Shown in pieces: positions 1 to 64,000 of a stretch of 64,000 bases of DNA. Where the stretch lies: the NCBI GenBank assembly GCA_963663815.1, contig OY760734.1. One strand, written 5' to 3'. Position 1 is the first letter of the stretch, and each line of letters opens with the position of its first letter. The notes under the pieces are model-generated. The model was not told the origin of the DNA. It searched no databases and was given only the letters and a program-made list of their open reading frames with translations. The translations under genes and the position numbers were made by a program. The DNA is from Vicinamibacterales bacterium (GTDB lineage: Bacteria; Acidobacteriota; Vicinamibacteria; Vicinamibacterales; UBA8438).

Positions 1-741
1 CCCGGTGCGCCGCCTCTGCGCGGCGACTCGCCTCCTCCCGGGGGATCGATGATGACGGTCCAGGCGGCGGCGGGCGGGCTGGCCGCGGCCCCGGTCGACG
101 TCTATCCGCCCCTGGGTGCCGCGGAGGTGACGGAGCAGTCGGGCGCGAGCTCGGCCGCGGTGGCGCGGTGGGGCGAGGTCCCGGAGGGTGCCGACCTGGT
201 CTACCAAGGCCGGATGCTCCAGGCGACGCTCCAGACGCAGCTCTCGGGCGAGTTCACGGGTCCGGTGCGGGCGCTGGTGTCGATCCCGGTGTGGTCCCGC
301 GACCGGCGGCACGTCGTGGTCCCGCGCGGCACGCTTGCGCTGGGCGAGGCGCAGCAGGTGACGGGGGCGTTCCAGGGCCGGCTGGCGGTGGGCTTCGACC
401 GGCTCGTCTTCCCCGACGGGCGCACGGTGCGGATGTCCTTCGCGGGGCTCAACGCCATCGGGGAGGCGGGGCTCGCCGACGAGGTCAACCGGCACTACGT
501 CTCGACGTTCGGTGCGGTGGGCGCGGTGGGGCTTCTGGCGGGCCTGGTGCGCGGCGGCGGGAGCGATTCGTTCTACGACCCGGTGAGCCAGCAGTTCGCG
601 TTGACGGCGACGCAGCTGTTCGACCGCTACATGAACCGGCTGCCGGAGATCACGATCCGGGCCGGGCATCCGATGCGGATCTGGCTGACGCAGGACTTGA
701 TCGTGCCTCGCGGCGACGCGGGCCGGGAGAGGGGGCTCTGA
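1..741 (+). CDS. virB10: TrbI/VirB10 family T4SS core protein (5'-partial)
   Basis: Frame is open from base 1. Motifs GPVRALVSIPVWS..VVVPRGT..G..RLAVGFDRLVFPDG, G.AGLADEVNRHY and PEITIRAG..MRIWLTQDL match the VirB10 C-terminal domain. Confidence 0.85.
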   Translation, partial: PGAPPLRGDSPPPGGSMMTVQAAAGGLAAAPVDVYPPLGAAEVTEQSGASSAAVARWGEVPEGADLVYQGRMLQATLQTQLSGEFTGPVRALVSIPVWSRDRRHVVVPRGTLALGEAQQVTGAFQGRLAVGFDRLVFPDGRTVRMSFAGLNAIGEAGLADEVNRHYVSTFGAVGAVGLLAGLVRGGGSDSFYDPVSQQFALTATQLFDRYMNRLPEITIRAGHPMRIWLTQDLIVPRGDAGRERGL

Positions 742-1706
742 TGACGAGGAAGACGCGGCTGGCGTGGGCGGTGGCGTTGATGCTGGTGGTGGTGCTGGTC
801 GGTACTCGCCGGCCTGCGCAGGCGTTCCTCGGCCTCGACCCTGCCTCGTGGATCGTGGTGGGACAGATGGCGTCGGTGGTGTCGCAGATGGTGGCGGTGC
901 GGGACAGCATGATGCGGCTGCGCGACGAGGCGCTCAGCCACGCGCGGGGGTTGATCGAGCCGGTGGACGACTTCGCGGGGGAGCTGAGGGCCGCGCTCAA
1001 GGGCGGCGACTGGTCGGCGTTCAACGCCGGCGACATCCCGCATCCCGAGGACACCGAGATCGGGGCCTGTCCCGGCGGCGCGCTGCCCCAGACGGGGTCG
1101 GTGGCGGAACGGGTGTGCGTCCCCGACGACCTGCCCGAGCTGACCGCGGACATGGCCGGTGACGGCGTGCCCGCGGAGGCCGCGGAGGCGTTCCGGCTGA
1201 GGCAGGCGCTGGTGGAGGCGGATCATGACCGGGTGCGGTCGGAGAGCGAGTACGCGCGGCAGCTGGTGGATGCGGCGGCGGTGAAGATCGCGAACTGGCA
1301 CGGGTGCGAGACGGACCCGGGGCCGGGCTCGAGCGCCATGCGGTGTCCCGACGGGGTCGCGGAGACCGAGGGCGGCCGGGCGCAACTGCTCGACGCCCTG
1401 GATGCGCTCTCGTCGGCGGACTGCTCGGCGGAAGGCGGGGATGGAGCGGACGGCACGTGCCCGTCGATGGCGCAGCTGCGGTCGCTGATGGTGACGGGGT
1501 TGCAGTCGATGGCGTCGTTCGCGGCGGCGGAAGCGGAGATCGAGGCGGCGGAGCTGGACATCGCGCGGCGGGACGAGGAGGCGCGGCTGCTGCAGGAGGC
1601 GCTCCGCCGGCAGGCGGCGATCGAGAGCCTCGAAGGCATCGAGGAGCTCTTCGACGCCGACGTGTCGAGTCCGGCGTTTGCGGGCGGGCCCTTGGCCGGC
1701 TGGTGA
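741..1706 (+). CDS. Exported protein, TrbJ/VirB5-like (tentative)
   Basis: ATG at 741 overlaps the virB10 stop (TGATG). Signal peptide ending AQA, then QMASVVSQM helical segment and several Cys. Lies between virB10 and virB6. Confidence 0.45.
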   Translation: MTRKTRLAWAVALMLVVVLVGTRRPAQAFLGLDPASWIVVGQMASVVSQMVAVRDSMMRLRDEALSHARGLIEPVDDFAGELRAALKGGDWSAFNAGDIPHPEDTEIGACPGGALPQTGSVAERVCVPDDLPELTADMAGDGVPAEAAEAFRLRQALVEADHDRVRSESEYARQLVDAAAVKIANWHGCETDPGPGSSAMRCPDGVAETEGGRAQLLDALDALSSADCSAEGGDGADGTCPSMAQLRSLMVTGLQSMASFAAAEAEIEAAELDIARRDEEARLLQEALRRQAAIESLEGIEELFDADVSSPAFAGGPLAGW

Positions 1707-1732
1707 TGCGTGTTGCCCGGTTTCGGAGGTGA

Positions 1733-2731
1733 GTGATGACTGACAGCGGCCAAGACATCGAGGTGCGTCGGCGTCCGAGGAGCTCCCGGCTGATGCGCGG
1801 GGCCGTCGCGGTGGGGCTCGTGTGCGTGTTGTGCCTCACTGCGCCGTCGCGCAGCGATGCGGGCTGGGCGGGGATGCTGGTCCAGATGGTCTCGGTGCTC
1901 GAGAACCTGCGCCGGATCGTCCAGACCGCGGAGGAGATGACGGCGAACGCGACGGCCGAGTTCCGCGGCCTGCTGGACCCCGGGGGGGTTGTGAGTGGAA
2001 TCCAGAGCCTGTCGGATTGGCGGGGGCTCTACCGGCAGTTCTTGGAGGTGCCGGAGCTGTGGGAGCTGGCGCCGAAGAGCGCGGAGCTGGTCGCGGAGGG
2101 CCTTGGCGACTACCGGACGGCGGCGCAGCTCGCGGGAGGGGATGGCTGGCAGGCGTACGACTTCAAGTCGTTGGCGGGCTGGAACGGCTTCCTCGAGAGC
2201 GGCCCGTTGTCGTGGACGGGCGGCATCGGGACGTCGATAGGCGCGCTGGAGAGCCTCGACGTGGTCGACGACGACACGCTGGCGGCCTTCCGGAGTGCGG
2301 TGGAGGCGGAGTCGGTGATTCACGGGATGCGGTATGCGCGCTCGCTGGAGAGCCGGCTGGCGTCGGCGGCGTTGCTGGGCGCGGCGGCGGCCGACGGCGC
2401 GCAGGCCCTGGGGCCGGACGAAGGGATGCTCGAGACGCTGGAGGAGGTCGTGGAGGAGGCGGTGGAGGTGAGCTCGGCCGAGACGGCCAGCGACGCAGAG
2501 CAGAGCAGCGGGCAGACGATGGTCGTGGCGGGCTTGGCGTCGACGGCGGCGGGCACGCTGGGGGTCGCGGCGGCGCGGTTCAAGGGCGCGATCGAGGAAC
2601 GCGACCGCAAGCTGTGGGAGGCCGCGCAGCGGCGGTCGGAGATGACGCGCAGCCTCCGGCGCATCGCGGAGCTTGACTTCACCGTGAACGACACGCCGGC
2701 CCCGTTCGGGTCGGCGTACGACGAGGACTGA
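1733..2731 (+). CDS. Second exported TrbJ/VirB5-like protein (tentative)
   Basis: Signal-like hydrophobic segment, then QMVSVLENLRRIVQ. Helical protein directly upstream of virB6. Confidence 0.45.
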   Translation: MMTDSGQDIEVRRRPRSSRLMRGAVAVGLVCVLCLTAPSRSDAGWAGMLVQMVSVLENLRRIVQTAEEMTANATAEFRGLLDPGGVVSGIQSLSDWRGLYRQFLEVPELWELAPKSAELVAEGLGDYRTAAQLAGGDGWQAYDFKSLAGWNGFLESGPLSWTGGIGTSIGALESLDVVDDDTLAAFRSAVEAESVIHGMRYARSLESRLASAALLGAAAADGAQALGPDEGMLETLEEVVEEAVEVSSAETASDAEQSSGQTMVVAGLASTAAGTLGVAAARFKGAIEERDRKLWEAAQRRSEMTRSLRRIAELDFTVNDTPAPFGSAYDED

Positions 2732-2732
2732 C

Positions 2733-3860
2733 GTGGCGAATGTTGCTCGCCGCTGGCGCCTCGTCGTGGTCGTTGCGCTGAGCCTGGTCGTCCTGGGCGT
2801 CGCGCCGGCATTGGCGCAGCCGACGGATCCGGGGTCGACGCAGATCGACGATGCCCTGGAGGCGGTGGGCGACCGGATTGTCGGGGGCGGTGTCACGTTG
2901 CGCGACTGGTTCTACAACCTCGGTCTCTCGCTGTGGGGGGCGCTGGCGTTGAGCATGGTGGCCTGGCAGGGGATTCAGGTCGCGCTCGGCGGGCGGTTCG
3001 AGATAGGTGACCTGGTGAAGTTCCTCTTCTGGCTCGCCGTCCCGAGGATGATCCTCGAGGGGTTCTACACCGACTACGAGCTGTTCGGGAACGAGACGTT
3101 CGTGGCCATGGTGACGAACCAGGGGCCGGCGATGGCGGCGGCGCTCAATCCCGGAGGGGGGCCCTGGACGGAAGCGATGAATGCGGTGCTGACCGCGGTG
3201 GGTCAGATGCTCGGAAAGGTGCTGCAGATTTCGGTGTTCGGGGATGCCGGTCTGTTCAGCGGGCTCGCCGTGCTGGCGCAGCTGGCGTTGATGTACGTCG
3301 TCTTGATGATTGTCACCGTCCTCGGGTTGGTGTTCGTTCTTCTGGCGCTGGTCCTCGTGTATGTGCAGACGCTCTGGGCCGAGGTCGCGGTGGGGATGAT
3401 GTCGCTGGCCGGCCCGGTGTTCGTGCCCTTTCTCCTGGTCGAGCAGCTCAGCTTCATGTTCTGGTCGTGGTTCAAGGCGATCCTCCAGTACTCGCTGCAG
3501 GCGTTCGTGGGGGGCATGATGATGGCGCTGATCGGCGAGTTGGCGTTGGGACCGATCACGAACATGGCGGCGCTGGTCGCGGATATCAGCCCGGTGCCTG
3601 GAGACGGCGGCGTGAACCTCCAGGTCGGCCGGCTCTGGGACGATCTCATTCTGCCGACGCTCCAGTGGTTCCCCATCATGGTGTGCTGCTTCTTCATGTC
3701 GCTGAAGGTGGGTGAGTTCACGGCGGCGCTGGTCTCGGGCATGGGGGCGCCCACCTCGGGCATGGCGGGCGTGGCGCTGGCGGCGATGACGGCAGGCAAG
3801 AGCGTGGCGCTGCGGGCCGGGGCGATGGCGGCGAAGCGCTTCACGAGGGCGGGGGTCTGA
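2733..3860 (+). CDS. virB6: TrbL/VirB6 family polytopic membrane protein
   Basis: Multiple TM segments, GPVFVPFLLV..LSFMFWSWFK motif and Gly/Ala-rich tail. T4SS context. Confidence 0.8.
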   Translation: MANVARRWRLVVVVALSLVVLGVAPALAQPTDPGSTQIDDALEAVGDRIVGGGVTLRDWFYNLGLSLWGALALSMVAWQGIQVALGGRFEIGDLVKFLFWLAVPRMILEGFYTDYELFGNETFVAMVTNQGPAMAAALNPGGGPWTEAMNAVLTAVGQMLGKVLQISVFGDAGLFSGLAVLAQLALMYVVLMIVTVLGLVFVLLALVLVYVQTLWAEVAVGMMSLAGPVFVPFLLVEQLSFMFWSWFKAILQYSLQAFVGGMMMALIGELALGPITNMAALVADISPVPGDGGVNLQVGRLWDDLILPTLQWFPIMVCCFFMSLKVGEFTAALVSGMGAPTSGMAGVALAAMTAGKSVALRAGAMAAKRFTRAGV

Positions 3861-3863
3861 CGG

Positions 3864-4496
3864 ATGGCCGGTGCGCGGGAGTTCGCGGAGATCTGGGGCG
3901 AGGAGATGCATCGTGCGCGTCAGTACCGCGCGGTGGTGTTGCTGCTGGCGTTGGGGGTGACGGCGTCGGGGGCGGGGCACTGCGCGGCCGCGCTCCAGCC
4001 CGAGCCGCCGCCGCTCGTGGTGCGGGTCGACGAGGTGGGGCGCGCCGAGGTGGTGGACTACCTGCCGGAGGCGGTGGCGCCGACGTCGCCGGAGACGCTC
4101 TTCTTCATCCGGCGCTTCGTGATCGACCAGTACGAGCGGCGCGCGGCGGTGGTGGAGGAGCGCTGGGGCCGGTCGTTCCACTTCGTGTCGCAGTCGGTGG
4201 CGGACGCTCTCGTGGTGGAGCATTCCGGCGAGGTGACCGGTTACCTGTCGGGCCGGTTGACCGCCGAGGTGCGGGTGGAGGACGTGGCGATCCGGGTGGT
4301 CCCGGGCCTCGAGCCTCCCTACGGCGCGGAGGTCCGGTTCGACCGGGTGACCTACGTGGCGGGGCGGGAAACCGCGCGAACCGGCGTCACGCTGGGGTTG
4401 CAGTTCTCGTTCACGGCGGTGGACCGGGCGCTCGTCTTCGACAACCCGATCGGGCTCGTGATCAGTTTCCTTGAGGCCAGCGAGGTGGTGCGGTGA
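3864..4496 (+). CDS. virB8: VirB8/TrbF family protein
   Basis: N-terminal TM, VVRVDEVGRAEVV motif, FIRRFV and C-terminal DNPIGLVISFL. Confidence 0.75.
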   Translation: MAGAREFAEIWGEEMHRARQYRAVVLLLALGVTASGAGHCAAALQPEPPPLVVRVDEVGRAEVVDYLPEAVAPTSPETLFFIRRFVIDQYERRAAVVEERWGRSFHFVSQSVADALVVEHSGEVTGYLSGRLTAEVRVEDVAIRVVPGLEPPYGAEVRFDRVTYVAGRETARTGVTLGLQFSFTAVDRALVFDNPIGLVISFLEASEVVR

Positions 4497-5509
4497 TGGA
4501 GAGTGGGGAGGCGCGGGCGCGGTCGGAAGAGATGGCCGGTCGGCTCCGGGAGAAGTTCGGGCTGGACCAGATGGAGGCAGAGTTCGTCGTGCTCGTCGGC
4601 CGGAGCGGGGGGGTGTGTTTGGTGCGCCAGGCGGAATCGTGGTGTCGCGGTCGCGGTTTACCGGCGGCTCGGAGAACAGCCTTCAGGTGGATCGCCGACC
4701 TCCACGACAAGCTGGGCACGGCGTTCGAGACCTTCCCTCTCCAGCGCGAGGGCACGCGCAGCGTGCAGGTGCATCAGCTCGTGGGCAAGAAGGTCTACCG
4801 GGAGCTCGGCATGGAGAACAGCCGCTGGCGCTACCCGGCGGAGAAGAAGGCGACGCTGGTGGAGGTCAAGCGGCGGCTGGTGCGCGTCGGCGCGGTCCTG
4901 TCCCGCTGGTGGTATCCGTGGCTCGGCACGGTGGAGGCGTCCGTGGGATGGTGCGACGCCCTGGGAATCGACCGCGCCGTGCTTCCGCAAAAGGGCTATC
5001 GGGCCCGTCGAGAAGTTGTGCCGCTGGAGGAGACGGCGGCCAGGGAGCGCCCGAGCTACTTCCCTGACCGCTCCCCGCACGCCGCCGACGGGAACGTTTC
5101 CCTGTTCGTGTACCCGCTGGTGGTCGAGGAGCGTGACGAGAGCGAGGGGCTGCGGAAGTGGTGCCGGAGCTATGCCCCGCTGTGGCAGGCCTTGGGCCGT
5201 GTGGGCGTGCAGACGACGGTCGTCGTGGCGCGTAGCGCGCAGACCCTGTCGGTGCCGGTCGCGGACGTGATGAGCGGCTGGGAGGCGTCCGGCGAGAGCC
5301 ACCGGGCGGTCCGGGGCATCTGGTTCGATACCCAGCTCGACTACGTGCTCGCGGGGAACGCCCCGGCCGTGCTCGAGGCGCACGGCGGGCCGGAAGGTGT
5401 CGCGCGCCGCCGTCGGGAGCTGGCGGCGGCGATCGAGGAGGCGCGGTCGGAAGTGGGTCCCGGGGTGGCGAAGACCGAGGAGCTCGTGCTGGAGGAGGTG
5501 CCGGCATGA
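4496..5509 (+). CDS. Hypothetical cytoplasmic protein between virB8 and virD4; candidate relaxase-like protein
   Basis: Coupled at both ends (TGATG, ATGA), no TM. N-terminal helical/wHTH-like segment and YFPD motif. Function is inferred from position only. Confidence 0.6.
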   Translation: MESGEARARSEEMAGRLREKFGLDQMEAEFVVLVGRSGGVCLVRQAESWCRGRGLPAARRTAFRWIADLHDKLGTAFETFPLQREGTRSVQVHQLVGKKVYRELGMENSRWRYPAEKKATLVEVKRRLVRVGAVLSRWWYPWLGTVEASVGWCDALGIDRAVLPQKGYRARREVVPLEETAARERPSYFPDRSPHAADGNVSLFVYPLVVEERDESEGLRKWCRSYAPLWQALGRVGVQTTVVVARSAQTLSVPVADVMSGWEASGESHRAVRGIWFDTQLDYVLAGNAPAVLEAHGGPEGVARRRRELAAAIEEARSEVGPGVAKTEELVLEEVPA

Positions 5510-7611
5510 TGGCCTATCTGGGGCGGCTGCTGACCTGGAAGTTCAACGCCGCGGTCGCGGTGACGGTGGCATGGTGCTGGTACTTCCCCTGGCCGTCGGA
5601 GGACCCGGCGGTGAGGCTCGTGCGGCTTCAGTCGCCGATGTGGCACGAGGCGCTCCGCGCGTGGTCGCTGGTGAGCCCGGGCGTCATCGTGCTGATTCTC
5701 GCGCTCATCGCGGAGTCGGTGAAGCGGGTGTGGTTCGAGTCGTACGTCTCGGAGGTATTCGGGCGCGGGGAGCTGCCGGCCTGGCCGCAGTCGCCGGACG
5801 ACCCCGACCCGTCGCTCGTGATCGGCGAGCAGCACCATCGGACGCGGTTCGAGGAGGTCCGGAACCCCCGCTGGCTGGTGATACCGAAGAAGGGCCTGTT
5901 CACCGGGCTTCTGATCCTGGGGGCGGTCGGCACGGGGAAGACGGCCGGCTGCATGCGCCCCTTCGTGCGCCAGCTCCTGACGTGGCGGGCCCGCGACAGG
6001 GAGAAGCGCGCGGCGGCGCTCTGCCTGGAGGTCAAGGGCGACTTCTGCTTCGACGTGAAGAAGATGCTGGACGACTGCGGCCGGTCGGAGGACTACATCG
6101 AGCTGAACATGGAGCCGTCCGGCTACGCGTGGAACCCGCTCGCGGCGCCGTGGCTGGACCCCTCGTCGCTGGCCGGCACGATCGCCTCGCTCATCAACCA
6201 GCTCTACGGCAAGGGGAAGGAGCCGTTCTGGCAGCAGGCGTATACGGCGTTCGCGCAGTGGGTGATCGTCTTGAAACGGCTGGAGTATCCGTCGTGGGTG
6301 ACGATGGCGGACCTGTACCACTACGTGCTCGAGGAGGAGAGGATCACCGAGGGCATCGCGGCGATGAAGAAGCGCCTCGACGAGCGGTGGGCGAGTCCGG
6401 ACAGGGTCGACGTGTGCGTCGACGCCGAGCTGTACGAGGCTCACTCGGAGAAGCTCGCGAACTGGGTGTGGGAGCCGGCCAGCAACGGCCGGATGGCGGC
6501 GCGGATCGCGGAGGGCCGCGAGGACCAGGTCGAGCGCGCGGTCGAGGACTGCCGGCACCACCTCGGCGACGAGCCGGAGGTGTACCGGGTGGGCTACAGC
6601 GACGCCGAGCCCGGGCACACGAAGGAAGAGTACGAACAGATGGAGTTGACCCAGCGCGGCGAGCTCGAGTCGGTCGAGCTGTGGCTGGAGAAGGACTGGA
6701 AGCAGCTGGCGGAGCAGACGCGCACGAACGTGGCGACGGGTCTGTCGGTGTTCCTGGGGATGTTCGACCTGCCGGAGGTGAAGGCGAAGTTCTGCCCGCC
6801 GTGCCCGGACCCGACCGGGAAGAAGGGAGTCCCGGTCGGCGGCGGGGCCAGGGCGAGGGCGGCCGCGCGCCTGAAGCCGCTGCCTTCTCTGGATCAGCTG
6901 ATCGAGCAGGGCAGGGTAGTCGCCCTGAACCTGCCGGCGGGGAAGAACCCGAACCTCGGGCGGGTGATCGGGGTGATGCTCAAGCAGGGGTGGCTCGGTA
7001 CTCTGCTGCTGCGGCCGGAGAGGATGGCGAAGCGGCCAGGATGGGAGCCGCGTCCGGCGGTGTTCATCTGCGACGAGTACCAGGCGTTCGTCACGGCGGG
7101 CGAGGGCGGCGATGGCGGCGACGACAAGGCGTTCTCGTTGACGCGGCAGTCGCGGTGCATCCCGATCGTGGCGACGCAGTCGTTGTCGAGCCTGCGCTCC
7201 GTGCTGGGGAGCTCGGAGGCGTGGCGGACGTTGCTTCAGACGCTGCGGAGCCGCATCTACCTGTCTCAGGCGGACGACCAGTCGGCCAAGATCGCGAGCG
7301 ACCTGTGCGGGCAGGTGTCGCGGATGCGCGAGAGCTGGTCGGTGCAGGAGCAGACGGGCCGGGCCGGAGCGAGCCTGCTTTCGGGGAGGATCGGCGGGGC
7401 GGGGACGTCGGCGGGCATCACGAAGTCGTTCCAGGACCGGAAGGAGGCGCTCTTCGGCGCGCGGGAGTTCACGGTGCTGGAGAACTACTCGGGCATCGCT
7501 CAGATCTTCGACGGGAACGAGGTCCACGACGCGACCCGGGTCTATCTGAAGCCCGACTACGTGGCCAAGGACCTGACGTACTGGCGGGCTCGGGAAGCGG
7601 GGAAGCTCTGA
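5506..7611 (+). CDS. virD4: Type IV coupling protein (VirD4/TraG-TraD family ATPase)
   Basis: N-terminal TMs, Walker A GAVGTGKT, Walker B FICDEYQ, IVATQS motif. Confidence 0.87.
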   Translation: MMAYLGRLLTWKFNAAVAVTVAWCWYFPWPSEDPAVRLVRLQSPMWHEALRAWSLVSPGVIVLILALIAESVKRVWFESYVSEVFGRGELPAWPQSPDDPDPSLVIGEQHHRTRFEEVRNPRWLVIPKKGLFTGLLILGAVGTGKTAGCMRPFVRQLLTWRARDREKRAAALCLEVKGDFCFDVKKMLDDCGRSEDYIELNMEPSGYAWNPLAAPWLDPSSLAGTIASLINQLYGKGKEPFWQQAYTAFAQWVIVLKRLEYPSWVTMADLYHYVLEEERITEGIAAMKKRLDERWASPDRVDVCVDAELYEAHSEKLANWVWEPASNGRMAARIAEGREDQVERAVEDCRHHLGDEPEVYRVGYSDAEPGHTKEEYEQMELTQRGELESVELWLEKDWKQLAEQTRTNVATGLSVFLGMFDLPEVKAKFCPPCPDPTGKKGVPVGGGARARAAARLKPLPSLDQLIEQGRVVALNLPAGKNPNLGRVIGVMLKQGWLGTLLLRPERMAKRPGWEPRPAVFICDEYQAFVTAGEGGDGGDDKAFSLTRQSRCIPIVATQSLSSLRSVLGSSEAWRTLLQTLRSRIYLSQADDQSAKIASDLCGQVSRMRESWSVQEQTGRAGASLLSGRIGGAGTSAGITKSFQDRKEALFGAREFTVLENYSGIAQIFDGNEVHDATRVYLKPDYVAKDLTYWRAREAGKL

Positions 7612-7627
7612 TGGAGGGGAGGCTCTG

Positions 7628-8887
7628 ATGGAACGGCAGCTCTCGCTCGGGGACCTGGTGGACTTCCTGCCGGAGCTCGGTCCGCTGGTGGCGGACGACT
7701 CGGTGACGGAGATCATGATCAACGGGCCGGGCTCGCTCTATGTGGAGCGCGCCGGCCGGCTGGCGCGCGTCGAGGGGGTCTCGGAGACGTTGACGGAGGC
7801 GTCGCTCCGGTCGGCGGCGATGCAGGTCACGCGGCCGTTGGGGTTCGACCTGCTGCGCGAGTCGCCGATCGTGGACGCGCGCCTCGAGGACGGCTCCCGG
7901 GTGGCGGTGGCGTATCCGCCGGCGACGCCGGAGGTGGCGATCACGATCCGGCGGTTCGGGAGGAAGTTCCTGACGGCGGACGACCTGGTGGGGATGGGCT
8001 CGCTGCCGCGGTCGGTGCTCGAGGCGATGGCGCGGGTGGCGTCGTCGGACGGGAACATCCTGATCGCGGGGGGGACGGGCAGCGGGAAGACGACGCTGCT
8101 GAACGCGGTCGTGGGCCTGCTCCCGCGGGAGGACCGCATCGTGGTCATCGAGGACACGATGGAGATCCGCTGCAACCACCCGAACTGCGTCCGCCTGGAG
8201 GCGCGCGGCGCGTCGGGGGGCGGGGTGGCGGTCCGGGACCTGGTCAGGCACACCCTGCGGCACCGTCCCGACCACATCGTGATCGGCGAGGTCCGCGGGG
8301 CGGAGGCGGGGGACGTCCTCCAGGCGCTGAACACCGGCCACGGCGGTTCGATGACGACGATCCATGCGTCGACGTGCGAGAGCGCGCTGTCGCGGATGGC
8401 GAACTGCGCGATGCAGGCGGGAGACGGTCTGCCGTGGGACGTGACATGCGGGAACGTGGCCCAGGCGTTCTCGATGGTGGTTCGGCAAGCTCGGGTGGGC
8501 GGTGTCCGGGGCGTTCGGGAAGTGCTGTACGTGGACGGCTACGACGCCGTCGAGCGTCGGTGGGTGTTGCGGGAGGCTTGGCGTTCGCCGCGGGCGGCGG
8601 AGCTGGGCACGGACGGTTCGGGGTGGCGTCCCGTCGAAGGCCTGCGAGGCGTGAAGGCGGGTCCCCGGGAGGAGGTGACGGTGGCTTCCCTGCTGTTGGC
8701 GCTGGGCGGCTCGTCGGCGGGGAAGAAGTTGTGGCGTGGCCGCCGCCGGCGGGCAATGGGCAAGGGCGGCCGCGGTCTGGCTGCGATCCCGGTGGTCCGT
8801 CCGCAGCGGGCGGCCGGCGCAGGGAACGGGGACGTGACGGCCGGGGGCGAGGAGGACACGGGGGAGCTCGCCGATGAGCGGGAATAG
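7628..8887 (+). CDS. virB11: VirB11/TrbB/CpaF family traffic ATPase
   Basis: VTEIMING, GGTGSGKTT, VVIEDT, LRHRPDHIVIGEVRG, NTGHGGSMTTIHA. C-terminal ~90 aa is atypical. Confidence 0.9.
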   Translation: MERQLSLGDLVDFLPELGPLVADDSVTEIMINGPGSLYVERAGRLARVEGVSETLTEASLRSAAMQVTRPLGFDLLRESPIVDARLEDGSRVAVAYPPATPEVAITIRRFGRKFLTADDLVGMGSLPRSVLEAMARVASSDGNILIAGGTGSGKTTLLNAVVGLLPREDRIVVIEDTMEIRCNHPNCVRLEARGASGGGVAVRDLVRHTLRHRPDHIVIGEVRGAEAGDVLQALNTGHGGSMTTIHASTCESALSRMANCAMQAGDGLPWDVTCGNVAQAFSMVVRQARVGGVRGVREVLYVDGYDAVERRWVLREAWRSPRAAELGTDGSGWRPVEGLRGVKAGPREEVTVASLLLALGGSSAGKKLWRGRRRRAMGKGGRGLAAIPVVRPQRAAGAGNGDVTAGGEEDTGELADERE

Positions 8888-9146
8888 CCCCACGGCGGAG
8901 GTCCGGCTCGGCCGCATCAAGGCGACGATCTGGACCAACCGGGACAAGGACGGCGGGCGGTGGCACGCGGTGCAGCTGACCCGGCTGTACCAGGACGGCG
9001 ACCAGTGGCGGTGGACGCACACCTTCGGGCGGAACGACCTGCTTGCGGTGGCGAAGGTGGCCGACCTGGCGCACTCGAAGGTGTGCGAGCTGGATGCCTC
9101 CGAGCGAGACCGTGAACGGGCTCCGGCCGAAGAGGCGGAGGCCTGA
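8874..9146 (+). CDS. Small conserved-type protein, probable ssDNA-binding (PC4-like) protein
   Basis: EVRLGRIKATIW.N...VQLTRLYQD.DQW..THTFGRNDLLAVAKV is a pattern recalled from small mobile-element proteins. Acidic C-terminal tail as in SSBs. Confidence 0.6.
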   Translation: MSGNSPTAEVRLGRIKATIWTNRDKDGGRWHAVQLTRLYQDGDQWRWTHTFGRNDLLAVAKVADLAHSKVCELDASERDRERAPAEEAEA

Positions 9147-9234
9147 ATGGCGACCGCCACCATTCTCCAGGGCGCCGTCGTCGGTTTCGCTGATGGTTCT
9201 CTGGTGGTCGGTGCATGTGGGGAGCCGGCGAACC

Positions 9235-9468
9235 GTGGACCTGCTCGGCTGCGTCCTCGGGCTGATCCCGTGCGGCCGGTTGTGGCCGCAGACGGTGTCC
9301 GAGCTCGTGATGCTCGCGACCGTCGTGGTGTTGTGGTTGCTGGTGCTGGCGACCCTGGTGGAAGCGGTGTGGTTGCAGGTCGCGGCCGTGATGTGGTGGA
9401 GGGCGCGGCGCCGCCGCGCCGGCGACAGCGATGCGGGACGGGGCGATGACCCTGGGTGCGAACGGTGA
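9235..9468 (+). CDS. Small membrane protein
   Basis: GGGGAG RBS before GTG. Long hydrophobic segment followed by a basic RARRRR stop-transfer. Confidence 0.35.
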   Translation: MDLLGCVLGLIPCGRLWPQTVSELVMLATVVVLWLLVLATLVEAVWLQVAAVMWWRARRRRAGDSDAGRGDDPGCER

Positions 9469-9525
9469 GGACCGCGGGGCGGCTGCTCCAGGTGACCGTG
9501 GGGGCCGGGCTGGCGTGAAGGAGAG

Positions 9526-10452
9526 GTGGTGATGGCTACGGAGGCGGTAGATGCGGAGCAGGCCTCGACGAGTGTGCCCGGGCTGAAGGTGGGCACCCGG
9601 GTTCCCGCCAAGGACGAGGACTGGATCTCGGGCACGAAGGGGGACGGAGAGGGGGAAGCCACGCCTGCCGCTGAGAACGCGCAGGGGCAAGGTGCGCCCA
9701 AGAACGCGCCGGCGGAGCAGAGCGTGGACGACACGGCACAGTCGGGGAAGGGCGGCGGGCAGGAGCGAAGCCTGGCGTCGGTGGCGACGTCGGCGTCGGA
9801 CGATTCGGGTGAGTTGATCAAGCTGCTGCGTGACTTGGAGTCGGGTGACCGTAGCCTCGGCCCGGACCGCGCGCTGCTGGCGGCGGAAGCGGTCGGCGCG
9901 CTCTTCTCGGCGCCGGGCGGGATGTCGGTGCGGGAGAACGCGGCGCTGGTGATCCGGGAGCTCGCGCGCGCGGGGGTCGACGTCGGGAAAATGCTCGCGG
10001 CGATCGCGGAGGTCTCGGCCCGGGACCGCACGGCGGTGGTGGCGGGTGAGCTCCAGGAAGGCCTGAAGGACGTTATCGCCCTCGTGCACCGGATGGCGGC
10101 GGCGACGTCGTCGCGCGTGGGCGCGCATCTGAGCGGCTTCGACGAGCGCGCCCAGGGCGTGGTCACATCGGCGCTGATGGCGCAGGCGGTGCTCGATCAG
10201 GTGGAGGCGAACAGCCGGAAGTTGATCGCGCGTTTCGACGAGGTCAAGCGGACGACGGAGAGCCTGGGGTCCAGGGTCGGCGCCGCGAAGGTGGAGGTCC
10301 AGGCGGCGGCGACGGCGGCCGAGGGCTGGGTGGAGCACGCGGGGACGCTGGGCCGGGGCGTGTGGTGGTGGGCGCTCGTGGGCGGGGTCATGGGCGGCGT
10401 CATGAGCGGCGCGTTCGCCGGTCTCATCCAGAGGGCGTTGGCGGGGCTGTGA
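9526..10452 (+). CDS. Hypothetical coiled-coil protein with C-terminal TM anchor
   Basis: GGAGAGG RBS, helical heptad-rich middle, C-terminal VWWWALVGGVMGG segment. Stop overlaps the next ATG. Confidence 0.55.
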   Translation: MVMATEAVDAEQASTSVPGLKVGTRVPAKDEDWISGTKGDGEGEATPAAENAQGQGAPKNAPAEQSVDDTAQSGKGGGQERSLASVATSASDDSGELIKLLRDLESGDRSLGPDRALLAAEAVGALFSAPGGMSVRENAALVIRELARAGVDVGKMLAAIAEVSARDRTAVVAGELQEGLKDVIALVHRMAAATSSRVGAHLSGFDERAQGVVTSALMAQAVLDQVEANSRKLIARFDEVKRTTESLGSRVGAAKVEVQAAATAAEGWVEHAGTLGRGVWWWALVGGVMGGVMSGAFAGLIQRALAGL

Positions 10453-13367
10453 TGGCTCGGGAGAACGAGGGCGCCGGACGGTCGGCCGCGTCGTTCGACG
10501 GCGAGGACCTCGTGCGCCGGTTGACGGGAGCCGGTGGTGACGAGCGCGCCGAGAGGAAGGCGGTCGGCGACTACCTCGCGGAGCTCTCCGAGGCCGCGCG
10601 CGGGGCGAAGCTGGACGCCCTCCGGTCGGGCGTGGCGGAGGCGCGGGCGCGGCGCGAGAAGGAGAAGCCGCCGCCGGACTGGTGGACGCTCGCCAACGGG
10701 ATCGAGCAGAAGGAGGCGGAGGTCGGCCGCGAGTGGCGGCTCCGGGCGAAGTCGGTGGCGGGGGCGCTCGAGGAGTTCGCTCAGGCGGACCCGGGCAAGG
10801 ACCGCGCCTGGCTGCGGCGGGATATCGCGGCGCTGAAGTCGCCGGAGTACGACCCGTTCGCGGAGAGGCGCGGCGCCGCGGCGGAACGGGAACCGGCCGC
10901 AACCGTTCCCGCGACTGGAACGGGCCGCGCGGCCGCGACGGTGCAGGTGGCCGGAACGCAGGCGGCGGGCGGCGAGAAGGGGAAGGGCGATCGAGCTCCG
11001 GAGCCGGGTCCTTACAAGAGGTCGCTCGCCGAGCGGCTCGTGGCGAACCCCGAGCACCCCGAAACGGTCATCAAGCAGGCCGTCCACGAGTACCTCGAGG
11101 AGGCCGGCTCAAAGTACCTGGAGAGGCTCGAGAAGGCCCTCGACGCGAGTCTGCGCACGCCCGCGGCCAAGGCGCTGGCGGAGTGCGACGCGGCGAAGCG
11201 GGAGTTCCGGGAGACGGAGCGGACGGTGGTCGTTCAGGCGGCGGGCGTGAAGCAGGACCTCAAGGAGCAGCCGGAGCGCCAGTCGGCGGCGCGCGAGCCG
11301 TCGCCGGCCGGGCCCGCGGATGCGACGCGTGAGCGCGTCGGCACAGGGGAGAGGGGCCTGGGTCCTCGGTCCCTCGACGCGGAACGCGCCCGCGAGGCGC
11401 AGGCGGACATGGAGGGCGGGCCTCGAGCGTTCGCGGCCGGCGTCACCTACCGCCTCGGCCTCCAGGTCGCCGCGGCGCGCGGCGAGGACGCGCTCGCACG
11501 GATGGGGGAGCGGATCGAGGGCTCGACGCGGGCGCAGGCCGGGCTGCGCACGGTGGGCGCGGACCCGCTCCTGGTGGCGGCGGCAGCCGACGCGATGGCG
11601 CGCAAGCGCGGCGACGGCTCGTCTCAGGTCACCGACGTGCTTGAGGGGTGGACGGCGGAGCCGGTCCGGACGAAGACGGCGGTCCTGGCCGTGGACATGC
11701 TCCATGCGCACCGTCGGGAGTGCTCGGAGTTCCCGGACCGGGCGGCGGCGAAGGAGGAGGTCTGGGAGCGCGGGCGGCGGACGTTGGCGGCGGGCCCGGC
11801 GGCGGAATCGGCGGCGCGGGGCTCGCGTACATGGGGAGCGGCGTGCGCGGTGGAGATCGCCGCGGCCCGGGGCGGCCGCGTGGAGAAGGCGCCGCCGGAG
11901 GGCTGGAAGCCGGGTCCCGGCATGGAGGGCTTGGCGCTGTCGAACCGGGGCCGGGCGGCGGTGGCCGCCGCGCGCAAGACGGACCCGGCGGCGCTCCGGC
12001 AGCACGACGCGTCGGCGGGGCCGGTTGTCGAGGGCACGGGCCGGGGTTCGGTCCGCAGCCTCGCGGGCCGGCGGGCGGAGGGCTTCAACCGGGTGCGGCA
12101 GCTGGCGGACGGGTTGCCCGGGCGCGTGATGGCGCCGGTGTCGCGCAGGCTGGTGACCTGGGCGGCGCGGGGGGACGTCACGCGGCTGAAGCGCGTTGGG
12201 GCGGTCATCGGCCGCTCGAAGTGGCTCTCGGCCGGCGTGGTCGCGGCGCGGGTGGACCCGGCCCTGGTTGCGGTGGCGGTGTCGCGGCAGTGCGCGACTT
12301 CGCTCGCGGCGGGGAAGGGCTGGACGCCTCGGGCGGGCGACAACCGGCGCCTGAGCCAGCTGGCGGTGGAGGCGTTCGAGCGGCACGACCGGCGCGAGTC
12401 GGGCGGCGCGCCCGGTGAGAGGGAGGCCCGCGAGGAGCGCTTCGGCGCCTGGCGGGACGGCGTGTCGTCTGGGGTTGCGAAGGAGCTCCGGGAGGTCCAT
12501 GCCGGTTGGGACCGGCGCAAGAACCACGAGTGGTGCGAGTTCGGGGACCGGCAGGCCGAGGCGGCCCGCGCCCGGGCGGGCAGGGACGCCGAGGTCCACG
12601 ACGACGTCGGCCGGGTCCGGAACGGCGAGAAGCTGTGGGCGCAGCCGAGCGTGGCGAGGACGGAGAGGACGGAGAAGACGGAGAGGAAGTCCTTCTCGGA
12701 GCTCTTCACGCGGGCGGACGTGCCGGACGCCGACGGCGGCCGGGTGGTCTTCACGGCAAAGGCGGGCGTCGAGCCGAAGACGCGCGAGGTCTTCGCGCAG
12801 CTGCTGCAGCAGTCCGGCTGTGAGCTGGCGGTCTCTGACCAGGGGGACGGCCGGATCGTGGTCGAGCCGAGCAAGCGTCGGGTGGTGGTCGACCGCGAGG
12901 CGCTGAGGGGACCGGACGCCGGCTCGGTCCTGCTGGTCGCGGCCGCGTCGGCGTTCGTCGCGGCGCGGAGTGACGGGGCGCGTGTCGACCGGGGGGACGG
13001 CCTGACGGCGGCGGGCATGGTCGCGTCGAGGGTCGCGTGCGAGCAGGGCCTCGACTACCAGCCGCCGAGGGTGTTGAGGGAGCTCTCGGTGGACCAGTGG
13101 TCGGAGAAGGCCGTGGCCGAGGGGAGCCGGCACGCCCGGGCGGCCGCCGACCTGGTGGCGAGCCGGCTGGACGGCCGGGACCGGCCGTCTCCGGAGGCGC
13201 AGTCGCGGATCGACGAGGCTCACGCCGCGGTCCGGCGGGCGGCCATCGGCGGTGCGCACGATCGGGTTGCCGGCCGCGAGCTCGACCAGGGCCGCGTCCA
13301 GTCTCAGGCGCGCGATGTGCCGAGGACGCAGACCTTGAACCTGCCGGCGATGGTGCCGGCGAGGTGA
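10452..13367 (+). CDS. Large (~970 aa) hypothetical protein, possible polyvalent/anti-defence protein
   Basis: ATG at 10452 overlaps the upstream stop and the frame is long and open. C-terminus weakly resembles the ArdC/MPTase helical end. Confidence 0.6.
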   Translation: MARENEGAGRSAASFDGEDLVRRLTGAGGDERAERKAVGDYLAELSEAARGAKLDALRSGVAEARARREKEKPPPDWWTLANGIEQKEAEVGREWRLRAKSVAGALEEFAQADPGKDRAWLRRDIAALKSPEYDPFAERRGAAAEREPAATVPATGTGRAAATVQVAGTQAAGGEKGKGDRAPEPGPYKRSLAERLVANPEHPETVIKQAVHEYLEEAGSKYLERLEKALDASLRTPAAKALAECDAAKREFRETERTVVVQAAGVKQDLKEQPERQSAAREPSPAGPADATRERVGTGERGLGPRSLDAERAREAQADMEGGPRAFAAGVTYRLGLQVAAARGEDALARMGERIEGSTRAQAGLRTVGADPLLVAAAADAMARKRGDGSSQVTDVLEGWTAEPVRTKTAVLAVDMLHAHRRECSEFPDRAAAKEEVWERGRRTLAAGPAAESAARGSRTWGAACAVEIAAARGGRVEKAPPEGWKPGPGMEGLALSNRGRAAVAAARKTDPAALRQHDASAGPVVEGTGRGSVRSLAGRRAEGFNRVRQLADGLPGRVMAPVSRRLVTWAARGDVTRLKRVGAVIGRSKWLSAGVVAARVDPALVAVAVSRQCATSLAAGKGWTPRAGDNRRLSQLAVEAFERHDRRESGGAPGEREAREERFGAWRDGVSSGVAKELREVHAGWDRRKNHEWCEFGDRQAEAARARAGRDAEVHDDVGRVRNGEKLWAQPSVARTERTEKTERKSFSELFTRADVPDADGGRVVFTAKAGVEPKTREVFAQLLQQSGCELAVSDQGDGRIVVEPSKRRVVVDREALRGPDAGSVLLVAAASAFVAARSDGARVDRGDGLTAAGMVASRVACEQGLDYQPPRVLRELSVDQWSEKAVAEGSRHARAAADLVASRLDGRDRPSPEAQSRIDEAHAAVRRAAIGGAHDRVAGRELDQGRVQSQARDVPRTQTLNLPAMVPAR

Positions 13368-13391
13368 GAGTGAGAACACGAGGAGGGGGCC

Positions 13392-15704
13392 ATGAGAGTC
13401 GCGGGGACGTTTCGGCGGGCAAGCGCGGCGGCGGTCCTGGCGGCGGCCGCGGCGCTCGTGTGGGGAGAGTCGGACGAGGCGGCGGTGTTGCGGGCGCAGC
13501 AACTGGCCGTCGTCTGCGACCAGGACTGGAGCACGGCGGTCACGGGCCGCGTGAACTGCTTCGTCGACAGCGCCGGGCGGGGCCGGCGGCTGCGGCGTCG
13601 TCATCCGGTCCCTCCGCCGGGTGGGAGCGCCACGAACGTCGGCAACTTCCAGGCCGGGGCCCAGTACTGGGACTACCGCGTCCGCCGGCGGGGCGGCTTG
13701 CCGCTCCTCTACTGCTCGGCGTCGACGCCGGTGCGTGGCCCGGAGCCGCCCTGGCGCGCTGAAGCGATGGGGGGCGCGATCCGGATCGGCGAGCTGGACT
13801 ACGGCCGTGCCCAGGCTCCGGCAGATTCCGACCGGCTGGTGGAGACGTTCTGGGGCGGTCGGACCGACACGCGGCGGTGGACTCGGCGCAGCCGGTACGA
13901 CCGCGAGGGTGGCCGCTGGGAGGCGGAGACCTGGGAGGTGGAGGGCGCGGGTCCGGACCCTGACGAGGACGGGGAGTCGGACGGCGCCGCCGGCGGCGGG
14001 CGCGACGGCCTGGCGGCGGGCTCTCCGGGCGCGAGCTGCCCCGAGGACGGCCTGCTCGTGAATCGGTTGGTGACGGCGGGGCGGCTCCTGGGCGGTTGCA
14101 TGGCGGGGAGCCCCGCCGGCGAGCACTGGATCCACGACGGCGGCCGGTTGCGGGGGGAGGCGCGCTACCGCCCACGCGGACAGGACGGCGGGGAGGAGGA
14201 CGACGACGAGGAGGAGGGAGAGGACGACGACGGCGGCGAAGACGACGAAGACGACGATGAAGGGAACGACGACGACCCCGACGAGGGGGACGACGAGGAC
14301 GACAACGACAACTGCATGCAGGGCGGTGAGAACAACGCCGTCAACGAAGGCTGCCTGGACGACCAGGAGGAGGACTCGGAAGGCGGGGAAGGCAACCTCG
14401 GCAATGGGCCGGAGACCGGGAACGGCGGGGTCGACGATCCCCTGTCGGGCGGGGACGGGTCGCCGGGAGGCGGAGTGGGCGACACCGGGGACGGCATCGA
14501 CTACCAGGACGGCGCCGGCGTCGTGGCCGTCCGCCACAACCTGGCGTGTCTCGAGCTGAACGCGTGGGAGGTGAGGGAGCGGGTGGTCGTGGAGACGGTG
14601 GACGTCCACGACCCGAGCTGCGACCTCGGCGGGAACGGACTCAGGGACCCGTCGTGCGACCTCAGGGGCTTCGACGCGAACGGCAATCTGCAGCGGGAGG
14701 AGTCGCGGCGCGAGCTCTACTGGGCGCGGATTCGCGGCCCCGAGAACGTCCCCTGGGCGCGGGTGTTCTGGGAGGGCCTGCCGTCGGAGATGGGCGGGCC
14801 GTTCGGGTCGGATGGGGCCGGCGCCGTCGTGATGGGCCAGGACGGCAGCGGCTACTGCCTCCTCCGCCAGGGGCTCGTCCGGAACCCCGCGCTGCCCGGC
14901 GTCGTGCCCTCTGTGTCGCGGTTCCTCGCCGGCTCGTGGGCGGAGCCCTTCCGCGGGAGCGTTGCGGCGGTGTGCCCGTCGCAGGAGGACTCCTTCGGCG
15001 CGTCGGTGTCGGTCGCCGGCGCCGGAACGTTCGGCGCGGCCGACGCGCGGTTCGGGGTCCGGGTCTCGGTCGATCACGCGCCGGCCGTCGGGCAGCCCGG
15101 GCTCGACGAGGACCGGCCGCAGGCCGACTACCGGTTGATGCGCCCCTGCGCCGACCATCCCGAGGGCGCGACGGGCTGCGGCGAGGCCTTCGCGTCGAGC
15201 GACGCCCGCAGGCGGCGCCTGGCCGAGGCCGAGCGGCTGATCGGGGTGGAGGAGTCGCGGGGCAACACCCGCTCCTGGTCGGTGGGCAAGGACGCGGAGG
15301 TCGTGGCGTTCGACTGGCGACTCGCGGACACGTTCAATCGGCCGCACGTGGACGGCGTGGACCGCGTCCTCGCCCTCGAGACGGACCACGGCGACGCCGT
15401 CGGCGACTTCGGGTCGGCGACGAGCAGCGAGTCCCGCGTTCTGGCGGGTCCGTGGTTCGGGTGCGGGAGCCTCGAGGGCACGGTGTTCGGGGACGCGGAC
15501 TCGTTGATGAGCTGGTGGAAGGGGCGCGGCACGGACCTGCAGGACGAGCAGCTGGCGTTCGTGGCCGCCGTGCAGCCGCTGGCCGACGCGGTGGTCGCGG
15601 CGGAGACGGAGGCGGAGCGCGAGGGTGCGCGGGCGGCGTTCGAGGCGGCCGTCGCCGAGCGCTATCTGGAAGCCCGGGGCGACACCCGAGGCATCTGCGG
15701 GTGA
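13392..15704 (+). CDS. Secreted Cys-rich protein with Asp/Glu low-complexity tract
   Basis: GGAGGAGG RBS, signal peptide, acidic tract 14193-14312, tandem DPSCDL repeat at 14610 and 14646. Confidence 0.62.
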   Translation: MRVAGTFRRASAAAVLAAAAALVWGESDEAAVLRAQQLAVVCDQDWSTAVTGRVNCFVDSAGRGRRLRRRHPVPPPGGSATNVGNFQAGAQYWDYRVRRRGGLPLLYCSASTPVRGPEPPWRAEAMGGAIRIGELDYGRAQAPADSDRLVETFWGGRTDTRRWTRRSRYDREGGRWEAETWEVEGAGPDPDEDGESDGAAGGGRDGLAAGSPGASCPEDGLLVNRLVTAGRLLGGCMAGSPAGEHWIHDGGRLRGEARYRPRGQDGGEEDDDEEEGEDDDGGEDDEDDDEGNDDDPDEGDDEDDNDNCMQGGENNAVNEGCLDDQEEDSEGGEGNLGNGPETGNGGVDDPLSGGDGSPGGGVGDTGDGIDYQDGAGVVAVRHNLACLELNAWEVRERVVVETVDVHDPSCDLGGNGLRDPSCDLRGFDANGNLQREESRRELYWARIRGPENVPWARVFWEGLPSEMGGPFGSDGAGAVVMGQDGSGYCLLRQGLVRNPALPGVVPSVSRFLAGSWAEPFRGSVAAVCPSQEDSFGASVSVAGAGTFGAADARFGVRVSVDHAPAVGQPGLDEDRPQADYRLMRPCADHPEGATGCGEAFASSDARRRRLAEAERLIGVEESRGNTRSWSVGKDAEVVAFDWRLADTFNRPHVDGVDRVLALETDHGDAVGDFGSATSSESRVLAGPWFGCGSLEGTVFGDADSLMSWWKGRGTDLQDEQLAFVAAVQPLADAVVAAETEAEREGARAAFEAAVAERYLEARGDTRGICG

Positions 15705-15736
15705 CCGGGGAGTTCCGGGGCCGGTATCCCTGCGCG

Positions 15737-15925
15737 ATGTCGGTGCGGCTGACGCGGGAGCAGCAGGAGGAGCTGGACCGGTTGAGCCAGGAGTTCCGGG
15801 TGTCTCGGGCGCAGCTACTGCGGGAGGCCATCGACCTGGGGTTCAAGCCGATGGTGAAGCGCCTTCGCCGGGACCGCGGCGGGACGGAATCCGGCGGTCG
15901 CGGCCCCGTGAACGGGACGGATTGA
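15737..15925 (+). CDS. Ribbon-helix-helix (CopG-like) regulator
   Basis: MSVRLTREQQEELDRLSQEFRVSRAQLLREAID fits the RHH pattern (beta strand, helix, SR..LLREAI). Confidence 0.72.
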   Translation: MSVRLTREQQEELDRLSQEFRVSRAQLLREAIDLGFKPMVKRLRRDRGGTESGGRGPVNGTD

Positions 15926-15942
15926 ATCGAAAGGGGTGAGGG

Positions 15943-16602
15943 ATGGATCTCGTTGGGGTGTGCGGCAGTCCGGTGGGCGCCCTCCTGGTGACGGGCTGGT
16001 TGCTGGCGTGGTGGACGGCGGTCGTCCGGGTGCGCGCGGCTCGAGAGGCTCCGGAGGGGCGCCGGACGGTCGGGGCGGGCTTGCGCGAGCTGGTTCATGC
16101 GCGCAGAGCGGCGGGTCGGTCCGTACGGCTCGACGTGGCTGCGGCCGGGGCGTGTGTGCTGTTGTTGACGTCGGCCGGCGAGACCGCGGCCGCGGTGACC
16201 CTCGAGGACGTGCGCCGCGCGCCGCGGCTTCAGGAGCTCGGCCCCGCGGTGCCGATGATCGAGGACGAGGCCCTGGTCGACTGGGCGACGGACTGGCAGC
16301 GGCGCCTCGAGCCGCTGTCGCCGCAGTCGATCGACCGGCTGTCGGTGGGGCGGCGCTCGGTGTGGCGCACGGTGGCCGGGGTGGTCCTCGTCGCGGCCGC
16401 GGGCTACGTGGCCTACGAGAGCGTGCGGTGGCACCGACAGGACGCCGGCCGCATGGTCGCGGGCGGCAGCCGGGCACGGTCGGCCTGGAACCACGTCGGT
16501 CTCGCCGGCGGCCTGTCGCTGGCCGGGATCGCTGGCGGGACGGGCCGCATGATGCTGGGCCCGTGGAGCCGGGTGCGGGGCATCGAACAGGGGTATCTGT
16601 GA
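15943..16602 (+). CDS. Hypothetical membrane protein
   Basis: AAGGGGTGAGG RBS region, several TM segments, stop overlaps the next GTG. Confidence 0.5.
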   Translation: MDLVGVCGSPVGALLVTGWLLAWWTAVVRVRAAREAPEGRRTVGAGLRELVHARRAAGRSVRLDVAAAGACVLLLTSAGETAAAVTLEDVRRAPRLQELGPAVPMIEDEALVDWATDWQRRLEPLSPQSIDRLSVGRRSVWRTVAGVVLVAAAGYVAYESVRWHRQDAGRMVAGGSRARSAWNHVGLAGGLSLAGIAGGTGRMMLGPWSRVRGIEQGYL

Positions 16603-17023
16603 ACCCACGGCGGAAGCCGCCGCGCTCGGAGGTGATCACCCGCGCGGACGGGCGGGTGTACCTCCGGCGCTGGCGCCTGTGGCGCGGGAGGTTCTTCTCA
16701 GTCTACCTCCACCGCTTCATGGCGTCCGACCAAGCCGAATGCGCGCACGACCATCCGTGGCCGTTCGTGTCGCTGGTGCTGTCGGGCGGCTACGTCGAGG
16801 AGGTCTGGCCGGACGGCGGTTCCGCCGCGGCGGAGCACGTCCGGCGTGGGCTGCTGTCGCTCGCGTCGCGCGACGCGCTGCACTGCCACCGGGTGGTGGC
16901 GTGCCGGCCGGGCCGGACGTGGACGCTGGTCCTGACGGGGCCGCGGCGCAGGCTGTTGGGTTCCGGACCCGGGCGGGCGGCTGGGTGCCCGAGGGGAAGT
17001 TCGATCCCGCGGTGGACTGCTGA
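16599..17023 (+). pseudogene. Phage-type cupin-like protein with apparent 1-nt frameshift near 16958-16960
   Basis: YLRRW..SVYLHRF...HDHPWPFVSLVLSGGYVEE..HCHRV..WTLVLTGPRRR. The expected ending (GFRTRAGGWVP) is in the adjacent frame and stops at 17023. Confidence 0.55.
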
Positions 17024-17093
17024 CGGGCTCGGCGCGAATCAGGACGCGGCCGAGGCGGCGTCCGCCGACGGCGACGGGGAAGAGGTCAACGCC

Positions 17094-17228
17094 ATGGGTA
17101 CGGCTATCGAGACGTGCGAGACGGCCCTGGCGGTCGTGCTGGTGGTCGGCTTCCTGCTGGTCGTGCACCTCGCCGTGGTGCTGGACATGGCTCGGGCTCG
17201 CCGGCGACGTCGTGCTCGGCGACGTTGA
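17094..17228 (+). CDS. Small single-TM peptide
   Basis: GAGGT RBS, hydrophobic core, poly-Arg tail. Confidence 0.3.
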   Translation: MGTAIETCETALAVVLVVGFLLVVHLAVVLDMARARRRRRARRR

Positions 17229-17254
17229 GTGGGCGCTCGTCGAGCTCGCGAGCG

Positions 17255-17701
17255 CTATGGCATGGGCGTGATGAATCTCAAGATCGCAAAGGTCAGGGCC
17301 GCCGTCGTGAGGACGGTGCCGACCATCCACTTGATGAGGCGGGTCTCGAGGTTGGCGATCTCGGTGCGGACGCCGGCGATGTCCGTCCGCTGCTCGGTAC
17401 GCAGGTCGGCGATCTGCGCCGAGAGGCGTGTGTCGAGGTTCGCGATCTCCGTGCGGACCACGGCGACTTCGGCGCGTTGCTCGGAGATTTGCCCGGCGAG
17501 CTCGGCGATCTGCCCCGTCAGCTCAGCCCGCTGCCCGGCCATCTCGGTCCGCAGTTCCGCGAGGCCGGTCTTGAACTGGTCGGCCGTGACGTGGTCGCCG
17601 CGTTCGGCGGCGAGCCGGATCGCGTCGGTGATGGCGTCGGCCTGCGCCGGCGTGAACTCGGCGTTGGTCAGCGACCGGGCGACGGCGTGGGTGTCGAGCA
17701 T
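17255..17701 (-). CDS. DUF1640/CCDC90-like coiled-coil protein
   Basis: MLDTHAVARSL..AEFTPAQADAI start, heptad repeats and LETRLIKWMVG plus TM end. Confidence 0.8.
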   Translation of the reverse strand: MLDTHAVARSLTNAEFTPAQADAITDAIRLAAERGDHVTADQFKTGLAELRTEMAGQRAELTGQIAELAGQISEQRAEVAVVRTEIANLDTRLSAQIADLRTEQRTDIAGVRTEIANLETRLIKWMVGTVLTTAALTFAILRFITPMP

Positions 17702-17791
17702 CGGTTCCTCTCCCGAGGAGCTGCCTTCAGACGGGCTGTGCGGGGCTCGAGGCGGTCAAGGTCATCGGGCTTCGAGGTTGTCGCGAAGACG

Positions 17792-18169
17792 CTACAGGCC
17801 GTTCTCGCCGGCCTGAGGGGCTTGTTCGGCTGCGGGTTGCGAACGGCCCGCGCCCGGGACCGGGACGCAGGCCGGAATGCGGATCGGCGGCGGCGTGGAG
17901 ACGGACCATCGGACGTTGCGCGCCGTGTGGTCCTCGCATCCCGGCCGCTGGACGAACAGGTCGAAGTCCTCGTCCATCGGGGCCATCAGGGTGAAGTGCC
18001 CGTCGGGGTCGGTCCAGGCCTCGCTCGGAGCCTCGGGGTGGGAGCCCTCGATGTAGACGCGGACGAGCGAGACGGCGTCGTCGGGGGCGACGATGCGGGA
18101 CGTGCCGATGACCTGGACGGGGAGGGTGCTCATGGCAACGAGGATCATGGCGGCGCTGAAGGGCAGCAT
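17792..18169 (-). CDS. Exported protein with carboxypeptidase-regulatory-like beta-sandwich (tentative)
   Basis: Signal-like MLPFSAAMILVAMS, then VRVYIEG..AWTDPDGHFTL motif. 5' end overlaps the divergent methyltransferase. Confidence 0.4.
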   Translation of the reverse strand: MLPFSAAMILVAMSTLPVQVIGTSRIVAPDDAVSLVRVYIEGSHPEAPSEAWTDPDGHFTLMAPMDEDFDLFVQRPGCEDHTARNVRWSVSTPPPIRIPACVPVPGAGRSQPAAEQAPQAGENGL

Positions 18170-18815
18170 CGACAGGCGCACGAGGATCGATACCGCTTTC
18201 TGGCTTCTCGGGCTGGTCGTGGTCATCGTCTTCCTCCGGTGGACGGTCACGCCCGGCGGGTCGAGCCGCCTCGCGGACTTCCTTGCGTGGGTCCAGGGCC
18301 AGGGCGCCGTCGGCGCGAACCTCTCGGATTATATGCCGTCGCGGATCGAGACCGCCGAGCGCATGCTCGAGGTCGCCGGCGTCGGTCCGGACCAGGTGTT
18401 CCTGGACATCGGCTCGGGCGACGGCCGCCTCGTCGTGCTCGCGGCCCGGGCGGGGGCGGAGGCCATCGGCATCGACCGGCAGGAGCTCCTCGTCGAGCGC
18501 GCCCGCGACAACGCGGCGATGGCGGGGGTGGCGGACCGCGCGCGGTTCGTGCACGCCGACGCGCTCGATGTCCCCTCGATCGTCGAGCGCGCCGATGTCG
18601 TCGCGGTGTTCCTGACCATCGCGGGGCTCTCGGTGGTCGGGCCGTACCTGGCCGAGGTGTTGCGCCCGGGCACCGTCGTCGTCTCGAACACGTTCGCGGT
18701 CCCGGGGTGGCGGCCGGAGTCGGTGACGATGGTGGAGGTCGACCGGCGCTGGGGCCGGACCCCGGTGTACCGCTACCGGGTGCCGGAGGCCTTCGCCGGG
18801 AACGCGGGGGACTGA
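18132..18815 (+). CDS. Class I SAM-dependent methyltransferase with N-terminal TM
   Basis: YMPS..ETAERMLEVAGVGPDQVFLDIGSGDGRLVV, GID, FVHADAL, ADVVAVFL, LRPGTVVVSNTF. Confidence 0.8.
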   Translation: MATRIMAALKGSIDRRTRIDTAFWLLGLVVVIVFLRWTVTPGGSSRLADFLAWVQGQGAVGANLSDYMPSRIETAERMLEVAGVGPDQVFLDIGSGDGRLVVLAARAGAEAIGIDRQELLVERARDNAAMAGVADRARFVHADALDVPSIVERADVVAVFLTIAGLSVVGPYLAEVLRPGTVVVSNTFAVPGWRPESVTMVEVDRRWGRTPVYRYRVPEAFAGNAGD

Positions 18816-18817
18816 GG

Positions 18818-20551
18818 GTGGCGCCGCAGGGCCGGGTCCTCGTCGTGGTGGAATCGCCGGCGAAGTGCCGGACGATCCAGAAGTACCTCGGGCCGTCGTA
18901 CGTGGTGCAGGCGAGCCTCGGGCACGTGCGGGACCTGCCCGCGAAGGGGCAGCGCGGCGGTCCGTGGGAGGAGCTCCCCGGTCTCGATCCGGAGAACGGC
19001 TGGGCGGCGCGGTGGGAGGTCCTCGACGGGAAGCGCGACACGGTCGCGCGGTTGAAGAAGCTGGCCGGGCGCACGCGCGTCGTGGTGCTGGCGACGGACC
19101 AGGACCGCGAGGGCGAGGCCATCGCCTGGCATCTCTGCGAGCTTCTGGGCGGCAGGCGGGAACGGTTCCGGCGGGTGACCTTCAACGAGATCACGCGTTC
19201 GGCGATCGAGCGGGCGTTCGCGCGGCCGCGGCGCATCGACGGGCGTCTGGTCGACGCGCAGAACGCGCGGCGCTTCCTGGACCGGGTGGTGGGCTATCGG
19301 GTGAGCCCGCTCCTGGGGCGCCGGCTGGGCGCGGGGCTGTCGGCGGGGCGGGTGCAGTCTCCGGCGCTCCGGCTCGTGGTCGAGCGGGAGCGGGAGATCC
19401 AGGCGTTCAAGCCGCAGGCGTACTGGGAGGTGGTCGTGGCCGCGCGGTCAGCCGAGGGGGACCTGGTCGAGTTCGAGGTGGTCGACGGGGACACGTCGGC
19501 CGCGGCCGCGCGCGCGAGCGGCGACCGGGCGCTGCGGTTCTTGGAGGAGGCGGCGGCGTCGCGGGTGGTGGAGCGGGTCCGCGAGGCCGGCCGCGTGGTG
19601 GTCGGTTCCGTGCGGTCGGCCGAGGAGGTCCGGAAGCCGCCGGCGCCGTTCACGACGTCGACGCTGCAGCAGGCCGCGTCCGCCCGGTTGAAGCTCGGCG
19701 TCTCGGAGACGATGGAGGTGGCGCAGAAGCTGTACGAGGCGGGGCGGATCACCTACATGCGCACGGACTCGACGGCGTTGTCGGCCGAGGCGGTCGAGGC
19801 GCTGCGGGGCGAAATCGCGGCGAAGTGGGGCGAGGAGGCGCTGCCGCCAGGCCCGGTCGCGCATGCGTCGGCCGCGCAGGCGCAGGAGGCCCACGAGGCC
19901 ATCCGGCCGTCGGACGTGACGCGGTGCGTCGCCGGCGAGAGCGACATCGCAGAACGGGTCTACGACCTGATCCGTCGGCGGGCGCTCGCTTCCCAGATGA
20001 GCGACGTCGTGCTGCGCCGCACGCGCGTCGGTGCCGAGTCGGCGGGTGTCGGGCTCCGCGCGCGCGGGACCGTGGTGGCTCGCTCGGGGTGGTACGCGGC
20101 GTGGCCGCCGGACGAGGAGGAGGAACGGCTGCTGCCGCCGATCGGGGAGGGTGACGAGATGGTGGTCGAGACGGTGAGGTCGGTGCGGAAGCGCACGAAG
20201 GCCCCGAAGCACTTCACGGAGGCGTCGCTGGTGCGCGAGCTCGAGAAGCGGGGGATCGGCCGGCCGTCGACGTACGCGGCGACGCTGAAGACGCTGGCCC
20301 TCCGCGAGTACGTGGTCGCCCGTCGGCGCGATCTGCTGGCGACGGAGAAGGGGTGCTCGGTCGTGGACTGGCTCGGACGGGCGTTCCCGGAGTTGCTCGA
20401 CTACGGGTTCACGGCGCGCCTCGAGGAGCAGCTCGACCGGATAGCGGCGGGCGGCGCGGACTGGACGCGGCTGCTGGACGTCTTCGACAGCGAGCTGCGG
20501 AAGCGGCTGTCGGCCGCGCCGGGCGTGGCGGCCGAGGGGGTGCGGGCATGA
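18818..20551 (+). CDS. topA: Type IA DNA topoisomerase (TopA-like, no C-terminal Zn ribbons)
   Basis: VVVESPAK, SLGHVRDL, LATDQDREGEAIAWHL, SAGRVQS, AQKLYEAGRITYMRTDS, QEAHEAIRP, GIGRPSTYA. GTG start after the upstream stop. Confidence 0.95.
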   Translation: MAPQGRVLVVVESPAKCRTIQKYLGPSYVVQASLGHVRDLPAKGQRGGPWEELPGLDPENGWAARWEVLDGKRDTVARLKKLAGRTRVVVLATDQDREGEAIAWHLCELLGGRRERFRRVTFNEITRSAIERAFARPRRIDGRLVDAQNARRFLDRVVGYRVSPLLGRRLGAGLSAGRVQSPALRLVVEREREIQAFKPQAYWEVVVAARSAEGDLVEFEVVDGDTSAAAARASGDRALRFLEEAAASRVVERVREAGRVVVGSVRSAEEVRKPPAPFTTSTLQQAASARLKLGVSETMEVAQKLYEAGRITYMRTDSTALSAEAVEALRGEIAAKWGEEALPPGPVAHASAAQAQEAHEAIRPSDVTRCVAGESDIAERVYDLIRRRALASQMSDVVLRRTRVGAESAGVGLRARGTVVARSGWYAAWPPDEEEERLLPPIGEGDEMVVETVRSVRKRTKAPKHFTEASLVRELEKRGIGRPSTYAATLKTLALREYVVARRRDLLATEKGCSVVDWLGRAFPELLDYGFTARLEEQLDRIAAGGADWTRLLDVFDSELRKRLSAAPGVAAEGVRA

Positions 20552-21153
20552 CGGGCGGGGAGAAGGTCGTCGGTCGCATCGCGGTGTTCGTGGTGATGGG
20601 CGTCATCCTGTTCATGGGGGTGCGGTACGTGAGGTCGGAGGGAGCCTCGGCGCCCGAGCTGTTTGCCCGGGCAGCCGGTGTTCCCGCGGACCCGTGCGCG
20701 TTCGACGGCGTCGAGTGTCCGGACCTGCCGGACGGGAGACAGGCGTACGTCGGGGTCTTCGACGCGGCCGACGTCCAGGGCCGGTTCTCGGGGCTGTGGA
20801 TCGGCATGTCGTGCCTGCGGGGCGCCTGGGCCGTGGAGTTCGGGGCGGACGGGCTCGAGCGTGCGCTGCCGGGCCCGGTCGAGGTCTCCTGGGGCTGGTC
20901 GGGGATGGCGCCGGAGGACGCGCTGCTCGTGCAGTGGCGCCTCGAGGCGGGACGGGTGCTGACCGACCAGGGGCACCACGTCGTGAAGGAGCTCGCGGAG
21001 CGGTCGCTCTACGCGCGGGTGCTCGATGCGCTGGACGTGAACGTCTTCCTGGCGGAGATCGCATCACGGGAGGGTGAGGTGCTGGTGCAGGGCGTGTTCG
21101 ACCTGCGCCGCCTGCGGCGCTACGTGGCCACCGTGGGCGAGGTCTGCGTGTAG
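20548..21153 (+). CDS. Hypothetical N-terminally anchored protein
   Basis: ATGA overlap with topA, one N-terminal TM. Last gene of the co-oriented run. Confidence 0.55.
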   Translation: MTGGEKVVGRIAVFVVMGVILFMGVRYVRSEGASAPELFARAAGVPADPCAFDGVECPDLPDGRQAYVGVFDAADVQGRFSGLWIGMSCLRGAWAVEFGADGLERALPGPVEVSWGWSGMAPEDALLVQWRLEAGRVLTDQGHHVVKELAERSLYARVLDALDVNVFLAEIASREGEVLVQGVFDLRRLRRYVATVGEVCV

Positions 21154-21471
21154 CCGGACCGTTCGGAGGGATCTCCGGCGCGCCGTCGCGGCTCGGTGGT
21201 GGAGCGGGTATTGTCACGAAGGGAGCTGGACGAATCGTGAAACCATGATCACCGCAGTCGTAGCCGAAATCGCGATGGCGCGTGCGCCCGCGGCTGAGGC
21301 CCCGATCCCGACCGTCGGCAATTCCGAAGCGGTGCGGGGCGGAGACAGCGAGACCCAGGCACCAGAGTCACGGTGGGAGGCAGCGTTGTTGGCTTCGCCC
21401 TGTCCTGCGCGGACGTACTCCCGCTGGCAACCGTGTACCCGGGGCCGTTCCCGGCGCGGCACAACAGCGAA

Positions 21472-21553
21472 TGCGGCGAAGATGAACACCGAATCCGGGT
21501 TGTTGAACGCCCGATCGGCTGAAGTGAAGTTGAACACCGAACGCTCGTCGGCA
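21472..21553 (+). mobile_element. IS21-family end remnant (TGAACACC-type repeats)
   Basis: GTGAAGTTGAACACCGAA (21524-21541) and GAACGCTCGTCGG (21539-21551) are identical to 61578-61595 and 61608-61620 in the IS21 left end. Confidence 0.6.
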
Positions 21554-21584
21554 GCTTGGTTGCTTGACCGTCACCATCAGGCGG

Positions 21585-21865
21585 GTGTACAGCAGGCACG
21601 GTTGGGCGTGGAGTTGTCGCGGGCCGCGGTCGGCGTTTCGCCCTACGTGCAGGTGGGAAGCCGCTACGACGGCGGCGACGGGCAGACCGGGCCGGCCTCG
21701 AGCTGGTGGCGGGACTACGGGCCTCGACCACGCGGGTCGACCTGGAGGCGCGGGGCCGCTGGCTGTCGGTGCATTCCGCCGCCGGGTACGGAGAGTACGG
21801 CGCGATGGTCCGTCTGGCGGTGAAGTCGCGGCCCGACGGGACGGGGCTGCGCGCGTCGCTGCAAC
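21585..21865 (+). pseudogene. Autotransporter beta-domain C-terminal fragment
   Basis: RLGVELSR..SPYVQVGSRYDGGDGQTG / AGLELVAGLR..DLEARGRWL.VHSA.GYGEYG..DGTGLRASL, split by a frameshift at ~21690. Confidence 0.5.
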
Positions 21866-21940
21866 GGTACGGGGCGCGGGTCATCGTCGAGCGGTGGACC
21901 CTGCCGGGCGGCGAGGGGCTGTGTTGCTGCAGATCGGCGG

Positions 21941-22165
21941 CTACGTCTCGTTCTGAGCCGCTGCTCGCGCCGTGCCCGGGTCGCAGTGCTCGCACAGCAC
22001 GATCGGGCGGCCGGTCGACTGCGCGAATGACCGCGCGTCGTCGAAGGTCTCGAATCGGCGCCAGCTGTTCGTCGGGTGTCGCATCGACCTGCAGCGGGAG
22101 GTATGGATGACGACGCGGTCTTCAGTGCCGTGCAGACCGTCGTTCGGATTCACCCAGAAGGCCAA
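21941..22165 (-). CDS. Small Cys/His protein
   Basis: TTG start with GGAG/GAGG RBS. FWVN..VIHTSRC..CEHC is a possible metal-binding pattern. Confidence 0.42.
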   Translation of the reverse strand: MAFWVNPNDGLHGTEDRVVIHTSRCRSMRHPTNSWRRFETFDDARSFAQSTGRPIVLCEHCDPGTARAAAQNET

Positions 22166-22169
22166 CGCC

Positions 22170-22420
22170 TCACTCCCCCGACTGATTCGGCCATCCGCTC
22201 TGCTCGGCCTTCCCCCGGATGAACGCAACCTCGGCCCGGAGGCCCGCGATGTCGGCTCGGAGGCCTGCGACATCGGCAGACAGGTTGCCGAGCACGTCCT
22301 CCATCCGCTGATGGTCGGTGCGCAGCTGCTTGATGGACATGATCGCCCAGACGCCTACACCGACGATGATCACGGACAGCAGGAACAGTCCGAGCAACCC
22401 AGCCTCAGCACCTCGGTCAT
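22170..22420 (-). CDS. Small TM plus coiled-coil protein (possible frameshift near 5' end)
   Basis: LLGLFLLSVIIVGVGVW TM and LSADVAGLRADIAGLRAEV heptads. ATG at 22420 joins the frame if one G is added at 22398-22400. Confidence 0.45.
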
Positions 22421-22625
22421 CAGTCAGGCCCCCACGACGATGATACACCGGTCGCCGCCTGCGCACGAATCGTGCTATGCTCCCGCCCCGGTGGGTTTCT
22501 TCCTGGATTCCCGCCTCGAGGCGTGCGGCGGGGCGGTTCGCCCGGGCGCCTCACCTACGATCGGCCAGTGCCCGTCATGAGCCGGCGGTCCGCGGGCTGA
22601 TCCGAGCTCAACCAAGCCCAACCCC

Positions 22626-22880
22626 ATGACCGACACGGAAGCCCGCGTGCTCGCAGTGCTGAAGCTGTTCGCGACCCACACCGACCGCTCGGTTTCGACG
22701 GCCTCTCGGGTGGTGTTTGGCAGCGGCGACGTCCCGGCGCGCCTGCGCGACGGCAGCACGATCACCGTCCGCCGGGTGGACCAAGGCCTTCGGTACATGT
22801 CGGAGAACTGGCCCGAGGGCGTCCCGTGGCCGAGACATACGCCCCGACCACATTCACGCCGTCGGGGTGGCGATTCATGA
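22626..22880 (+). CDS. Prophage-type Cro-like small regulator
   Basis: RSVSTASRVVFGSGD..RLRDGSTITVRR....YMSENWPEGVPWP matches a recalled family of prophage Cro-like proteins. Extended -10 TGCTATGCT at 22473-22481. Confidence 0.55.
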   Translation: MTDTEARVLAVLKLFATHTDRSVSTASRVVFGSGDVPARLRDGSTITVRRVDQGLRYMSENWPEGVPWPRHTPRPHSRRRGGDS

Positions 22881-23170
22881 CCAGCCACGACCTCACAACG
22901 TGGGCGGTGTCAACGCAACGCCGTCGACCGGGCGACCTGCTGACGCGGGCAGACGTGTGCCACCTGCATGAGGATCGCGTCGACGCCGAGCGTTGCGGTG
23001 CCTTGCTCGAGGGCATCCCCGATCTCGTCCGGCTTGAGAACCAGTCCGAGCGGGTGTACCGTGTGCTGTGGTCGCTGTCGGAGGCGTCAGGCGGCGAGCT
23101 GCGGCGGGTTGCCCCGGCACCGGCCCAGACGCCGTTCAACACGCCGCGGCTGGCTCAGGAGGAAGGCTGA
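22877..23170 (+). CDS. Hypothetical protein coupled to the Cro-like gene
   Basis: ATGA overlap with the upstream stop. Confidence 0.4.
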   Translation: MTSHDLTTWAVSTQRRRPGDLLTRADVCHLHEDRVDAERCGALLEGIPDLVRLENQSERVYRVLWSLSEASGGELRRVAPAPAQTPFNTPRLAQEEG

Positions 23171-23526
23171 TTGCGCAACGGGCTCGGCTGTCGCCGTTCC
23201 TCTGGGCCCGGTCGCGCCGAGGGCTTGGTTCGGGTTCCGGGACGGGCGCGGGCAGGACGAGGCAGATCCGCGGCGGGTCGGTGACGGGGTCGGCACCCCG
23301 CGGGGCCCCCGGGATACCTCCGAGGCAGACCCGCAGAAACGCGAGTTCGTTGCTCTGGTAGTCTTTCCCCCACCACGGGCAGCCGCAATCCGGGCATCCC
23401 TGCTCCGACCGAAGCGGACGGTTCGGGTTCAGCGAAAGCAGCCCCACTGCACCCGTTCCGGGTGCAGTGCAACTCCACATGGTGGATTTCGTTCAGGCAG
23501 GCGAACTGGCGAGTTCTCGTGACCAA
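23136..23526 (-). pseudogene. Possible frameshifted small Cys-motif protein
   Basis: ELHCTRNGC in one frame and GCPDCGCPWW in the next frame, with the junction near 23435. Confidence 0.3.
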
Positions 23527-23552
23527 CCGCGGCGAATTGAACTACGGCGCCC

Positions 23553-24221
23553 TCAGTCACCGCCCCACCCGATGACGACGCGAGCGGACATCCGGGAGTA
23601 ACCGGCCACGTACGTGCGGTTCACCATGAAGAGCAGGTCGGCCGTCACGCGGACCGCGAGATCCCGGCGAATGCGCACGTCGAGCCCGAGACCGGGCTGC
23701 ATCATGAAGCCCTGCTCGCGCTGTTCACGGTACTCGGGGTACGGGACGTTGAGGCACGGCGACACCTTCACGCCGTCGGCGTAGCCTCCGCATCTGGCGT
23801 TCTCGGCATCGACATCGATGGAGTCGGGGTACTCGTAGTCCGTCCTCCACACCGCCTGAATCCCGCCCAACAGCACGTGGTAGAAGGGCGCGATGACGCC
23901 CTCCTGATCCCTGCTGCGGACGCCGGCGGCCAGCGTCAGGATCCTGCCGCTGTGTTGCTCCAGCCCGATCTCCTCCCAGAAGCGGTCACCGCCGAAGTAC
24001 CGCTCGTCGGTGGATCTGGCCCGGTGCCATGAGCCCTCGACGACGTAGTCCTGCCCGTCGATCTCGAAGCCGGTCGACACGATCCAGCCCCGAGAGATTG
24101 GCGTCTCCCTGTCCTGCACGCCGAACTGGGGCCCCATCGCGACCTCGAACCGGGTCTGGCCCTCGGACGGCGCCGCGGCGAGGGCGAGGGCCGTCACGAC
24201 GAGCGCTGTGCGCCTGATCAT
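23553..24221 (-). CDS. Exported outer-membrane beta-barrel-like protein
   Basis: Signal peptide, amphipathic beta strands (PFYHVLLGG, QPGLGLDVRI, RMSARVVIGW). Confidence 0.62.
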   Translation of the reverse strand: MIRRTALVVTALALAAAPSEGQTRFEVAMGPQFGVQDRETPISRGWIVSTGFEIDGQDYVVEGSWHRARSTDERYFGGDRFWEEIGLEQHSGRILTLAAGVRSRDQEGVIAPFYHVLLGGIQAVWRTDYEYPDSIDVDAENARCGGYADGVKVSPCLNVPYPEYREQREQGFMMQPGLGLDVRIRRDLAVRVTADLLFMVNRTYVAGYSRMSARVVIGWGGD

Positions 24222-24234
24222 GGTCTCGTCCCCC

Positions 24235-24885
24235 TCAGAACTCGATCGTCTTGCCGACCCGGACGCGGCTCGCCCCCACCTCGACGTCCAGCGGCGGCCC
24301 GTCGCGCCACAGCGCCCGGCCCACGGCCAGCCCGAGCGCCGCGAAGCCGGACCACATCATGTGGAGCCGGCTGAACGAGTCTCGCGTGCAGACGTAGTCG
24401 ACCCCGTCCCACGAAAGGCTGCTGTAGGACCAGTGGCCGGGGTCGGGGCACGTCGTGAGCCGCCGCCCATCGTTCGTGTCGACGTGCACGGTCTCACGCA
24501 CGTAGTTGTCGTCCCAGGCGGTCGCCAGCAGGAGGAAGCCGGCGCCGGCGGTGAAGATGCTGTCGACAGTCTTCGAGGGCTCCCACGCCCCGCCGGCCAT
24601 CAGGCCGCCGATCCACGCAACGGCCAGGCCGGCGGCCAGCTGTTCCCTGGGCAGCTCGGGCGGATTGGCGGTCAGGAATCCGCCCGCGGTCCGCCACTCG
24701 CACTGGCCGGCCACGAGGGTGGTCTGCGGATGGGCGTCGCAGTCCCGGTCCATGGCGGCGGCGTAGACACCGAGCGACGCCAGGCTGACCCCCGTGACGA
24801 CCTGCGTCTTCCGGCCCTGCGCCGAGGCTGCGCTCGCGGCGAGTCCGAGCACCGCGACGCCGACGGCGATCGTGCTGTGCATCAT
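24235..24885 (-). CDS. Exported membrane protein ending in a beta-strand with terminal Phe
   Basis: GAGGAGG RBS, signal peptide, Gly/Ala TM segments separated by Cys-pair loops, C-terminus VRVGKTIEF. Confidence 0.6.
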   Translation of the reverse strand: MMHSTIAVGVAVLGLAASAASAQGRKTQVVTGVSLASLGVYAAAMDRDCDAHPQTTLVAGQCEWRTAGGFLTANPPELPREQLAAGLAVAWIGGLMAGGAWEPSKTVDSIFTAGAGFLLLATAWDDNYVRETVHVDTNDGRRLTTCPDPGHWSYSSLSWDGVDYVCTRDSFSRLHMMWSGFAALGLAVGRALWRDGPPLDVEVGASRVRVGKTIEF

Positions 24886-25065
24886 GGTTCCTCCTCTGTC
24901 TGGGAGTGCGTGAACGCACCGGCGATGGTCTCACGGGAACCCGAGGTGTAGATGCGCGGCCTTGAGATGCGAGACGGCGACGGGTGGAGTCGTCTGCGCG
25001 CAGTATGGCTCTGGTGAGCCTCGCCGGTGCCGGATGGAATGGAGGTGAGGTGCGACGAGAAGGCG

Positions 25066-25452
25066 TCAGAAGCCGACGACGGCCCGCACTGCTCCGCCGC
25101 TGGGGCGCAGCTCGAAGGTGACGGCCGGCGAGGCGGGGATGTCGGAGAGCACGGTCATGAGGAGCAGGCCGGAGGCGAGTGCGGCCGCGCCGCCCCAGCC
25201 GATGACGTCGCAGCGAGGGCCCCCCGGCCCGCGGCAGTCCTTGTCCTCAAGGCGGTACCAGACCAGCCGGCCGCCCACCATGGCGAGACCCAGCCCGGTC
25301 ATCATCCGGTTGAAGGAGCGCTGGCGAGGCACCGGAGATTGCTGTGCCGTGAACTCGGCGGCGGCGGCCTTCGCCTGCTCAAGCACGTCCGCACCGGCGC
25401 CCGCGGCGAACAGGACCATCCAGAGCGCCGCCGCGAACGTGCATCTCAGCAT
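25066..25452 (-). CDS. Small exported membrane protein (paralog of 45750-46160)
   Basis: Signal peptide, two TMs around DKDCRGPGGPRC, C-terminus VRAVVGF. Extended -10 TGCTACCGT just upstream. Confidence 0.62.
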   Translation of the reverse strand: MLRCTFAAALWMVLFAAGAGADVLEQAKAAAAEFTAQQSPVPRQRSFNRMMTGLGLAMVGGRLVWYRLEDKDCRGPGGPRCDVIGWGGAAALASGLLLMTVLSDIPASPAVTFELRPSGGAVRAVVGF

Positions 25453-25582
25453 GACCTACGGTAGCATGGCCCGGGTCCACACGCGGCGGCAATCGGGTGC
25501 GGTGGCCATTCCGGTCACCGGCGAAACCACCGCGTCCTGCCGGCGACGGACGGCTTCTCGGAGCTGCTATCCTGGTTCCACC

Positions 25583-25747
25583 TCAGTGCGCCTGATGGCG
25601 GATCCGGGCCAGGTACTCGCGGTCGTCGGCCAGCGCCATTCCCGCGTCCCGGCGCGCCTCGATGGCGGCGATCTCGGCCATCCGCTCCATCGCGTCGGCG
25701 ATCCGGGTGAGCTGATTGGTGATTCTCGCGGCTGCCTCGTTGGTCAT
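25583..25747 (-). CDS. Small helical hypothetical protein
   Basis: GAGG RBS before ATG. LTRIADAMERMA amphipathic helix. Confidence 0.38.
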   Translation of the reverse strand: MTNEAAARITNQLTRIADAMERMAEIAAIEARRDAGMALADDREYLARIRHQAH

Positions 25748-26481
25748 CGGTTGTCCTCGCTCGCGCCACCGTGAGCAGGAGCCCGACTGGCTGCCGGGGG
25801 CCTGCTCAACTTCGCGAGCAGCCCGCAATTCGGCCATGCGCCGGCAGGTCCAACGGGTCTGCAGCCGGATCAGGATGGACAGCCCAACTCCCCGTCAGCC
25901 AGCACGCGAATGCGGCTGCGACAGCTACAGGTGGCACCAGATCCAGGGCGTTCTGACGGAACGTCTTTCGGGGAGAGGGAGCTTCATCATCGGAGTCTCC
26001 CGCGCCGTGTCGGACGGCCGACGCCGAAGGCCGCCCGGCTCCAGGTACCAGTGCCGGGAGCCGGTCCGGGTCTGGAGGGCGATGATACACCAAGAGTGTC
26101 GAACACCGCCCCAGACGTCAGTCCGAGACGGAGCGTACGCGCTTCCAGATCACCTTCATGCAGACGCCCGCGACCCCGGACAGGGGCACGGTCGCGTGCA
26201 TCCTTCCACACAGCATCCTGGCATCCACCGCCTTCATCTGCGGGCCGCCGGGAGGGACTCCACAGCGCCGACTTCGACTATTGCAGAGTGGTGGACCCGT
26301 TCCCCGACTTCCGGAAGCCCCCGTATTCAGTGCTCTGGAACGCCAGTCCACCGGCCCGGCGGCGTCCCGTTGACAGCCTAGCTGATGCCGGTGCGGGTGG
26401 AGCGGATGCGGCTCGTCACCGCGAACGCGAGGCGTCCGACCGCTGTGGTAGGAGAGCCTTCGGCCTGAAGAGCACGACGCC

Positions 26482-26669
26482 ATGTATTGCCACGTCAACG
26501 TGAAGACGGGCAGCCGCGGCACCGGCCAGTCGGCGGCGAAGTACGACTGCATCAGCGCGCCGGCAAGTACGAGGCGGCCTGCCAGGACGAGGTGGTGCAG
26601 CTCGAGTCGGGTTGCAGGCCGGCGTTCGCGTCGTCGGATCCGCGGTCGTACTGGGCGGCGGCCGACCTC
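26482..26669 (+). pseudogene. mobA: MOBQ (MobA/MobL) relaxase N-terminal remnant
   Basis: HVNVKTGSRGTGQSAAKYDCIS/RAGKY..DEVVQLESG..YWAAADL aligns by eye with the RSF1010 MobA N-terminus. It is frameshifted and truncated, and the catalytic DY is DC. Confidence 0.78.
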
Positions 26670-26701
26670 TCCCCGACTCGCCGGCTCGCCGCACGCCGAT
26701 A

Positions 26702-26767
26702 CCGGATCCCGGATCCCGGATGCCCCAGGATGCGGATGCCCCGATGGATGCCCGGATGCCCGGATGG
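26702..26767. repeat. Degenerate tandem ~8-bp repeats (CCCGGATG / CCCGGAT)
   Basis: Directly visible: ccggatcccggatcccggatgccccaggatgcggatgccccgatggatgcccggatgcccggatgg. Confidence 0.75.
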
Positions 26768-26770
26768 GGT

Positions 26771-29700
26771 TCAGGTCGCGGTTGCGGCGGTCTTCCGGGG
26801 CGGTCTCTTCTGGATCTCGTCGAGGAGTTCTTCGAGCCGGTCGCGCTCACCGTTCCGGAGTCGGCGGTTCTGCTTCGGAGGTCTCTCCGCGACCAGGGTC
26901 TTCAGCTTGAGCAGCCATTCGAGGTCGGCCCGGATCTCTCCTTCCGCGAGTTCGACGGCCCGCTCCCACGCGCCGGCGTTCCGGAGCACCCGCAGCACGT
27001 CCTTGGGCCTGTTGGCGTGTTCGTAGGCCTCGGCCGCCTCCCACGGGCGTTCCTGGGCCTCCCGGAGGCGGCCGAGCCGTACGGGGTCGGGCCGGATCTT
27101 GTCCAGCAGGGACTCGGCGTCTCTCAGTCGCGACCGCCGCTCGGCGGCGGGTTCGTCGTGGCCGCCGCTCGAGAGAACGGTGTCGAACGCCCTGGCGGTC
27201 AGGGCTTTGGCCCGCGCCTGAACGTCTCCGGCGTAGCCGGTGATCTGGAGCCACGTCTCGACGAGGCCGGGATCGGGTCTGGCGAACAGCAGCGCCGCGT
27301 CGGGGTCGGCGCTCCCGGCCGTCAGCCCGTCCCTGAGGGTCTGAGCGGCTGAGAGCAGCGCCGGCTGCAGCCAGCTGTCGCCGTCGGTCTGGAGCGTCCT
27401 CAGTCGCCGGACGGCTTCGAGCAGGGCGAACGGCGGGACTTCGTCCCGGTTCGCGGTCCAGTAATCGAGTTCCTCGAGTGCCTGGATGTGATGCCTCCGG
27501 AACATGCGGGTGAGCGGCTGCGGATGTTCCCCTTCCCGCGGTTCGGGCCCTTCTCCGGGCTCCAGTCCGCTCAGCGTCGGTTGGTGTGGGCGTTCGTCCT
27601 GCTTCTCGCCGGTTCGGCTTGGGGTGAGCGGGCTCGGTTCGAGCCCCGCGATGGCCTGGTAGCCCATGTGCGTGATCTCGTTTCGTTGGACGCCTTCCGG
27701 AACTCCGTCCACCATGAGGCGTGCTGCCGTCTCGAGCAGCGCACGGCGGGCGTCGTCTCGAACCGCCTGATCGGCCACGCCGTTCGGCAGGCCCTTGTCG
27801 CCGAGCAGGCGTACCGCCTGGCAGACTCTCTGCCATGCCCGGTGCGGCGCGGCGTCAATCAGTCCCCGCGCGTCGCTCGTCCGGGCGAGCACGCGCTCTT
27901 CGGGGGATGCGTCGGCGTGCGACAGGTGGTCGAGCAGGTCGTCGGGGCTGTACGGCGCCGGGTCTCCGAGCAGTGACCGGCTGAGGTGCAGGTCGGCCTC
28001 GCCTCCCATGACGTCGATGAACACCAGCGTCTCCGTCGCGCGGCTCAGCGTCACCCGCAGGTGGTCGATGGCCGTACGGGTGGCGGGCTGATCGAGCTCG
28101 GCGCCCACCCCGTACGCCCGGTTCCCGGGCGAGAGACTCGAGAGCACGGGGCCCGGGTCGAGCACGCACACCGACTGGTACTCCAGGCCCTTGGCCTCCG
28201 CCGGCGTGAGCACCATCGGTCGGAGTTCCGTGGGCACCCACGGGGGAGCGTCGTCCCTCGGGGAGAGGACTGCGAGGTCATCGGTCTCGTCGAGCCCCTC
28301 AAGAAGCCGTACCGCGTCGGCGGCCTCGGGCACGTGGACGTGGATCAGTTGCGCGTCGACATGCTCGGCGCTCTTCTGTCGGCGCTGCTTGGTCGGGCGG
28401 GCCTCCTTCTCGACGACGGTGTAGTGGTCGGACGCCCGCTCCACGACCTCGGCGATGCGGCTCGGGCAACGGAGGTGTTCTTCGAGGTGGAACTCCGCCG
28501 GTCGCCGCATGTGCCTGCTCAGCAGGTCGTTCAACGGCGCCCATTCGAAGCTCGTGGGTCTCACGGTCTGTCCGGCGTCGCCCGCCATCAACAGCCAGGG
28601 GAAGCAGCCGCGGGCTCGTCCGATCGCCCGGCACAGCTCGACGACGACCGCGGTCTCGAGAAGCGTGAGGTCCTGGACCTCGTCGACCACGACGCGGTCG
28701 AAGCTCTCGAATCCCTCCGGGATCCGGTCCTGGCGCAGGCGTTCAACGGCCTCGGTGGCGGCGGCGAGCTCCGGGAAGATGTCCGTCAGCCGGTCCCGGT
28801 CCCGCAGGAGTGGCGGAGTCACTCTCAGGAGAGCCTTGGCCGCCTTCTCGCCCACGCCTTCGTAATCGCCCCGCAGCTCGGCGTACGCGTCGTCGTGGAG
28901 GCGGGCAATGGCGCCGTTGCCTGCGGCTCGTGTGCTGCCGGGCGCGGCCCGGCCGAAGAAGTAGCCGCGCAGCTCGGCGTGGAACGCGTGCGGGCGCCTC
29001 GCCCACGGGCCGGCGTCCCGCGCGAGTCTCGTCAGCGCGTCCCGGAACTTCTTCCGGCTCTCGCCGAGCGTCTGCCTCGGCACGTCGGCCCGCCGGAGCT
29101 CGCCCAGAAAGGTAGTGAAGTCCCGGGCGACGATGTCGACCCCGACGGGAGCGAAGGACCTGAACCGTTCCTCGGCGTGACGCGTGAGCGCGATGGACCA
29201 CGTGAGGTACAGCACCCGCTCGTCGGTCCGGGCCTCGACCGCCTTCCAGAGGACCGTGGTCTTGCCGGACCCCGGGCGTCCGATGATCACGCGGACCGGC
29301 GTCTGGTCGTCGACGAAGTCGATCTGCTCCCTCGTCCAGGGGGAACCGGCGATGTCCTCGATCAGTTCGTCCGATGTCGCCAAGTGCAGATAGTCGCCGA
29401 GGGGGCCGGTCGCCAGCGGGGAGTGGTCGTCGTGATGTCTCACGTCCCGAACGACGATGGCGTTCTCCGGCAGGTCGAGGCCCTGGGCGCGCGGGGTCGC
29501 GGCCGGCGTCCACCACAGGTAGTACTGCATGCCGTTGTTCCCGCCCAGCGGGGACCGGCGCCAGCCCTTGTTCTCGTTCGCGCAGCCCTTGACGACTGTC
29601 GACCGGCCGTGGGCGGCGAGGTGCTGGAGCACGATGCCCAGCCGCTTGTAGAGGTGGGTCCAGCCCCTCAGCCGTTCCGAGATGTCCGGGTGCACCCTGA

Positions 29701-30064
29701 GCGGGTGGCGCATCTTGGGATACGTCAGGTCGACTCGGTTGGCGGGGGAATCCTTGCGGAACACCATCCGCCCGTCGTGGTTGGGCGGTCGGGCTCGGGG
29801 TGTCCGGCCGGACGCCGGCGCCGCCGGTCCGTCGAGCGTCGTGCCGATGGCCTCTGTCGCCGCCCGCAGTATCGTGCCGGTCAACTGCTCGCACTGCTCG
29901 ATGGAGAGCATGAGCTTGCGGTCCCGGGCCCTCTTGCGGTCGATCTTCAGTACGCCTTCCGCCAGCTTCGAGACTTCGCCGAAGTCGAGGTTCAGGATGC
30001 GCGCCAGCTGCTGGAGCGTCTTCGGCGTGCGGATGTCGATCCGTGGAATCCTGTCGTTCCTCAT
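26771..30064 (-). CDS. SF1 (UvrD-like) helicase fused to N-terminal HTH-like and RelE/ParE-like domains and C-terminal TPR-like helices
   Basis: Helicase motifs GRPGSGKT, DEVQD, AGDAGQ, HLRCP, EAKGLEY, VTLSRA. N-terminal KGWRRSPLGG..YYLWW..IVVRDVRHHDD. C-terminal WEAAEAYEHA..AGAWERAVELA. Confidence 0.85.
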   Translation of the reverse strand: MRNDRIPRIDIRTPKTLQQLARILNLDFGEVSKLAEGVLKIDRKRARDRKLMLSIEQCEQLTGTILRAATEAIGTTLDGPAAPASGRTPRARPPNHDGRMVFRKDSPANRVDLTYPKMRHPLRVHPDISERLRGWTHLYKRLGIVLQHLAAHGRSTVVKGCANENKGWRRSPLGGNNGMQYYLWWTPAATPRAQGLDLPENAIVVRDVRHHDDHSPLATGPLGDYLHLATSDELIEDIAGSPWTREQIDFVDDQTPVRVIIGRPGSGKTTVLWKAVEARTDERVLYLTWSIALTRHAEERFRSFAPVGVDIVARDFTTFLGELRRADVPRQTLGESRKKFRDALTRLARDAGPWARRPHAFHAELRGYFFGRAAPGSTRAAGNGAIARLHDDAYAELRGDYEGVGEKAAKALLRVTPPLLRDRDRLTDIFPELAAATEAVERLRQDRIPEGFESFDRVVVDEVQDLTLLETAVVVELCRAIGRARGCFPWLLMAGDAGQTVRPTSFEWAPLNDLLSRHMRRPAEFHLEEHLRCPSRIAEVVERASDHYTVVEKEARPTKQRRQKSAEHVDAQLIHVHVPEAADAVRLLEGLDETDDLAVLSPRDDAPPWVPTELRPMVLTPAEAKGLEYQSVCVLDPGPVLSSLSPGNRAYGVGAELDQPATRTAIDHLRVTLSRATETLVFIDVMGGEADLHLSRSLLGDPAPYSPDDLLDHLSHADASPEERVLARTSDARGLIDAAPHRAWQRVCQAVRLLGDKGLPNGVADQAVRDDARRALLETAARLMVDGVPEGVQRNEITHMGYQAIAGLEPSPLTPSRTGEKQDERPHQPTLSGLEPGEGPEPREGEHPQPLTRMFRRHHIQALEELDYWTANRDEVPPFALLEAVRRLRTLQTDGDSWLQPALLSAAQTLRDGLTAGSADPDAALLFARPDPGLVETWLQITGYAGDVQARAKALTARAFDTVLSSGGHDEPAAERRSRLRDAESLLDKIRPDPVRLGRLREAQERPWEAAEAYEHANRPKDVLRVLRNAGAWERAVELAEGEIRADLEWLLKLKTLVAERPPKQNRRLRNGERDRLEELLDEIQKRPPRKTAATAT

Positions 30065-30368
30065 GTCGGGCCGGTTCTTTCCGTGATGCCGGCTTCGGCA
30101 TCCCCCGAGATGTGGACGTGGCCCACGCCCGTCGGGTGCCTGTTCAGGCTGGGGCGACGACCCGCCAGAGTACCACGCCTACCGGCCGGGGGCGCTTGCG
30201 TGGAGCCTGCGTGTCGACTCGCCGGGCTTCACCCTGGCGGCTCTGGAGATCTTGTGGCAGCCCCGCTCTTCGAGCTGCCCGATTCGGTCCGGCAGGCCCA
30301 TCGCGCGGACGCGGGCGAACGACGCGGTTCGCCTGGCGGCGGGGTGGTTGCTCCGGCCGCACGGGGGG

Positions 30369-30671
30369 TCAGTGCACGGCGGTTGCGGTGGGCCAGTACT
30401 CGACGTTGAGTCGGTGCACCTCCGCCTCGACGTCGAGGTCGTGATGAGGCGCGTTCGGGTCGAAGGGCGGCGGCGTGATCACGATGAGCCCGAAGGCGGT
30501 CCCGGCGGGCGGCGGGATCGGCCGGCTGTCGATGTGGTGCGACAGTGCGAGCCGGGCGGCGATGTCGACGTTCGGGGCGTCGACCTGGATGGCGGGCAGG
30601 TGGTCGAGAGGGACGGCGGCTTCGCGCGGCCGGGTCTCGGTCTCGATGACGACTCGGTAGGTGGTCGGCAT
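30369..30671 (-). CDS. Hypothetical protein
   Basis: Plausible start and composition. Co-oriented between tolC-like gene and the helicase. Confidence 0.35.
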   Translation of the reverse strand: MPTTYRVVIETETRPREAAVPLDHLPAIQVDAPNVDIAARLALSHHIDSRPIPPPAGTAFGLIVITPPPFDPNAPHHDLDVEAEVHRLNVEYWPTATAVH

Positions 30672-30704
30672 GTTGGCTGTCCCGTGGAGCCCGGCGGTGG
30701 TCAG

Positions 30705-32342
30705 CTAGCGAATCACCCCGCCGAGAGGAATCTCCTGGACCGCATCGAAGTCCACCAGCGAGCGGACGTAGTCGAGAATGACGCTTTGCTCCTGGTTGCG
30801 CGCCGTCGCCAGATCGCGTTGCGCCTGGAACACCAGGAAGTTCGTCGCCAAGCCCACCTCGAACTTGCGCTGCTCGGCTTCGAGGCGGCGCTCCGCAAGT
30901 TCGCGCGCAACCCGCGTGGCCTCCACGCGCTGGAGGTTGGTGCGCACGCTCCGGGCCGCGTCCCTGACCTCTGCGGCGATCTGCAGCTCGAGGCTCCGGC
31001 GCCTCGCCTGGCTCCGTGACCGCTCGAGCCGGGAGCGCTCGAGGGCGGCGTCGGCCGCGCTCGTGCCGAGGGGGTAGGAGACGGTCACCCCCACTGTCCA
31101 GCTGGGGAACTCGTTCGCGAAGATCTCTCCGAGGACGCCGCCGAAAGACTTCTGCTGCCGGCCTACTACCGTACCCGGGAACCCGCCGGTCCGGAGCAAC
31201 TGGTCACCGCCCGCCCCCTCCAGGCCGTAGTTGACCTGCAGGCTCACGTCAGGCAACTGCTGGTTGCGATGGTATCGGATATTGGTGTCGGTCACCTCCA
31301 GGTCGTTATCCAGGGTGTCGAGGTCGGTCCGGTCGAGAAGCGCGTTTCGGACGGCGGCGTCGACATCGATGTCGCGAGCCTGCAGCGTCGGGCTGTCGCT
31401 GGGCTGGAGGCTGATGGACCAGTAGTCGTGGGTGTCCGCCGGGTCGAGTACCAGCGTGCGCAGCCGGTCCTCGGCGCGCTCGACGTCCGCCTCGGCCCGG
31501 ATCACCGCCTCAATGTTCCTCGCGACCTCGTTCTCCGCCTCGACGATGTCGATCGCGGCCATGGTGCCGACCTCGACCCGGGTGCGGTTGTTGCGCAGCG
31601 ACTCCTCGGCGAGGGCGAGCGACTGGCGCTGCACCTCGAGGAACGACCGGGCGAACACGAGCTGCCAGTAGGCGTTGCGGACGTTGCGTTCCGTCGAGAC
31701 GATGGCGTGCCGGAGGTCGATTTCGGAGAGGTCCCGGTTCGCGCGGGTCACCGCAATATGCTGGCGGAAGCCGTCGACCCCGAAGTCGCGGACCAGCGGC
31801 TGGGTGTAGTTCAGGCTCAGGTTCGACTGCAGGTAGGGGTTGTACTGGTTGAAGATGTTGGTGCTGGTTGAGCGCCCGCCGATCCACTGCGCCGAGTACT
31901 GGCCGCCCTTCCACGGCAACGGCTGCACGATGTCCACGCTGTCCCGCAGGAAGCGGTCGGTCACCACGTCGCCGCCATCGAAGATGCTGCCGGCGGGGCG
32001 GTCCCGCTCGTTGCCGATGAGCGTCGTCGACAGGGTGGGGGCGTACACGGACCGCGCCTCGGCGACGGCCGTGTCCTGAATCAGCGGATTGATGCGCTCG
32101 ACCCGCAGGTCGAGGTTCTGCTCGAGGGCGAGGGTCACCGCCTCGTCGACCGTCAGGCGGCGCACCGGGCGGGACGGCGGGGCCACCTGAGGCCGAGGCA
32201 GTATGACGCCTCCGGCCGATGCGGCGGCCCGGGCTGGAGCGGCGGGAAGCCCCACCCCCGGTTGGGCACGGCCCGAAGCCGGGTGCGCGCCTGTCAGCGC
32301 GAGAGCTATGAGCATTCTAGCGACCAGTCGTCTGCTGTACAT
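30705..32342 (-). CDS. TolC-family outer membrane efflux protein
   Basis: LTVDEAVTLALEQN, VRNAYWQL, RVEVGTMAAIDIVEAE, AEQRKFEVGLATNFLVFQAQRDL. Confidence 0.92.
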   Translation of the reverse strand: MYSRRLVARMLIALALTGAHPASGRAQPGVGLPAAPARAAASAGGVILPRPQVAPPSRPVRRLTVDEAVTLALEQNLDLRVERINPLIQDTAVAEARSVYAPTLSTTLIGNERDRPAGSIFDGGDVVTDRFLRDSVDIVQPLPWKGGQYSAQWIGGRSTSTNIFNQYNPYLQSNLSLNYTQPLVRDFGVDGFRQHIAVTRANRDLSEIDLRHAIVSTERNVRNAYWQLVFARSFLEVQRQSLALAEESLRNNRTRVEVGTMAAIDIVEAENEVARNIEAVIRAEADVERAEDRLRTLVLDPADTHDYWSISLQPSDSPTLQARDIDVDAAVRNALLDRTDLDTLDNDLEVTDTNIRYHRNQQLPDVSLQVNYGLEGAGGDQLLRTGGFPGTVVGRQQKSFGGVLGEIFANEFPSWTVGVTVSYPLGTSAADAALERSRLERSRSQARRRSLELQIAAEVRDAARSVRTNLQRVEATRVARELAERRLEAEQRKFEVGLATNFLVFQAQRDLATARNQEQSVILDYVRSLVDFDAVQEIPLGGVIR

Positions 32343-32875
32343 CTGCATCTCCTGAGTTTTCGCTTGGCAGAGCCGGACCCGCGCATGGACGAACCTGGGT
32401 GAGTTTCCCAGTAGACACTGAACCGTCGGCGGCACCATCGGTACGCCACGTCCGGCCAAGGTCCGCCCTAGCGGCCACGCGCGCGATCGTGACACGACAG
32501 CCGCACGGCGTCGGCCTGGGTCCGGTGATGGATGTCGTCCCAGGAGCCCGGGTGGCCGCCACGGTCCTCGGCCGGGGACATTTCGGCGGTGGACCGGCGA
32601 AAGCTCGGCCGGGGCCTTGATGTGCAGGCGGTGGCAGGGGTCGTTCACGCAGTCGGGGATGCTGTCGTCGGCGTACCGGCGGCGCCGGCGCACCAGGCGA
32701 CGGCGGCGGGGGCGCTTGCACCGCACATCGTCCCGCTGGCGAGCTCGTGCCGCCGGTTACGCGTCTGGACGCCCCCGTGGTGGTTCGGCTCGTCGCCGCC
32801 CCAACACGCCTCGTCCCCCCCCAGCCGGACCACAATCACGCAAACGACGATCCGCTATTGGAGATAATGTAGGCC

Positions 32876-33217
32876 ATGACCGGCAGTGAGTTGGCGATCG
32901 TCATCAGAGGTAAGCATGAGGACTTGCCGGGCGGCGCGAAAGCCCTGACGCCCCGCAACCCCACCCGAGAACCGAATGGCACCTTCTGGTTCGGTGCCGA
33001 GCTCGTCCCCGACGGCAGGCAAGTCTGGTTCCGGATCACCGAGGAGTCCATCGCCCGGATACCGGCGGAGACGCCAACGGCGCGAGGCCGGCACTTGGTC
33101 GACGCCCTCATCCTCCGGATGACGGCGGAGAAGCGCCCGCTCAGGTGCGGCATCAACCGCTTCGAGGTCCGGGTCTCCGAGACCGGTGAGGCGTGGGTCG
33201 AGCGCCTGCGGTGGTGA
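32876..33217 (+). CDS. Hypothetical protein (paralog of 41835-42230)
   Basis: Two diverged copies keep the reading frame and share FWFGAEL, QVWFRI, RG..LVDALI and GINRF.V, indicating coding constraint. Confidence 0.62.
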   Translation: MTGSELAIVIRGKHEDLPGGAKALTPRNPTREPNGTFWFGAELVPDGRQVWFRITEESIARIPAETPTARGRHLVDALILRMTAEKRPLRCGINRFEVRVSETGEAWVERLRW

Positions 33218-33355
33218 GGATGGACGCCCACGTCCCGGCCCGTACGCTTCGGGGGTCGTCTTCGTGCGGCGTTGGGCGTGGCGGCCGCGGCGGACTTCAG
33301 CTCGTCGTCCGCGCCGCAGTGTCGAGAGCGAATGACGGGTGCTCCAGGAGACAGG

Positions 33356-33712
33356 ATGGACATCGCGAAGTCCGGCGGTCTGCTCCCCGGCATGCTCAAC
33401 CCCTTGGTCCTGAAGGTGATCTCGCTGGACCGCCTGCACGGCTACGGGGTACTGCTCCGCATCCAGCAGATCTTTGGGGGCCCCAAAGTGAAGCAGGGCT
33501 CGCTGTATCCGGCTCTCTACCGGCTCGAGCGTCGGGGGCTCATCGAGTCGGAATGGGGCGAGCGGGAGGACGGGCGCCGCGCCAAGTTCTACCGCCTGAC
33601 GCCGGCCGGGCGGCGTCACCTCGAGGAAGCCACTGCGGCCTGGGAGCGGTTCGCCGCGGCAATGGCTGCGGCTCTCCGCGCCACCCCCGAGCGAGGCTGT
33701 CAACGGGGTTAG
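33356..33712 (+). CDS. PadR family transcriptional regulator (acidobacterial type)
   Basis: LHGYGV..RIQQ, QGSLYPALYRLE..GLIESEWG..E.GRRAKFYRLTPAGR..L. Confidence 0.92.
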   Translation: MDIAKSGGLLPGMLNPLVLKVISLDRLHGYGVLLRIQQIFGGPKVKQGSLYPALYRLERRGLIESEWGEREDGRRAKFYRLTPAGRRHLEEATAAWERFAAAMAAALRATPERGCQRG

Positions 33713-33838
33713 CGCCCCTGCCAAGGGAAAACGCGAGACCCTGGCCCTTGCTCAAGGCGATCACGCCCCGGCACCATGCCGGGGCGTGTCACGGTACGGC
33801 GTCAGCGAAATCCCGCGGCTCGGCCGGTCCGGCCGCAG

Positions 33839-33874
33839 GACGCGCGGCGCCGCGTCGACGCGCGGCGCCGCGTC
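33839..33874. repeat. Tandem 18-bp quasi-palindromic repeat
   Basis: GACGCGCGGCGCCGCGTC occurs twice, between convergent genes. Possible terminator-like hairpin. Confidence 0.6.
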
Positions 33875-33884
33875 TCGGCAACGG

Positions 33885-34586
33885 TCAGCGGCTCTCCTCC
33901 TCGAAGCTGCGCAGGTAACGGGACACGGTGATCCGCGCGCAGCCGATCGCCTTCGCGATGCGCCCGAAGCCGAAGCCTTGGGCGCGAAGCTCGACCATGC
34001 GGGCGACGGCCTCGGCCGACATCGGCGGGCGCAGGAACCCGCGCCTGACCGTCACGCGGCCGCGCCGGCGCAGGACCTTCCGGTCGGCGAGGGCCGGCAT
34101 CGAGCGCTCGTCGTCGTCGACGTCGGGCGCGTGCTTCGCCAGCTCGTGCCAGTCGACGGCCGCGCGCGCCGGACCGCCGTCGACGGGCTCGGGGTCCGGC
34201 ATCTGGTCGAGGAGGCCGTCGCCGCCGCGCCACGCGACCTCGAACTCCTGCTCGGGGCTCGCGGCCGACTCGCGGACGACCGTCGTCAGCGGCTCGACCC
34301 GGTGGTAGACGACCGACAGCCCCGTCGTGTGGCCGGCGCCGGTGCGATACGACACGTCGGCGAGAGCCGAGCTCACGGCCGGACTCGCCAGCGCCGCGGC
34401 CAGCGCGGAGCCCTGCAGGCGCAGCTTCGCCGTGACCCGCAGGGCGCGGATCGTCGAGCCGGCGCCGTCGATCGAGCGGACGACGATCTCGGAGCCGACC
34501 CGGAGCGGCCGGCCCTCCCGGAACGGATTCCCGCCGCCGTCGCGGAACCGGTCCCTCCTCGAGTTGCGGACGCGAGTGCTGGCCAT
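33885..34586 (-). CDS. Hypothetical protein with C-terminal HTH
   Basis: GGAGGAG RBS, C-terminal RMVELRAQGFGFGRIAKAIGCARITVSRYL. Homologous remnant at ~61780-62060. Confidence 0.65.
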   Translation of the reverse strand: MASTRVRNSRRDRFRDGGGNPFREGRPLRVGSEIVVRSIDGAGSTIRALRVTAKLRLQGSALAAALASPAVSSALADVSYRTGAGHTTGLSVVYHRVEPLTTVVRESAASPEQEFEVAWRGGDGLLDQMPDPEPVDGGPARAAVDWHELAKHAPDVDDDERSMPALADRKVLRRRGRVTVRRGFLRPPMSAEAVARMVELRAQGFGFGRIAKAIGCARITVSRYLRSFEEESR

Positions 34587-34843
34587 GTTGACTCCTCCTG
34601 CGGCGAGTCGCGTCCGGCCTCATGCCGACCCGCGCTCGTGCGCACACGTCGCGCCGCAGGACCCCTGCCCGCGATTCCGGGGTCAGGGAGCCTCGAAGAG
34701 GACCGCTGCCCGGGGTGTCTAATCGACCGGCCGATGCTTTTCGGCGCCGGCGTTCAGGCCGGCCGGCCCGGGAGAGCGGTCCCTCGTCGGACACGGCGGT
34801 GGTGGTGGGGAGGGCGGTGTTGGTGGTGGGGAGGAGCCGGCCT

Positions 34844-34864
34844 GCGGCGAAGCCGCGTTTTTTT
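34844..34864 (+). terminator. Intrinsic terminator-like hairpin
   Basis: GCGGC-GAA-GCCGC followed by G and a T7 run. Confidence 0.45.
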
Positions 34865-35165
34865 GCCGGCGCCGTCAAGGTGAACGAGCGGAGATTCGAC
34901 GGCCCGGGCGTTCAGCGGCGGCGATCGCTCTTCGTTCAGCCGTCCTTGACGCCGGAATCTGCGAGAGGCGCACCCGTTTGGCCGGCCCGCTCTTCAGGCC
35001 GGCCGGGTGCGCCGTCGCAAGGGCAGGGGTTCGCCGCCCATCCCGTGGCCGTCGCCCTTCACGGCCACGGGATGGAGGCCGGACCGCAGTTCCAGGTCCG
35101 GCCGTGGGCGGCGTCCGCCCCGCCGGCGGAGCCGGCGTTCGGAGCGGGTTGGTCTTCAACCCGCT
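34844..35165. promoter_or_regulatory. Dense cluster of strong hairpins (candidate ssDNA promoter/sso/oriT or structured RNA)
   Basis: At least seven inverted repeats, including a perfect 15-bp stem at 35038-35075 and a GTCAAGG/CCTTGAC-closed stem at 34874-34950. Confidence 0.5.
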
Positions 35166-35294
35166 GCGGGGGCGGATGGGACGACTGTGCGTGCAAGCCA
35201 ACCTCTCGACTTGGCACGGCGTGAGCAGGGGGAGGACGGGGCGGCACGCCCCCGAAGCGGCGGGCCGGCCGACCCGCACGCGGGTCGCGGCGGA

Positions 35295-35360
35295 CGGATC
35301 GGCTACAGCGCGGCCCGAGTCGCTCGCGTCGTCTGGAAGCTCGACCGCCTCGGCCGGAAC
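35295..35360 (+). pseudogene. Serine resolvase remnant (internally deleted)
   Basis: RIGY..ARV joined directly to VVWKLDRLGR. Confidence 0.6.
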
Positions 35361-35711
35361 CCGTCCATCCAGTCAACACCGTGCTGTCGGCCCGCGGGGT
35401 GGCCTGCGCGCAGCGGTTCGAGGAACGCGGTAGGCGAGACGGTGGCGACCTCGGTCGAGGCGATGCCGTGAGCGGTGTTGTTGGTGTGGCAGATGACGCG
35501 GCTCCAGGCCCGGGGCAGCGGCCAGGCGTAGGAACGGGGCAGCGACGTGAGGTGCGCCACGGCGGCCTGGTCAAGGAGGAGGCTGGTGTCGATGGTCGCC
35601 TCGGGATCGCGCCCAAGGGCCGTCCTTGAGGCAATGGCCGCAGTCTCCCTCCTTCCGCGGAGCGGACAAGTCCAGCCTGAGCGACCCCGCGGTGCTGACC
35701 CGGAAGTGGCA

Positions 35712-35865
35712 CCCTGGTGTCACGTTCCGGGTCGGAAACGAGTAGTACGTAGCGGGGTCGCTCAGGTGTTGAGTGTCATCCTCATGCTGACCCAATCGGT
35801 ATCGCTTACCAAGAAGAAGCCTATTTATGTCAGAGGTTTAGGCTCGGTTACACTTGACACCAGGG
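35712..35865. other. AT-richer segment bounded by an 11-bp inverted repeat; att-like
   Basis: CCCTGGTGTCA (35712-35722) and TGACACCAGGG (35855-35865) with internal TGTCA motifs, just upstream of an integrase remnant. Confidence 0.35.
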
Positions 35866-35939
35866 CCGGCGCTGCCGTGACATTTGGGACAGGTCGATGA
35901 ATGTCACCGCTCGGGTCATTGTTGGTGGCACTATCTAAG

Positions 35940-36270
35940 CGTGGCTGGACGGCAGCAACACCGCGAAGCAGTGGTGGGCCAGCATGCGCGACCACGTGTT
36001 CCCTCACATCGGCGGCAAGACCGTCGACGAGGTCACAACAGCCGACAGCTGCTGCCGATCTGGACCAGCAAGCACGTCACGGCGCGGAAGGTGAGACAGC
36101 GCATCGGCGTCGCCATGCGGTGGGCCATCGCGCAGGGCTGCCGGCAGGGACAACCTGGCCGGCGACGCGATCACGGCGGCTCTGCCGAAACGCTCTACGC
36201 CGGTGGAGCACCGGGCGGCGCTTCCCCACCGGGAGGTCGCCGCCGCCGTCGCCGCGGTCGTTCACTGGCC
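35940..36270 (+). pseudogene. P4-like tyrosine integrase, middle-region remnant
   Basis: AKQWWASMRDHVFPHIG..VDEVT, LLPIWTSK..TARKVRQRIGVAMRWAIAQG, AGDAITAALPK, HRAALPHREV, with frameshifts. Confidence 0.78.
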
Positions 36271-36299
36271 CTTCAGAGCGGCCTGCGGGCCAGCGTCCG

Positions 36300-36601
36300 T
36301 CTCTGGGCTCGGCTCACGGTTGATCAACGCCTTCGCTCCTTGCCGGGCGTGAAGTAGGCGGCGCGCTTCGACGGCACGTCCACCCAGTCGCCGGTCCTGG
36401 GGTTGCGTCCTTGGTGCGACTCGCGGCACCGGAATCGGAAACTGCCGAAGCCCCGGAATTCGACCTTCTCCTCCCTGTGCAGCGCCGCCAGGATGCTGCC
36501 CAAGACAGCCTCGACGGTCAGTACCGCGTGCGTCTTCGGGAGATCGGCGACATCGGCCACTTCCTCGGCGAGCGCTGCCTTCGTCAGGCTCCTTCCGTCA
36601 T
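36300..36601 (-). pseudogene. IHF/HU family gene with two 1-nt deletions (paralog of 59182-59508)
   Basis: LTKAAL..KVEFRGFGSF..GRNPRTG..VDVPSKR.AYFTPGKE. Start and KALINR end are out of frame. Confidence 0.8.
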
Positions 36602-36658
36602 CCGGTCCACCCGTAGATTCTGACACGTCTCGAAGCGAGCGGCTGGCCCGAGAGCCCA

Positions 36659-36667
36659 TGCTACGAT
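36659..36667 (+). promoter_or_regulatory. Extended -10 element upstream of the ADOP permease
   Basis: TGCTACGAT fits TGnTAnnnT. The same pattern precedes several other genes (22473, 49041, 62410). Confidence 0.35.
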
Positions 36668-36890
36668 GATGCTGCTGGCCGTTGTACAGTCGCCACTCGC
36701 CGGATGGCTGGTCGGTCCTGGCCTGTTGGTCGGCGGTGCGACGCTCGCGCTTCCCGGTCGCGTGCGCTCGATGCGAAGGTCACATCGCGCCGGTCACACG
36801 GCTTCCCCTCCAGCTTCCGGAACTCACGGGGTGGCTAACTGACTCTCTCGGGTCGTCGCTCCGGCGCCGGAAGGAAGTATCGCGACCGCA

Positions 36891-39437
36891 ATGGATACGC
36901 TGCTCCAGGATGTCCGCTCCGCCGTGCGCCGGCTCGCCGGCCAGCGCGGCTTCACGGTGACCGCGCTGGTCACCCTCGCCCTCGGCATCGGCGCCAACAC
37001 GGCGATGTTCGGTATCGTCTACGGCTTGGTGCTGCGCCCGCTGCCCTATCCCGACGCGGACCGCCTCGTGCGCGTCGGAGAGTCGCTCGGAGGGCGTGCG
37101 GGGATCTTCCTCTCGAACCGGTCGATGCCGCTGCTCGAAGATGCCGAAGCGTTCGAGGGCCTCGCCGTGTATCGGGAGAGCTCGGTGGAGTGGGCGGGCC
37201 CGGAGGGCGTGGTCACCCTGAGCGGTGCCGCCGTCTCGCCCGGGATGCTCCCCCTGCTGCGGGCGACGCCCCGCCTCGGCCGGCTGTTCACCGAGGACGA
37301 GGCGCGGGAGGGCGCGGACCGGGTCGTGCTGTTGAGCCACCGCGCCTGGACCAACCGCTTCTCGTCGGATCCGGATATCGTGGGCGCGCCCCTCGAGCTC
37401 GACGGAGACCCCTATACCGTCGTCGGCGTGCTCCCCGAGGGGTTCTACTTCCCGAACCCCGACGGCGAGTTCTGGACGCCGCTCGTCGTCCCGCCGCTAG
37501 CGCCGCGGGCGCCGGCCGTCGCGGGGCGGCCGCGCATGGTGGTCCTGATCGCCTTCAACGGCCTCGGCCGCCTCGCGCCGGGGGTTTCGGCGGAGCAGGC
37601 GGCGACGGAGGTCCGCACCCGCCTGGAGGCCGGTTCGATGTCGTCCGGGCTGCCCGCCGGTGCGGCCCGGGCCGCCGCCGCCGCGCTCGGCCGGAGCGAG
37701 GCGCGGGTCGTGCCGCTGCTGGAGGAGATGGTGGGCGCGTACCGGCCGGCGCTGACGGCCCTGACCGCGGCGACCGCGCTCGTGCTGCTGATTGCCTGCA
37801 TCAACGTGGCGGGGCTGCTGCTCGCACGCGGGGTGACGCGCCGGCGGGGGCTGGCGGTGTGCGCGGCCCTCGGTGCGAGCCGCGGGCGGCTCGTCCGCCA
37901 GCTCCTGACCGAGAGCGTCATGCTGGGCGCGGGCGGCGGGGTGCTCGGCCTCGCCGCGGCCGCCCTCGTGCTGCGCGCGGTGCCCGCCGTCGTCCCCGGC
38001 GACATCGCGCGGCTCGACCAGGTCGGCATCGACGGCCTGTCGGTGGCGTTCACGGTGGGGCTGTCGATTGCGGCGGGGCTGCTGTTCGGCGCCGCGCCCG
38101 CCTTCCAGTGGTCGCGGATCGACCTGGTGAGCACCCTGAACGAAGGGAGCGCGCAGGTCCCCGGCGGCTTCCGGCTGCTGCGCTCCAACCGGGCGCGCGC
38201 GGCCCTGGCCGTGGCCCAGGTCGCCCTCGCCCTCATGCTGCTCGTCGGGGCGGGGCTGCTCCTGCGCAGCTTCGTCGGGCTCGTGACCGTCGACCGCGGC
38301 TACGACCCGGCCAACGTCATCGCCGCCCGCATCCGGAACCCCGACGTGACGTTCCGCCCGGACATGGCTCCCGACGCGATCGCCGGCCTGCGGACGGCTG
38401 GGCGACTCTTCGGACGCGCCCTCGTGGACGAGTTGGCCCGGCTGGAGGCCCTTGCCGAGGTCGAAGCGGCGGGGGTGTCGTCGCGCTTTCCGCTCGCGTC
38501 GCGCGGGAACGTCAGCCTGGCGACGTTCCACGAGGCGGGCGCCCCGGTGCCGGCCGACCCCCTGGACCTTCCCCAAGCGCCCATCAACTTCGTCAGCCCC
38601 GGCTACTTCGACGCGATGCGGTTGCGCCTCCGGAGCGGACGGGTGTTCACCTCGCTCGACCGGGCCGAGGGCCCGCCGGTGCTGGTGTTGAGCGAGACGC
38701 TCGCCCGCGAGATCTTCGGCGGCGAGCCGGCCGTCGGCCGGCGGGTGGTGCCGGCCGGCGCCGGCGACGAGCCGTGGGAGGTGGTCGGGGTCGTGGCCGA
38801 CGTCCGCTACGGCGCGCTGACGATCACCGAGTCGCAGGCCGAGGCGTACCTGCCGCTCCAGCAGATCGAGCAGGCGTCGATGCTGGGCGGCATGTTCTCC
38901 TCCTCGTCGGTCGCGGTGCGGACCGTCGGCGACCCGCTGGCCGCCGTCCCGTTCCTGCGCGAGGCGGTGGCCGCGGCGGGTCCGGCGGCGAGCATCGACC
39001 AGGTGACGACGATGGACGCGCGGCTGTCGGCGGCGGTCGAGCAGCCCCGCTTCTACGCCGTCTTCGTCGGGTTCTTCGCCGCCCTCGCGCTGTTCCTGGC
39101 CGCCTTCGGCATCTACGCCCTGCTCAGCTACACCGTCTCGCAGCGCCGCCGGGAGATCGGGGTTCGCATGGCCCTCGGCGCCCGGCCCGGCGACGTCGTC
39201 GCCCTCGTCGTCCGGCAGGGTGCCGGGCTCATCGCGGCGGGCGCCGTTCTCGGCCTCTTCGCGGCGGCCGGCTCGGCCCGGCTTCTGGAGAGCTTCCTGT
39301 TCGGCGTCGGCGCCGAGGACCCGCTGACGTTCGTGGCCGCGCCCGTCGCCCTCGTCGGCGTCGCGGTCGTCGCCTGCTGGCTTCCTGGCCGCCGCGCCGC
39401 CCGCATCGACCCGATGGACGCGCTACGGGTGGATTAG
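36891..39437 (+). CDS. ABC transporter permease, ADOP family (duplicated MacB-PCD/FtsX)
   Basis: MDTLLQDVRSAVRRL..FTVTALVTLALGIGANTAMF, LLIACINVAGLLLAR, QLLTES, RRREIGVRMALGA, PGRRAARIDPM. Confidence 0.95.
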   Translation: MDTLLQDVRSAVRRLAGQRGFTVTALVTLALGIGANTAMFGIVYGLVLRPLPYPDADRLVRVGESLGGRAGIFLSNRSMPLLEDAEAFEGLAVYRESSVEWAGPEGVVTLSGAAVSPGMLPLLRATPRLGRLFTEDEAREGADRVVLLSHRAWTNRFSSDPDIVGAPLELDGDPYTVVGVLPEGFYFPNPDGEFWTPLVVPPLAPRAPAVAGRPRMVVLIAFNGLGRLAPGVSAEQAATEVRTRLEAGSMSSGLPAGAARAAAAALGRSEARVVPLLEEMVGAYRPALTALTAATALVLLIACINVAGLLLARGVTRRRGLAVCAALGASRGRLVRQLLTESVMLGAGGGVLGLAAAALVLRAVPAVVPGDIARLDQVGIDGLSVAFTVGLSIAAGLLFGAAPAFQWSRIDLVSTLNEGSAQVPGGFRLLRSNRARAALAVAQVALALMLLVGAGLLLRSFVGLVTVDRGYDPANVIAARIRNPDVTFRPDMAPDAIAGLRTAGRLFGRALVDELARLEALAEVEAAGVSSRFPLASRGNVSLATFHEAGAPVPADPLDLPQAPINFVSPGYFDAMRLRLRSGRVFTSLDRAEGPPVLVLSETLAREIFGGEPAVGRRVVPAGAGDEPWEVVGVVADVRYGALTITESQAEAYLPLQQIEQASMLGGMFSSSSVAVRTVGDPLAAVPFLREAVAAAGPAASIDQVTTMDARLSAAVEQPRFYAVFVGFFAALALFLAAFGIYALLSYTVSQRRREIGVRMALGARPGDVVALVVRQGAGLIAAGAVLGLFAAAGSARLLESFLFGVGAEDPLTFVAAPVALVGVAVVACWLPGRRAARIDPMDALRVD

Positions 39438-39673
39438 GGCCGCGGCCGAACCGGGGTGTCGAAGGAGTCGCCGAGCAACACCCGGTGCAGTTGCCGGTCC
39501 GTGTGTCCGTGCCGGCATCGCGCGAGCACGGGCTGGACGCGCCCGGGCTTGATCCAGAAGCGGTCGTCGCCGGTCTGGCCGATCGGGCAGGGGCCACAGT
39601 GTTCCTGCCCGCGGCGGCGGAGCGTGATGCCCTGCCGCCGGCACGCATCGATCCAGTCGTGGACCGTGGCCAT
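39434..39673 (-). CDS. Stand-alone primase-type Zn-binding domain (or truncated primase)
   Basis: LRRRGQEHCGPCP..DDRFWI..ARCRHG resembles primase-helicase Zn ribbons. Confidence 0.5.
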   Translation of the reverse strand: MATVHDWIDACRRQGITLRRRGQEHCGPCPIGQTGDDRFWIKPGRVQPVLARCRHGHTDRQLHRVLLGDSFDTPVRPRP

Positions 39674-39816
39674 GACTTGGTTCCGTTTCGGTCGGGCCTG
39701 CAGGGCGCTCGAGCCCGGAGTGACGACCGTGGGGCTGTCCGAACCCGGCCAGCATGATATCCCGTCCTGTGCGCGCAGGAGCGAATCACTCGCCCAATCG
39801 GAGGAGGGCCTTGACG

Positions 39817-40332
39817 ATGAGATGCAGTTCGCTCGACACGGCCGCGCTGGTTGTCGCGGTCGGGGCGACGCTGGCCGGTTGCGCATCGAGGGGGCCTCGC
39901 GCGGCCGAGATGGAGCACATGAGAGAACGGCGGGCCTGCCAGGTCCGCCCGGAGGCGTGCGGTCCGGAAGCCGGACTGGAGGCGTGGGCGGCGGGGCTGC
40001 GCCGCCTGCGCGCCGAGCAGTGCGGGACCGATCACGGTCTCGGACCCGGCGCGGCCGAGTTCGTTTGCGAGGAGCCGGCCTGGTTCGTGCGCTACGACTT
40101 CGACCTGATGCCATGGATGAACACGGACTGGGGGTCTCGGCCCGGCCCCGGGCGCCGCGGTGCGCTCCTGTGCCGGGAAGGCGGCGGCTTCGCGGCCGTG
40201 GACAGCAGCTTCGGGGAGTTCTGGGTGCCGGCGCAGTACTACCGACAGGATCGCCACCCGCTGCTGCGGCTGATCCCTCAACAGCGGATGGCCGGGTTCA
40301 TCGCCTGGGCGCGGCGATCTTGCGCGGGGTGA
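39817..40332 (+). CDS. Putative lipoprotein
   Basis: GGAGGAG RBS and LAGC lipobox after a hydrophobic segment. Cys-containing mature part. Confidence 0.55.
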   Translation: MRCSSLDTAALVVAVGATLAGCASRGPRAAEMEHMRERRACQVRPEACGPEAGLEAWAAGLRRLRAEQCGTDHGLGPGAAEFVCEEPAWFVRYDFDLMPWMNTDWGSRPGPGRRGALLCREGGGFAAVDSSFGEFWVPAQYYRQDRHPLLRLIPQQRMAGFIAWARRSCAG

Positions 40333-40759
40333 CAGCTGCGCATTCACGGTTGGGATTCTGCGGCGAGATGGTCCGACGATGCCCGTCGACCACCGCAGCA
40401 TCTTGCGGTCGATGGAGTTCGAAATCGTCACCTCCTCGGCGCTCGCGAAGCGGATGGGGAGAATGTTCCCCGAACCCGGGAGATCTGCGCAGCCGAGCGG
40501 AAGTCGCCCTGGGCGGACACGCGGCCGTGGAGGGGTCGAGCATCAATGAGGGAGCCCAGTTGGCCCGCCGAGGGCGGCGTGGTGTGGCTGACCGGGGGGC
40601 GGCCTGGACGGGATGGTCGAGCGAGTCGTGGACTGCGTAAAGAAGGTCTCGGAGTCGGGGCGGCGTGGTCGTGGCCGGCCCTGCGGATGTCGGGTCAGCC
40701 TCGGCGCAACGCCTCATGGCTCTCCCGGAGCTGACCGCGGTGTCGTTCGAGCGTGCGTC

Positions 40760-41315
40760 GGCAGGCGTGCTTCCTCGGATGCTGTGGGTTTCCGGGTGGG
40801 GCTGGCGAGTTCAGAAGGGCTTGCGCGGCGCAGCGACCGGAGTTGAACGCGTGGCTGTGCGCGATGCGTTGATGCAGCGTGACGGGGCAGATCGCGACAT
40901 CGGCGGCGGCCAGGATCCGGTGGCTCTGCGCGATCGTCGGGTGGTTGACGATGGCGCGGTTGATGACGACCGTGGCGGGCGTGCCGGCGTTCTCGGCGAT
41001 CCGGATGGTCTGGTGAAGTGGCCCGGAGGTCGGGAGCGGAGGGCTGGACGGGGATGAGGATGTGGTCGGCGACGGCGGCCACCGTGAAGGCGTCGCCTCC
41101 GGAGTGCGGAGCGGTGGCGATCACGCAGAGCGTGGCGCCCCGCGGCGCCGTTCGGTCGAGCATTCGTTCGAGGCGGTTGGCGTGAGCCGGCAGGACATCG
41201 GGGTGTTCGAGGCCGGCGTCCTGGCGGAGGTCGTGCCAGTTGCAGGCGCTGCCTGGGGGTCGACGTCGAGGAGGACGGCTCGGTGCCCGGCATGTTCGGC
41301 GATCGCGCAGGAGAG
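40760..41315 (-). pseudogene. ParA family ATPase remnant
   Basis: VLLDVDPQ, TAPHS, ADHILIPVQPSAPDL, VVINR, LHQRIAHSHAF across frameshifts. The N-terminal Walker A is missing. Confidence 0.78.
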
Positions 41316-41337
41316 GATATATAGGCTCTATGGATTT

Positions 41338-41832
41338 CTATGCTGGGGAGAACGGTCCTGACGGCGGCGGAGACGGTCGACCGGGACTCCATGTGGACTC
41401 GGGGGGGTCGGGGGGGGGCGGGTCCTTGGGCGGAGCCCGAGGACTTTCCTCGTGGTCGTCCGGCCGCGGCTTGCCGTGCAGGCCCAATCGGTACGCCTGC
41501 ATGTAGACCGAACCGACCGAGTGGGGCCTCAACGTCGACGCGGCGGCTCTCGCGATCTTCCGGTCGCTCCAGCCGGCCGCGACGCCGATCTGCCACTGCG
41601 CCCGGATCCGGCGCAGCTGAGGCTCCGTCCACGGGTGCCGTCGCCAGCGCGGCGGGCGGTTGCGCCAGACCCAGGCGCGCAGGGCGGCCGCGGTCCGGCC
41701 CATGCGTCTCGCGAGACGCTCCCACTCGAGCGCCGGCACGTTGTGGCGCCAGCGCACCATGAGCTCCCCGACCTGGCGCCGGTCGTTCGCCGTCCAGGCG
41801 GTGCGGTGGGAGCCCGGGGCGAGAGCGTCCAT
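41338..41832 (-). CDS. Possible Myb/HTH-repeat DNA-binding protein
   Basis: Two W-T-x-x-[DE] helical repeats (AWTAND.., PWTEPQLRRI) and LARRMGRT..A. Starts just after the stop of 41835-42230. Confidence 0.45.
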   Translation of the reverse strand: MDALAPGSHRTAWTANDRRQVGELMVRWRHNVPALEWERLARRMGRTAAALRAWVWRNRPPRWRRHPWTEPQLRRIRAQWQIGVAAGWSDRKIARAAASTLRPHSVGSVYMQAYRLGLHGKPRPDDHEESPRAPPKDPPPPDPPESTWSPGRPSPPPSGPFSPA

Positions 41833-41834
41833 CC

Positions 41835-42230
41835 TCACCACCACAGGCGCTCGACCCGCGCCTCGCCGGCCTCGGAGACATGGACATCGAAGCGGTTGAT
41901 GCCGAACCAGAGAGGGCGGTCGCCCACTGTGATCTGCACGATTAGGGCATCGACCAAGCGCCGGCCTCGGGCCTTCGGAGTCTCCTCCGGCATCCGGGCG
42001 ACGGCCTCCTCGTTGATGCGGAACCAGACTTGGCGGACATCCGGGTCAAGCTCGGCTCCGAACCAGAAGGCCCCGTTCGGATCCCGGCTGGGCTCAAGGG
42101 GTGTCAGGGTCCTCGCGCCACCCGGCCAGTCCTCGCGCCTGCCTGCGATGACGATTGCCCGACTCGGAGGGCTCGCACCGGCTCCGGGCGGGTTCTGGCC
42201 GTCGTCCGTATCCGTCAGGTCATCGACCAC
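41835..42230 (-). CDS. Hypothetical protein (paralog of 32876-33217)
   Basis: Shared motifs with 32876-33217, in inverted orientation. Confidence 0.62.
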   Translation of the reverse strand: MVDDLTDTDDGQNPPGAGASPPSRAIVIAGRREDWPGGARTLTPLEPSRDPNGAFWFGAELDPDVRQVWFRINEEAVARMPEETPKARGRRLVDALIVQITVGDRPLWFGINRFDVHVSEAGEARVERLWW

Positions 42231-42275
42231 TGGTCGACCTCGATTTCGCTGAACTTTCGGCCGGGTCGACGGCGT

Positions 42276-43181
42276 CTATGGGGTGAACTCCAAACCGACG
42301 AGGTCCTCCGACACCTGCCAGAGCTTCGCCGCGATCGCTTCGTCCGTCGACTCGGACGAGGACCCGACCCGCGTCGGATGCCCGCGAAGCTCGCCGAAGC
42401 CGTCAGGGCCATAGTAGCCGCCCGGCTCCACGTCCCCGGCCGTAGCCGCGTACAGGGTCGGCAGCGCCCCGCGCCACGGAGGCATGGCCATCAGCGGACT
42501 CAGCAGCCGCAGGAAACCGCTGTAGCGCTGCAGATCCGTGCCCGTATAGCCGGGATGCGCCGCGACCGATATCGTCTCGGCGCGGGTCCGGTCGAGGCGT
42601 CGCTGCAACTCGTAGGCGAACAGCAGGTTGGCCAGCTTGCTCTGCCCGTACGCCCGGTTGGGGTGGTATCGGCGCGACTCCCACTGCAGATCGTCGAAGT
42701 CGATCGTGCCGAACCGGTGGGACACGCTGGACACCGTGACCACGCGCGACGCGTTCGTCCTGCGCAGCAGATCCAAAAGCCGGACCGTCAGGGCGAAGTG
42801 CCCCAGGTGGTTCGTGCCGAACTGCAGCTCGAACCCGTCGGCGGTCTTCGCTGCCGGCGGCCACATGATCCCCGCGTTGTTGATCAGCAGGTCCAGACGG
42901 TCGAACCGGTCGTGGAACGCGTCGGCGAACGAACGCACCGACGCGAGGTCCGCGAGGTCGAGCACCATCACGTCGAGCGCTCCCGCAACACCCCCGGCGG
43001 TGATGCGAGCCGCGGCGGCGCGCCCTTTCTCCTGATCGCGGCAGGCCATCACGACGTGCGCGCCGTGTCGGGCGAATGCCGCAGAGGTCTCCAGCCCTAT
43101 CCCGCTGTTCGAACCGGTCACGACCGCCAGCCGCCCGGACTGGTCGGGCATGTCGCGCGCCGTCCACTTCCTCCTTCGCAT
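42276..43181 (-). CDS. Short-chain dehydrogenase/reductase (retinol-DH/protochlorophyllide-reductase-like subfamily)
   Basis: VTGSNSGIG, LINNAG, QFGTNHLGHF, VVTVSS, YGQSK, AAHPG. Confidence 0.95.
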   Translation of the reverse strand: MRRRKWTARDMPDQSGRLAVVTGSNSGIGLETSAAFARHGAHVVMACRDQEKGRAAAARITAGGVAGALDVMVLDLADLASVRSFADAFHDRFDRLDLLINNAGIMWPPAAKTADGFELQFGTNHLGHFALTVRLLDLLRRTNASRVVTVSSVSHRFGTIDFDDLQWESRRYHPNRAYGQSKLANLLFAYELQRRLDRTRAETISVAAHPGYTGTDLQRYSGFLRLLSPLMAMPPWRGALPTLYAATAGDVEPGGYYGPDGFGELRGHPTRVGSSSESTDEAIAAKLWQVSEDLVGLEFTP

Positions 43182-43795
43182 TCCTCTTCCACCCTTCTAC
43201 TGTCAACCGTTCAACCACGCGTTTCGCCGTCACCATTACTGCCCCGGGGCCGGCGGCCTGACGGCCCTCCGCCGAAGATGCGTGACAGGAGGGCTCGCAC
43301 GCCCCACCGCAAGAGAACGCTGGCGGACGCTGTGAGCGCTGCCGCCAGCGCGATGAACGCCACGAGATCGGCCACGCGAGTCTCGTGCACGACAACCGGC
43401 CTCAACTCCTCACGTGCCCGACTGCCCGCGGGCGGTCCGCCATCGATGTGCGCCTGCCCGGCCGGCAACTCCTCGATTGTCGACCGCCAGAGCGTGGGCT
43501 CATGAGCCTGACCTTGCGAATCAGGCACCAGACGACAACGGCAAACAGGAGCGCCGCCGGGCCGAGCCGCTCCGAGCATTCTACGTCCGTCATGAGGATC
43601 CCCCAGCCGCCCAAGGCGATTCCGGCCCAACCGCGAAACGGGGTAGGCCGCCGCGTCTCGACGCTGACGGTGGTGCTCATCGGCGCGGCCCGCCCGCTAC
43701 GCATACTCGCTCGCGGCCACGAGCAGCCCCGAGTCGGGGGCCGGTGTACAGGCGACCGCGTGTATGGGGGAACGGCGAGCAACAGGGCGGCGAGT

Positions 43796-45721
43796 TCAGT
43801 CCAACTGAAGCAATGTCTTCAGCTCTTCGAACCAGTTGACCGCGACGTAGATCCGGCTGGACGGCGCATCTCCCGCGGCCGCGGCGGGGAACGTCCCGAT
43901 GTAGGCCAGAGTGCCGCTCTCCGAGAGGGCGGTGCCTCCGACGGTCGCTCCTCTGGTGGGCAGGAACAGCGGCATCGGAGCCCCAGTCGTCGTCGCCGTC
44001 TCGGGGTCTACGCCAATCAGCAATAGCGACCCGTCGTCGGCATAGAGCAGGTGATCGGTGTCGAGGTAGCCGAGGCCGAACGCCGGCTCGAGAATCACCC
44101 GGACCTCGCCGCTCGTGGGCGAGTAGACGGCCGTCCTCCCGTCCCGCAGGCTCTCCTGGCTCGGTCCCCGGTGCACGATCGTGAAGACCAAGTCATCACG
44201 GCCGGGCATAACGATCGGGAGAATGTGGGCGTAGTCGCCGCGCTGCTCATCCAGCCGCGTAAGGGCGCGCGGCGTCCCGCCGGTGGCCGGCACCTGCAGC
44301 AGGCCGTCTCCACCTGCGTCGGACAGGACCGAGTAGACGATGGTGTCGTCGGGCAGCCACCGTGCCTGAGGATAGAGCGTGCCCTCGCCTTCGAGAATCC
44401 TCAAACGGCTGCCGCCGCCGACCGCGACCTGGTGCAGGGACCACTGCTCGTCGTCTCGCAGCTGAAAGGCAAGGCGCTGGCCGTCGGGCGAGAATGCCAC
44501 CGGTGCGGTTGCGCCTTCGGTGCCGGGAATCGGCCTCGCCTCGTAGGAGTCCAGCGCCCGTGCATGGAGTCGTCGTGTCCCACCGGCGTCGGCTACACCG
44601 TAGACCAGGCGGCGGCCGTCCGGCGAAACCGCCAGCGAACCGGTGAAAGACTGTTCCGGAGCAAGGTCGATGGTGAAACGATGGACCGGAAGCGGCGGCC
44701 CCGCATCGACCGGCTTCAGCGTCCAGGCAGCGCCCACGGCCACCGCCGCAGTTGCCAGGAGGCTCACGGCGAAACGCCATCCCGTGATGGGGCCGCGACC
44801 GGCCGCGGCCAGCCGGGCGGCCAGTGCCTGCTCGGACTCGTCCGACTCGCCGGTACACATCCATCGCAGTTCGCGCTTCAGATCCCGCACCGTCTGCCAG
44901 CGATCTTCGGGGTCCTTGGCCAGACAGATTCGCAGCGCCCGGTCAAGGCGCGACGGGATGCCGCTTTGCTTGTCCTGGAGCGGGGATGGCGCATCCTTCA
45001 GGATCGCTCCGATGACGTCCGCCGGGTTGTCGCCGTCGAACGGCCGCCGCCCCGTCACCATTTCGTAGACGGTCGCCCCGAGGGAGAAGATGTCCGACCG
45101 AGCGTCGGCGGGCTTGCCGGCAAGCTGCTCCGGCGACATGTAGTTGAGCGTGCCCAGAATGCTCCCGTCCATCGTCAGAGCGGTGCGGGTCTTCGCCGAC
45201 GATTGCGTGTCTGAGAGACCAATCCCGTGCGGCTTGGCGAGCCCGAAATCGAGCAACTTGACGCCCGTCTCGGTGAGCATCACGTTGCTCGGTTTCAGGT
45301 CGCGGTGCACGATGCCCTGGCGGTGTGCGGTGTCGAGAGCCTCGGCGATCTCCACCGCAATGCGCAGCGCATCCGCGACGGGCAGGGGGCCGCTCTGGAG
45401 CCTCTGCGCGACCGTCTCGCCGGCCAGGTACTCCACTACCAGGAAGTCCATGGGCGAGCCGGCCGACGACGAGCGTTCACGCCCCACGTCGTACAGCGCA
45501 CAGATGTTGGGATGGTTGACGGCGGCGAGGGCGCGTGCCTCGCGCTCGAAGCGCTCGCGCTGCTCGGGGCTGTGGGCGACGTGGGCGGTCAACACCTTGA
45601 CGGCGACGGTGCGGTCGAGGCGGGTGTCCGTCGCCCGATAGACTTCTCCCATGCCGCCGGCGCCGAGTGCTGCGCCCACTTCGTACGGCCCGAGTCGATC
45701 CCCCGCTGCGAGCATCGCCAT
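43796..45721 (-). CDS. Hanks-type Ser/Thr protein kinase with TM and partial TolB-like propeller
   Basis: LGAGGMGEVY, VAVK, HRDLKPSN, DFGLAK, GTLNYMSPEQ, DIFSLG, a TM segment, AVSPDG/AFSPDG repeats and terminal VNWFEELK. Confidence 0.93.
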   Translation of the reverse strand: MAMLAAGDRLGPYEVGAALGAGGMGEVYRATDTRLDRTVAVKVLTAHVAHSPEQRERFEREARALAAVNHPNICALYDVGRERSSSAGSPMDFLVVEYLAGETVAQRLQSGPLPVADALRIAVEIAEALDTAHRQGIVHRDLKPSNVMLTETGVKLLDFGLAKPHGIGLSDTQSSAKTRTALTMDGSILGTLNYMSPEQLAGKPADARSDIFSLGATVYEMVTGRRPFDGDNPADVIGAILKDAPSPLQDKQSGIPSRLDRALRICLAKDPEDRWQTVRDLKRELRWMCTGESDESEQALAARLAAAGRGPITGWRFAVSLLATAAVAVGAAWTLKPVDAGPPLPVHRFTIDLAPEQSFTGSLAVSPDGRRLVYGVADAGGTRRLHARALDSYEARPIPGTEGATAPVAFSPDGQRLAFQLRDDEQWSLHQVAVGGGSRLRILEGEGTLYPQARWLPDDTIVYSVLSDAGGDGLLQVPATGGTPRALTRLDEQRGDYAHILPIVMPGRDDLVFTIVHRGPSQESLRDGRTAVYSPTSGEVRVILEPAFGLGYLDTDHLLYADDGSLLLIGVDPETATTTGAPMPLFLPTRGATVGGTALSESGTLAYIGTFPAAAAGDAPSSRIYVAVNWFEELKTLLQLD

Positions 45722-45749
45722 GTGGTCGACACCGAGGCCGGCAAACAGG

Positions 45750-46160
45750 TCAGTCAGAAGGCAAGACCGCCCGGACCACCCCGCCGCCGCGCCGCGATGT
45801 GACGGTGACGGACGGCGACGCCGGAACATCGACGAGTACGGTCTTCAAGAACAGGCCGCTAACGAGTCCAGCCGCTCCCGCTCCGGCTACCACGTCGCAC
45901 CGCAGGCCCTCGGGTTCGCGGCAGTCCTTGTCTTCGAAGCGATACCGGAGCAATCGGGCACCCGTAGCAGCGAGCGCCAGCCCCGTCATCATCCGCCGGA
46001 ACGACGGCTGTCGCGGTACCGGCGCCGTCTGCGCTCCGAACTCAAGCGCTGCCGCCTTGGCCCTCTCCAGCAGGTCCACGCGAGCGTCGATCGGCAGCAG
46101 ACCCACCGCGAGCGCATTGAGGAGGCGAGCGTTCTCAGCACAGTCGCTGCATGGTAGCAT
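45750..46160 (-). CDS. Paralog of 25066-25452; start may be frameshifted
   Basis: Shares AKAAA.EF.AQ..PVPRQ.SF.RMMTGL and EDKDCR.P.G.RCDV. The C-terminus is altered (VRAVLPSD). Confidence 0.5.
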   Translation of the reverse strand: MLPCSDCAENARLLNALAVGLLPIDARVDLLERAKAAALEFGAQTAPVPRQPSFRRMMTGLALAATGARLLRYRFEDKDCREPEGLRCDVVAGAGAAGLVSGLFLKTVLVDVPASPSVTVTSRRGGGVVRAVLPSD

Positions 46161-46175
46161 GCCCCATGCGGGGCT

Positions 46176-47462
46176 CTACCGTAGCGAGTCCAGGATCATG
46201 GCAGTCTGCACGCCTTCAGGCGAGTTCGGATCTGCTTCGACAGCCTGCTCGAACCACTGCTTCGCGCCCTGGATGTCGCCCAAGTTGAGCGAAACCAGCC
46301 CCAGCTTGAACAGCGGTTTGATCCAACTCCGATCCCGGTTGTGGGCCTTCCGGAACCACTCGACCGCCTTCGCGCTGTCTCCGGCCGCGAAGGCCGCCTC
46401 GCCTTGGTTGTACAGCTCCTCGCGGCTGTTCCCCGCGTCGGCGGGAACGGCGCCCGGTGCGACGCTTGGCGTGGCGGGGAGCGGCCGGCCGCTCGCGGAG
46501 ATGCTCAGGCCCACCCACCCCCGGCGTACGGCGCAACGGATCGCAGCTTCCGGGTCAGCGCCGCGCGGCGGCTCGTAGGCGACGGCGTACTGGTACCGGG
46601 TCTCCTCGTACTGCCGCGTGACCTCGGCCGCCATCTCCTGGAGCTTGTCGCCGATGGACTGGCTGGGGCCGGCGACCGTGTCGTACCAGCCGCCGGTTAT
46701 CCGGGTCACGTCCCTTGCGATCCCGGTCTGGAATCCACGACCGGCTCCGACCCGCTGGGTGTAGAGGCCCAGCGCGTGGATGACCGCCCCCCGCTCGACC
46801 GCCCGCTCGATGAAGGCAGCATACCGGCCATCGGTGAGCCTGCGTTGGGCCGGCCCGTCGGTAGTGACCACGGCGAGTACCGGCCAGCGCCGATCGTCGT
46901 CCCAGCGATCCAGCGTCTCTTCCAGACCCGCGAAGAACCCCGCGGCGCGATCCTCTTCCACGAAGAACCGCGCCAGCTCATCGAGCACCTCGCCGTGGTC
47001 GTCGGTGAAGTTCACCACCATGCGCGGCCGGCCCGACAGCAGCACCAGCCCGATCTCGCTGCCTTCGGGCAGGGCTCGCACGAACCTCGGCAGGTAGACG
47101 CGGAAGTACCGGGAGAACGGCAGAGCGCCGTCCGCGTCGTCGACGATCAGCGCCACCCGCAAGGGCTGGTCGACGAGCTCGACGCGTTCGATGTCGACAC
47201 GTTCACCGTCGTGCTCGATGATGAAGTCGCCGGCCCCGAGGTCGGTCACCGGCTCGCCGTCGCGGTCGGTGACCTTGATGAACCGCTCGACGTCCTTCGC
47301 CTGGGCAATCCCGCCGGCCAGGAAGGCGGTCAGCAAGACGCTCAGGGTCATGCTGAACAGCAGAACGAATCGTTCGTGGCTCATGGGCACGACCAGGAGG
47401 AGGCCGGAGAGCAACCGTATCGCCCATCCCCCGCCGCGGTGACTGGTGCTGCGTGTCCTCAT
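46176..47462 (-). CDS. Exported VWA-like domain protein with C-terminal TPR repeats
   Basis: TM/signal, VTDRDGEPVTDL...DFII, PLRVALIVD, VVTTDG, Y.VAYEPP, then LYNQGEAAFAAGD..AVEWFRKA TPRs. Confidence 0.72.
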   Translation of the reverse strand: MRTRSTSHRGGGWAIRLLSGLLLVVPMSHERFVLLFSMTLSVLLTAFLAGGIAQAKDVERFIKVTDRDGEPVTDLGAGDFIIEHDGERVDIERVELVDQPLRVALIVDDADGALPFSRYFRVYLPRFVRALPEGSEIGLVLLSGRPRMVVNFTDDHGEVLDELARFFVEEDRAAGFFAGLEETLDRWDDDRRWPVLAVVTTDGPAQRRLTDGRYAAFIERAVERGAVIHALGLYTQRVGAGRGFQTGIARDVTRITGGWYDTVAGPSQSIGDKLQEMAAEVTRQYEETRYQYAVAYEPPRGADPEAAIRCAVRRGWVGLSISASGRPLPATPSVAPGAVPADAGNSREELYNQGEAAFAAGDSAKAVEWFRKAHNRDRSWIKPLFKLGLVSLNLGDIQGAKQWFEQAVEADPNSPEGVQTAMILDSLR

Positions 47463-47554
47463 CTCGCTCCCCTTTCCGGCAAGTCCCGGCTTCCCCCGCT
47501 CTGACCGGGTCGTCGGGCGGTTCACTCTCTTAGAGAGTTTGGAGAGGGGAACGA

Positions 47555-48184
47555 TTACAGATTCTTCTTGCGGGGCGAGACGGCCTCGGCGGAGGCCGCG
47601 ATCCGACGCAGGAGCCGCGGGCGCAGCAACTTGTGGGCTCGATGCAGCCGAACCGCTACGTTCCCGGTGGAGATGTGCAGCCGGCGGGCGACCTCCCGGG
47701 GCGGGCGGTCCTCGAGGTCGCGCAGCCGAACCACCTCGCGGAAGGTCGGCGGCAGATCGTCGATCACTTCCAGCAACAGGCGGGTCAGCTCGCGCGTATA
47801 CGCCGAGGCCTCGGGAGACTCCCAAAGCGCTCCGTCGGGCTGCGCCTGCCCCGCGAGCGGGCTCGACTCGCCGCTGGCCGCGTCCAGCGACAACTCGCGC
47901 CGCTGCGCGGTCACGCGGTGCACCGCTTCATGGCGCACAATCGCCCCGACCCACCCGCAGGCGGAAGACCCGCCGCGGTGCTGATGGAGCTTCTCCAGCA
48001 CGATGATCCAGCTCTGTTGCAGGGCGTCATGGGCGATGTCGTCGTCGCCCGCCACGCGCCGCGCGAGGGGCAGGAACCGGCAGGTGCAGCAGCGGACCCA
48101 TTGTTCGAGATCCCCCTGCAGCAGGGGACACCGGACTGCTTCCCCGAGCGTGGGACTCGAGGGGCGGGTGGCGCGGCGCGTCAT
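47555..48184 (-). CDS. ECF (RpoE-type) sigma-70 factor
   Basis: LARRVAGDDDIAHDALQQSW, GWVGAIVRHEA, IDDLPPTFREVVRLRDLE..EVARRLHISTGNVAVRLHRAHKLL. Confidence 0.82.
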   Translation of the reverse strand: MTRRATRPSSPTLGEAVRCPLLQGDLEQWVRCCTCRFLPLARRVAGDDDIAHDALQQSWIIVLEKLHQHRGGSSACGWVGAIVRHEAVHRVTAQRRELSLDAASGESSPLAGQAQPDGALWESPEASAYTRELTRLLLEVIDDLPPTFREVVRLRDLEDRPPREVARRLHISTGNVAVRLHRAHKLLRPRLLRRIAASAEAVSPRKKNL

Positions 48185-48224
48185 GACCAGACCGATTCTG
48201 CGGATCCAGCGGACCGAGGTCAAG

Positions 48225-48620
48225 GGTACGAGCGCCTTCAGCTCCGCCGGCGCTCAGCGCACCACTCGGCGCTCGATCTCCGCTTGCGACCACCCGCTCA
48301 TGTCGGGGGCGGTGGCGCCGGAGGCCAACTCCAGAAGCCCTTGCGGTCCTGACGGTACCGGTGAACGCGCCCTGGGTGGCCGAACAGCTCCGACGTGAAC
48401 AGCTCGTCGCCGAGCACCGCCAGTTGACCGGACGAAGGCGACCCGGTCCGCGAGACCCACCTCTGTGGATCGCGCGGGTGATCAGCTCCTTGCCCGTGCC
48501 GGTCTCGCCCTCGATGACCCGCGAGGGGCGGCGCGATGGCGACGCGGGCGATCTTCGCCTCCAGAGCGCGCGTCGGCTCGCTCTGCCCGACGAGCCGTGC
48601 CACCTCTGGGGGCTCCCAGC
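48225..48620 (-). pseudogene. Sigma54-dependent activator (AAA + Fis-HTH) remnant
   Basis: LVGQS, VIEGETGTGKELI, SELFGH..GAFTG in broken frames, with most of the AAA domain deleted. Confidence 0.68.
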
Positions 48621-48899
48621 CCACCCCCGCCCGCCGAGAGCCGGTGGGCATCACGCCACGTCATCCGGACGACGACGTGAGCTCGGACTCGGCGACGGCG
48701 GCCCGTCCCGCTCGGCGAAGCCCGCGAGCAGGCCCTTCGCAATGGGTCTGCCTGGTCGTCAAGGAGGCCGGGCGCGTCGTCCGGACCCCGTTCTGGAGCG
48801 CAGTCGCATCGGCGGGGCACCCTTGCGCCTTGTCGCCGGCAATCGGGGCGTACTGGTCAGGGGCTGACCGGCTACGCTGAACGCGCTCGTGCCGGAGAC

Positions 48900-49020
48900 C
48901 GAGGCAGCCGCGCACGGCTTCCGCTCGTTGTTCCGGGACTGGGCGGCCGAGGCGACGGACTACCCGCGGGAGGTGATCGAGGCGGCGCTGGCTCACGTGG
49001 TCCAGAACAAGGTCGAGGTG
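48900..49020 (+). pseudogene. P4-like integrase C-terminal remnant
   Basis: HGFRSLFRDWAAEATDYPREVIEAALAHVVQNKVE. Confidence 0.8.
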
Positions 49021-49208
49021 GATCGAGGCGGCCCGCACCGTGGTACGATGGCACCCGTGTTCGACACCTCGCGACGCGGTCGCCGGCTGGCTGGCCGGTC
49101 CTGGCCTGTCGGCCGGAGGTTGGCCGTAAGCCGACCGACGGCGTGCGTTCCCGCATGACGGACTCTGCATTCCCGGGACGTCAGGAGGGAGTCGGCACGA
49201 GGAGCCCG

Positions 49209-50378
49209 ATGACGGACTCCGAGCACTGGACGCGGTCGACGTTCTCGCTGCTCGAGACGATGCCGGACGCTGTCGTGGTGGTCGACGCCGCGGGCAGAGT
49301 CGTCTACGCCAACCGCCTGATCGAGCAGGTGTTCGGGTACAGCCCTGACGCTCTCGTCGGCCGTTCGGTCGAGATTCTCGTGCCCGCGGAGGCGCGGCAG
49401 CGGCATCGCCGTCAGCGAACGGACTACGGCCGGGCGCCAGCGGCGCGACCGATGGGCGCGGTTTCTCACGTACTCGGTCTGCACAAGAGCGGGCGCGAGT
49501 TCCCGGCGGATATCTCTCTGAGTCCAATCGAGTCCGACGAAGGCTGGCTGGTCATCGCGGCGGTGCGCGACATGACCGACCGCCATCGCATCGAGACCGC
49601 GTTGCGGGAGACCAACGAGAAGCTTGGGCAGGCCAACGAGAAGCTTGGCCGGGATCTCACTGCGGCGGCGAAGATCCAGAAGTCGCTCCTGCCGGGCCGG
49701 CCGGCCGGGATCCCCGGTGTCGAAGTCGACTGGATCTACGAACCGTGCGAGAAGCTCGGTGGCGACAGCTTCAACGCGTTCGAGATCGCGGCCGGCCTGG
49801 TCGGCTTCTACCTGCTGGACGTGGCGGGTCACGGGACGGTCGCGGCGCTCCATTCGATGGCGCTGACGCGCGTCCTCGCTTCGACGTGGACCGCAGAGGA
49901 GCGCTCATCGCCGGCACAGCTCATCAAGCGGCTCAACGCGGAGTTCCCCTATGACCCGGAGATTGGACAGTACTTCACGTTCGTCTGCGGCATGCTCGAC
50001 CAGGCGACGGGCTCGCTGCGCTATGCCTGCGCCGGGCATCCTGGCCCGATCCACGTGCCGCGCGACGGCCCGCCGGCCGCACTGGAAGCCGCTGGATTAC
50101 CGATCGGATTCTTCCCCGACGCCGATTACGACGAGTACAGGGTGTCTCTCCGACCCGGCGACCGGCTCTACCTCTACTCCGACGGCGTGACGGAGGCGAT
50201 GAACGGCGAGCATGAGGACTTTGGCATCACCGGGCTGGTAGAGGCGCTGACGAGAACGCAAAGGGCGCCCCTCGACGACACCGTGCAGGAAGTTCGCCGC
50301 GCAGTGGGTCGGTGGCGCGGCCGGGAGGAACTTGACGACGACCTGACGCTGTTGGCGATGGAGGTCGTCGCACCATGA
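49209..50378 (+). CDS. PAS-domain PP2C/SpoIIE phosphatase (RsbU/RsbP-like)
   Basis: PAS (PDAVVVVD..G.VVYAN..GY..L.G..VEIL), AAKIQKSLLP, GGDSF, DVAGHG, YSDGVTEA, DDLTL. Extended -10 TGGTACGAT at 49041. Confidence 0.93.
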   Translation: MTDSEHWTRSTFSLLETMPDAVVVVDAAGRVVYANRLIEQVFGYSPDALVGRSVEILVPAEARQRHRRQRTDYGRAPAARPMGAVSHVLGLHKSGREFPADISLSPIESDEGWLVIAAVRDMTDRHRIETALRETNEKLGQANEKLGRDLTAAAKIQKSLLPGRPAGIPGVEVDWIYEPCEKLGGDSFNAFEIAAGLVGFYLLDVAGHGTVAALHSMALTRVLASTWTAEERSSPAQLIKRLNAEFPYDPEIGQYFTFVCGMLDQATGSLRYACAGHPGPIHVPRDGPPAALEAAGLPIGFFPDADYDEYRVSLRPGDRLYLYSDGVTEAMNGEHEDFGITGLVEALTRTQRAPLDDTVQEVRRAVGRWRGREELDDDLTLLAMEVVAP

Positions 50379-50409
50379 CGGCTTCAACAACGGCGGACGG
50401 CGTCGAACC

Positions 50410-50540
50410 GTGCCACGAGGGTTGTTCCGGGACTGGCGGCTGAGAAGACGGACCATCAGGGGAGGTGATCGAGGCGGCGCTGGTTCGCCCGGCCGGGATC
50501 GCGAGCTCCGATCCGGGTGGCGCACCTGATGGAGTTGCGC
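50410..50540 (+). pseudogene. Second, more degenerate P4-like integrase C-terminal remnant
   Basis: TTGTTCCGGGACTGG and GGGAGGTGATCGAGGCGGCGCTGG are shared with 48900-49020. RHLME-like end. Confidence 0.6.
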
Positions 50541-50677
50541 GCGGCGGTGGTCGCGCTGGAGTGAACCAGTTCGGCTGTTGCGTTGGCGCCCGCGAACAGA
50601 AGGGATGTGGCCACCGTCGCGATGGGCGATGATGATGGCGCTGTGCACGTGGGCCGGCGACGGCGTCGAGGCTGTGC

Positions 50678-51337
50678 ATGTTGTTGTCCAGAACGGCGAT
50701 GGGCGTGAACGGGGACGGCGTAGCCTCACGGGCCGGCGTGCCCGGCTATGAGTCCATCTGGAACGGCCGGGACGAACTGGTCCACCGGCCGTCGCCACCA
50801 CCACCAGTGCAGGCGTCGGCCAAGCTCTGCCGCTGCTGTCAGCGTTGGCGGCCACTTGGTGACTTCGACAAGCGGCGCATCTGCCGGCACTGTGTCCGGC
50901 TGCGGAACAGTGGGCGCGTTCGGGAATTGCGCGAAGCTGCAAGGGCGCGCGGGCTCTGTCAGGCGTGTCGGAAACGCTCGGCTGCGGCCGGACTGACGAT
51001 CTGCGAGAGATGTCGGCTCCGCCATCGGGAGCACAACGTCGAACGTCGGCGGCGACTCAACCGTGAAGGCCGGTGCATAGATTGCACGGCGGACCTTCCA
51101 TCGGGGTGGAAGGGCGCCAGGTGCAAGGCGTGTGTAGACTCCTCGCGAAGGAGGATGGCCGAATTGCGACGCTCCCGGCTTGCCGCCGGTTTGTGTCGCG
51201 CCTGCGGCGAGAGGCCCCTCGCTGTGCTTGCCCGCGGATCACTGGCCACGCGATGCCGGCGCTGTCTGGACCGGGCGGCCGAACGGAAGCGAGAGCGCGC
51301 CGCAAGGCTGGCGCGGCTTGGAGAAGCCGGCGCGTGA
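50678..51337 (+). CDS. Basic protein with repeated CxxC pairs (multi Zn-finger, phage-like)
   Basis: Eight CxxC pairs, including repeats of R..G[LR]CxxC..CxxC separated by Arg-rich helices. Start is uncertain. Confidence 0.55.
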   Translation: MLLSRTAMGVNGDGVASRAGVPGYESIWNGRDELVHRPSPPPPVQASAKLCRCCQRWRPLGDFDKRRICRHCVRLRNSGRVRELREAARARGLCQACRKRSAAAGLTICERCRLRHREHNVERRRRLNREGRCIDCTADLPSGWKGARCKACVDSSRRRMAELRRSRLAAGLCRACGERPLAVLARGSLATRCRRCLDRAAERKRERAARLARLGEAGA

Positions 51338-51419
51338 ACGACCCACGGCCGGACATCGGTAGGCGGGCGTCGCTCGTACGATGACGTGTCCGGTCCGAGG
51401 CGGCTTCGATGGCCCCGTG

Positions 51420-51510
51420 GATTCCCGTTTGAGATGTGGGAATCGACGAGGGAATCGCGGCTGGATCAATGACAATAAGTCAAATTCAATGAATCATTTA
51501 CTGGAATCTC
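51420..51510. other. att-like boundary sequence
   Basis: GGGAATC at 51438 and 51450 (12-bp spacing), inverted copy at 51420, followed by an AT-rich tract. Sits between the accessory mosaic and intact metabolic genes. Confidence 0.3.
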
Positions 51511-51540
51511 AAGACTCACCCGTTGCTGGACAGCTGAGGC

Positions 51541-52953
51541 TCAGCGCGCTTCCCGTCCGAAGCGCTCGATAGTTTCCAGCGTCTCGCGGACGTCGTCCCA
51601 GGTCGTCGAGTGGTTGATCACGCACATCCGGAGCGCGAACGTCCGCCGAAGCAGCGTCGACGACATGAACGCGCGTTCTTCCCAGAACACGCGGGCGAGG
51701 ACCTTCCGGTTGACTTGGTGCAGCGCCCGGTCGCCGAGCTCCCCGCCGTCGGGGTTGACCCGGAAGCAGACGATGCCCAGCGAGGCGGGGGTCATGAGCT
51801 CGAGCATCGGGCTGTCCGAGACGTAACGCGCCGCGCGCTCGGCCAGCTCGATCCCCTTGGCCACCGCCGCCCGGAAGGCGGCCATGCCGAAGACCTGCAC
51901 CGACATCCAGATCTTGAGGGCGCGGTCGCGGCGGCTCAGCTGCAGGCCGTGATCGGTCTGGTTCGGGTGGTTCGCCCCCCACACCGAGTCCTGCAGGACG
52001 TCGTGGTGGATGGCGAAGGCCCGTTCGAGCGTCCGGACGTCTCTGACAAGCAGGCAGCCCGCCTCGTACGGCTGGAAGAGCCACTTGTGGGGGTCCATGC
52101 CGATCGAGTCGGCGCGCTCGATGCCGCGCAGAAGCCGTGCACCCGGCTCGGTGAGGACGGCGAAGCCGCCATGCGCCGCGTCGACGTGCATCCAGATGTC
52201 CTCCGCGGCGCAGTAGTCGGCGATGGCTTCAAGCGGATCGACGGCGCCGGTGCTGGTCGAGCCGGCGTCGGCGCAGATCGCGACGGGCGTGCATCCCGCC
52301 GCCCGGTCGGCCTCGACGGCGGCGGCCAGGACATCGGGATCGACGCGGAAGTCGACGCCCGTTTGCAGCACGCGAATGTGGTCGGGGCGGATACCGATGA
52401 TGCGGGCGGCGCGGGCCTGCGCGCTGTGGCTCTGGTCGCCCATGTAGACGGTGGCCCGTGCCGGGTGCCCCGCCGCCTCGCGCGCCGCCACGAAGGCGTC
52501 GAGGGCGGCCGCCGAGCCGCCGCTGGTCATCACGCCGCCCGCCGTGTCGGGGTATCCCACCCAGCGCCGGAACCAGTCGACGACGACGGCCTCGAGCTGG
52601 CTGGGACCGCTCGCGGTCAGCCACGTGGCCGCGTTGACGTTGAAGCCGGTCGCCAGATAGTCGGCCAGCACCCCCGGCCACGTCGGCTCCGACGGGATGA
52701 ACCCGAAGGCCCGGGGATGGTCGAGCCGCATCGCCGGCGACAGGACCTCCCGCACCGCGCGGTCGATGACCTCGCGCGGCGGCCGGCCCGCCTCCGGCGG
52801 ATCCTCCATCAGGCGTTCCGCGAGCTCCTGCTTGAACTCGCCGTCCCAGGCCCGGTCGTCCGGCAGCCGCACGTTCCGCCGGACGAGAATCTCGGTGACG
52901 TGTGCCGCCAGCTCGCGCATCACGTCGGGGGGCATCTGCAGACCGTGCGTCAT
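51541..52953 (-). CDS. Group II PLP-dependent amino-acid decarboxylase (aromatic-L-amino-acid decarboxylase-like)
   Basis: LDHPRAFGFIP, GGVMTSGGSAA, AGSTSTGAVDPL, WMHVDAAHGG, DSIGMDPHKW, LQLSRR.RALK. Confidence 0.93.
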   Translation of the reverse strand: MTHGLQMPPDVMRELAAHVTEILVRRNVRLPDDRAWDGEFKQELAERLMEDPPEAGRPPREVIDRAVREVLSPAMRLDHPRAFGFIPSEPTWPGVLADYLATGFNVNAATWLTASGPSQLEAVVVDWFRRWVGYPDTAGGVMTSGGSAAALDAFVAAREAAGHPARATVYMGDQSHSAQARAARIIGIRPDHIRVLQTGVDFRVDPDVLAAAVEADRAAGCTPVAICADAGSTSTGAVDPLEAIADYCAAEDIWMHVDAAHGGFAVLTEPGARLLRGIERADSIGMDPHKWLFQPYEAGCLLVRDVRTLERAFAIHHDVLQDSVWGANHPNQTDHGLQLSRRDRALKIWMSVQVFGMAAFRAAVAKGIELAERAARYVSDSPMLELMTPASLGIVCFRVNPDGGELGDRALHQVNRKVLARVFWEERAFMSSTLLRRTFALRMCVINHSTTWDDVRETLETIERFGREAR

Positions 52954-53116
52954 GCCGTCGGCTCCGAACGGATGCGGCGGGCGAACCGCGGTCGTACGGA
53001 CGCGTCGTCCGCGGGGCAGTGCGCGCGGGTCGCCGGTTCGTTCGTCATCTCGCAGTCCTCCTGTCGCGTCTGGGAGAGCCTCGCCGCAGCCCGTGGGTTG
53101 TGGGTATTATTCTGGC

Positions 53117-55624
53117 ATGCCGGACATGACACTCGCTGTGGCGGCGGACGGGGAAGGCCTCCTCGCCGGTGGGGGAGGCTGCGGTCGGAAACATGGCCGA
53201 CGCCTGCCGGACGGCGGCGGGTGTCGCCCCCGGCTCGCCGCCCTGTCGCTGGCGACGCTCCTGGCCGCATCGGCGGCCGGGGCGCAGGAGACGGGCACGG
53301 TGCGGGGCACCGTGACGCTGGTCGAGAACGGCGGCCTCGTCGACGGCGCGGTGATCCTGATCCTGGGGACGGGCGCGTTCGCCCTCACCGAGGACGGCCG
53401 CTACGAGATCACGAACGTGCCGGCCGGCGCCTACGAGGTGACCGCGCAGCGCAATCGGCTCACCGCGGCCAGCCGGACCGTCACCGTCACCGTCGGCGGC
53501 GTCGCGACCGCCGACTTCGCGCTCAACCTCTCGCCGGTGCGCGAGGAGGTGACGGTCACCGCGGCGGCGGTCGGGGCCGCCGCGACGCTGCAGTCCTTCA
53601 ATGCGGTGACGACCGTCGACTCGCTGCAGATCGCCCGCGAGGCCCCCGCCACCATCGGCGAGGCCCTCGAGCACGAGCCGGGCGTCGCCAACCGCAGCTT
53701 CGGCCCCGGCGCGAGCCGGCCCGTCATTCGCGGCTTCGGCGGCGACCGGGTGCTCATCATCGAGGACGGCATCCGCACCGGCGACCTGTCGTCGACCTCG
53801 GACCACCACGGGATGACCATCGACCCGAGCAGCGCCGAGCGCATCGAGGTCGTGCGCGGGCCGGCCACCCTGCTGTACGGCTCGAGCGTCGTCGGGGGGC
53901 TCGTCAACATCATCACTCCCCACGCCGCCTACCGGAACCTGCTCACCCCGCCCGAGAGCTACGGCCAGTCGCTGACCGACGGCACCCGCGCGCAGATGGG
54001 CACCGACTTCGGCAGCGCCAACCGGCAGGCCGGCACCTACGCCAACCTGCAGCACTCGCAGGGCAACCTGCTCTTCTGGGGGAGCGGGTCCCGGCGGCAG
54101 ACCGGCGACTACAACACGCCGGAGGGGCCCGTCTTCAACTCGGCCAGCGAACTCACCAGCGCCCGCACCGGGCTCGGCTACTTCGGCGACCGGTCGTTCG
54201 CCAGCGGCAGCCTCACGTTCGAGGACAGCCGTTTCGGCCTCCCGTTCGAGGACCGGTTCCACGCGGGGCATGGCCACGGGGAAGAGGACGACCACGGCCA
54301 CGAGGAGGAGGGGCACGAGGACGAGGCGATCGCCATCGACCTCGCCTCGCGGCGCCGCGTGGGGCGCTTCGACGTCGGGCTGCGCAACCTCGACAACCGG
54401 TTCATCCAGGGCGTGCGGGCCGCCTTCACCGCCATCGACGTCGCCGACGACCACGTGGACACGATAGGCGGGGTCGACAACGTCGACACCCGGTTCAACA
54501 ACCGTACCTACGTCACCCGGGCCCTCTTCTACCAGCGGCAGCTCGAGCACGTCACGGGGCGGTTCGGGGCCGAGCTGCAGTTCCGCAATTTCCTGGCGAC
54601 GGGGGCCGAGGCGCTGGCCCCGCGGACGGACCAGACCACGTTCGCGGCCTTCGGCTACGAGGAGCTGATCTTCGGACGCTACCGCGTGCAGGTCGGCGGC
54701 CGCATCGAGCGCAACGACTACCTGGCGGCGGCGCGCGCCGCCGCCGACCAGGACGACCACGGTCATGACGACGACCACGGCGACGACGACCACGACAATG
54801 GTCACGACGACGATGACGACCACGACGACGAGGAGGACCACCACCTGGAGCCGCCCGACCCCCGCGATCGGCAGTTCCTCGGCGCGTCGGCCTCCGTCGG
54901 GCTGCACGCGGACATCGGCGACGACAGCGCGTTCGTCGCCAGCCTCATGCAGGCGCACCGCGTCCCCGCCCTGCAGGAGCTCTACAACTTCGGCCCCCAC
55001 CTGGGGAACTTCGAGGTCGGCAGCCCCGACCTCAAGCCGGAGACCACCCTGGGGCTCGACTTCAGCCTCCGACACCAGTCCGACCGCGTCGGGGGCGACC
55101 TGAACTTCTACGTCTACGACATCGAGAACTTCATCTTCGGCGACCACACCACCGAGATCGTCGACAACCTGCGCGTCCTCGACATCATCCAGGGCGACAG
55201 CCGATTCGTCGGGTTCGACGCCTCCGGGAGCTTCCGGCTGGGCGGCGACAACTGGGCCACGCTGGGCATCGGCTACGTCAACGCGGCGCTGACGTCGACC
55301 GACGAGGCGGTGCCGCGCATCCCGCCGCTGCGCGCCACCCTCGGCGTCGACATCCACGCCGGGGCGCTCACCCTGAGGCCGGAGCTGACCGTCGCAGCCC
55401 GGCAGGACCGCGTCTTCCGCGAGGAGACCGCGACCGACGGCTACGCCCTCGTGAACCTGGACGCCTCGTACATCTGGCCGGGGCAGCACCGGGCGCACGT
55501 CCTGTCGTTCACCGGGTACAACCTCGCGAACGCGCTCTACGCGAACCACATGTCCTTCATCAAGGACCTCGCCCCCGAGATGGGCCGGGGCCTCAAGGTG
55601 AGCTACTCGCTACGCTTCTTCTGA
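53117..55624 (+). CDS. TonB-dependent receptor with His/Asp-rich loops (ZnuD-like metal uptake, tentative)
   Basis: Carboxypeptidase-like N domain, EEVTVTA, plug RPVIRGFGGDRV..EDG and IEVVRGPATLLYGS..GG, His-rich tracts, terminal SLRFF. Confidence 0.92.
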   Translation: MPDMTLAVAADGEGLLAGGGGCGRKHGRRLPDGGGCRPRLAALSLATLLAASAAGAQETGTVRGTVTLVENGGLVDGAVILILGTGAFALTEDGRYEITNVPAGAYEVTAQRNRLTAASRTVTVTVGGVATADFALNLSPVREEVTVTAAAVGAAATLQSFNAVTTVDSLQIAREAPATIGEALEHEPGVANRSFGPGASRPVIRGFGGDRVLIIEDGIRTGDLSSTSDHHGMTIDPSSAERIEVVRGPATLLYGSSVVGGLVNIITPHAAYRNLLTPPESYGQSLTDGTRAQMGTDFGSANRQAGTYANLQHSQGNLLFWGSGSRRQTGDYNTPEGPVFNSASELTSARTGLGYFGDRSFASGSLTFEDSRFGLPFEDRFHAGHGHGEEDDHGHEEEGHEDEAIAIDLASRRRVGRFDVGLRNLDNRFIQGVRAAFTAIDVADDHVDTIGGVDNVDTRFNNRTYVTRALFYQRQLEHVTGRFGAELQFRNFLATGAEALAPRTDQTTFAAFGYEELIFGRYRVQVGGRIERNDYLAAARAAADQDDHGHDDDHGDDDHDNGHDDDDDHDDEEDHHLEPPDPRDRQFLGASASVGLHADIGDDSAFVASLMQAHRVPALQELYNFGPHLGNFEVGSPDLKPETTLGLDFSLRHQSDRVGGDLNFYVYDIENFIFGDHTTEIVDNLRVLDIIQGDSRFVGFDASGSFRLGGDNWATLGIGYVNAALTSTDEAVPRIPPLRATLGVDIHAGALTLRPELTVAARQDRVFREETATDGYALVNLDASYIWPGQHRAHVLSFTGYNLANALYANHMSFIKDLAPEMGRGLKVSYSLRFF

Positions 55625-55661
55625 CGGAACCATCGCTCCGCCGGTCGATTCGTGCTGCGCG

Positions 55662-55840
55662 CCCCGGCTCGCCTTCCCCAATTCAGAAGCGGGTGGCGGG
55701 ACTTCTGCGACTGTCCTCCGTCGCACATCCAGCCGCCGGTTCCAGGGGGCAGAGCATTACCCCCAAGGAACATCCGCCACTGACTGGAGGTGGGTGCTCC
55801 GGGTCGGCACACCAGCGCTCAACCGCGCCGGTCAGTGAAC
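55662..55840. ncRNA. Candidate structured intergenic RNA (family not recognised)
   Basis: Nested stems: GTGGCGG/CCGCCAC, TGCGAC/GTCGCA, GTTCC-GGGGG/CCCCC-GGAAC and outer CCCGG/CCGGG. Confidence 0.3.
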
Positions 55841-55881
55841 CTCGTGGATCCCCGAGCGTGGCCGGCCTGTCGGCACCGCAG

Positions 55882-56778
55882 TCAAGCTTCCGGCCACAGC
55901 CACGCGGCGCCTCGTACTCCGCTCGAGTCGCCGTGTCGGGCCACCGCCAGTCGGGTCGTCACTGCATCTGAGAAGACGAACCGGGCCCATCGGACCGGAA
56001 CGTTCGCGCAGAGGCGCGCAAGATTCGAGATCCCGCCTCCCAGCACGATGACGTCGGGGTCCAGCGCGTTGATGACGCTGGCGAGCGCCCGGGCCATGCG
56101 CCCTTCGTAGCGCGCGAGCGTCGCCTCTGCGTCGGCGTCGCCGGCGGCAGCATGTGCTGCAATCTCCTGGGGCGCAAGCTCCCAACCGGTATGCCGAGCG
56201 TGATCGGCCGCCAGGCCGGGGCCGGAGAGAAACGTCTCGATACAACCGCGGCGACCGCAGTAGCACCGCGGACCCGGGTGCTCTGCATCCTCCGGCCACG
56301 GCAGAGGATTATGGCCCCACTCGCCCGCCACCGCGTTCGGTCCGGTCAGCACTTGACCTCGCACCACGATGCCGGACCCGGTTCCGGTGCCGACGATGAC
56401 GCCGAAGACGACATCGGCGCCGGCGCCGGCGCCGTCCGCCGCCTCCGATACGGCAAAGCAGTTGGCGTCGTTGGCGATCCTGACCTCGCGGTCCAGGCGG
56501 TGCTCCGTGTCGCGCAGGAGCGGCTTGCCGTTCAGCCAGACCGCGTTCGCGTTCTTCACCAAGCCCGTGGCGGGCGACACCGCGCCCGGGATCCCGATGC
56601 CGACCGACCCGCCCCGACCGGCGACGGCTTCCAGCCGAGCCACGAGCCTGCCGATGGCGTCGACCGTCGCCGGGTAGTCGTCGCGTGGCGTCTCCAGTCG
56701 CATCCGGGCGACTTCGCGGCTGCCGTCAAGCGCAATCGCTTCGATCTTCGTCCCGCCGACATCGACGCCGATCCGCAT
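55882..56778 (-). CDS. mak: ROK family sugar kinase (Mak/fructokinase-like)
   Basis: IGVDVGGTK, GIGIPG, ANDANCFAVSEA.DGAG, GTGTGSG, GEWGHNPLP, CYCGRRGCIETFLSG. Confidence 0.9.
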   Translation of the reverse strand: MRIGVDVGGTKIEAIALDGSREVARMRLETPRDDYPATVDAIGRLVARLEAVAGRGGSVGIGIPGAVSPATGLVKNANAVWLNGKPLLRDTEHRLDREVRIANDANCFAVSEAADGAGAGADVVFGVIVGTGTGSGIVVRGQVLTGPNAVAGEWGHNPLPWPEDAEHPGPRCYCGRRGCIETFLSGPGLAADHARHTGWELAPQEIAAHAAAGDADAEATLARYEGRMARALASVINALDPDVIVLGGGISNLARLCANVPVRWARFVFSDAVTTRLAVARHGDSSGVRGAAWLWPEA

Positions 56779-56808
56779 AGCGGTACTGACCTCCTCGCGC
56801 CGACGCGA

Positions 56809-57702
56809 TCAGCTGCCGAGCGCGTACCGAACCGTGAACAGCAGCGTCCAGTAGCGCGTGCCGGTGAAGACGGTGTGGTTGGAGAAGTTCGGGTCGACGG
56901 CGTGCAGCGGGTGTTCCTGGTACGTGCCGGTGTACTCGAGGTCGCCCAGGACGGTGTACGTCACCCTCACGCCCAACGCTGTCCGGTCGGCCACGCTGAA
57001 ATCCGCCCCGCCGTGCAGGTGGCCGCCCAGCACGGTGTCCGCCATGTCGGCGTCCTGCCGCGACTTGTAGTGTGACAGCGGCGGGTCGTAGGCTCCGTCA
57101 TTGCTCGCCGGATCCCAGTAATGTTGCTCGTAGTGCAATCCGCGGAGCTCGGCGAATGCCGGCCCAAGCCCGACGCCGACGTAGGGCGCGAACCGGCCGA
57201 AGCCCCTTCGGAAGTCGTAGTACGCGCTGACCGCCAGCGTGCGGACGGTGAGGTTGTCGATCCAGAACTCGGAATCCGACGTGACCGTGCCGCCGCGCCG
57301 ACGGTCGAGGAGATTCCCCGCGTAGTCGCTGACGCTGCGGAACACCTGTTCGATGCCGTTCACCCGCTGTGCGAACGCCAGCTCCAGGCGCAGGCGCTCG
57401 AAGTCGAATCCGGTGGACAGCTCGAACGGCGCGCCGACGGCCGTCCGGAGGTCGTAGGCCCAACGGTAACCGGACTGTTCCGGCCGCGGCTTCTCGTCGA
57501 AGCAGGCGTATCTCGGGTAGCAGAGGTGGTCGCGGTTCGACCCGCGCTGGTTGATGTCCGAGGCCCAGTTCACCCCCGCGCCGCCGCCGACGTACCACCC
57601 GGAGCGCCGCTCGTCCGGCGGGGGCTGGGCGGTCGCAACGGGCACGGAACACAGCACCAGCACGCCCGCGAGGGCAGGTGTGACGAAGCGAGAAACGCGC
57701 AT
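56809..57702 (-). CDS. Outer membrane beta-barrel (opacity/OmpW-like) protein
   Basis: Signal peptide, WYVGGGAG, RLELAF, SAYYDF..FAPYVGVGLG, terminal VRYALGS. Extended -10 TGCTAGCAT upstream. Confidence 0.75.
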   Translation of the reverse strand: MRVSRFVTPALAGVLVLCSVPVATAQPPPDERRSGWYVGGGAGVNWASDINQRGSNRDHLCYPRYACFDEKPRPEQSGYRWAYDLRTAVGAPFELSTGFDFERLRLELAFAQRVNGIEQVFRSVSDYAGNLLDRRRGGTVTSDSEFWIDNLTVRTLAVSAYYDFRRGFGRFAPYVGVGLGPAFAELRGLHYEQHYWDPASNDGAYDPPLSHYKSRQDADMADTVLGGHLHGGADFSVADRTALGVRVTYTVLGDLEYTGTYQEHPLHAVDPNFSNHTVFTGTRYWTLLFTVRYALGS

Positions 57703-58112
57703 GCATGTCCTCCGTAGCGCGGGACAACGCCGGGAGTCCCGTCCGAGGTCGCTAGTCCGACCCGCGCGATGCCCGCCGGGCGCCCATGTTCTTGAGACGC
57801 ACCATCATGCTAGCACCCGCGGGGCGCAGCCGTTCCCGCCGTTCCCCGCGCCCGCCCGCCTGCGCGCCCGGTCCCCGTGGCGAGCTTCGGTAGTTGGCGA
57901 GGGGTCTCGCGCGCGGCGTCCATCAGCCGTGGCCCCGATGAGGCAGGTTTGGTGGAGCGGGCGGACCGGATACGACACACGGATGCCGGGTCCCGCCGAC
58001 TTCACGAAATGGTGATGGCTTACATACATCGATTACAATCCGGACGTGGCGTCGGCGGAGTGACGCCCATTCCTGTCCGGGGTAGCTCGGAATGGCCTGT
58101 TCGATGGTTTCG

Positions 58113-58847
58113 ATGCGAGGTTACAGAGGCACGCTGCTTGCGGCTTGCGTTCTGCTGGTCGCGGCCCCACGGGACGCAGGTGCCCAGGAAGGGCCGTACG
58201 CCGGAGTGGCGGCCGGGTGGAACCGGGCAAGCGCCGACTATACCAAGGGGATCGGCCTCGACGTGCCGCCCGCGAGCTACGAGACGGCGACGAACGAGGC
58301 GCAGGGCGGTTTCGGCACGGTGCGGGGGGCGTTCGGCTACCGGACCTTCGTCGCCGACCGGGTGTACGTCTCGGGGGAGTTCGAGGCGGCATTCCACGGG
58401 GGTGCCGACCCGGCGGGCTACCTGCGGGAAGGCACGGGCGTCGGAGACCGAGACGTGTGGCCGGGTCCGTGGGGCGTGGAGAAAAACCGCGGCTTCGGCG
58501 CGAACGCCCGGCTGGGGTACGCGCCGAGCGGGCTGCTTGGCGAGGGTGGATCGGTCTATTTCGTCACGGGCGTGCATTGGGAGCGGGCGATTGTGCGGCG
58601 CGGTTCCGACATCGGCGGGGAATCGATCCGGGTCGTGGCGAATCACACGTTGCGGCCGTGGGTGGCCGGCGTGGGCGTGGAGTGGGGGAGTCTGGCGAAC
58701 CGGATCGGGCTGGAAGTCCGGTACTCGGCGGCCGATCTGGTGTTCCGCACCGGAGGGAACGGGTCGGCGCTCGGAATGCCGCGCATCGACCACAGGTTCG
58801 GCGTGCGCGCGGTCGGCGTTCAGGTGGGCTACATCCGCTCGTTCTGA
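58113..58847 (+). CDS. Outer membrane beta-barrel protein
   Basis: Signal peptide AGA-Q, GPYAGVAAGW, FGYR, ARLGY, VGVEW, terminal VGYIRSF. Confidence 0.7.
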   Translation: MRGYRGTLLAACVLLVAAPRDAGAQEGPYAGVAAGWNRASADYTKGIGLDVPPASYETATNEAQGGFGTVRGAFGYRTFVADRVYVSGEFEAAFHGGADPAGYLREGTGVGDRDVWPGPWGVEKNRGFGANARLGYAPSGLLGEGGSVYFVTGVHWERAIVRRGSDIGGESIRVVANHTLRPWVAGVGVEWGSLANRIGLEVRYSAADLVFRTGGNGSALGMPRIDHRFGVRAVGVQVGYIRSF

Positions 58848-59181
58848 TAACCGGCAGGGTCAGGCGACAGCGCGTGGCAGGGCATTCGGGACGCTGAACC
58901 ACTACGCGCAGTGAACGAATGGCGGTACGGTTCGGCCCGGCCCCTCGGCCCCTGGACGAAGATAACGCGGCGCCCGGCCGGTTTAGACCCCGCCGTCCGA
59001 CGCGGCCATCGCGGGGCTTCGCCGGGCGGGACACGATGCCGAGCCCGGCGGCGCGGGCCTCCCGCTGGCCGGCGCGCTCACCATGCCGCGGTTGATATCG
59101 TTTTGCCCGCGGGTTGCTGCGGGCGGCAACTACTGCCGTGCCTGGGTGGCCGCTACGCCGCCTCTGGCGACAGACGAGCCC

Positions 59182-59508
59182 ATGACCGATGGCAGCCTGA
59201 CGAAGGCGGCACTCATCAAGGAGGTGGTCCAAGCCGCCGACCTGACGGGTGAGCGCGCGAAGATTATCGTTGACACCGTGTTCGGCAGCATCGTGGAGAC
59301 GCTGCACGGGGGAGAGAAGGTCGAACTCCGTGGCTTCGGCAGCTTCCGTCTCCGGCGCCGCGGGCGGCACCGGGGACGCAACCCGAGAACCGGCGACCAG
59401 TTGGACGTGCCGTCGAAGCGCATCGCCTACTTCACGCCAGGCAAGGAGCTGAAGGCGCTGATCAACCGCGACCCGTCGCAGCCCGCCCAGCGGCCGTCGT
59501 TCGAGTAG
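59182..59508 (+). CDS. HU/IHF family DNA-binding protein
   Basis: LTKAALIKEV, KVELRGFGSF, GRNPRTG, FTPGKELKALIN. Confidence 0.93.
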   Translation: MTDGSLTKAALIKEVVQAADLTGERAKIIVDTVFGSIVETLHGGEKVELRGFGSFRLRRRGRHRGRNPRTGDQLDVPSKRIAYFTPGKELKALINRDPSQPAQRPSFE

Positions 59509-59619
59509 CCGGCGTCGGCCTGTTGCTGGGCCCGGACCGCGAGCATTTCCGATGCCGCGCCGTCGTCGCCCACGGGCGTCGACGCTTGCTGGCGAGCTAC
59601 TTCGTGTCGGCCGGCCGGC

Positions 59620-60087
59620 TCAGTACGTGACACGCCCCGCCAGATGCGTCCAGGCGTCGAAGACATCGAGCGCCCCGTCGCACGGCACGTTCACCATCGG
59701 CAGTGCGCGCGCCTCGAACGGCTTCGCCAGCTCCTCGTAGATGAACTCGTCGCGGAATTCGATCCCGGACGCGTCGCGCCGGTTGACCGCGAAGTAGACC
59801 CGGCCCATGCGCGCCCAGTAGATCGCGCCCAGGCACATCGGGCACGGCTCGCAGCTGGCGTAGATCTCGCACCCCGACAGGTCGTACGTCGCCAGCTCGC
59901 GGGAGGCGTTGCGGATCGCCACCACCTCGGCATGAGCCGTCGGGTCCTTCGTGCGCAGCACCTCGTTCCAGCCTTCGCCGACGACCACGCCGTCACGGAC
60001 GACCACGGCCCCGAACGGACCGCCGTGGCCCAGCTCAATGCCACGGCCGGCTAGCGCCACTGCCCGCCTCATGTGTGTTCGGTTCAT
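59620..60087 (-). CDS. guaD: Nucleoside/guanine deaminase (GuaD-like)
   Basis: GGPFGAVVV, DPTAHAEV.AIR.A, SCEPCPMCLGAIYWAR, FRDEFIYEEL. Confidence 0.88.
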   Translation of the reverse strand: MNRTHMRRAVALAGRGIELGHGGPFGAVVVRDGVVVGEGWNEVLRTKDPTAHAEVVAIRNASRELATYDLSGCEIYASCEPCPMCLGAIYWARMGRVYFAVNRRDASGIEFRDEFIYEELAKPFEARALPMVNVPCDGALDVFDAWTHLAGRVTY

Positions 60088-60114
60088 CGTCCTACCGGCC
60101 GCCGCCTCAACGCG

Positions 60115-60729
60115 TCAGTACAACTCCGTCCGAGCACTCTCTTGCTCGCCCGCGTCGATCTCGGCAGCGTCAGCCCCGGCGATCTGGTCCGCCAGCACCC
60201 GGCCGTAAGTCGGGAAGCAGGAGCGCTCAACCTGCGCGTCCGGCTCCCAGAGTCGGGCTCGAATCAACGCTTTGGCGCAGTGCAAGAACGCTTCCTCGAC
60301 CGTCACCCTGAGGACGCAGATAGGCAGCTTGCCCTTGATGGCCAGCGGTCGCAGCAGCTCCGCTTCCGTGGACAACTCAGCCCGCCCGTTGACCCGTAAC
60401 GTCTCCGTCAGGCCCGGTACGAAGAACACCAGACCCACGTACGGGCGTTCGATCAGGTTCATCAACGTGTCTACCTGACGATTCCCCGGCCGGTCCGGTA
60501 GCAACAGCGTCCTGTCGTCCAGCACGTGCGCCAGCGACCCGGGCGGGTCGCCCCGCGGCGAGGCGTCGGCCCGACCGTCGGCGCGGGCCGAACTGATGAC
60601 GTAGAACGGCGACAGCGCGATGAACTTCCGGCAGTGAACGTCCAGATGGTCCAGAACCTTGAGGCCGGCCCGCGCGGCGGGCGGCCGATAGACCCGACGA
60701 AGCTCCGCCAAGGTGTCGATAGCCATCAC
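60115..60729 (-). CDS. Pyridoxamine 5'-phosphate oxidase-like FMN-binding protein (MSMEG_1061 type)
   Basis: FIALSPF, DASPRGD, LPDRPGN, VGLVFFVPG..ETLRVNG, VEEAFLHCAKALIR..LW. Confidence 0.9.
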   Translation of the reverse strand: MMAIDTLAELRRVYRPPAARAGLKVLDHLDVHCRKFIALSPFYVISSARADGRADASPRGDPPGSLAHVLDDRTLLLPDRPGNRQVDTLMNLIERPYVGLVFFVPGLTETLRVNGRAELSTEAELLRPLAIKGKLPICVLRVTVEEAFLHCAKALIRARLWEPDAQVERSCFPTYGRVLADQIAGADAAEIDAGEQESARTELY

Positions 60730-60999
60730 GACCTCCGTTTCGCCACGGCAAGCACCATACCATCACGCCACTTGCACGGGAACCCCTGGTGCTGCACGGA
60801 CCGGCCGGACTCGCCGCGGACAGACTTCGCCCAGTCGTCCATCAAAGCCGCCGCCGCTCGAACCGATCCGACCGCGCAGGATGGTCCGTCCGCCCGGCCG
60901 CCCAGTCCCGGAAGCTCGACCGGAATCCATGGCCACGGCCGCGATCCCGTGCAGCCGGAGCATCTTCGGAAGCGTCGATGCCGCGCCCGGCTTGCCGCT

Positions 61000-61499
61000 C
61001 CGCATCGGGGAACACGAGGTCGCCGTCGCCGAGCGTGCGGGGTCGAGGGCCTCCACTGCCTCCGCACTCCTGGCCGTCACCCCGGCCGGCGCGCAGGAGA
61101 CCGGGACGGTGCGCGGCACCGTGACCTTGTTAGAGACCGGCGGCCTCGTCGACGGCGCGGTGATGTTGATCGTGGGAACCGGCGCCTTCGCGCTGGCCGA
61201 GGACGGACGGTTCGAGATCACGAGCGTCCCGGCCGGCTCGTACGAGGTGACCGCCCAGCGCGATCGACTCACCGCGGCCGGCCAGACCGTCACCGTCACT
61301 CCCGGCGGCACCGCCACCGCCGACTTCGCGCTCAACCTGTCGCCGGTGCGCGAGGAGGTGACGGTCACCGCGGCCGCGGTCGGCGCGGCGGCGACCCCTG
61401 CAGTCGTTCAACGCGGTCACCACCGTCGACTCGCTGCGGATCGCCCGCCAGGCCCCCGCCATCGGCGAGGCCCTCGAGTACGAGCCGGGCGTCGCCAAC
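61000..61499 (+). pseudogene. Truncated copy of the 5' part of the TonB receptor at 53117
   Basis: Near-identical AQETGTVRGTVTL..LNLSPVREEVTVTAAAVGAAAT. Small indels, then ends at GCCAAC where the IS21 end begins. Confidence 0.88.
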
Positions 61500-61730
61500 T
61501 GCGTAATCCGGAGGATCTTGACCGCCGAATCCGGCGGAAGCTGAACACGGGATCCGGGATGTTGAACACCGGATCCGGTGAAGTTGAACACCGAATCCGG
61601 TCATCGTGAACGCTCGTCGGTAGTCCTGATCAGCGCACGCTGGCCTTCGAAGAGGAGGGCGAGGCGATGCCGGCACGGACGCTACTGATGAGGAAGATTC
61701 GTGAGATTCTTCGGCTCATGTTCGCGACCG
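61500..61730 (+). mobile_element. istA: IS21-family left end plus first codons of IstA (truncated)
   Basis: TGCGTAATCCGG terminus, several TGAACAC..ATCCGG repeats, and MPARTLLMRKIREILRL at 61667. Confidence 0.8.
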
Positions 61731-61779
61731 CGAGGAAACGACGCGTATGTCCAACTGGAGATACGCGTCAGTCTTGCGT

Positions 61780-62060
61780 GTCGCTTGACAGGCTCTTCGC
61801 CCATGTCCGCCCGCAGCTTGCCCTCGACCAGAACCTCGATGAGGTCATCCGAGAGTCCGTAGCGGACGCGTCTCGACTGGAAGAACCTCGGCAAGTACGC
61901 CCCGGACGTTGACGAACCGCGCACGTGCCGATGCCGGCGGATCGGGGCAAACGCTGAGACGCCTGGGCCGGGTGTCCAGCCGGCGCGGCTATCTGCGCCC
62001 GCCGCTCGCGGTCGACACCGCCGCTCGCATCTTTGAGCTCCGGGACGAGGGCTTCAGCGA
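61780..62060 (+). pseudogene. Frameshifted homolog of the 33885-34586 HTH protein
   Basis: LDWKNLGKYAPDVDE vs VDWHELAKHAPDVDD, and RRGYLRPPL..AARIFELRDEGFS vs RRGFLRPPM..VARMVELRAQGFG. Confidence 0.6.
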
Positions 62061-62298
62061 CGACCGCACGATGTGGATGCGGGACAACCTCGACGTCCTT
62101 CGCGGGCTGAACCCTCCGCCTGCACCCAATCTGCGGCATCGGACGCGATCTTCGGCCCGACACCACCCGCTCGAGCATTGCCAGCCGGCGCGACCGCGGT
62201 TTGATGGCGGCCGGGCGTGGCGCACTGTCCCGATGCCGTCTCGGAGTCCGTCCGGAAAAAAATTTCCGTTCTTTTCTTGTCGATATGCAAGGGAGGAA

Positions 62299-62377
62299 CC
62301 GGACGGAAGTGGACTCGGGACACCCTGAAGCGGACCCAGCCGGACAGAAGTGGACAGAAAGTGACTCAGCCGGACAA
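62299..62377 (+). repeat. Phased GGAC-containing direct repeats upstream of alpA
   Basis: CCGGAC[G/A]GAAGTGGAC at 62299 and 62340. GGAC recurs mostly at ~10-bp intervals. Confidence 0.5.
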
Positions 62378-62480
62378 CTTGTTCATACAGTTAGGTTTAC
62401 GGTTTTTCGTGGTACGCTCGAGATCCGAGCCGGTCGCAGCGCATCCGCTGTGATTCTGACAGACCAGGGAGTGTATTGCG

Positions 62481-62726
62481 ATGACAGGGAATCAAGGCTT
62501 CGCCCGCCCGACTCAGGTCGCGACAAGCGGCATGCCCAGACTCCTCACCCTGCGTGAGGTAACCGAAATGACCGCCGTGTCGCGCTCGGTCATCTACGCG
62601 CTGATGGCTGCCTCCAAATTCCCGAAGCCCATCCGCGTCGGAGACCGCGCGGTTCGGTGGGTTGAGCAAGAGGTGTTCGACTACATCGCCAGCCGTCCCC
62701 GCGCCGGCTCCGAGCGGCCCGCGTAG
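62481..62726 (+). CDS. alpA: AlpA family phage regulator/excisionase
   Basis: RLLTLREVTEMTAVSRSVIYALM..SKFPKPIRVGDRAVRWVEQEVFDYI. Confidence 0.92.
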   Translation: MTGNQGFARPTQVATSGMPRLLTLREVTEMTAVSRSVIYALMAASKFPKPIRVGDRAVRWVEQEVFDYIASRPRAGSERPA

Positions 62727-62732
62727 GCCACC

Positions 62733-63560
62733 ATGCTCGACGACCTGCTCGACCGCCTGGACGGCGTCAGGCAGTCCGGCGCGCACTGGCGGGCGCGCTG
62801 CCCGGTCCATGACGACCGCCGGGTCTCGCCGTCGGTCGGCCGGCGGCGACGATGGCCGCCGGCTCCTGAAGTGTAGCGCCCGGCTGTGCCTGACCGGTTC
62901 CGCCGAACGGACACCGCCGCCAGCCGGCGTGGCGGGAGGTCGCCGACGTGTTCGAGGTCGTGCGCTCCGAGCCGAAGGACTTCCGGCAGGCGAGGCCGGC
63001 CGGTGGCGGATCGAGCACACCGAGCAGACTGAGGGCGGCTGGCGTGCGGCGCGTGCTCATCGTTCCCGAAGCCGACGAGGACGGTCGAGCGCACGGACAG
63101 GCGGTCGCCAGGGCGTGCGCCGATGCGGGGGCTGCCGGCCGGCGTGGTGCGGTTGAGCGACGCCGACAGGGAGGGCGCTCGCTGCGGGGTCCGCCGGTTG
63201 TCGCCCGGCTGATCGTCTAGGTCGGGCGGGTCGCGCTGCTGCACGCGCGGGAGAAGGCCGGCAAGAGCACGCTGATCGGCGCGGCGGTTGCCGCGGTCAC
63301 GCGAGGGCGCCTTTCCTTGGGACCAGCTGGTCATAATGATCAGTTCTCGATGGTCGTTGACACCTCCCGCCCCGCCGCAACCGGAGGAATCCCGCAACCG
63401 GAGGAATCCGAGCGAGACGGCCAAATGGGGCGATGCGGAGGGCGAGTACCGGGAGTCGACAGCGACCGGCGCCGCCGTCGACATGATCGTGTCCGTCAGC
63501 CCGGGGGACGACGCCGCGAGCCCGCCGCCTCACGACGTCCGCGCGCGGGAACGAGGGATC
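62733..63560 (+). pseudogene. P4-like primase-helicase remnant (Zn finger, Toprim, AAA_25)
   Basis: LDGVRQSGAHWRARCPVHDD, VLIVPEADEDGR, in-frame TAG at 63218 before VALLHAREKAGKST, and GEYRESTATGAAVDMIV. Confidence 0.72.
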
Positions 63561-63776
63561 CGTCGTCGTCGAGCCCGGCGTCGGCTTCAGCCAGCCCCGG
63601 ATGTGGACGTCGATGAGCAAGCCGCGCACACGGCGAGGCCGTGGCCCGCCCGCTCGCCGCCCGCGTCCTGCGAGCGGTAGCGGCAACGATGCCGCGGACC
63701 GAGCGTTGCGGTTGAATGGAGAGGGTCGGAACTGACGGACTGACGACGCCGTGGCGCGCTCGTGGGCGGCAGACCG

Positions 63777-63998
63777 TCATCGCCTGAGCCGGATGGCCCC
63801 TCCCCGCGCCTCGCCGAGATAGGCGGCCCAGTCGTCCATGAGGTGACGGCGGCGTGCGAACAGATCCGATCTCGCGTAGGCGGCCTCGGTCGGATTGGCG
63901 ACCGCGTGCGCCAGCGCCGCCTCGATGACCTCGCGAGGGTGGTCCGTCCGCTCGGCCGCCCAGTCCCGGAAGGACGACCGGAAGCCATGCGGAACGGC
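63777..63998 (-). CDS. P4-like tyrosine integrase, 3' end (continues beyond window)
   Basis: PHGFRSSFRDWAAERTDHPREVIEAALAH..AAYARSDLFARRRHLMDDWAAYL. Confidence 0.9.
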   Translation of the reverse strand, partial: AVPHGFRSSFRDWAAERTDHPREVIEAALAHAVANPTEAAYARSDLFARRRHLMDDWAAYLGEARGGAIRLRR

Positions 63999-64000
63999 CC

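Follow-up and report, generated by a model that had tools for sequence, protein, structure and literature searches.

A winged-helix protein coupled to VirD4 as candidate relaxase-type DNA-processing protein of an acidobacterial ICE

Acidobacteriota rank with the most abundant bacteria of soils, and their conjugation has hardly been studied; one acidobacterial MPF_T system was recorded by Guglielmini et al. (2013), with nothing known there (PMC3548315). The locus studied here lies in a 64,000-nucleotide stretch of contig OY760734.1 from a Vicinamibacterales bacterium (the window) and raises the question of which protein processes the DNA of its ICE for transfer. The first-pass annotation had put forward a 337-aa protein encoded between virB8 and virD4 (the target) as a possible cognate relaxase or relaxosome protein. 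Our preferred reading, to which we give a probability of roughly 45%, is that the target is a Dtr protein of an acidobacterial ICE of ~59 kb, coupled to VirD4 and with a MOBC-like relaxase-type role.

A constrained gene coupled to virB8 and virD4

The target and its neighbours are arranged as follows:

3864..4496, + strand: virB8 (PF04335), by Pfam match; its stop overlaps the target start
4496..5509, + strand: target CDS, 337 aa, by ORF calls, GC3 frame analysis, junction overlaps and dN/dS
5506..7611, + strand: virD4 coupling protein (PF10412, PF12696), by Pfam match; its start overlaps the target stop
7628..8887, + strand: virB11 ATPase (PF00437), by Pfam match

The stretch 4496-5509 (+) is a real and constrained gene. 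GC content at codon positions 1, 2 and 3 of the ORF is 0.74/0.51/0.88, a frame pattern in the GC3 analysis that marks 4493/4496-5509 (+) as coding; the codon bias fits, and a dN/dS of 0.26-0.28 indicates purifying selection. The dS of the target gene reaches four to five times that of the neighbouring genes at a dN/dS of ~0.27, as expected for an exchanged specificity module. Its ATG at 4496 shares one base with the virB8 stop TGA (4494-4496), and its stop TGA (5507-5509) overlaps the virD4 ATG at 5506 as ATGA, a 4-nt overlap. The target gene is translationally coupled to both virB8 and virD4, as the first-pass annotation had held. A GTG at 4493 provides an alternative start yielding 338 aa, and residue numbers in this text follow that form (P0001); since the homologs begin MESGEA, however, the ATG of the 337-aa form is the likely start.

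No match to the target protein was obtained in Pfam, NCBIfam, PHROGs or PDB sequence models, and searches of the same collections with family profiles likewise returned nothing usable. More than 300 distant relatives were found at ~420 acidobacterial genomic loci, with the order virB8-gene-virD4-virB11 kept at 25-30% identity. Among 80 loci sampled out of the 420, more than 60 hold the synteny VirB10-VirB6-VirB8-gene-VirD4-VirB11 from 93% down to 25% identity, and the great majority keep the adjacency to virD4; VirB6 (PF04610) is also among the genes flanking the target. Within this operon the family matches the core genes of the T4SS in conservation. Contrary to its designation as an orphan in the first-pass annotation, the gene is a conserved part of the operon core. 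A profile of one branch of the family, clade I, recovers all four copies in the target's own genome (E 1e-24 to 1e-34), demonstrating that clade I and the target clade are homologous. ICE copies carrying the family T4SS number three to four in this genome and up to ~8 on one contig elsewhere.

Fold of the protein and its relation to Replic_Relax

The following parts of the protein were delimited:

4568..4783, + strand: N-terminal winged helix-turn-helix (wHTH), aa ~26-97, from AF2 models, MarR/PadR-type fold matches and weak MarR Pfam matches in relatives
4670-4723, + strand: predicted recognition helix, aa 60-77, within the wHTH and hypervariable in the target subfamily
4856..5491, + strand: C-terminal alpha/beta domain, aa ~122-333, order a-b-(a)-b-b-a-b, from the AF2 model and fold matches
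5474..5506, + strand: conserved acidic C-terminal tail KTEELVLEEVPA, from family conservation; it overlaps the virD4 start

An earlier AF2 run on a shallow alignment of 20 sequences was confident for the wHTH alone, and an alignment of 100 sequences was used instead, resulting in a model with a pLDDT of 91.2 and a pTM of 0.88. As modelled, the target is a cytoplasmic two-domain protein in which a winged-helix DNA-binding domain, anticipated by the first-pass annotation, is followed by an alpha/beta domain whose order appears compatible with a PD-(D/E)xK/Replic_Relax-like core. In a Foldseek search of the PDB only weak wHTH matches of MarR/PadR type (E 0.2-2) were returned, all within the N-terminal ~100 aa, and no PDB nuclease was matched. 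A plain MarR/PadR-type regulator was rejected, as such regulators consist of a wHTH over the whole protein of about 110-150 aa, while the target adds a conserved domain of ~220 aa.

Along the full length, the top BFVD fold match was gp146 of Bacillus phage G (probability 1.00, 263 aligned columns, TM 0.37/0.44, E 8e-3), and its homologs from phages JL and 0305phi8-36 were also within the top 11 matches. As gp146 is a member of PF13814 (E 4e-25), the modelled fold indicates that Replic_Relax (PF13814)/MOBC proteins are the closest whole-length fold relatives of the target. In its wHTH, its alpha/beta domain and its best full-length matches, the modelled fold is in line with the proposal of the first-pass annotation. 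The gp146/SPO1 gp27.3 family, whose function is likewise a predicted one, is similar to the target in length (274 versus 337 aa), and its genes adjoin that of a VirD4/TraG-like ATPase and, in some phages, that of a Tyr recombinase; it differs from the target in sequence (8-12% identity at the TM values given) and in its phage context with no T4SS operon.

Sequence comparison did not extend this relationship. An hmmscan of 46 proteins, the target and 45 family members, gave no match to PF13814 (gathering score 25.3 bits) at E<=1, and hhalign against two Replic_Relax alignments built from the phage homologs yielded non-significant probabilities of 0.9%, 0.55% and 0.14%, so that membership in PF13814 is unsupported by profile-profile search. 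Extension of the Replic_Relax alignment through a large protein database added 9 close sequences only. No plasmid match was found by tblastn with gp146 or with the target. The target also lacks the hallmarks of HUH relaxases (MOBF/P/Q/V), an HUH motif with a catalytic Tyr together with a match to PF03432, PF08751, PF03389 or PF01076.

PF13814 is the Pfam counterpart of MOBC, a relaxase class whose genes are paired with VirD4 (PMC5357655). Like these proteins (TraX of pAD1, MobC of CloDF13), the target is predicted to combine a wHTH with an alpha/beta domain of PD-(D/E)xK-type order, its gene adjoins that of a VirD4-type coupling protein, and it carries no HUH motif. In contrast to MOBC/PF13814 proteins, it shows no detectable sequence similarity to them and does not recognisably keep the Replic_Relax invariants, its gene is embedded in an MPF_T-like operon, flanked by virB8 and virD4, and its family occurs in Acidobacteriota rather than in Bacillota, Actinomycetota and Proteobacteria.

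Relaxases in the element and the catalytic question

A six-frame scan of the whole genome for MOBP (PF03432), MOBF (PF08751), MOBH (PF07514), MOBV (PF01076), MOBT (PF02486) and MOBC (PF13814) identified nothing, the single PF13814 match being sub-threshold and outside the target. MobA_MobL (PF03389) matches were confined to contigs C3 and C4 and to a segment recently inserted into ICE copy C, where the MobA/MobL relaxase domain lies just after virB11 and is 94% identical to that of contig C3; they are absent from the target's copy. The window itself contains one trace of such a protein:

~26482..26666, + strand: N-terminal remnant of a MobA/MobL (MOBQ) relaxase in the cargo region, non-functional

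The window therefore holds no intact HUH relaxase, as first annotated, but this fragment only. No canonical relaxase was detected in the 20 kb lying upstream of the window or in the rest of the ICE, nor in ICE copies A or B, nor in the conserved gene set of the relatives. Such a relaxase, situated before the window and shared by all homologous clusters, had been named by the first-pass annotation as one finding that would contradict its proposal; it was looked for and not found. The target's ICE copy is without a canonical relaxase, and tools of the CONJscan type would label these ICE copies 'MOBless', as no relaxase profile fits. Together, context, fold and the missing canonical relaxase speak for the idea of a cognate relaxase or relaxosome protein, to which sequence comparison with PF13814 lends no support, and make the target the best candidate for the missing relaxase-type DNA-processing protein of the ICE.

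Catalytic residues were judged by the acidic metal-binding residues of this class (the DEE motif; PD...ExD in PF13814) and the essential Tyr (Y181 in TraX). The Replic_Relax invariants H134, D174 (PD), E191 and D193, as well as E197, which is present in at least 90% of sequences, have no secure counterpart in the target family. Within the wider family, D133, E147, E149 and K150 are conserved in 80-97% of members, and clade I retains D133, E147-x-E149-K150 and D211. In the target clade the first four of these are replaced by G, V, A and S, and D192 (FPD192), H196, E212 and D215 are invariant instead. Family-wide, P165 is the sole invariant residue, no acidic residue is universal, and the conserved polar residues are Tyr and Arg only (Y102, R111, R113, R128, Y169, Y189). 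The YFPD..LFVY..EE motif highlighted by the first-pass annotation is present and conserved, but within the target's own subfamily only; it may represent a PD-ExK motif that has been relocated, or have no significance. Because the charged residues of the wider family, which look catalytic in the relatives, are replaced in the target branch, catalysis by the target itself is uncertain.

These replacements and the lack of a family-wide acidic residue favour a different role, in which the target would be a pseudo-nuclease: a non-catalytic relaxosome accessory or adaptor that binds element-specific DNA through its wHTH and docks this DNA on VirD4, nicking being left to another ICE protein or to a MOBQ relaxase in trans. 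The MobA/MobL domain gained by copy C and a MOBQ at the clade-I locus L061 point in the same direction, as do several large unannotated ICE proteins (961, 770, 501, 475 and 371 aa), which remain alternative nickase candidates. However, neither MOBQ nor any other relaxase is present in copies A and B or in almost all of the relatives, the modelled fold resembles a nuclease family along its full length, and D192, H196, E212 and D215 could form a relocated site. Known accessory proteins such as TraM, TrwA, PcfF and MobC-Aux, which bind DNA element-specifically by oriT and hand it over to the coupling protein and to which the target may be likened by analogy, are mostly small ribbon-helix-helix proteins (PMC12857230), unlike the 337-aa target with its wHTH and enzyme-like domain. 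We consider a purely non-catalytic role unlikely overall; for this DNA-transfer protein coupled to VirD4, the role of a MOBC-like relaxase is the probable one and that of an adaptor without catalysis a possible one.

Adjacent DNA words and the role of the family

Directly 3' of the gene, most relatives carry a conserved hairpin together with an invariant 22-mer and repeats of short words. In clade I the hairpin measures 105 nt and shows compensatory stem changes (z = -4.4), the invariant block ATTTATCCCTGCGGGAAGGCTC was found in 70 of the 80 loci, and the element contains 2-5 locus-specific words of the form TG-NNN-CA, compared to a mean of 0.7 and a maximum of 2 in shuffles. Rfam has no family for this spacer. 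Of all protein columns, the two that share most mutual information with the word fall in the recognition helix, and both residues are shared in 29-74% of pairs of same-word loci versus 1-8% of pairs of different-word loci, the comparison being made within each band of overall protein identity. As the words co-vary with the recognition helix, the family is predicted to bind the adjacent cis site. In the MOBC relaxase TraX a wHTH lies at the N-terminus, and the protein binds to a set of five direct repeats at 70-120 bp from nic (PMC12857230). The relatives of the target similarly have several repeated words, predicted to be bound, in the vicinity of a separate conserved site.

In the target branch no cis site adjoins the gene, and both of its flanks are without intergenic DNA; we propose that the site has been relocated. 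A plain search for the invariant block in the target's ICE failed; block matches inside virB10 of loci L003-L005 and at window position 58420 have no hairpin and are attributed to chance. No cluster of repeated words differing between copies A, B and C, which could mark the target's own binding site, was found. The 22-nt iterons after the RepA_C gene were rejected as its binding site, being identical in the three copies though the recognition helix differs, and are more likely RepA iterons. A covariance-model search returned one further match:

35651..35767, - strand: hairpin and core motif resembling the clade-I cis element, covariance-model match of 21 bits, rough E 1.6e-4

This match is not claimed as the oriT of the target's ICE, as it belongs to a repeat family with at least 20 copies in the genome.

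The wHTH, similar to those of MarR/PadR regulators, and the position of the clade-I words directly upstream of virD4 would also suit a transcription factor, repressor or activator, of the virD4-virB11 part of the operon, with the wHTH on repeated operator words and the C-terminal domain as signal sensor; Steczkiewicz et al. considered Replic_Relax a predicted regulator (PMC3424549). Such a role is quite unlikely, since the target clade leaves no intergenic DNA for an operator, a 105-nt hairpin with an invariant 22-mer is atypical of operators, the gene-plus-site pair persists in loci without T4SS genes, and the gene order is that of MOBC-VirD4 pairs (PMC5357655). Because the clade-I cis element resembles a motif flanking Tyr-recombinase elements, present in at least 20 copies in this genome, it could be a recombination site instead of an oriT; the elements flanked by such hairpin-plus-core motifs encode two tandem Tyr recombinases, and among the 80 relatives 24 carry a Tyr recombinase after virB11. 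A directionality factor that binds att sites and acts alongside tyrosine recombinases, or an initiator that nicks the excised ICE for rolling-circle replication, as the RefSeq name 'replication initiation by nicking' of phage Replic_Relax genes with an adjoining Tyr recombinase might suggest, is nevertheless very unlikely, as the gene is coupled within the T4SS operon and the integrase/RepA_C module lies ~18 kb upstream with its own iterons. Nicking initiator and relaxase roles can coexist, cf. MOBT NicK (PMC5357655).

In the preferred reading, a MOBC-like relaxase-type protein, the winged helix would read element-specific words at an oriT-like site, and the C-terminal domain would nick or process the DNA as the MOBC relaxases TraX and MobC do. 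The substrate would then be passed to the adjoining VirD4, perhaps via the conserved acidic tail, which is reminiscent of the acidic C-terminal tails that serve T4CP contacts in accessory proteins. Nicking is the least secure step, because in the target branch the cis site has moved, as proposed, and the four charged residues are replaced. Somewhat unlikely as a whole is a wider proposal, in which the family would be a relaxase class new to the MOB types and specific to ICEs of Acidobacteriota, with a Replic_Relax-like fold and active-site residues reshuffled between clades; its oriT would be the hairpin plus invariant block, its TG-NNN-CA words would be read by the two recognition-helix residues, and the Tyr-recombinase elements with at least 20 copies would be mobilizable hitchers on that oriT.

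If the family does form a relaxase or relaxosome core, hundreds of 'protein-secretion-like' T4SS loci would become conjugative elements, and MOB typing schemes would gain an added profile. If true, the code between protein and DNA words and a candidate oriT would become available for building genetic tools in a phylum whose manipulation is difficult.

The gene between virB8 and virD4 and its element

The unnamed gene placed between virB8 and virD4 by the first-pass annotation (window 4496-5509, plus strand; hereafter the target) was confirmed as a real reading frame by GC frame analysis: the GC contents of codon positions 1, 2 and 3 are 0.74, 0.51 and 0.88, as is typical of true genes here (genome of 70% GC), and the frame plot shows a clean switch at either end. 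The ORF listing gives 4493-5509 (plus strand) with a GTG start; the in-frame ATG at 4496 yields 337 aa, and residues are numbered here by the 338-aa form. Both neighbours are overlapped, as the ATG at 4496 uses the A of the virB8 stop codon (TGA, 4494-4496) and the target stop (TGA, 5507-5509) forms ATGA with the virD4 ATG at 5506. Pfam identified the flanking products as VirB6, VirB8, VirD4 and VirB11; the target itself had no match in Pfam, NCBIfam or PHROGs.

The window (contig C1:1502031-1566030 of the 6.95-Mb genome) covers part of an element of about 59 kb, extending from window position -17070 to about 41800, as determined by comparison of three copies in this genome which are 93-96% identical (A, in the window, B and C). 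Upstream of the window it carries genes for a PIN protein, an HTH-S24 repressor and the replication protein RepA_C (the last with four 22-nt iterons), several unknown genes, and genes for VirB3, VirB4, two CagX/VirB9 proteins and TrbI/VirB10; downstream follow three genes of unknown function (308, 961 and 770 aa) as well as methyltransferase and topoisomerase genes and cargo. This gene content marks the element as an ICE with an MPF_T-like T4SS. The region directly after the RepA_C gene, identical in sequence in copies A, B and C, has the following structure:

L092:6534-6780, at C1:1488564-1488810 before the window start: a perfect hairpin of 11 bp, followed by four direct repeats of 22 nt (TGCTCGTGGGCGAACTACTCAC) and by two partial copies in inverted orientation

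This region probably represents an oriV of the iteron type, suggesting that the excised ICE can replicate. The 314-aa gene after virB10 (window 741-1706) displayed a dN/dS of 2.2-3.6 between ICE copies, compared to 0.1-0.4 for every other gene tested, which points to a surface component under diversifying selection.

Six-frame scans of the whole genome by Pfam family identified no gene for MOBP (PF03432), MOBF (PF08751), MOBH (PF07514), MOBV (PF01076), MOBT (PF02486) or PF13814. MobA_MobL (PF03389) gave matches on contig C3, on contig C4 and, directly after virB11, in ICE copy C:

C1:1711834-1713225: MobA/MobL relaxase domain of ICE copy C, 94% identical to the domain on contig C3

Short direct repeats flank this domain, which sits as an in-frame insertion before the homolog of a 90-aa gene (window 8874-9146); the in-frame insertion and the identity to the C3 domain indicate a recent acquisition. 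Copies A and B are without it, and no relaxase emerged when the other ICE ORFs were scanned with Pfam and NCBIfam. The initial observation that the window holds no intact HUH relaxase therefore stands, the only MOBQ trace being a 60-codon fragment at about 26482-26666, and at the level of these scans the ICE family was shown to be without a canonical relaxase. The 90-aa gene is kept after virB11 in many distant loci and, given this conservation, may be a relaxosome or translocation-signal module.

Close relatives of the target (60-93% identity) occur in the same cluster in other genomes of roughly 7 Mb, three times in one of them; two deviate, and their elements look decayed or rearranged. Searching 1.8 billion representative proteins with a profile yielded 307 relatives at E<=1e-3, mostly of about 320 aa and 20-30% identical to the target, and a scan of one genome per species yielded 420 loci, often many per genome. 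Among the best 80 of these 420, 79 belong to Acidobacteriota (Terriglobia, Bryobacterales and others), the exception being one Dehalococcoidia MAG. In most of these 80 loci the order VirB10-VirB6-VirB8-gene-VirD4-VirB11 is kept (tblastn with the window's proteins), so that adjacency to virD4 extends to homologous clusters; identity at such loci is 25-30% for the target homolog, about 36% for VirB8 and about 44% for VirD4.

Predicted structure and likeness to Replic_Relax proteins

An AlphaFold2 model of the target (100-sequence alignment; pLDDT 91.2, pTM 0.88) consists of a winged helix at residues about 26-97 and an alpha/beta domain at about 122-333, the latter with helix 122-137, a short strand, helix 147-156, strands 196-199 and 202-209, helix 217-236, strand 240-248, further helices and strand 326-333. 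In the PDB, Foldseek found matches for the winged helix only, among MarR/PadR-like proteins (E 0.2-2). The best BFVD match was gp146 of Bacillus phage G (E 8.4e-3, probability 1.00; 263 aligned columns, TM 0.37/0.44), which is a PF13814 Replic_Relax protein (E 4e-25), and the top eleven matches include proteins of phages 0305phi8-36 and JL that are gp146 homologs by tblastn. PF13814 is the domain called MobC by CONJscan (PMC5357655), and MOBC relaxases are PD-(D/E)xK-related with a winged helix at the N-terminus (PMC12857230, PMC6736028, PMC3424549). However, profile-profile comparison of the target family with two Replic_Relax alignments gave hhalign probabilities below 1%, although the alignments were co-linear. 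By the sequence criterion the target thus falls outside PF13814, and the predicted likeness concerns the whole architecture but not the sequence.

In Bacillus phages Thrax5, pW2, JL and G (L101, L102, L099, L093), the Replic_Relax gene adjoins a gene for a VirD4/TraG-like ATPase of about 900 aa, and in Thrax5 and pW2 also a tyrosine recombinase; the same trio is found at many acidobacterial loci.

Candidate cis elements and their predicted recognition

By column statistics, the 100-sequence alignment divides into clade I, which is large (87 sequences), and clade II, which comprises the target, its own-genome paralog D and P0047. In clade I, about 360 bp lie between the gene and virD4, and this spacer is conserved:

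About 8930-9330 in L032, L043, L055, L059, L072 and other clade-I loci: conserved spacer of ~360 bp between target homolog and virD4

The spacer harbors 2-5 direct and inverted copies of a locus-specific word, TG-NNN-CA (mean 0.7 and maximum 2 in shuffled spacers), a G8 run and a hairpin of ~105 nt (DNA fold -55.6 kcal/mol, z = -4.4) with compensatory changes in its outer stem (GACGAGAGCGA/TCGCTCTCGTC, ..GGG../..CCC.., ..ATA../..TAT..). Seven nucleotides beyond the hairpin follows an invariant ATTTATCCCTGCGGGAAGGCTC, present in 70 of the best 80 of 420 loci. No match to Rfam was obtained for the spacer, which is a candidate oriT. Words with a nearby conserved site are also the layout described for MOBC TraX, for which the binding sites are five direct repeats at a distance of 70-120 bp from nic (PMC12857230, PMC6736028, PMC3424549); an operator would also fit. 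A group II intron D1-D4 match (RF02003, 97 bits) is located near one clade-I T4SS locus (L072:1583-1722, minus strand).

When the word was compared with ~300 protein columns, the highest mutual information (2.13 and 2.09 bits; next 1.61) fell on two columns, five residues apart, where the predicted recognition helix begins. Of the loci with CCA, 10/11 have D/K/L; E/K/H accompanies CCG in 4/7 and W/S/Q accompanies GTA in 3/4. As a control for relatedness, locus pairs were compared inside each band of overall protein identity: both helix residues were shared by 29-74% of same-word pairs versus 1-8% of different-word pairs, and among proteins 85-100% identical by 74% versus 8%. The mutual information peak and this control are good computational evidence for recognition of the TG-NNN-CA words by the winged helix of the family.

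Clade II genes are without the spacer. A covariance model of hairpin and block, with the paralog D site in its training set, gave that site 68 bits; it is located 22 kb from the paralog D gene, has an exact core (CCCTGCGGGAAGGCTC) and differs from the invariant block at 2/22 positions. Weaker sites scored 27 and 29 bits in ICE copies B and C and 21 bits in copy A, and the weaker hairpin occurs 20 or more further times elsewhere in the genome. These copies form the ends of units of 3-6.5 kb, a family of 20 or more members in the genome. Each unit has genes for an HTH_23 protein and, in tandem, two tyrosine recombinases, and is framed by direct repeats of ~150-340 nt containing the hairpin (CTGAGCGACCCC...GGGGTCGCTCAG) plus TCCGCTCCGCGGAAG:

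Window 35651-35767, minus strand: weaker hairpin and block site, ICE copy A
Window 33885-36357: partial unit within the ICE cargo, with HTH_23 gene, hairpin and a fragment of an integrase
C1 2306303-2312898, 3220124-3226752 and 819648-826662: example tyrosine-recombinase units

Such units could be mobilizable hitchers with an oriT copy; equally, the hairpin at their ends could be a recombination site. No word cluster differing among ICE copies A, B and C was found.

Purifying selection acts on the target itself (dN/dS 0.26-0.28). Its dS, at 0.37-0.44, is higher by a factor of 4-5 than the values for virD4, virB8 and virB11 of the same copies, and its subfamily alignment is most variable in the recognition-helix region. 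Together these features argue that it behaves as an exchanged specificity allele and not as a decaying gene.

Candidate catalytic residues and probable role of the family

Clade I retains D133 (84/87), E147 (70/86), K150 (72/87), E or D at position 149 (69/87), K193 and D211. Clade II carries other residues at positions 133 (G; W in P0047 and paralog D), 147 (V), 149 (A) and 150 (S), all within an unambiguous alignment stretch free of gaps. Its own invariants are FPD192, H196, E212 and D215, which lie at the places expected for a canonical PD...ExK motif, shortly ahead of strand 2 and where strand 3 ends. Common to both clades are Y102, R111, R113, R128, W143, P165, Y169, Y189, F190 and P195, with P165 as the sole invariant residue. 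Active-site migration happens in PD-(D/E)xK enzymes; clade II would either have a migrated active site or not be a metal-dependent nuclease. An adaptor without catalysis is accordingly a serious alternative for the clade-II target.

The first-pass suggestion that the target may be the cognate relaxase or relaxosome protein of an uncharacterised acidobacterial MOB type is borne out in part: a VirD4-coupled protein with Replic_Relax-like architecture resides in an ICE without canonical relaxase, but sequence membership in PF13814 did not hold. The target was shown to be a conserved, VirD4-coupled, predicted sequence-specific DNA-binding protein whose modelled architecture is Replic_Relax-like. 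That it nicks DNA we infer, and a role as a MOBC-like relaxase is the most likely reading for the family.
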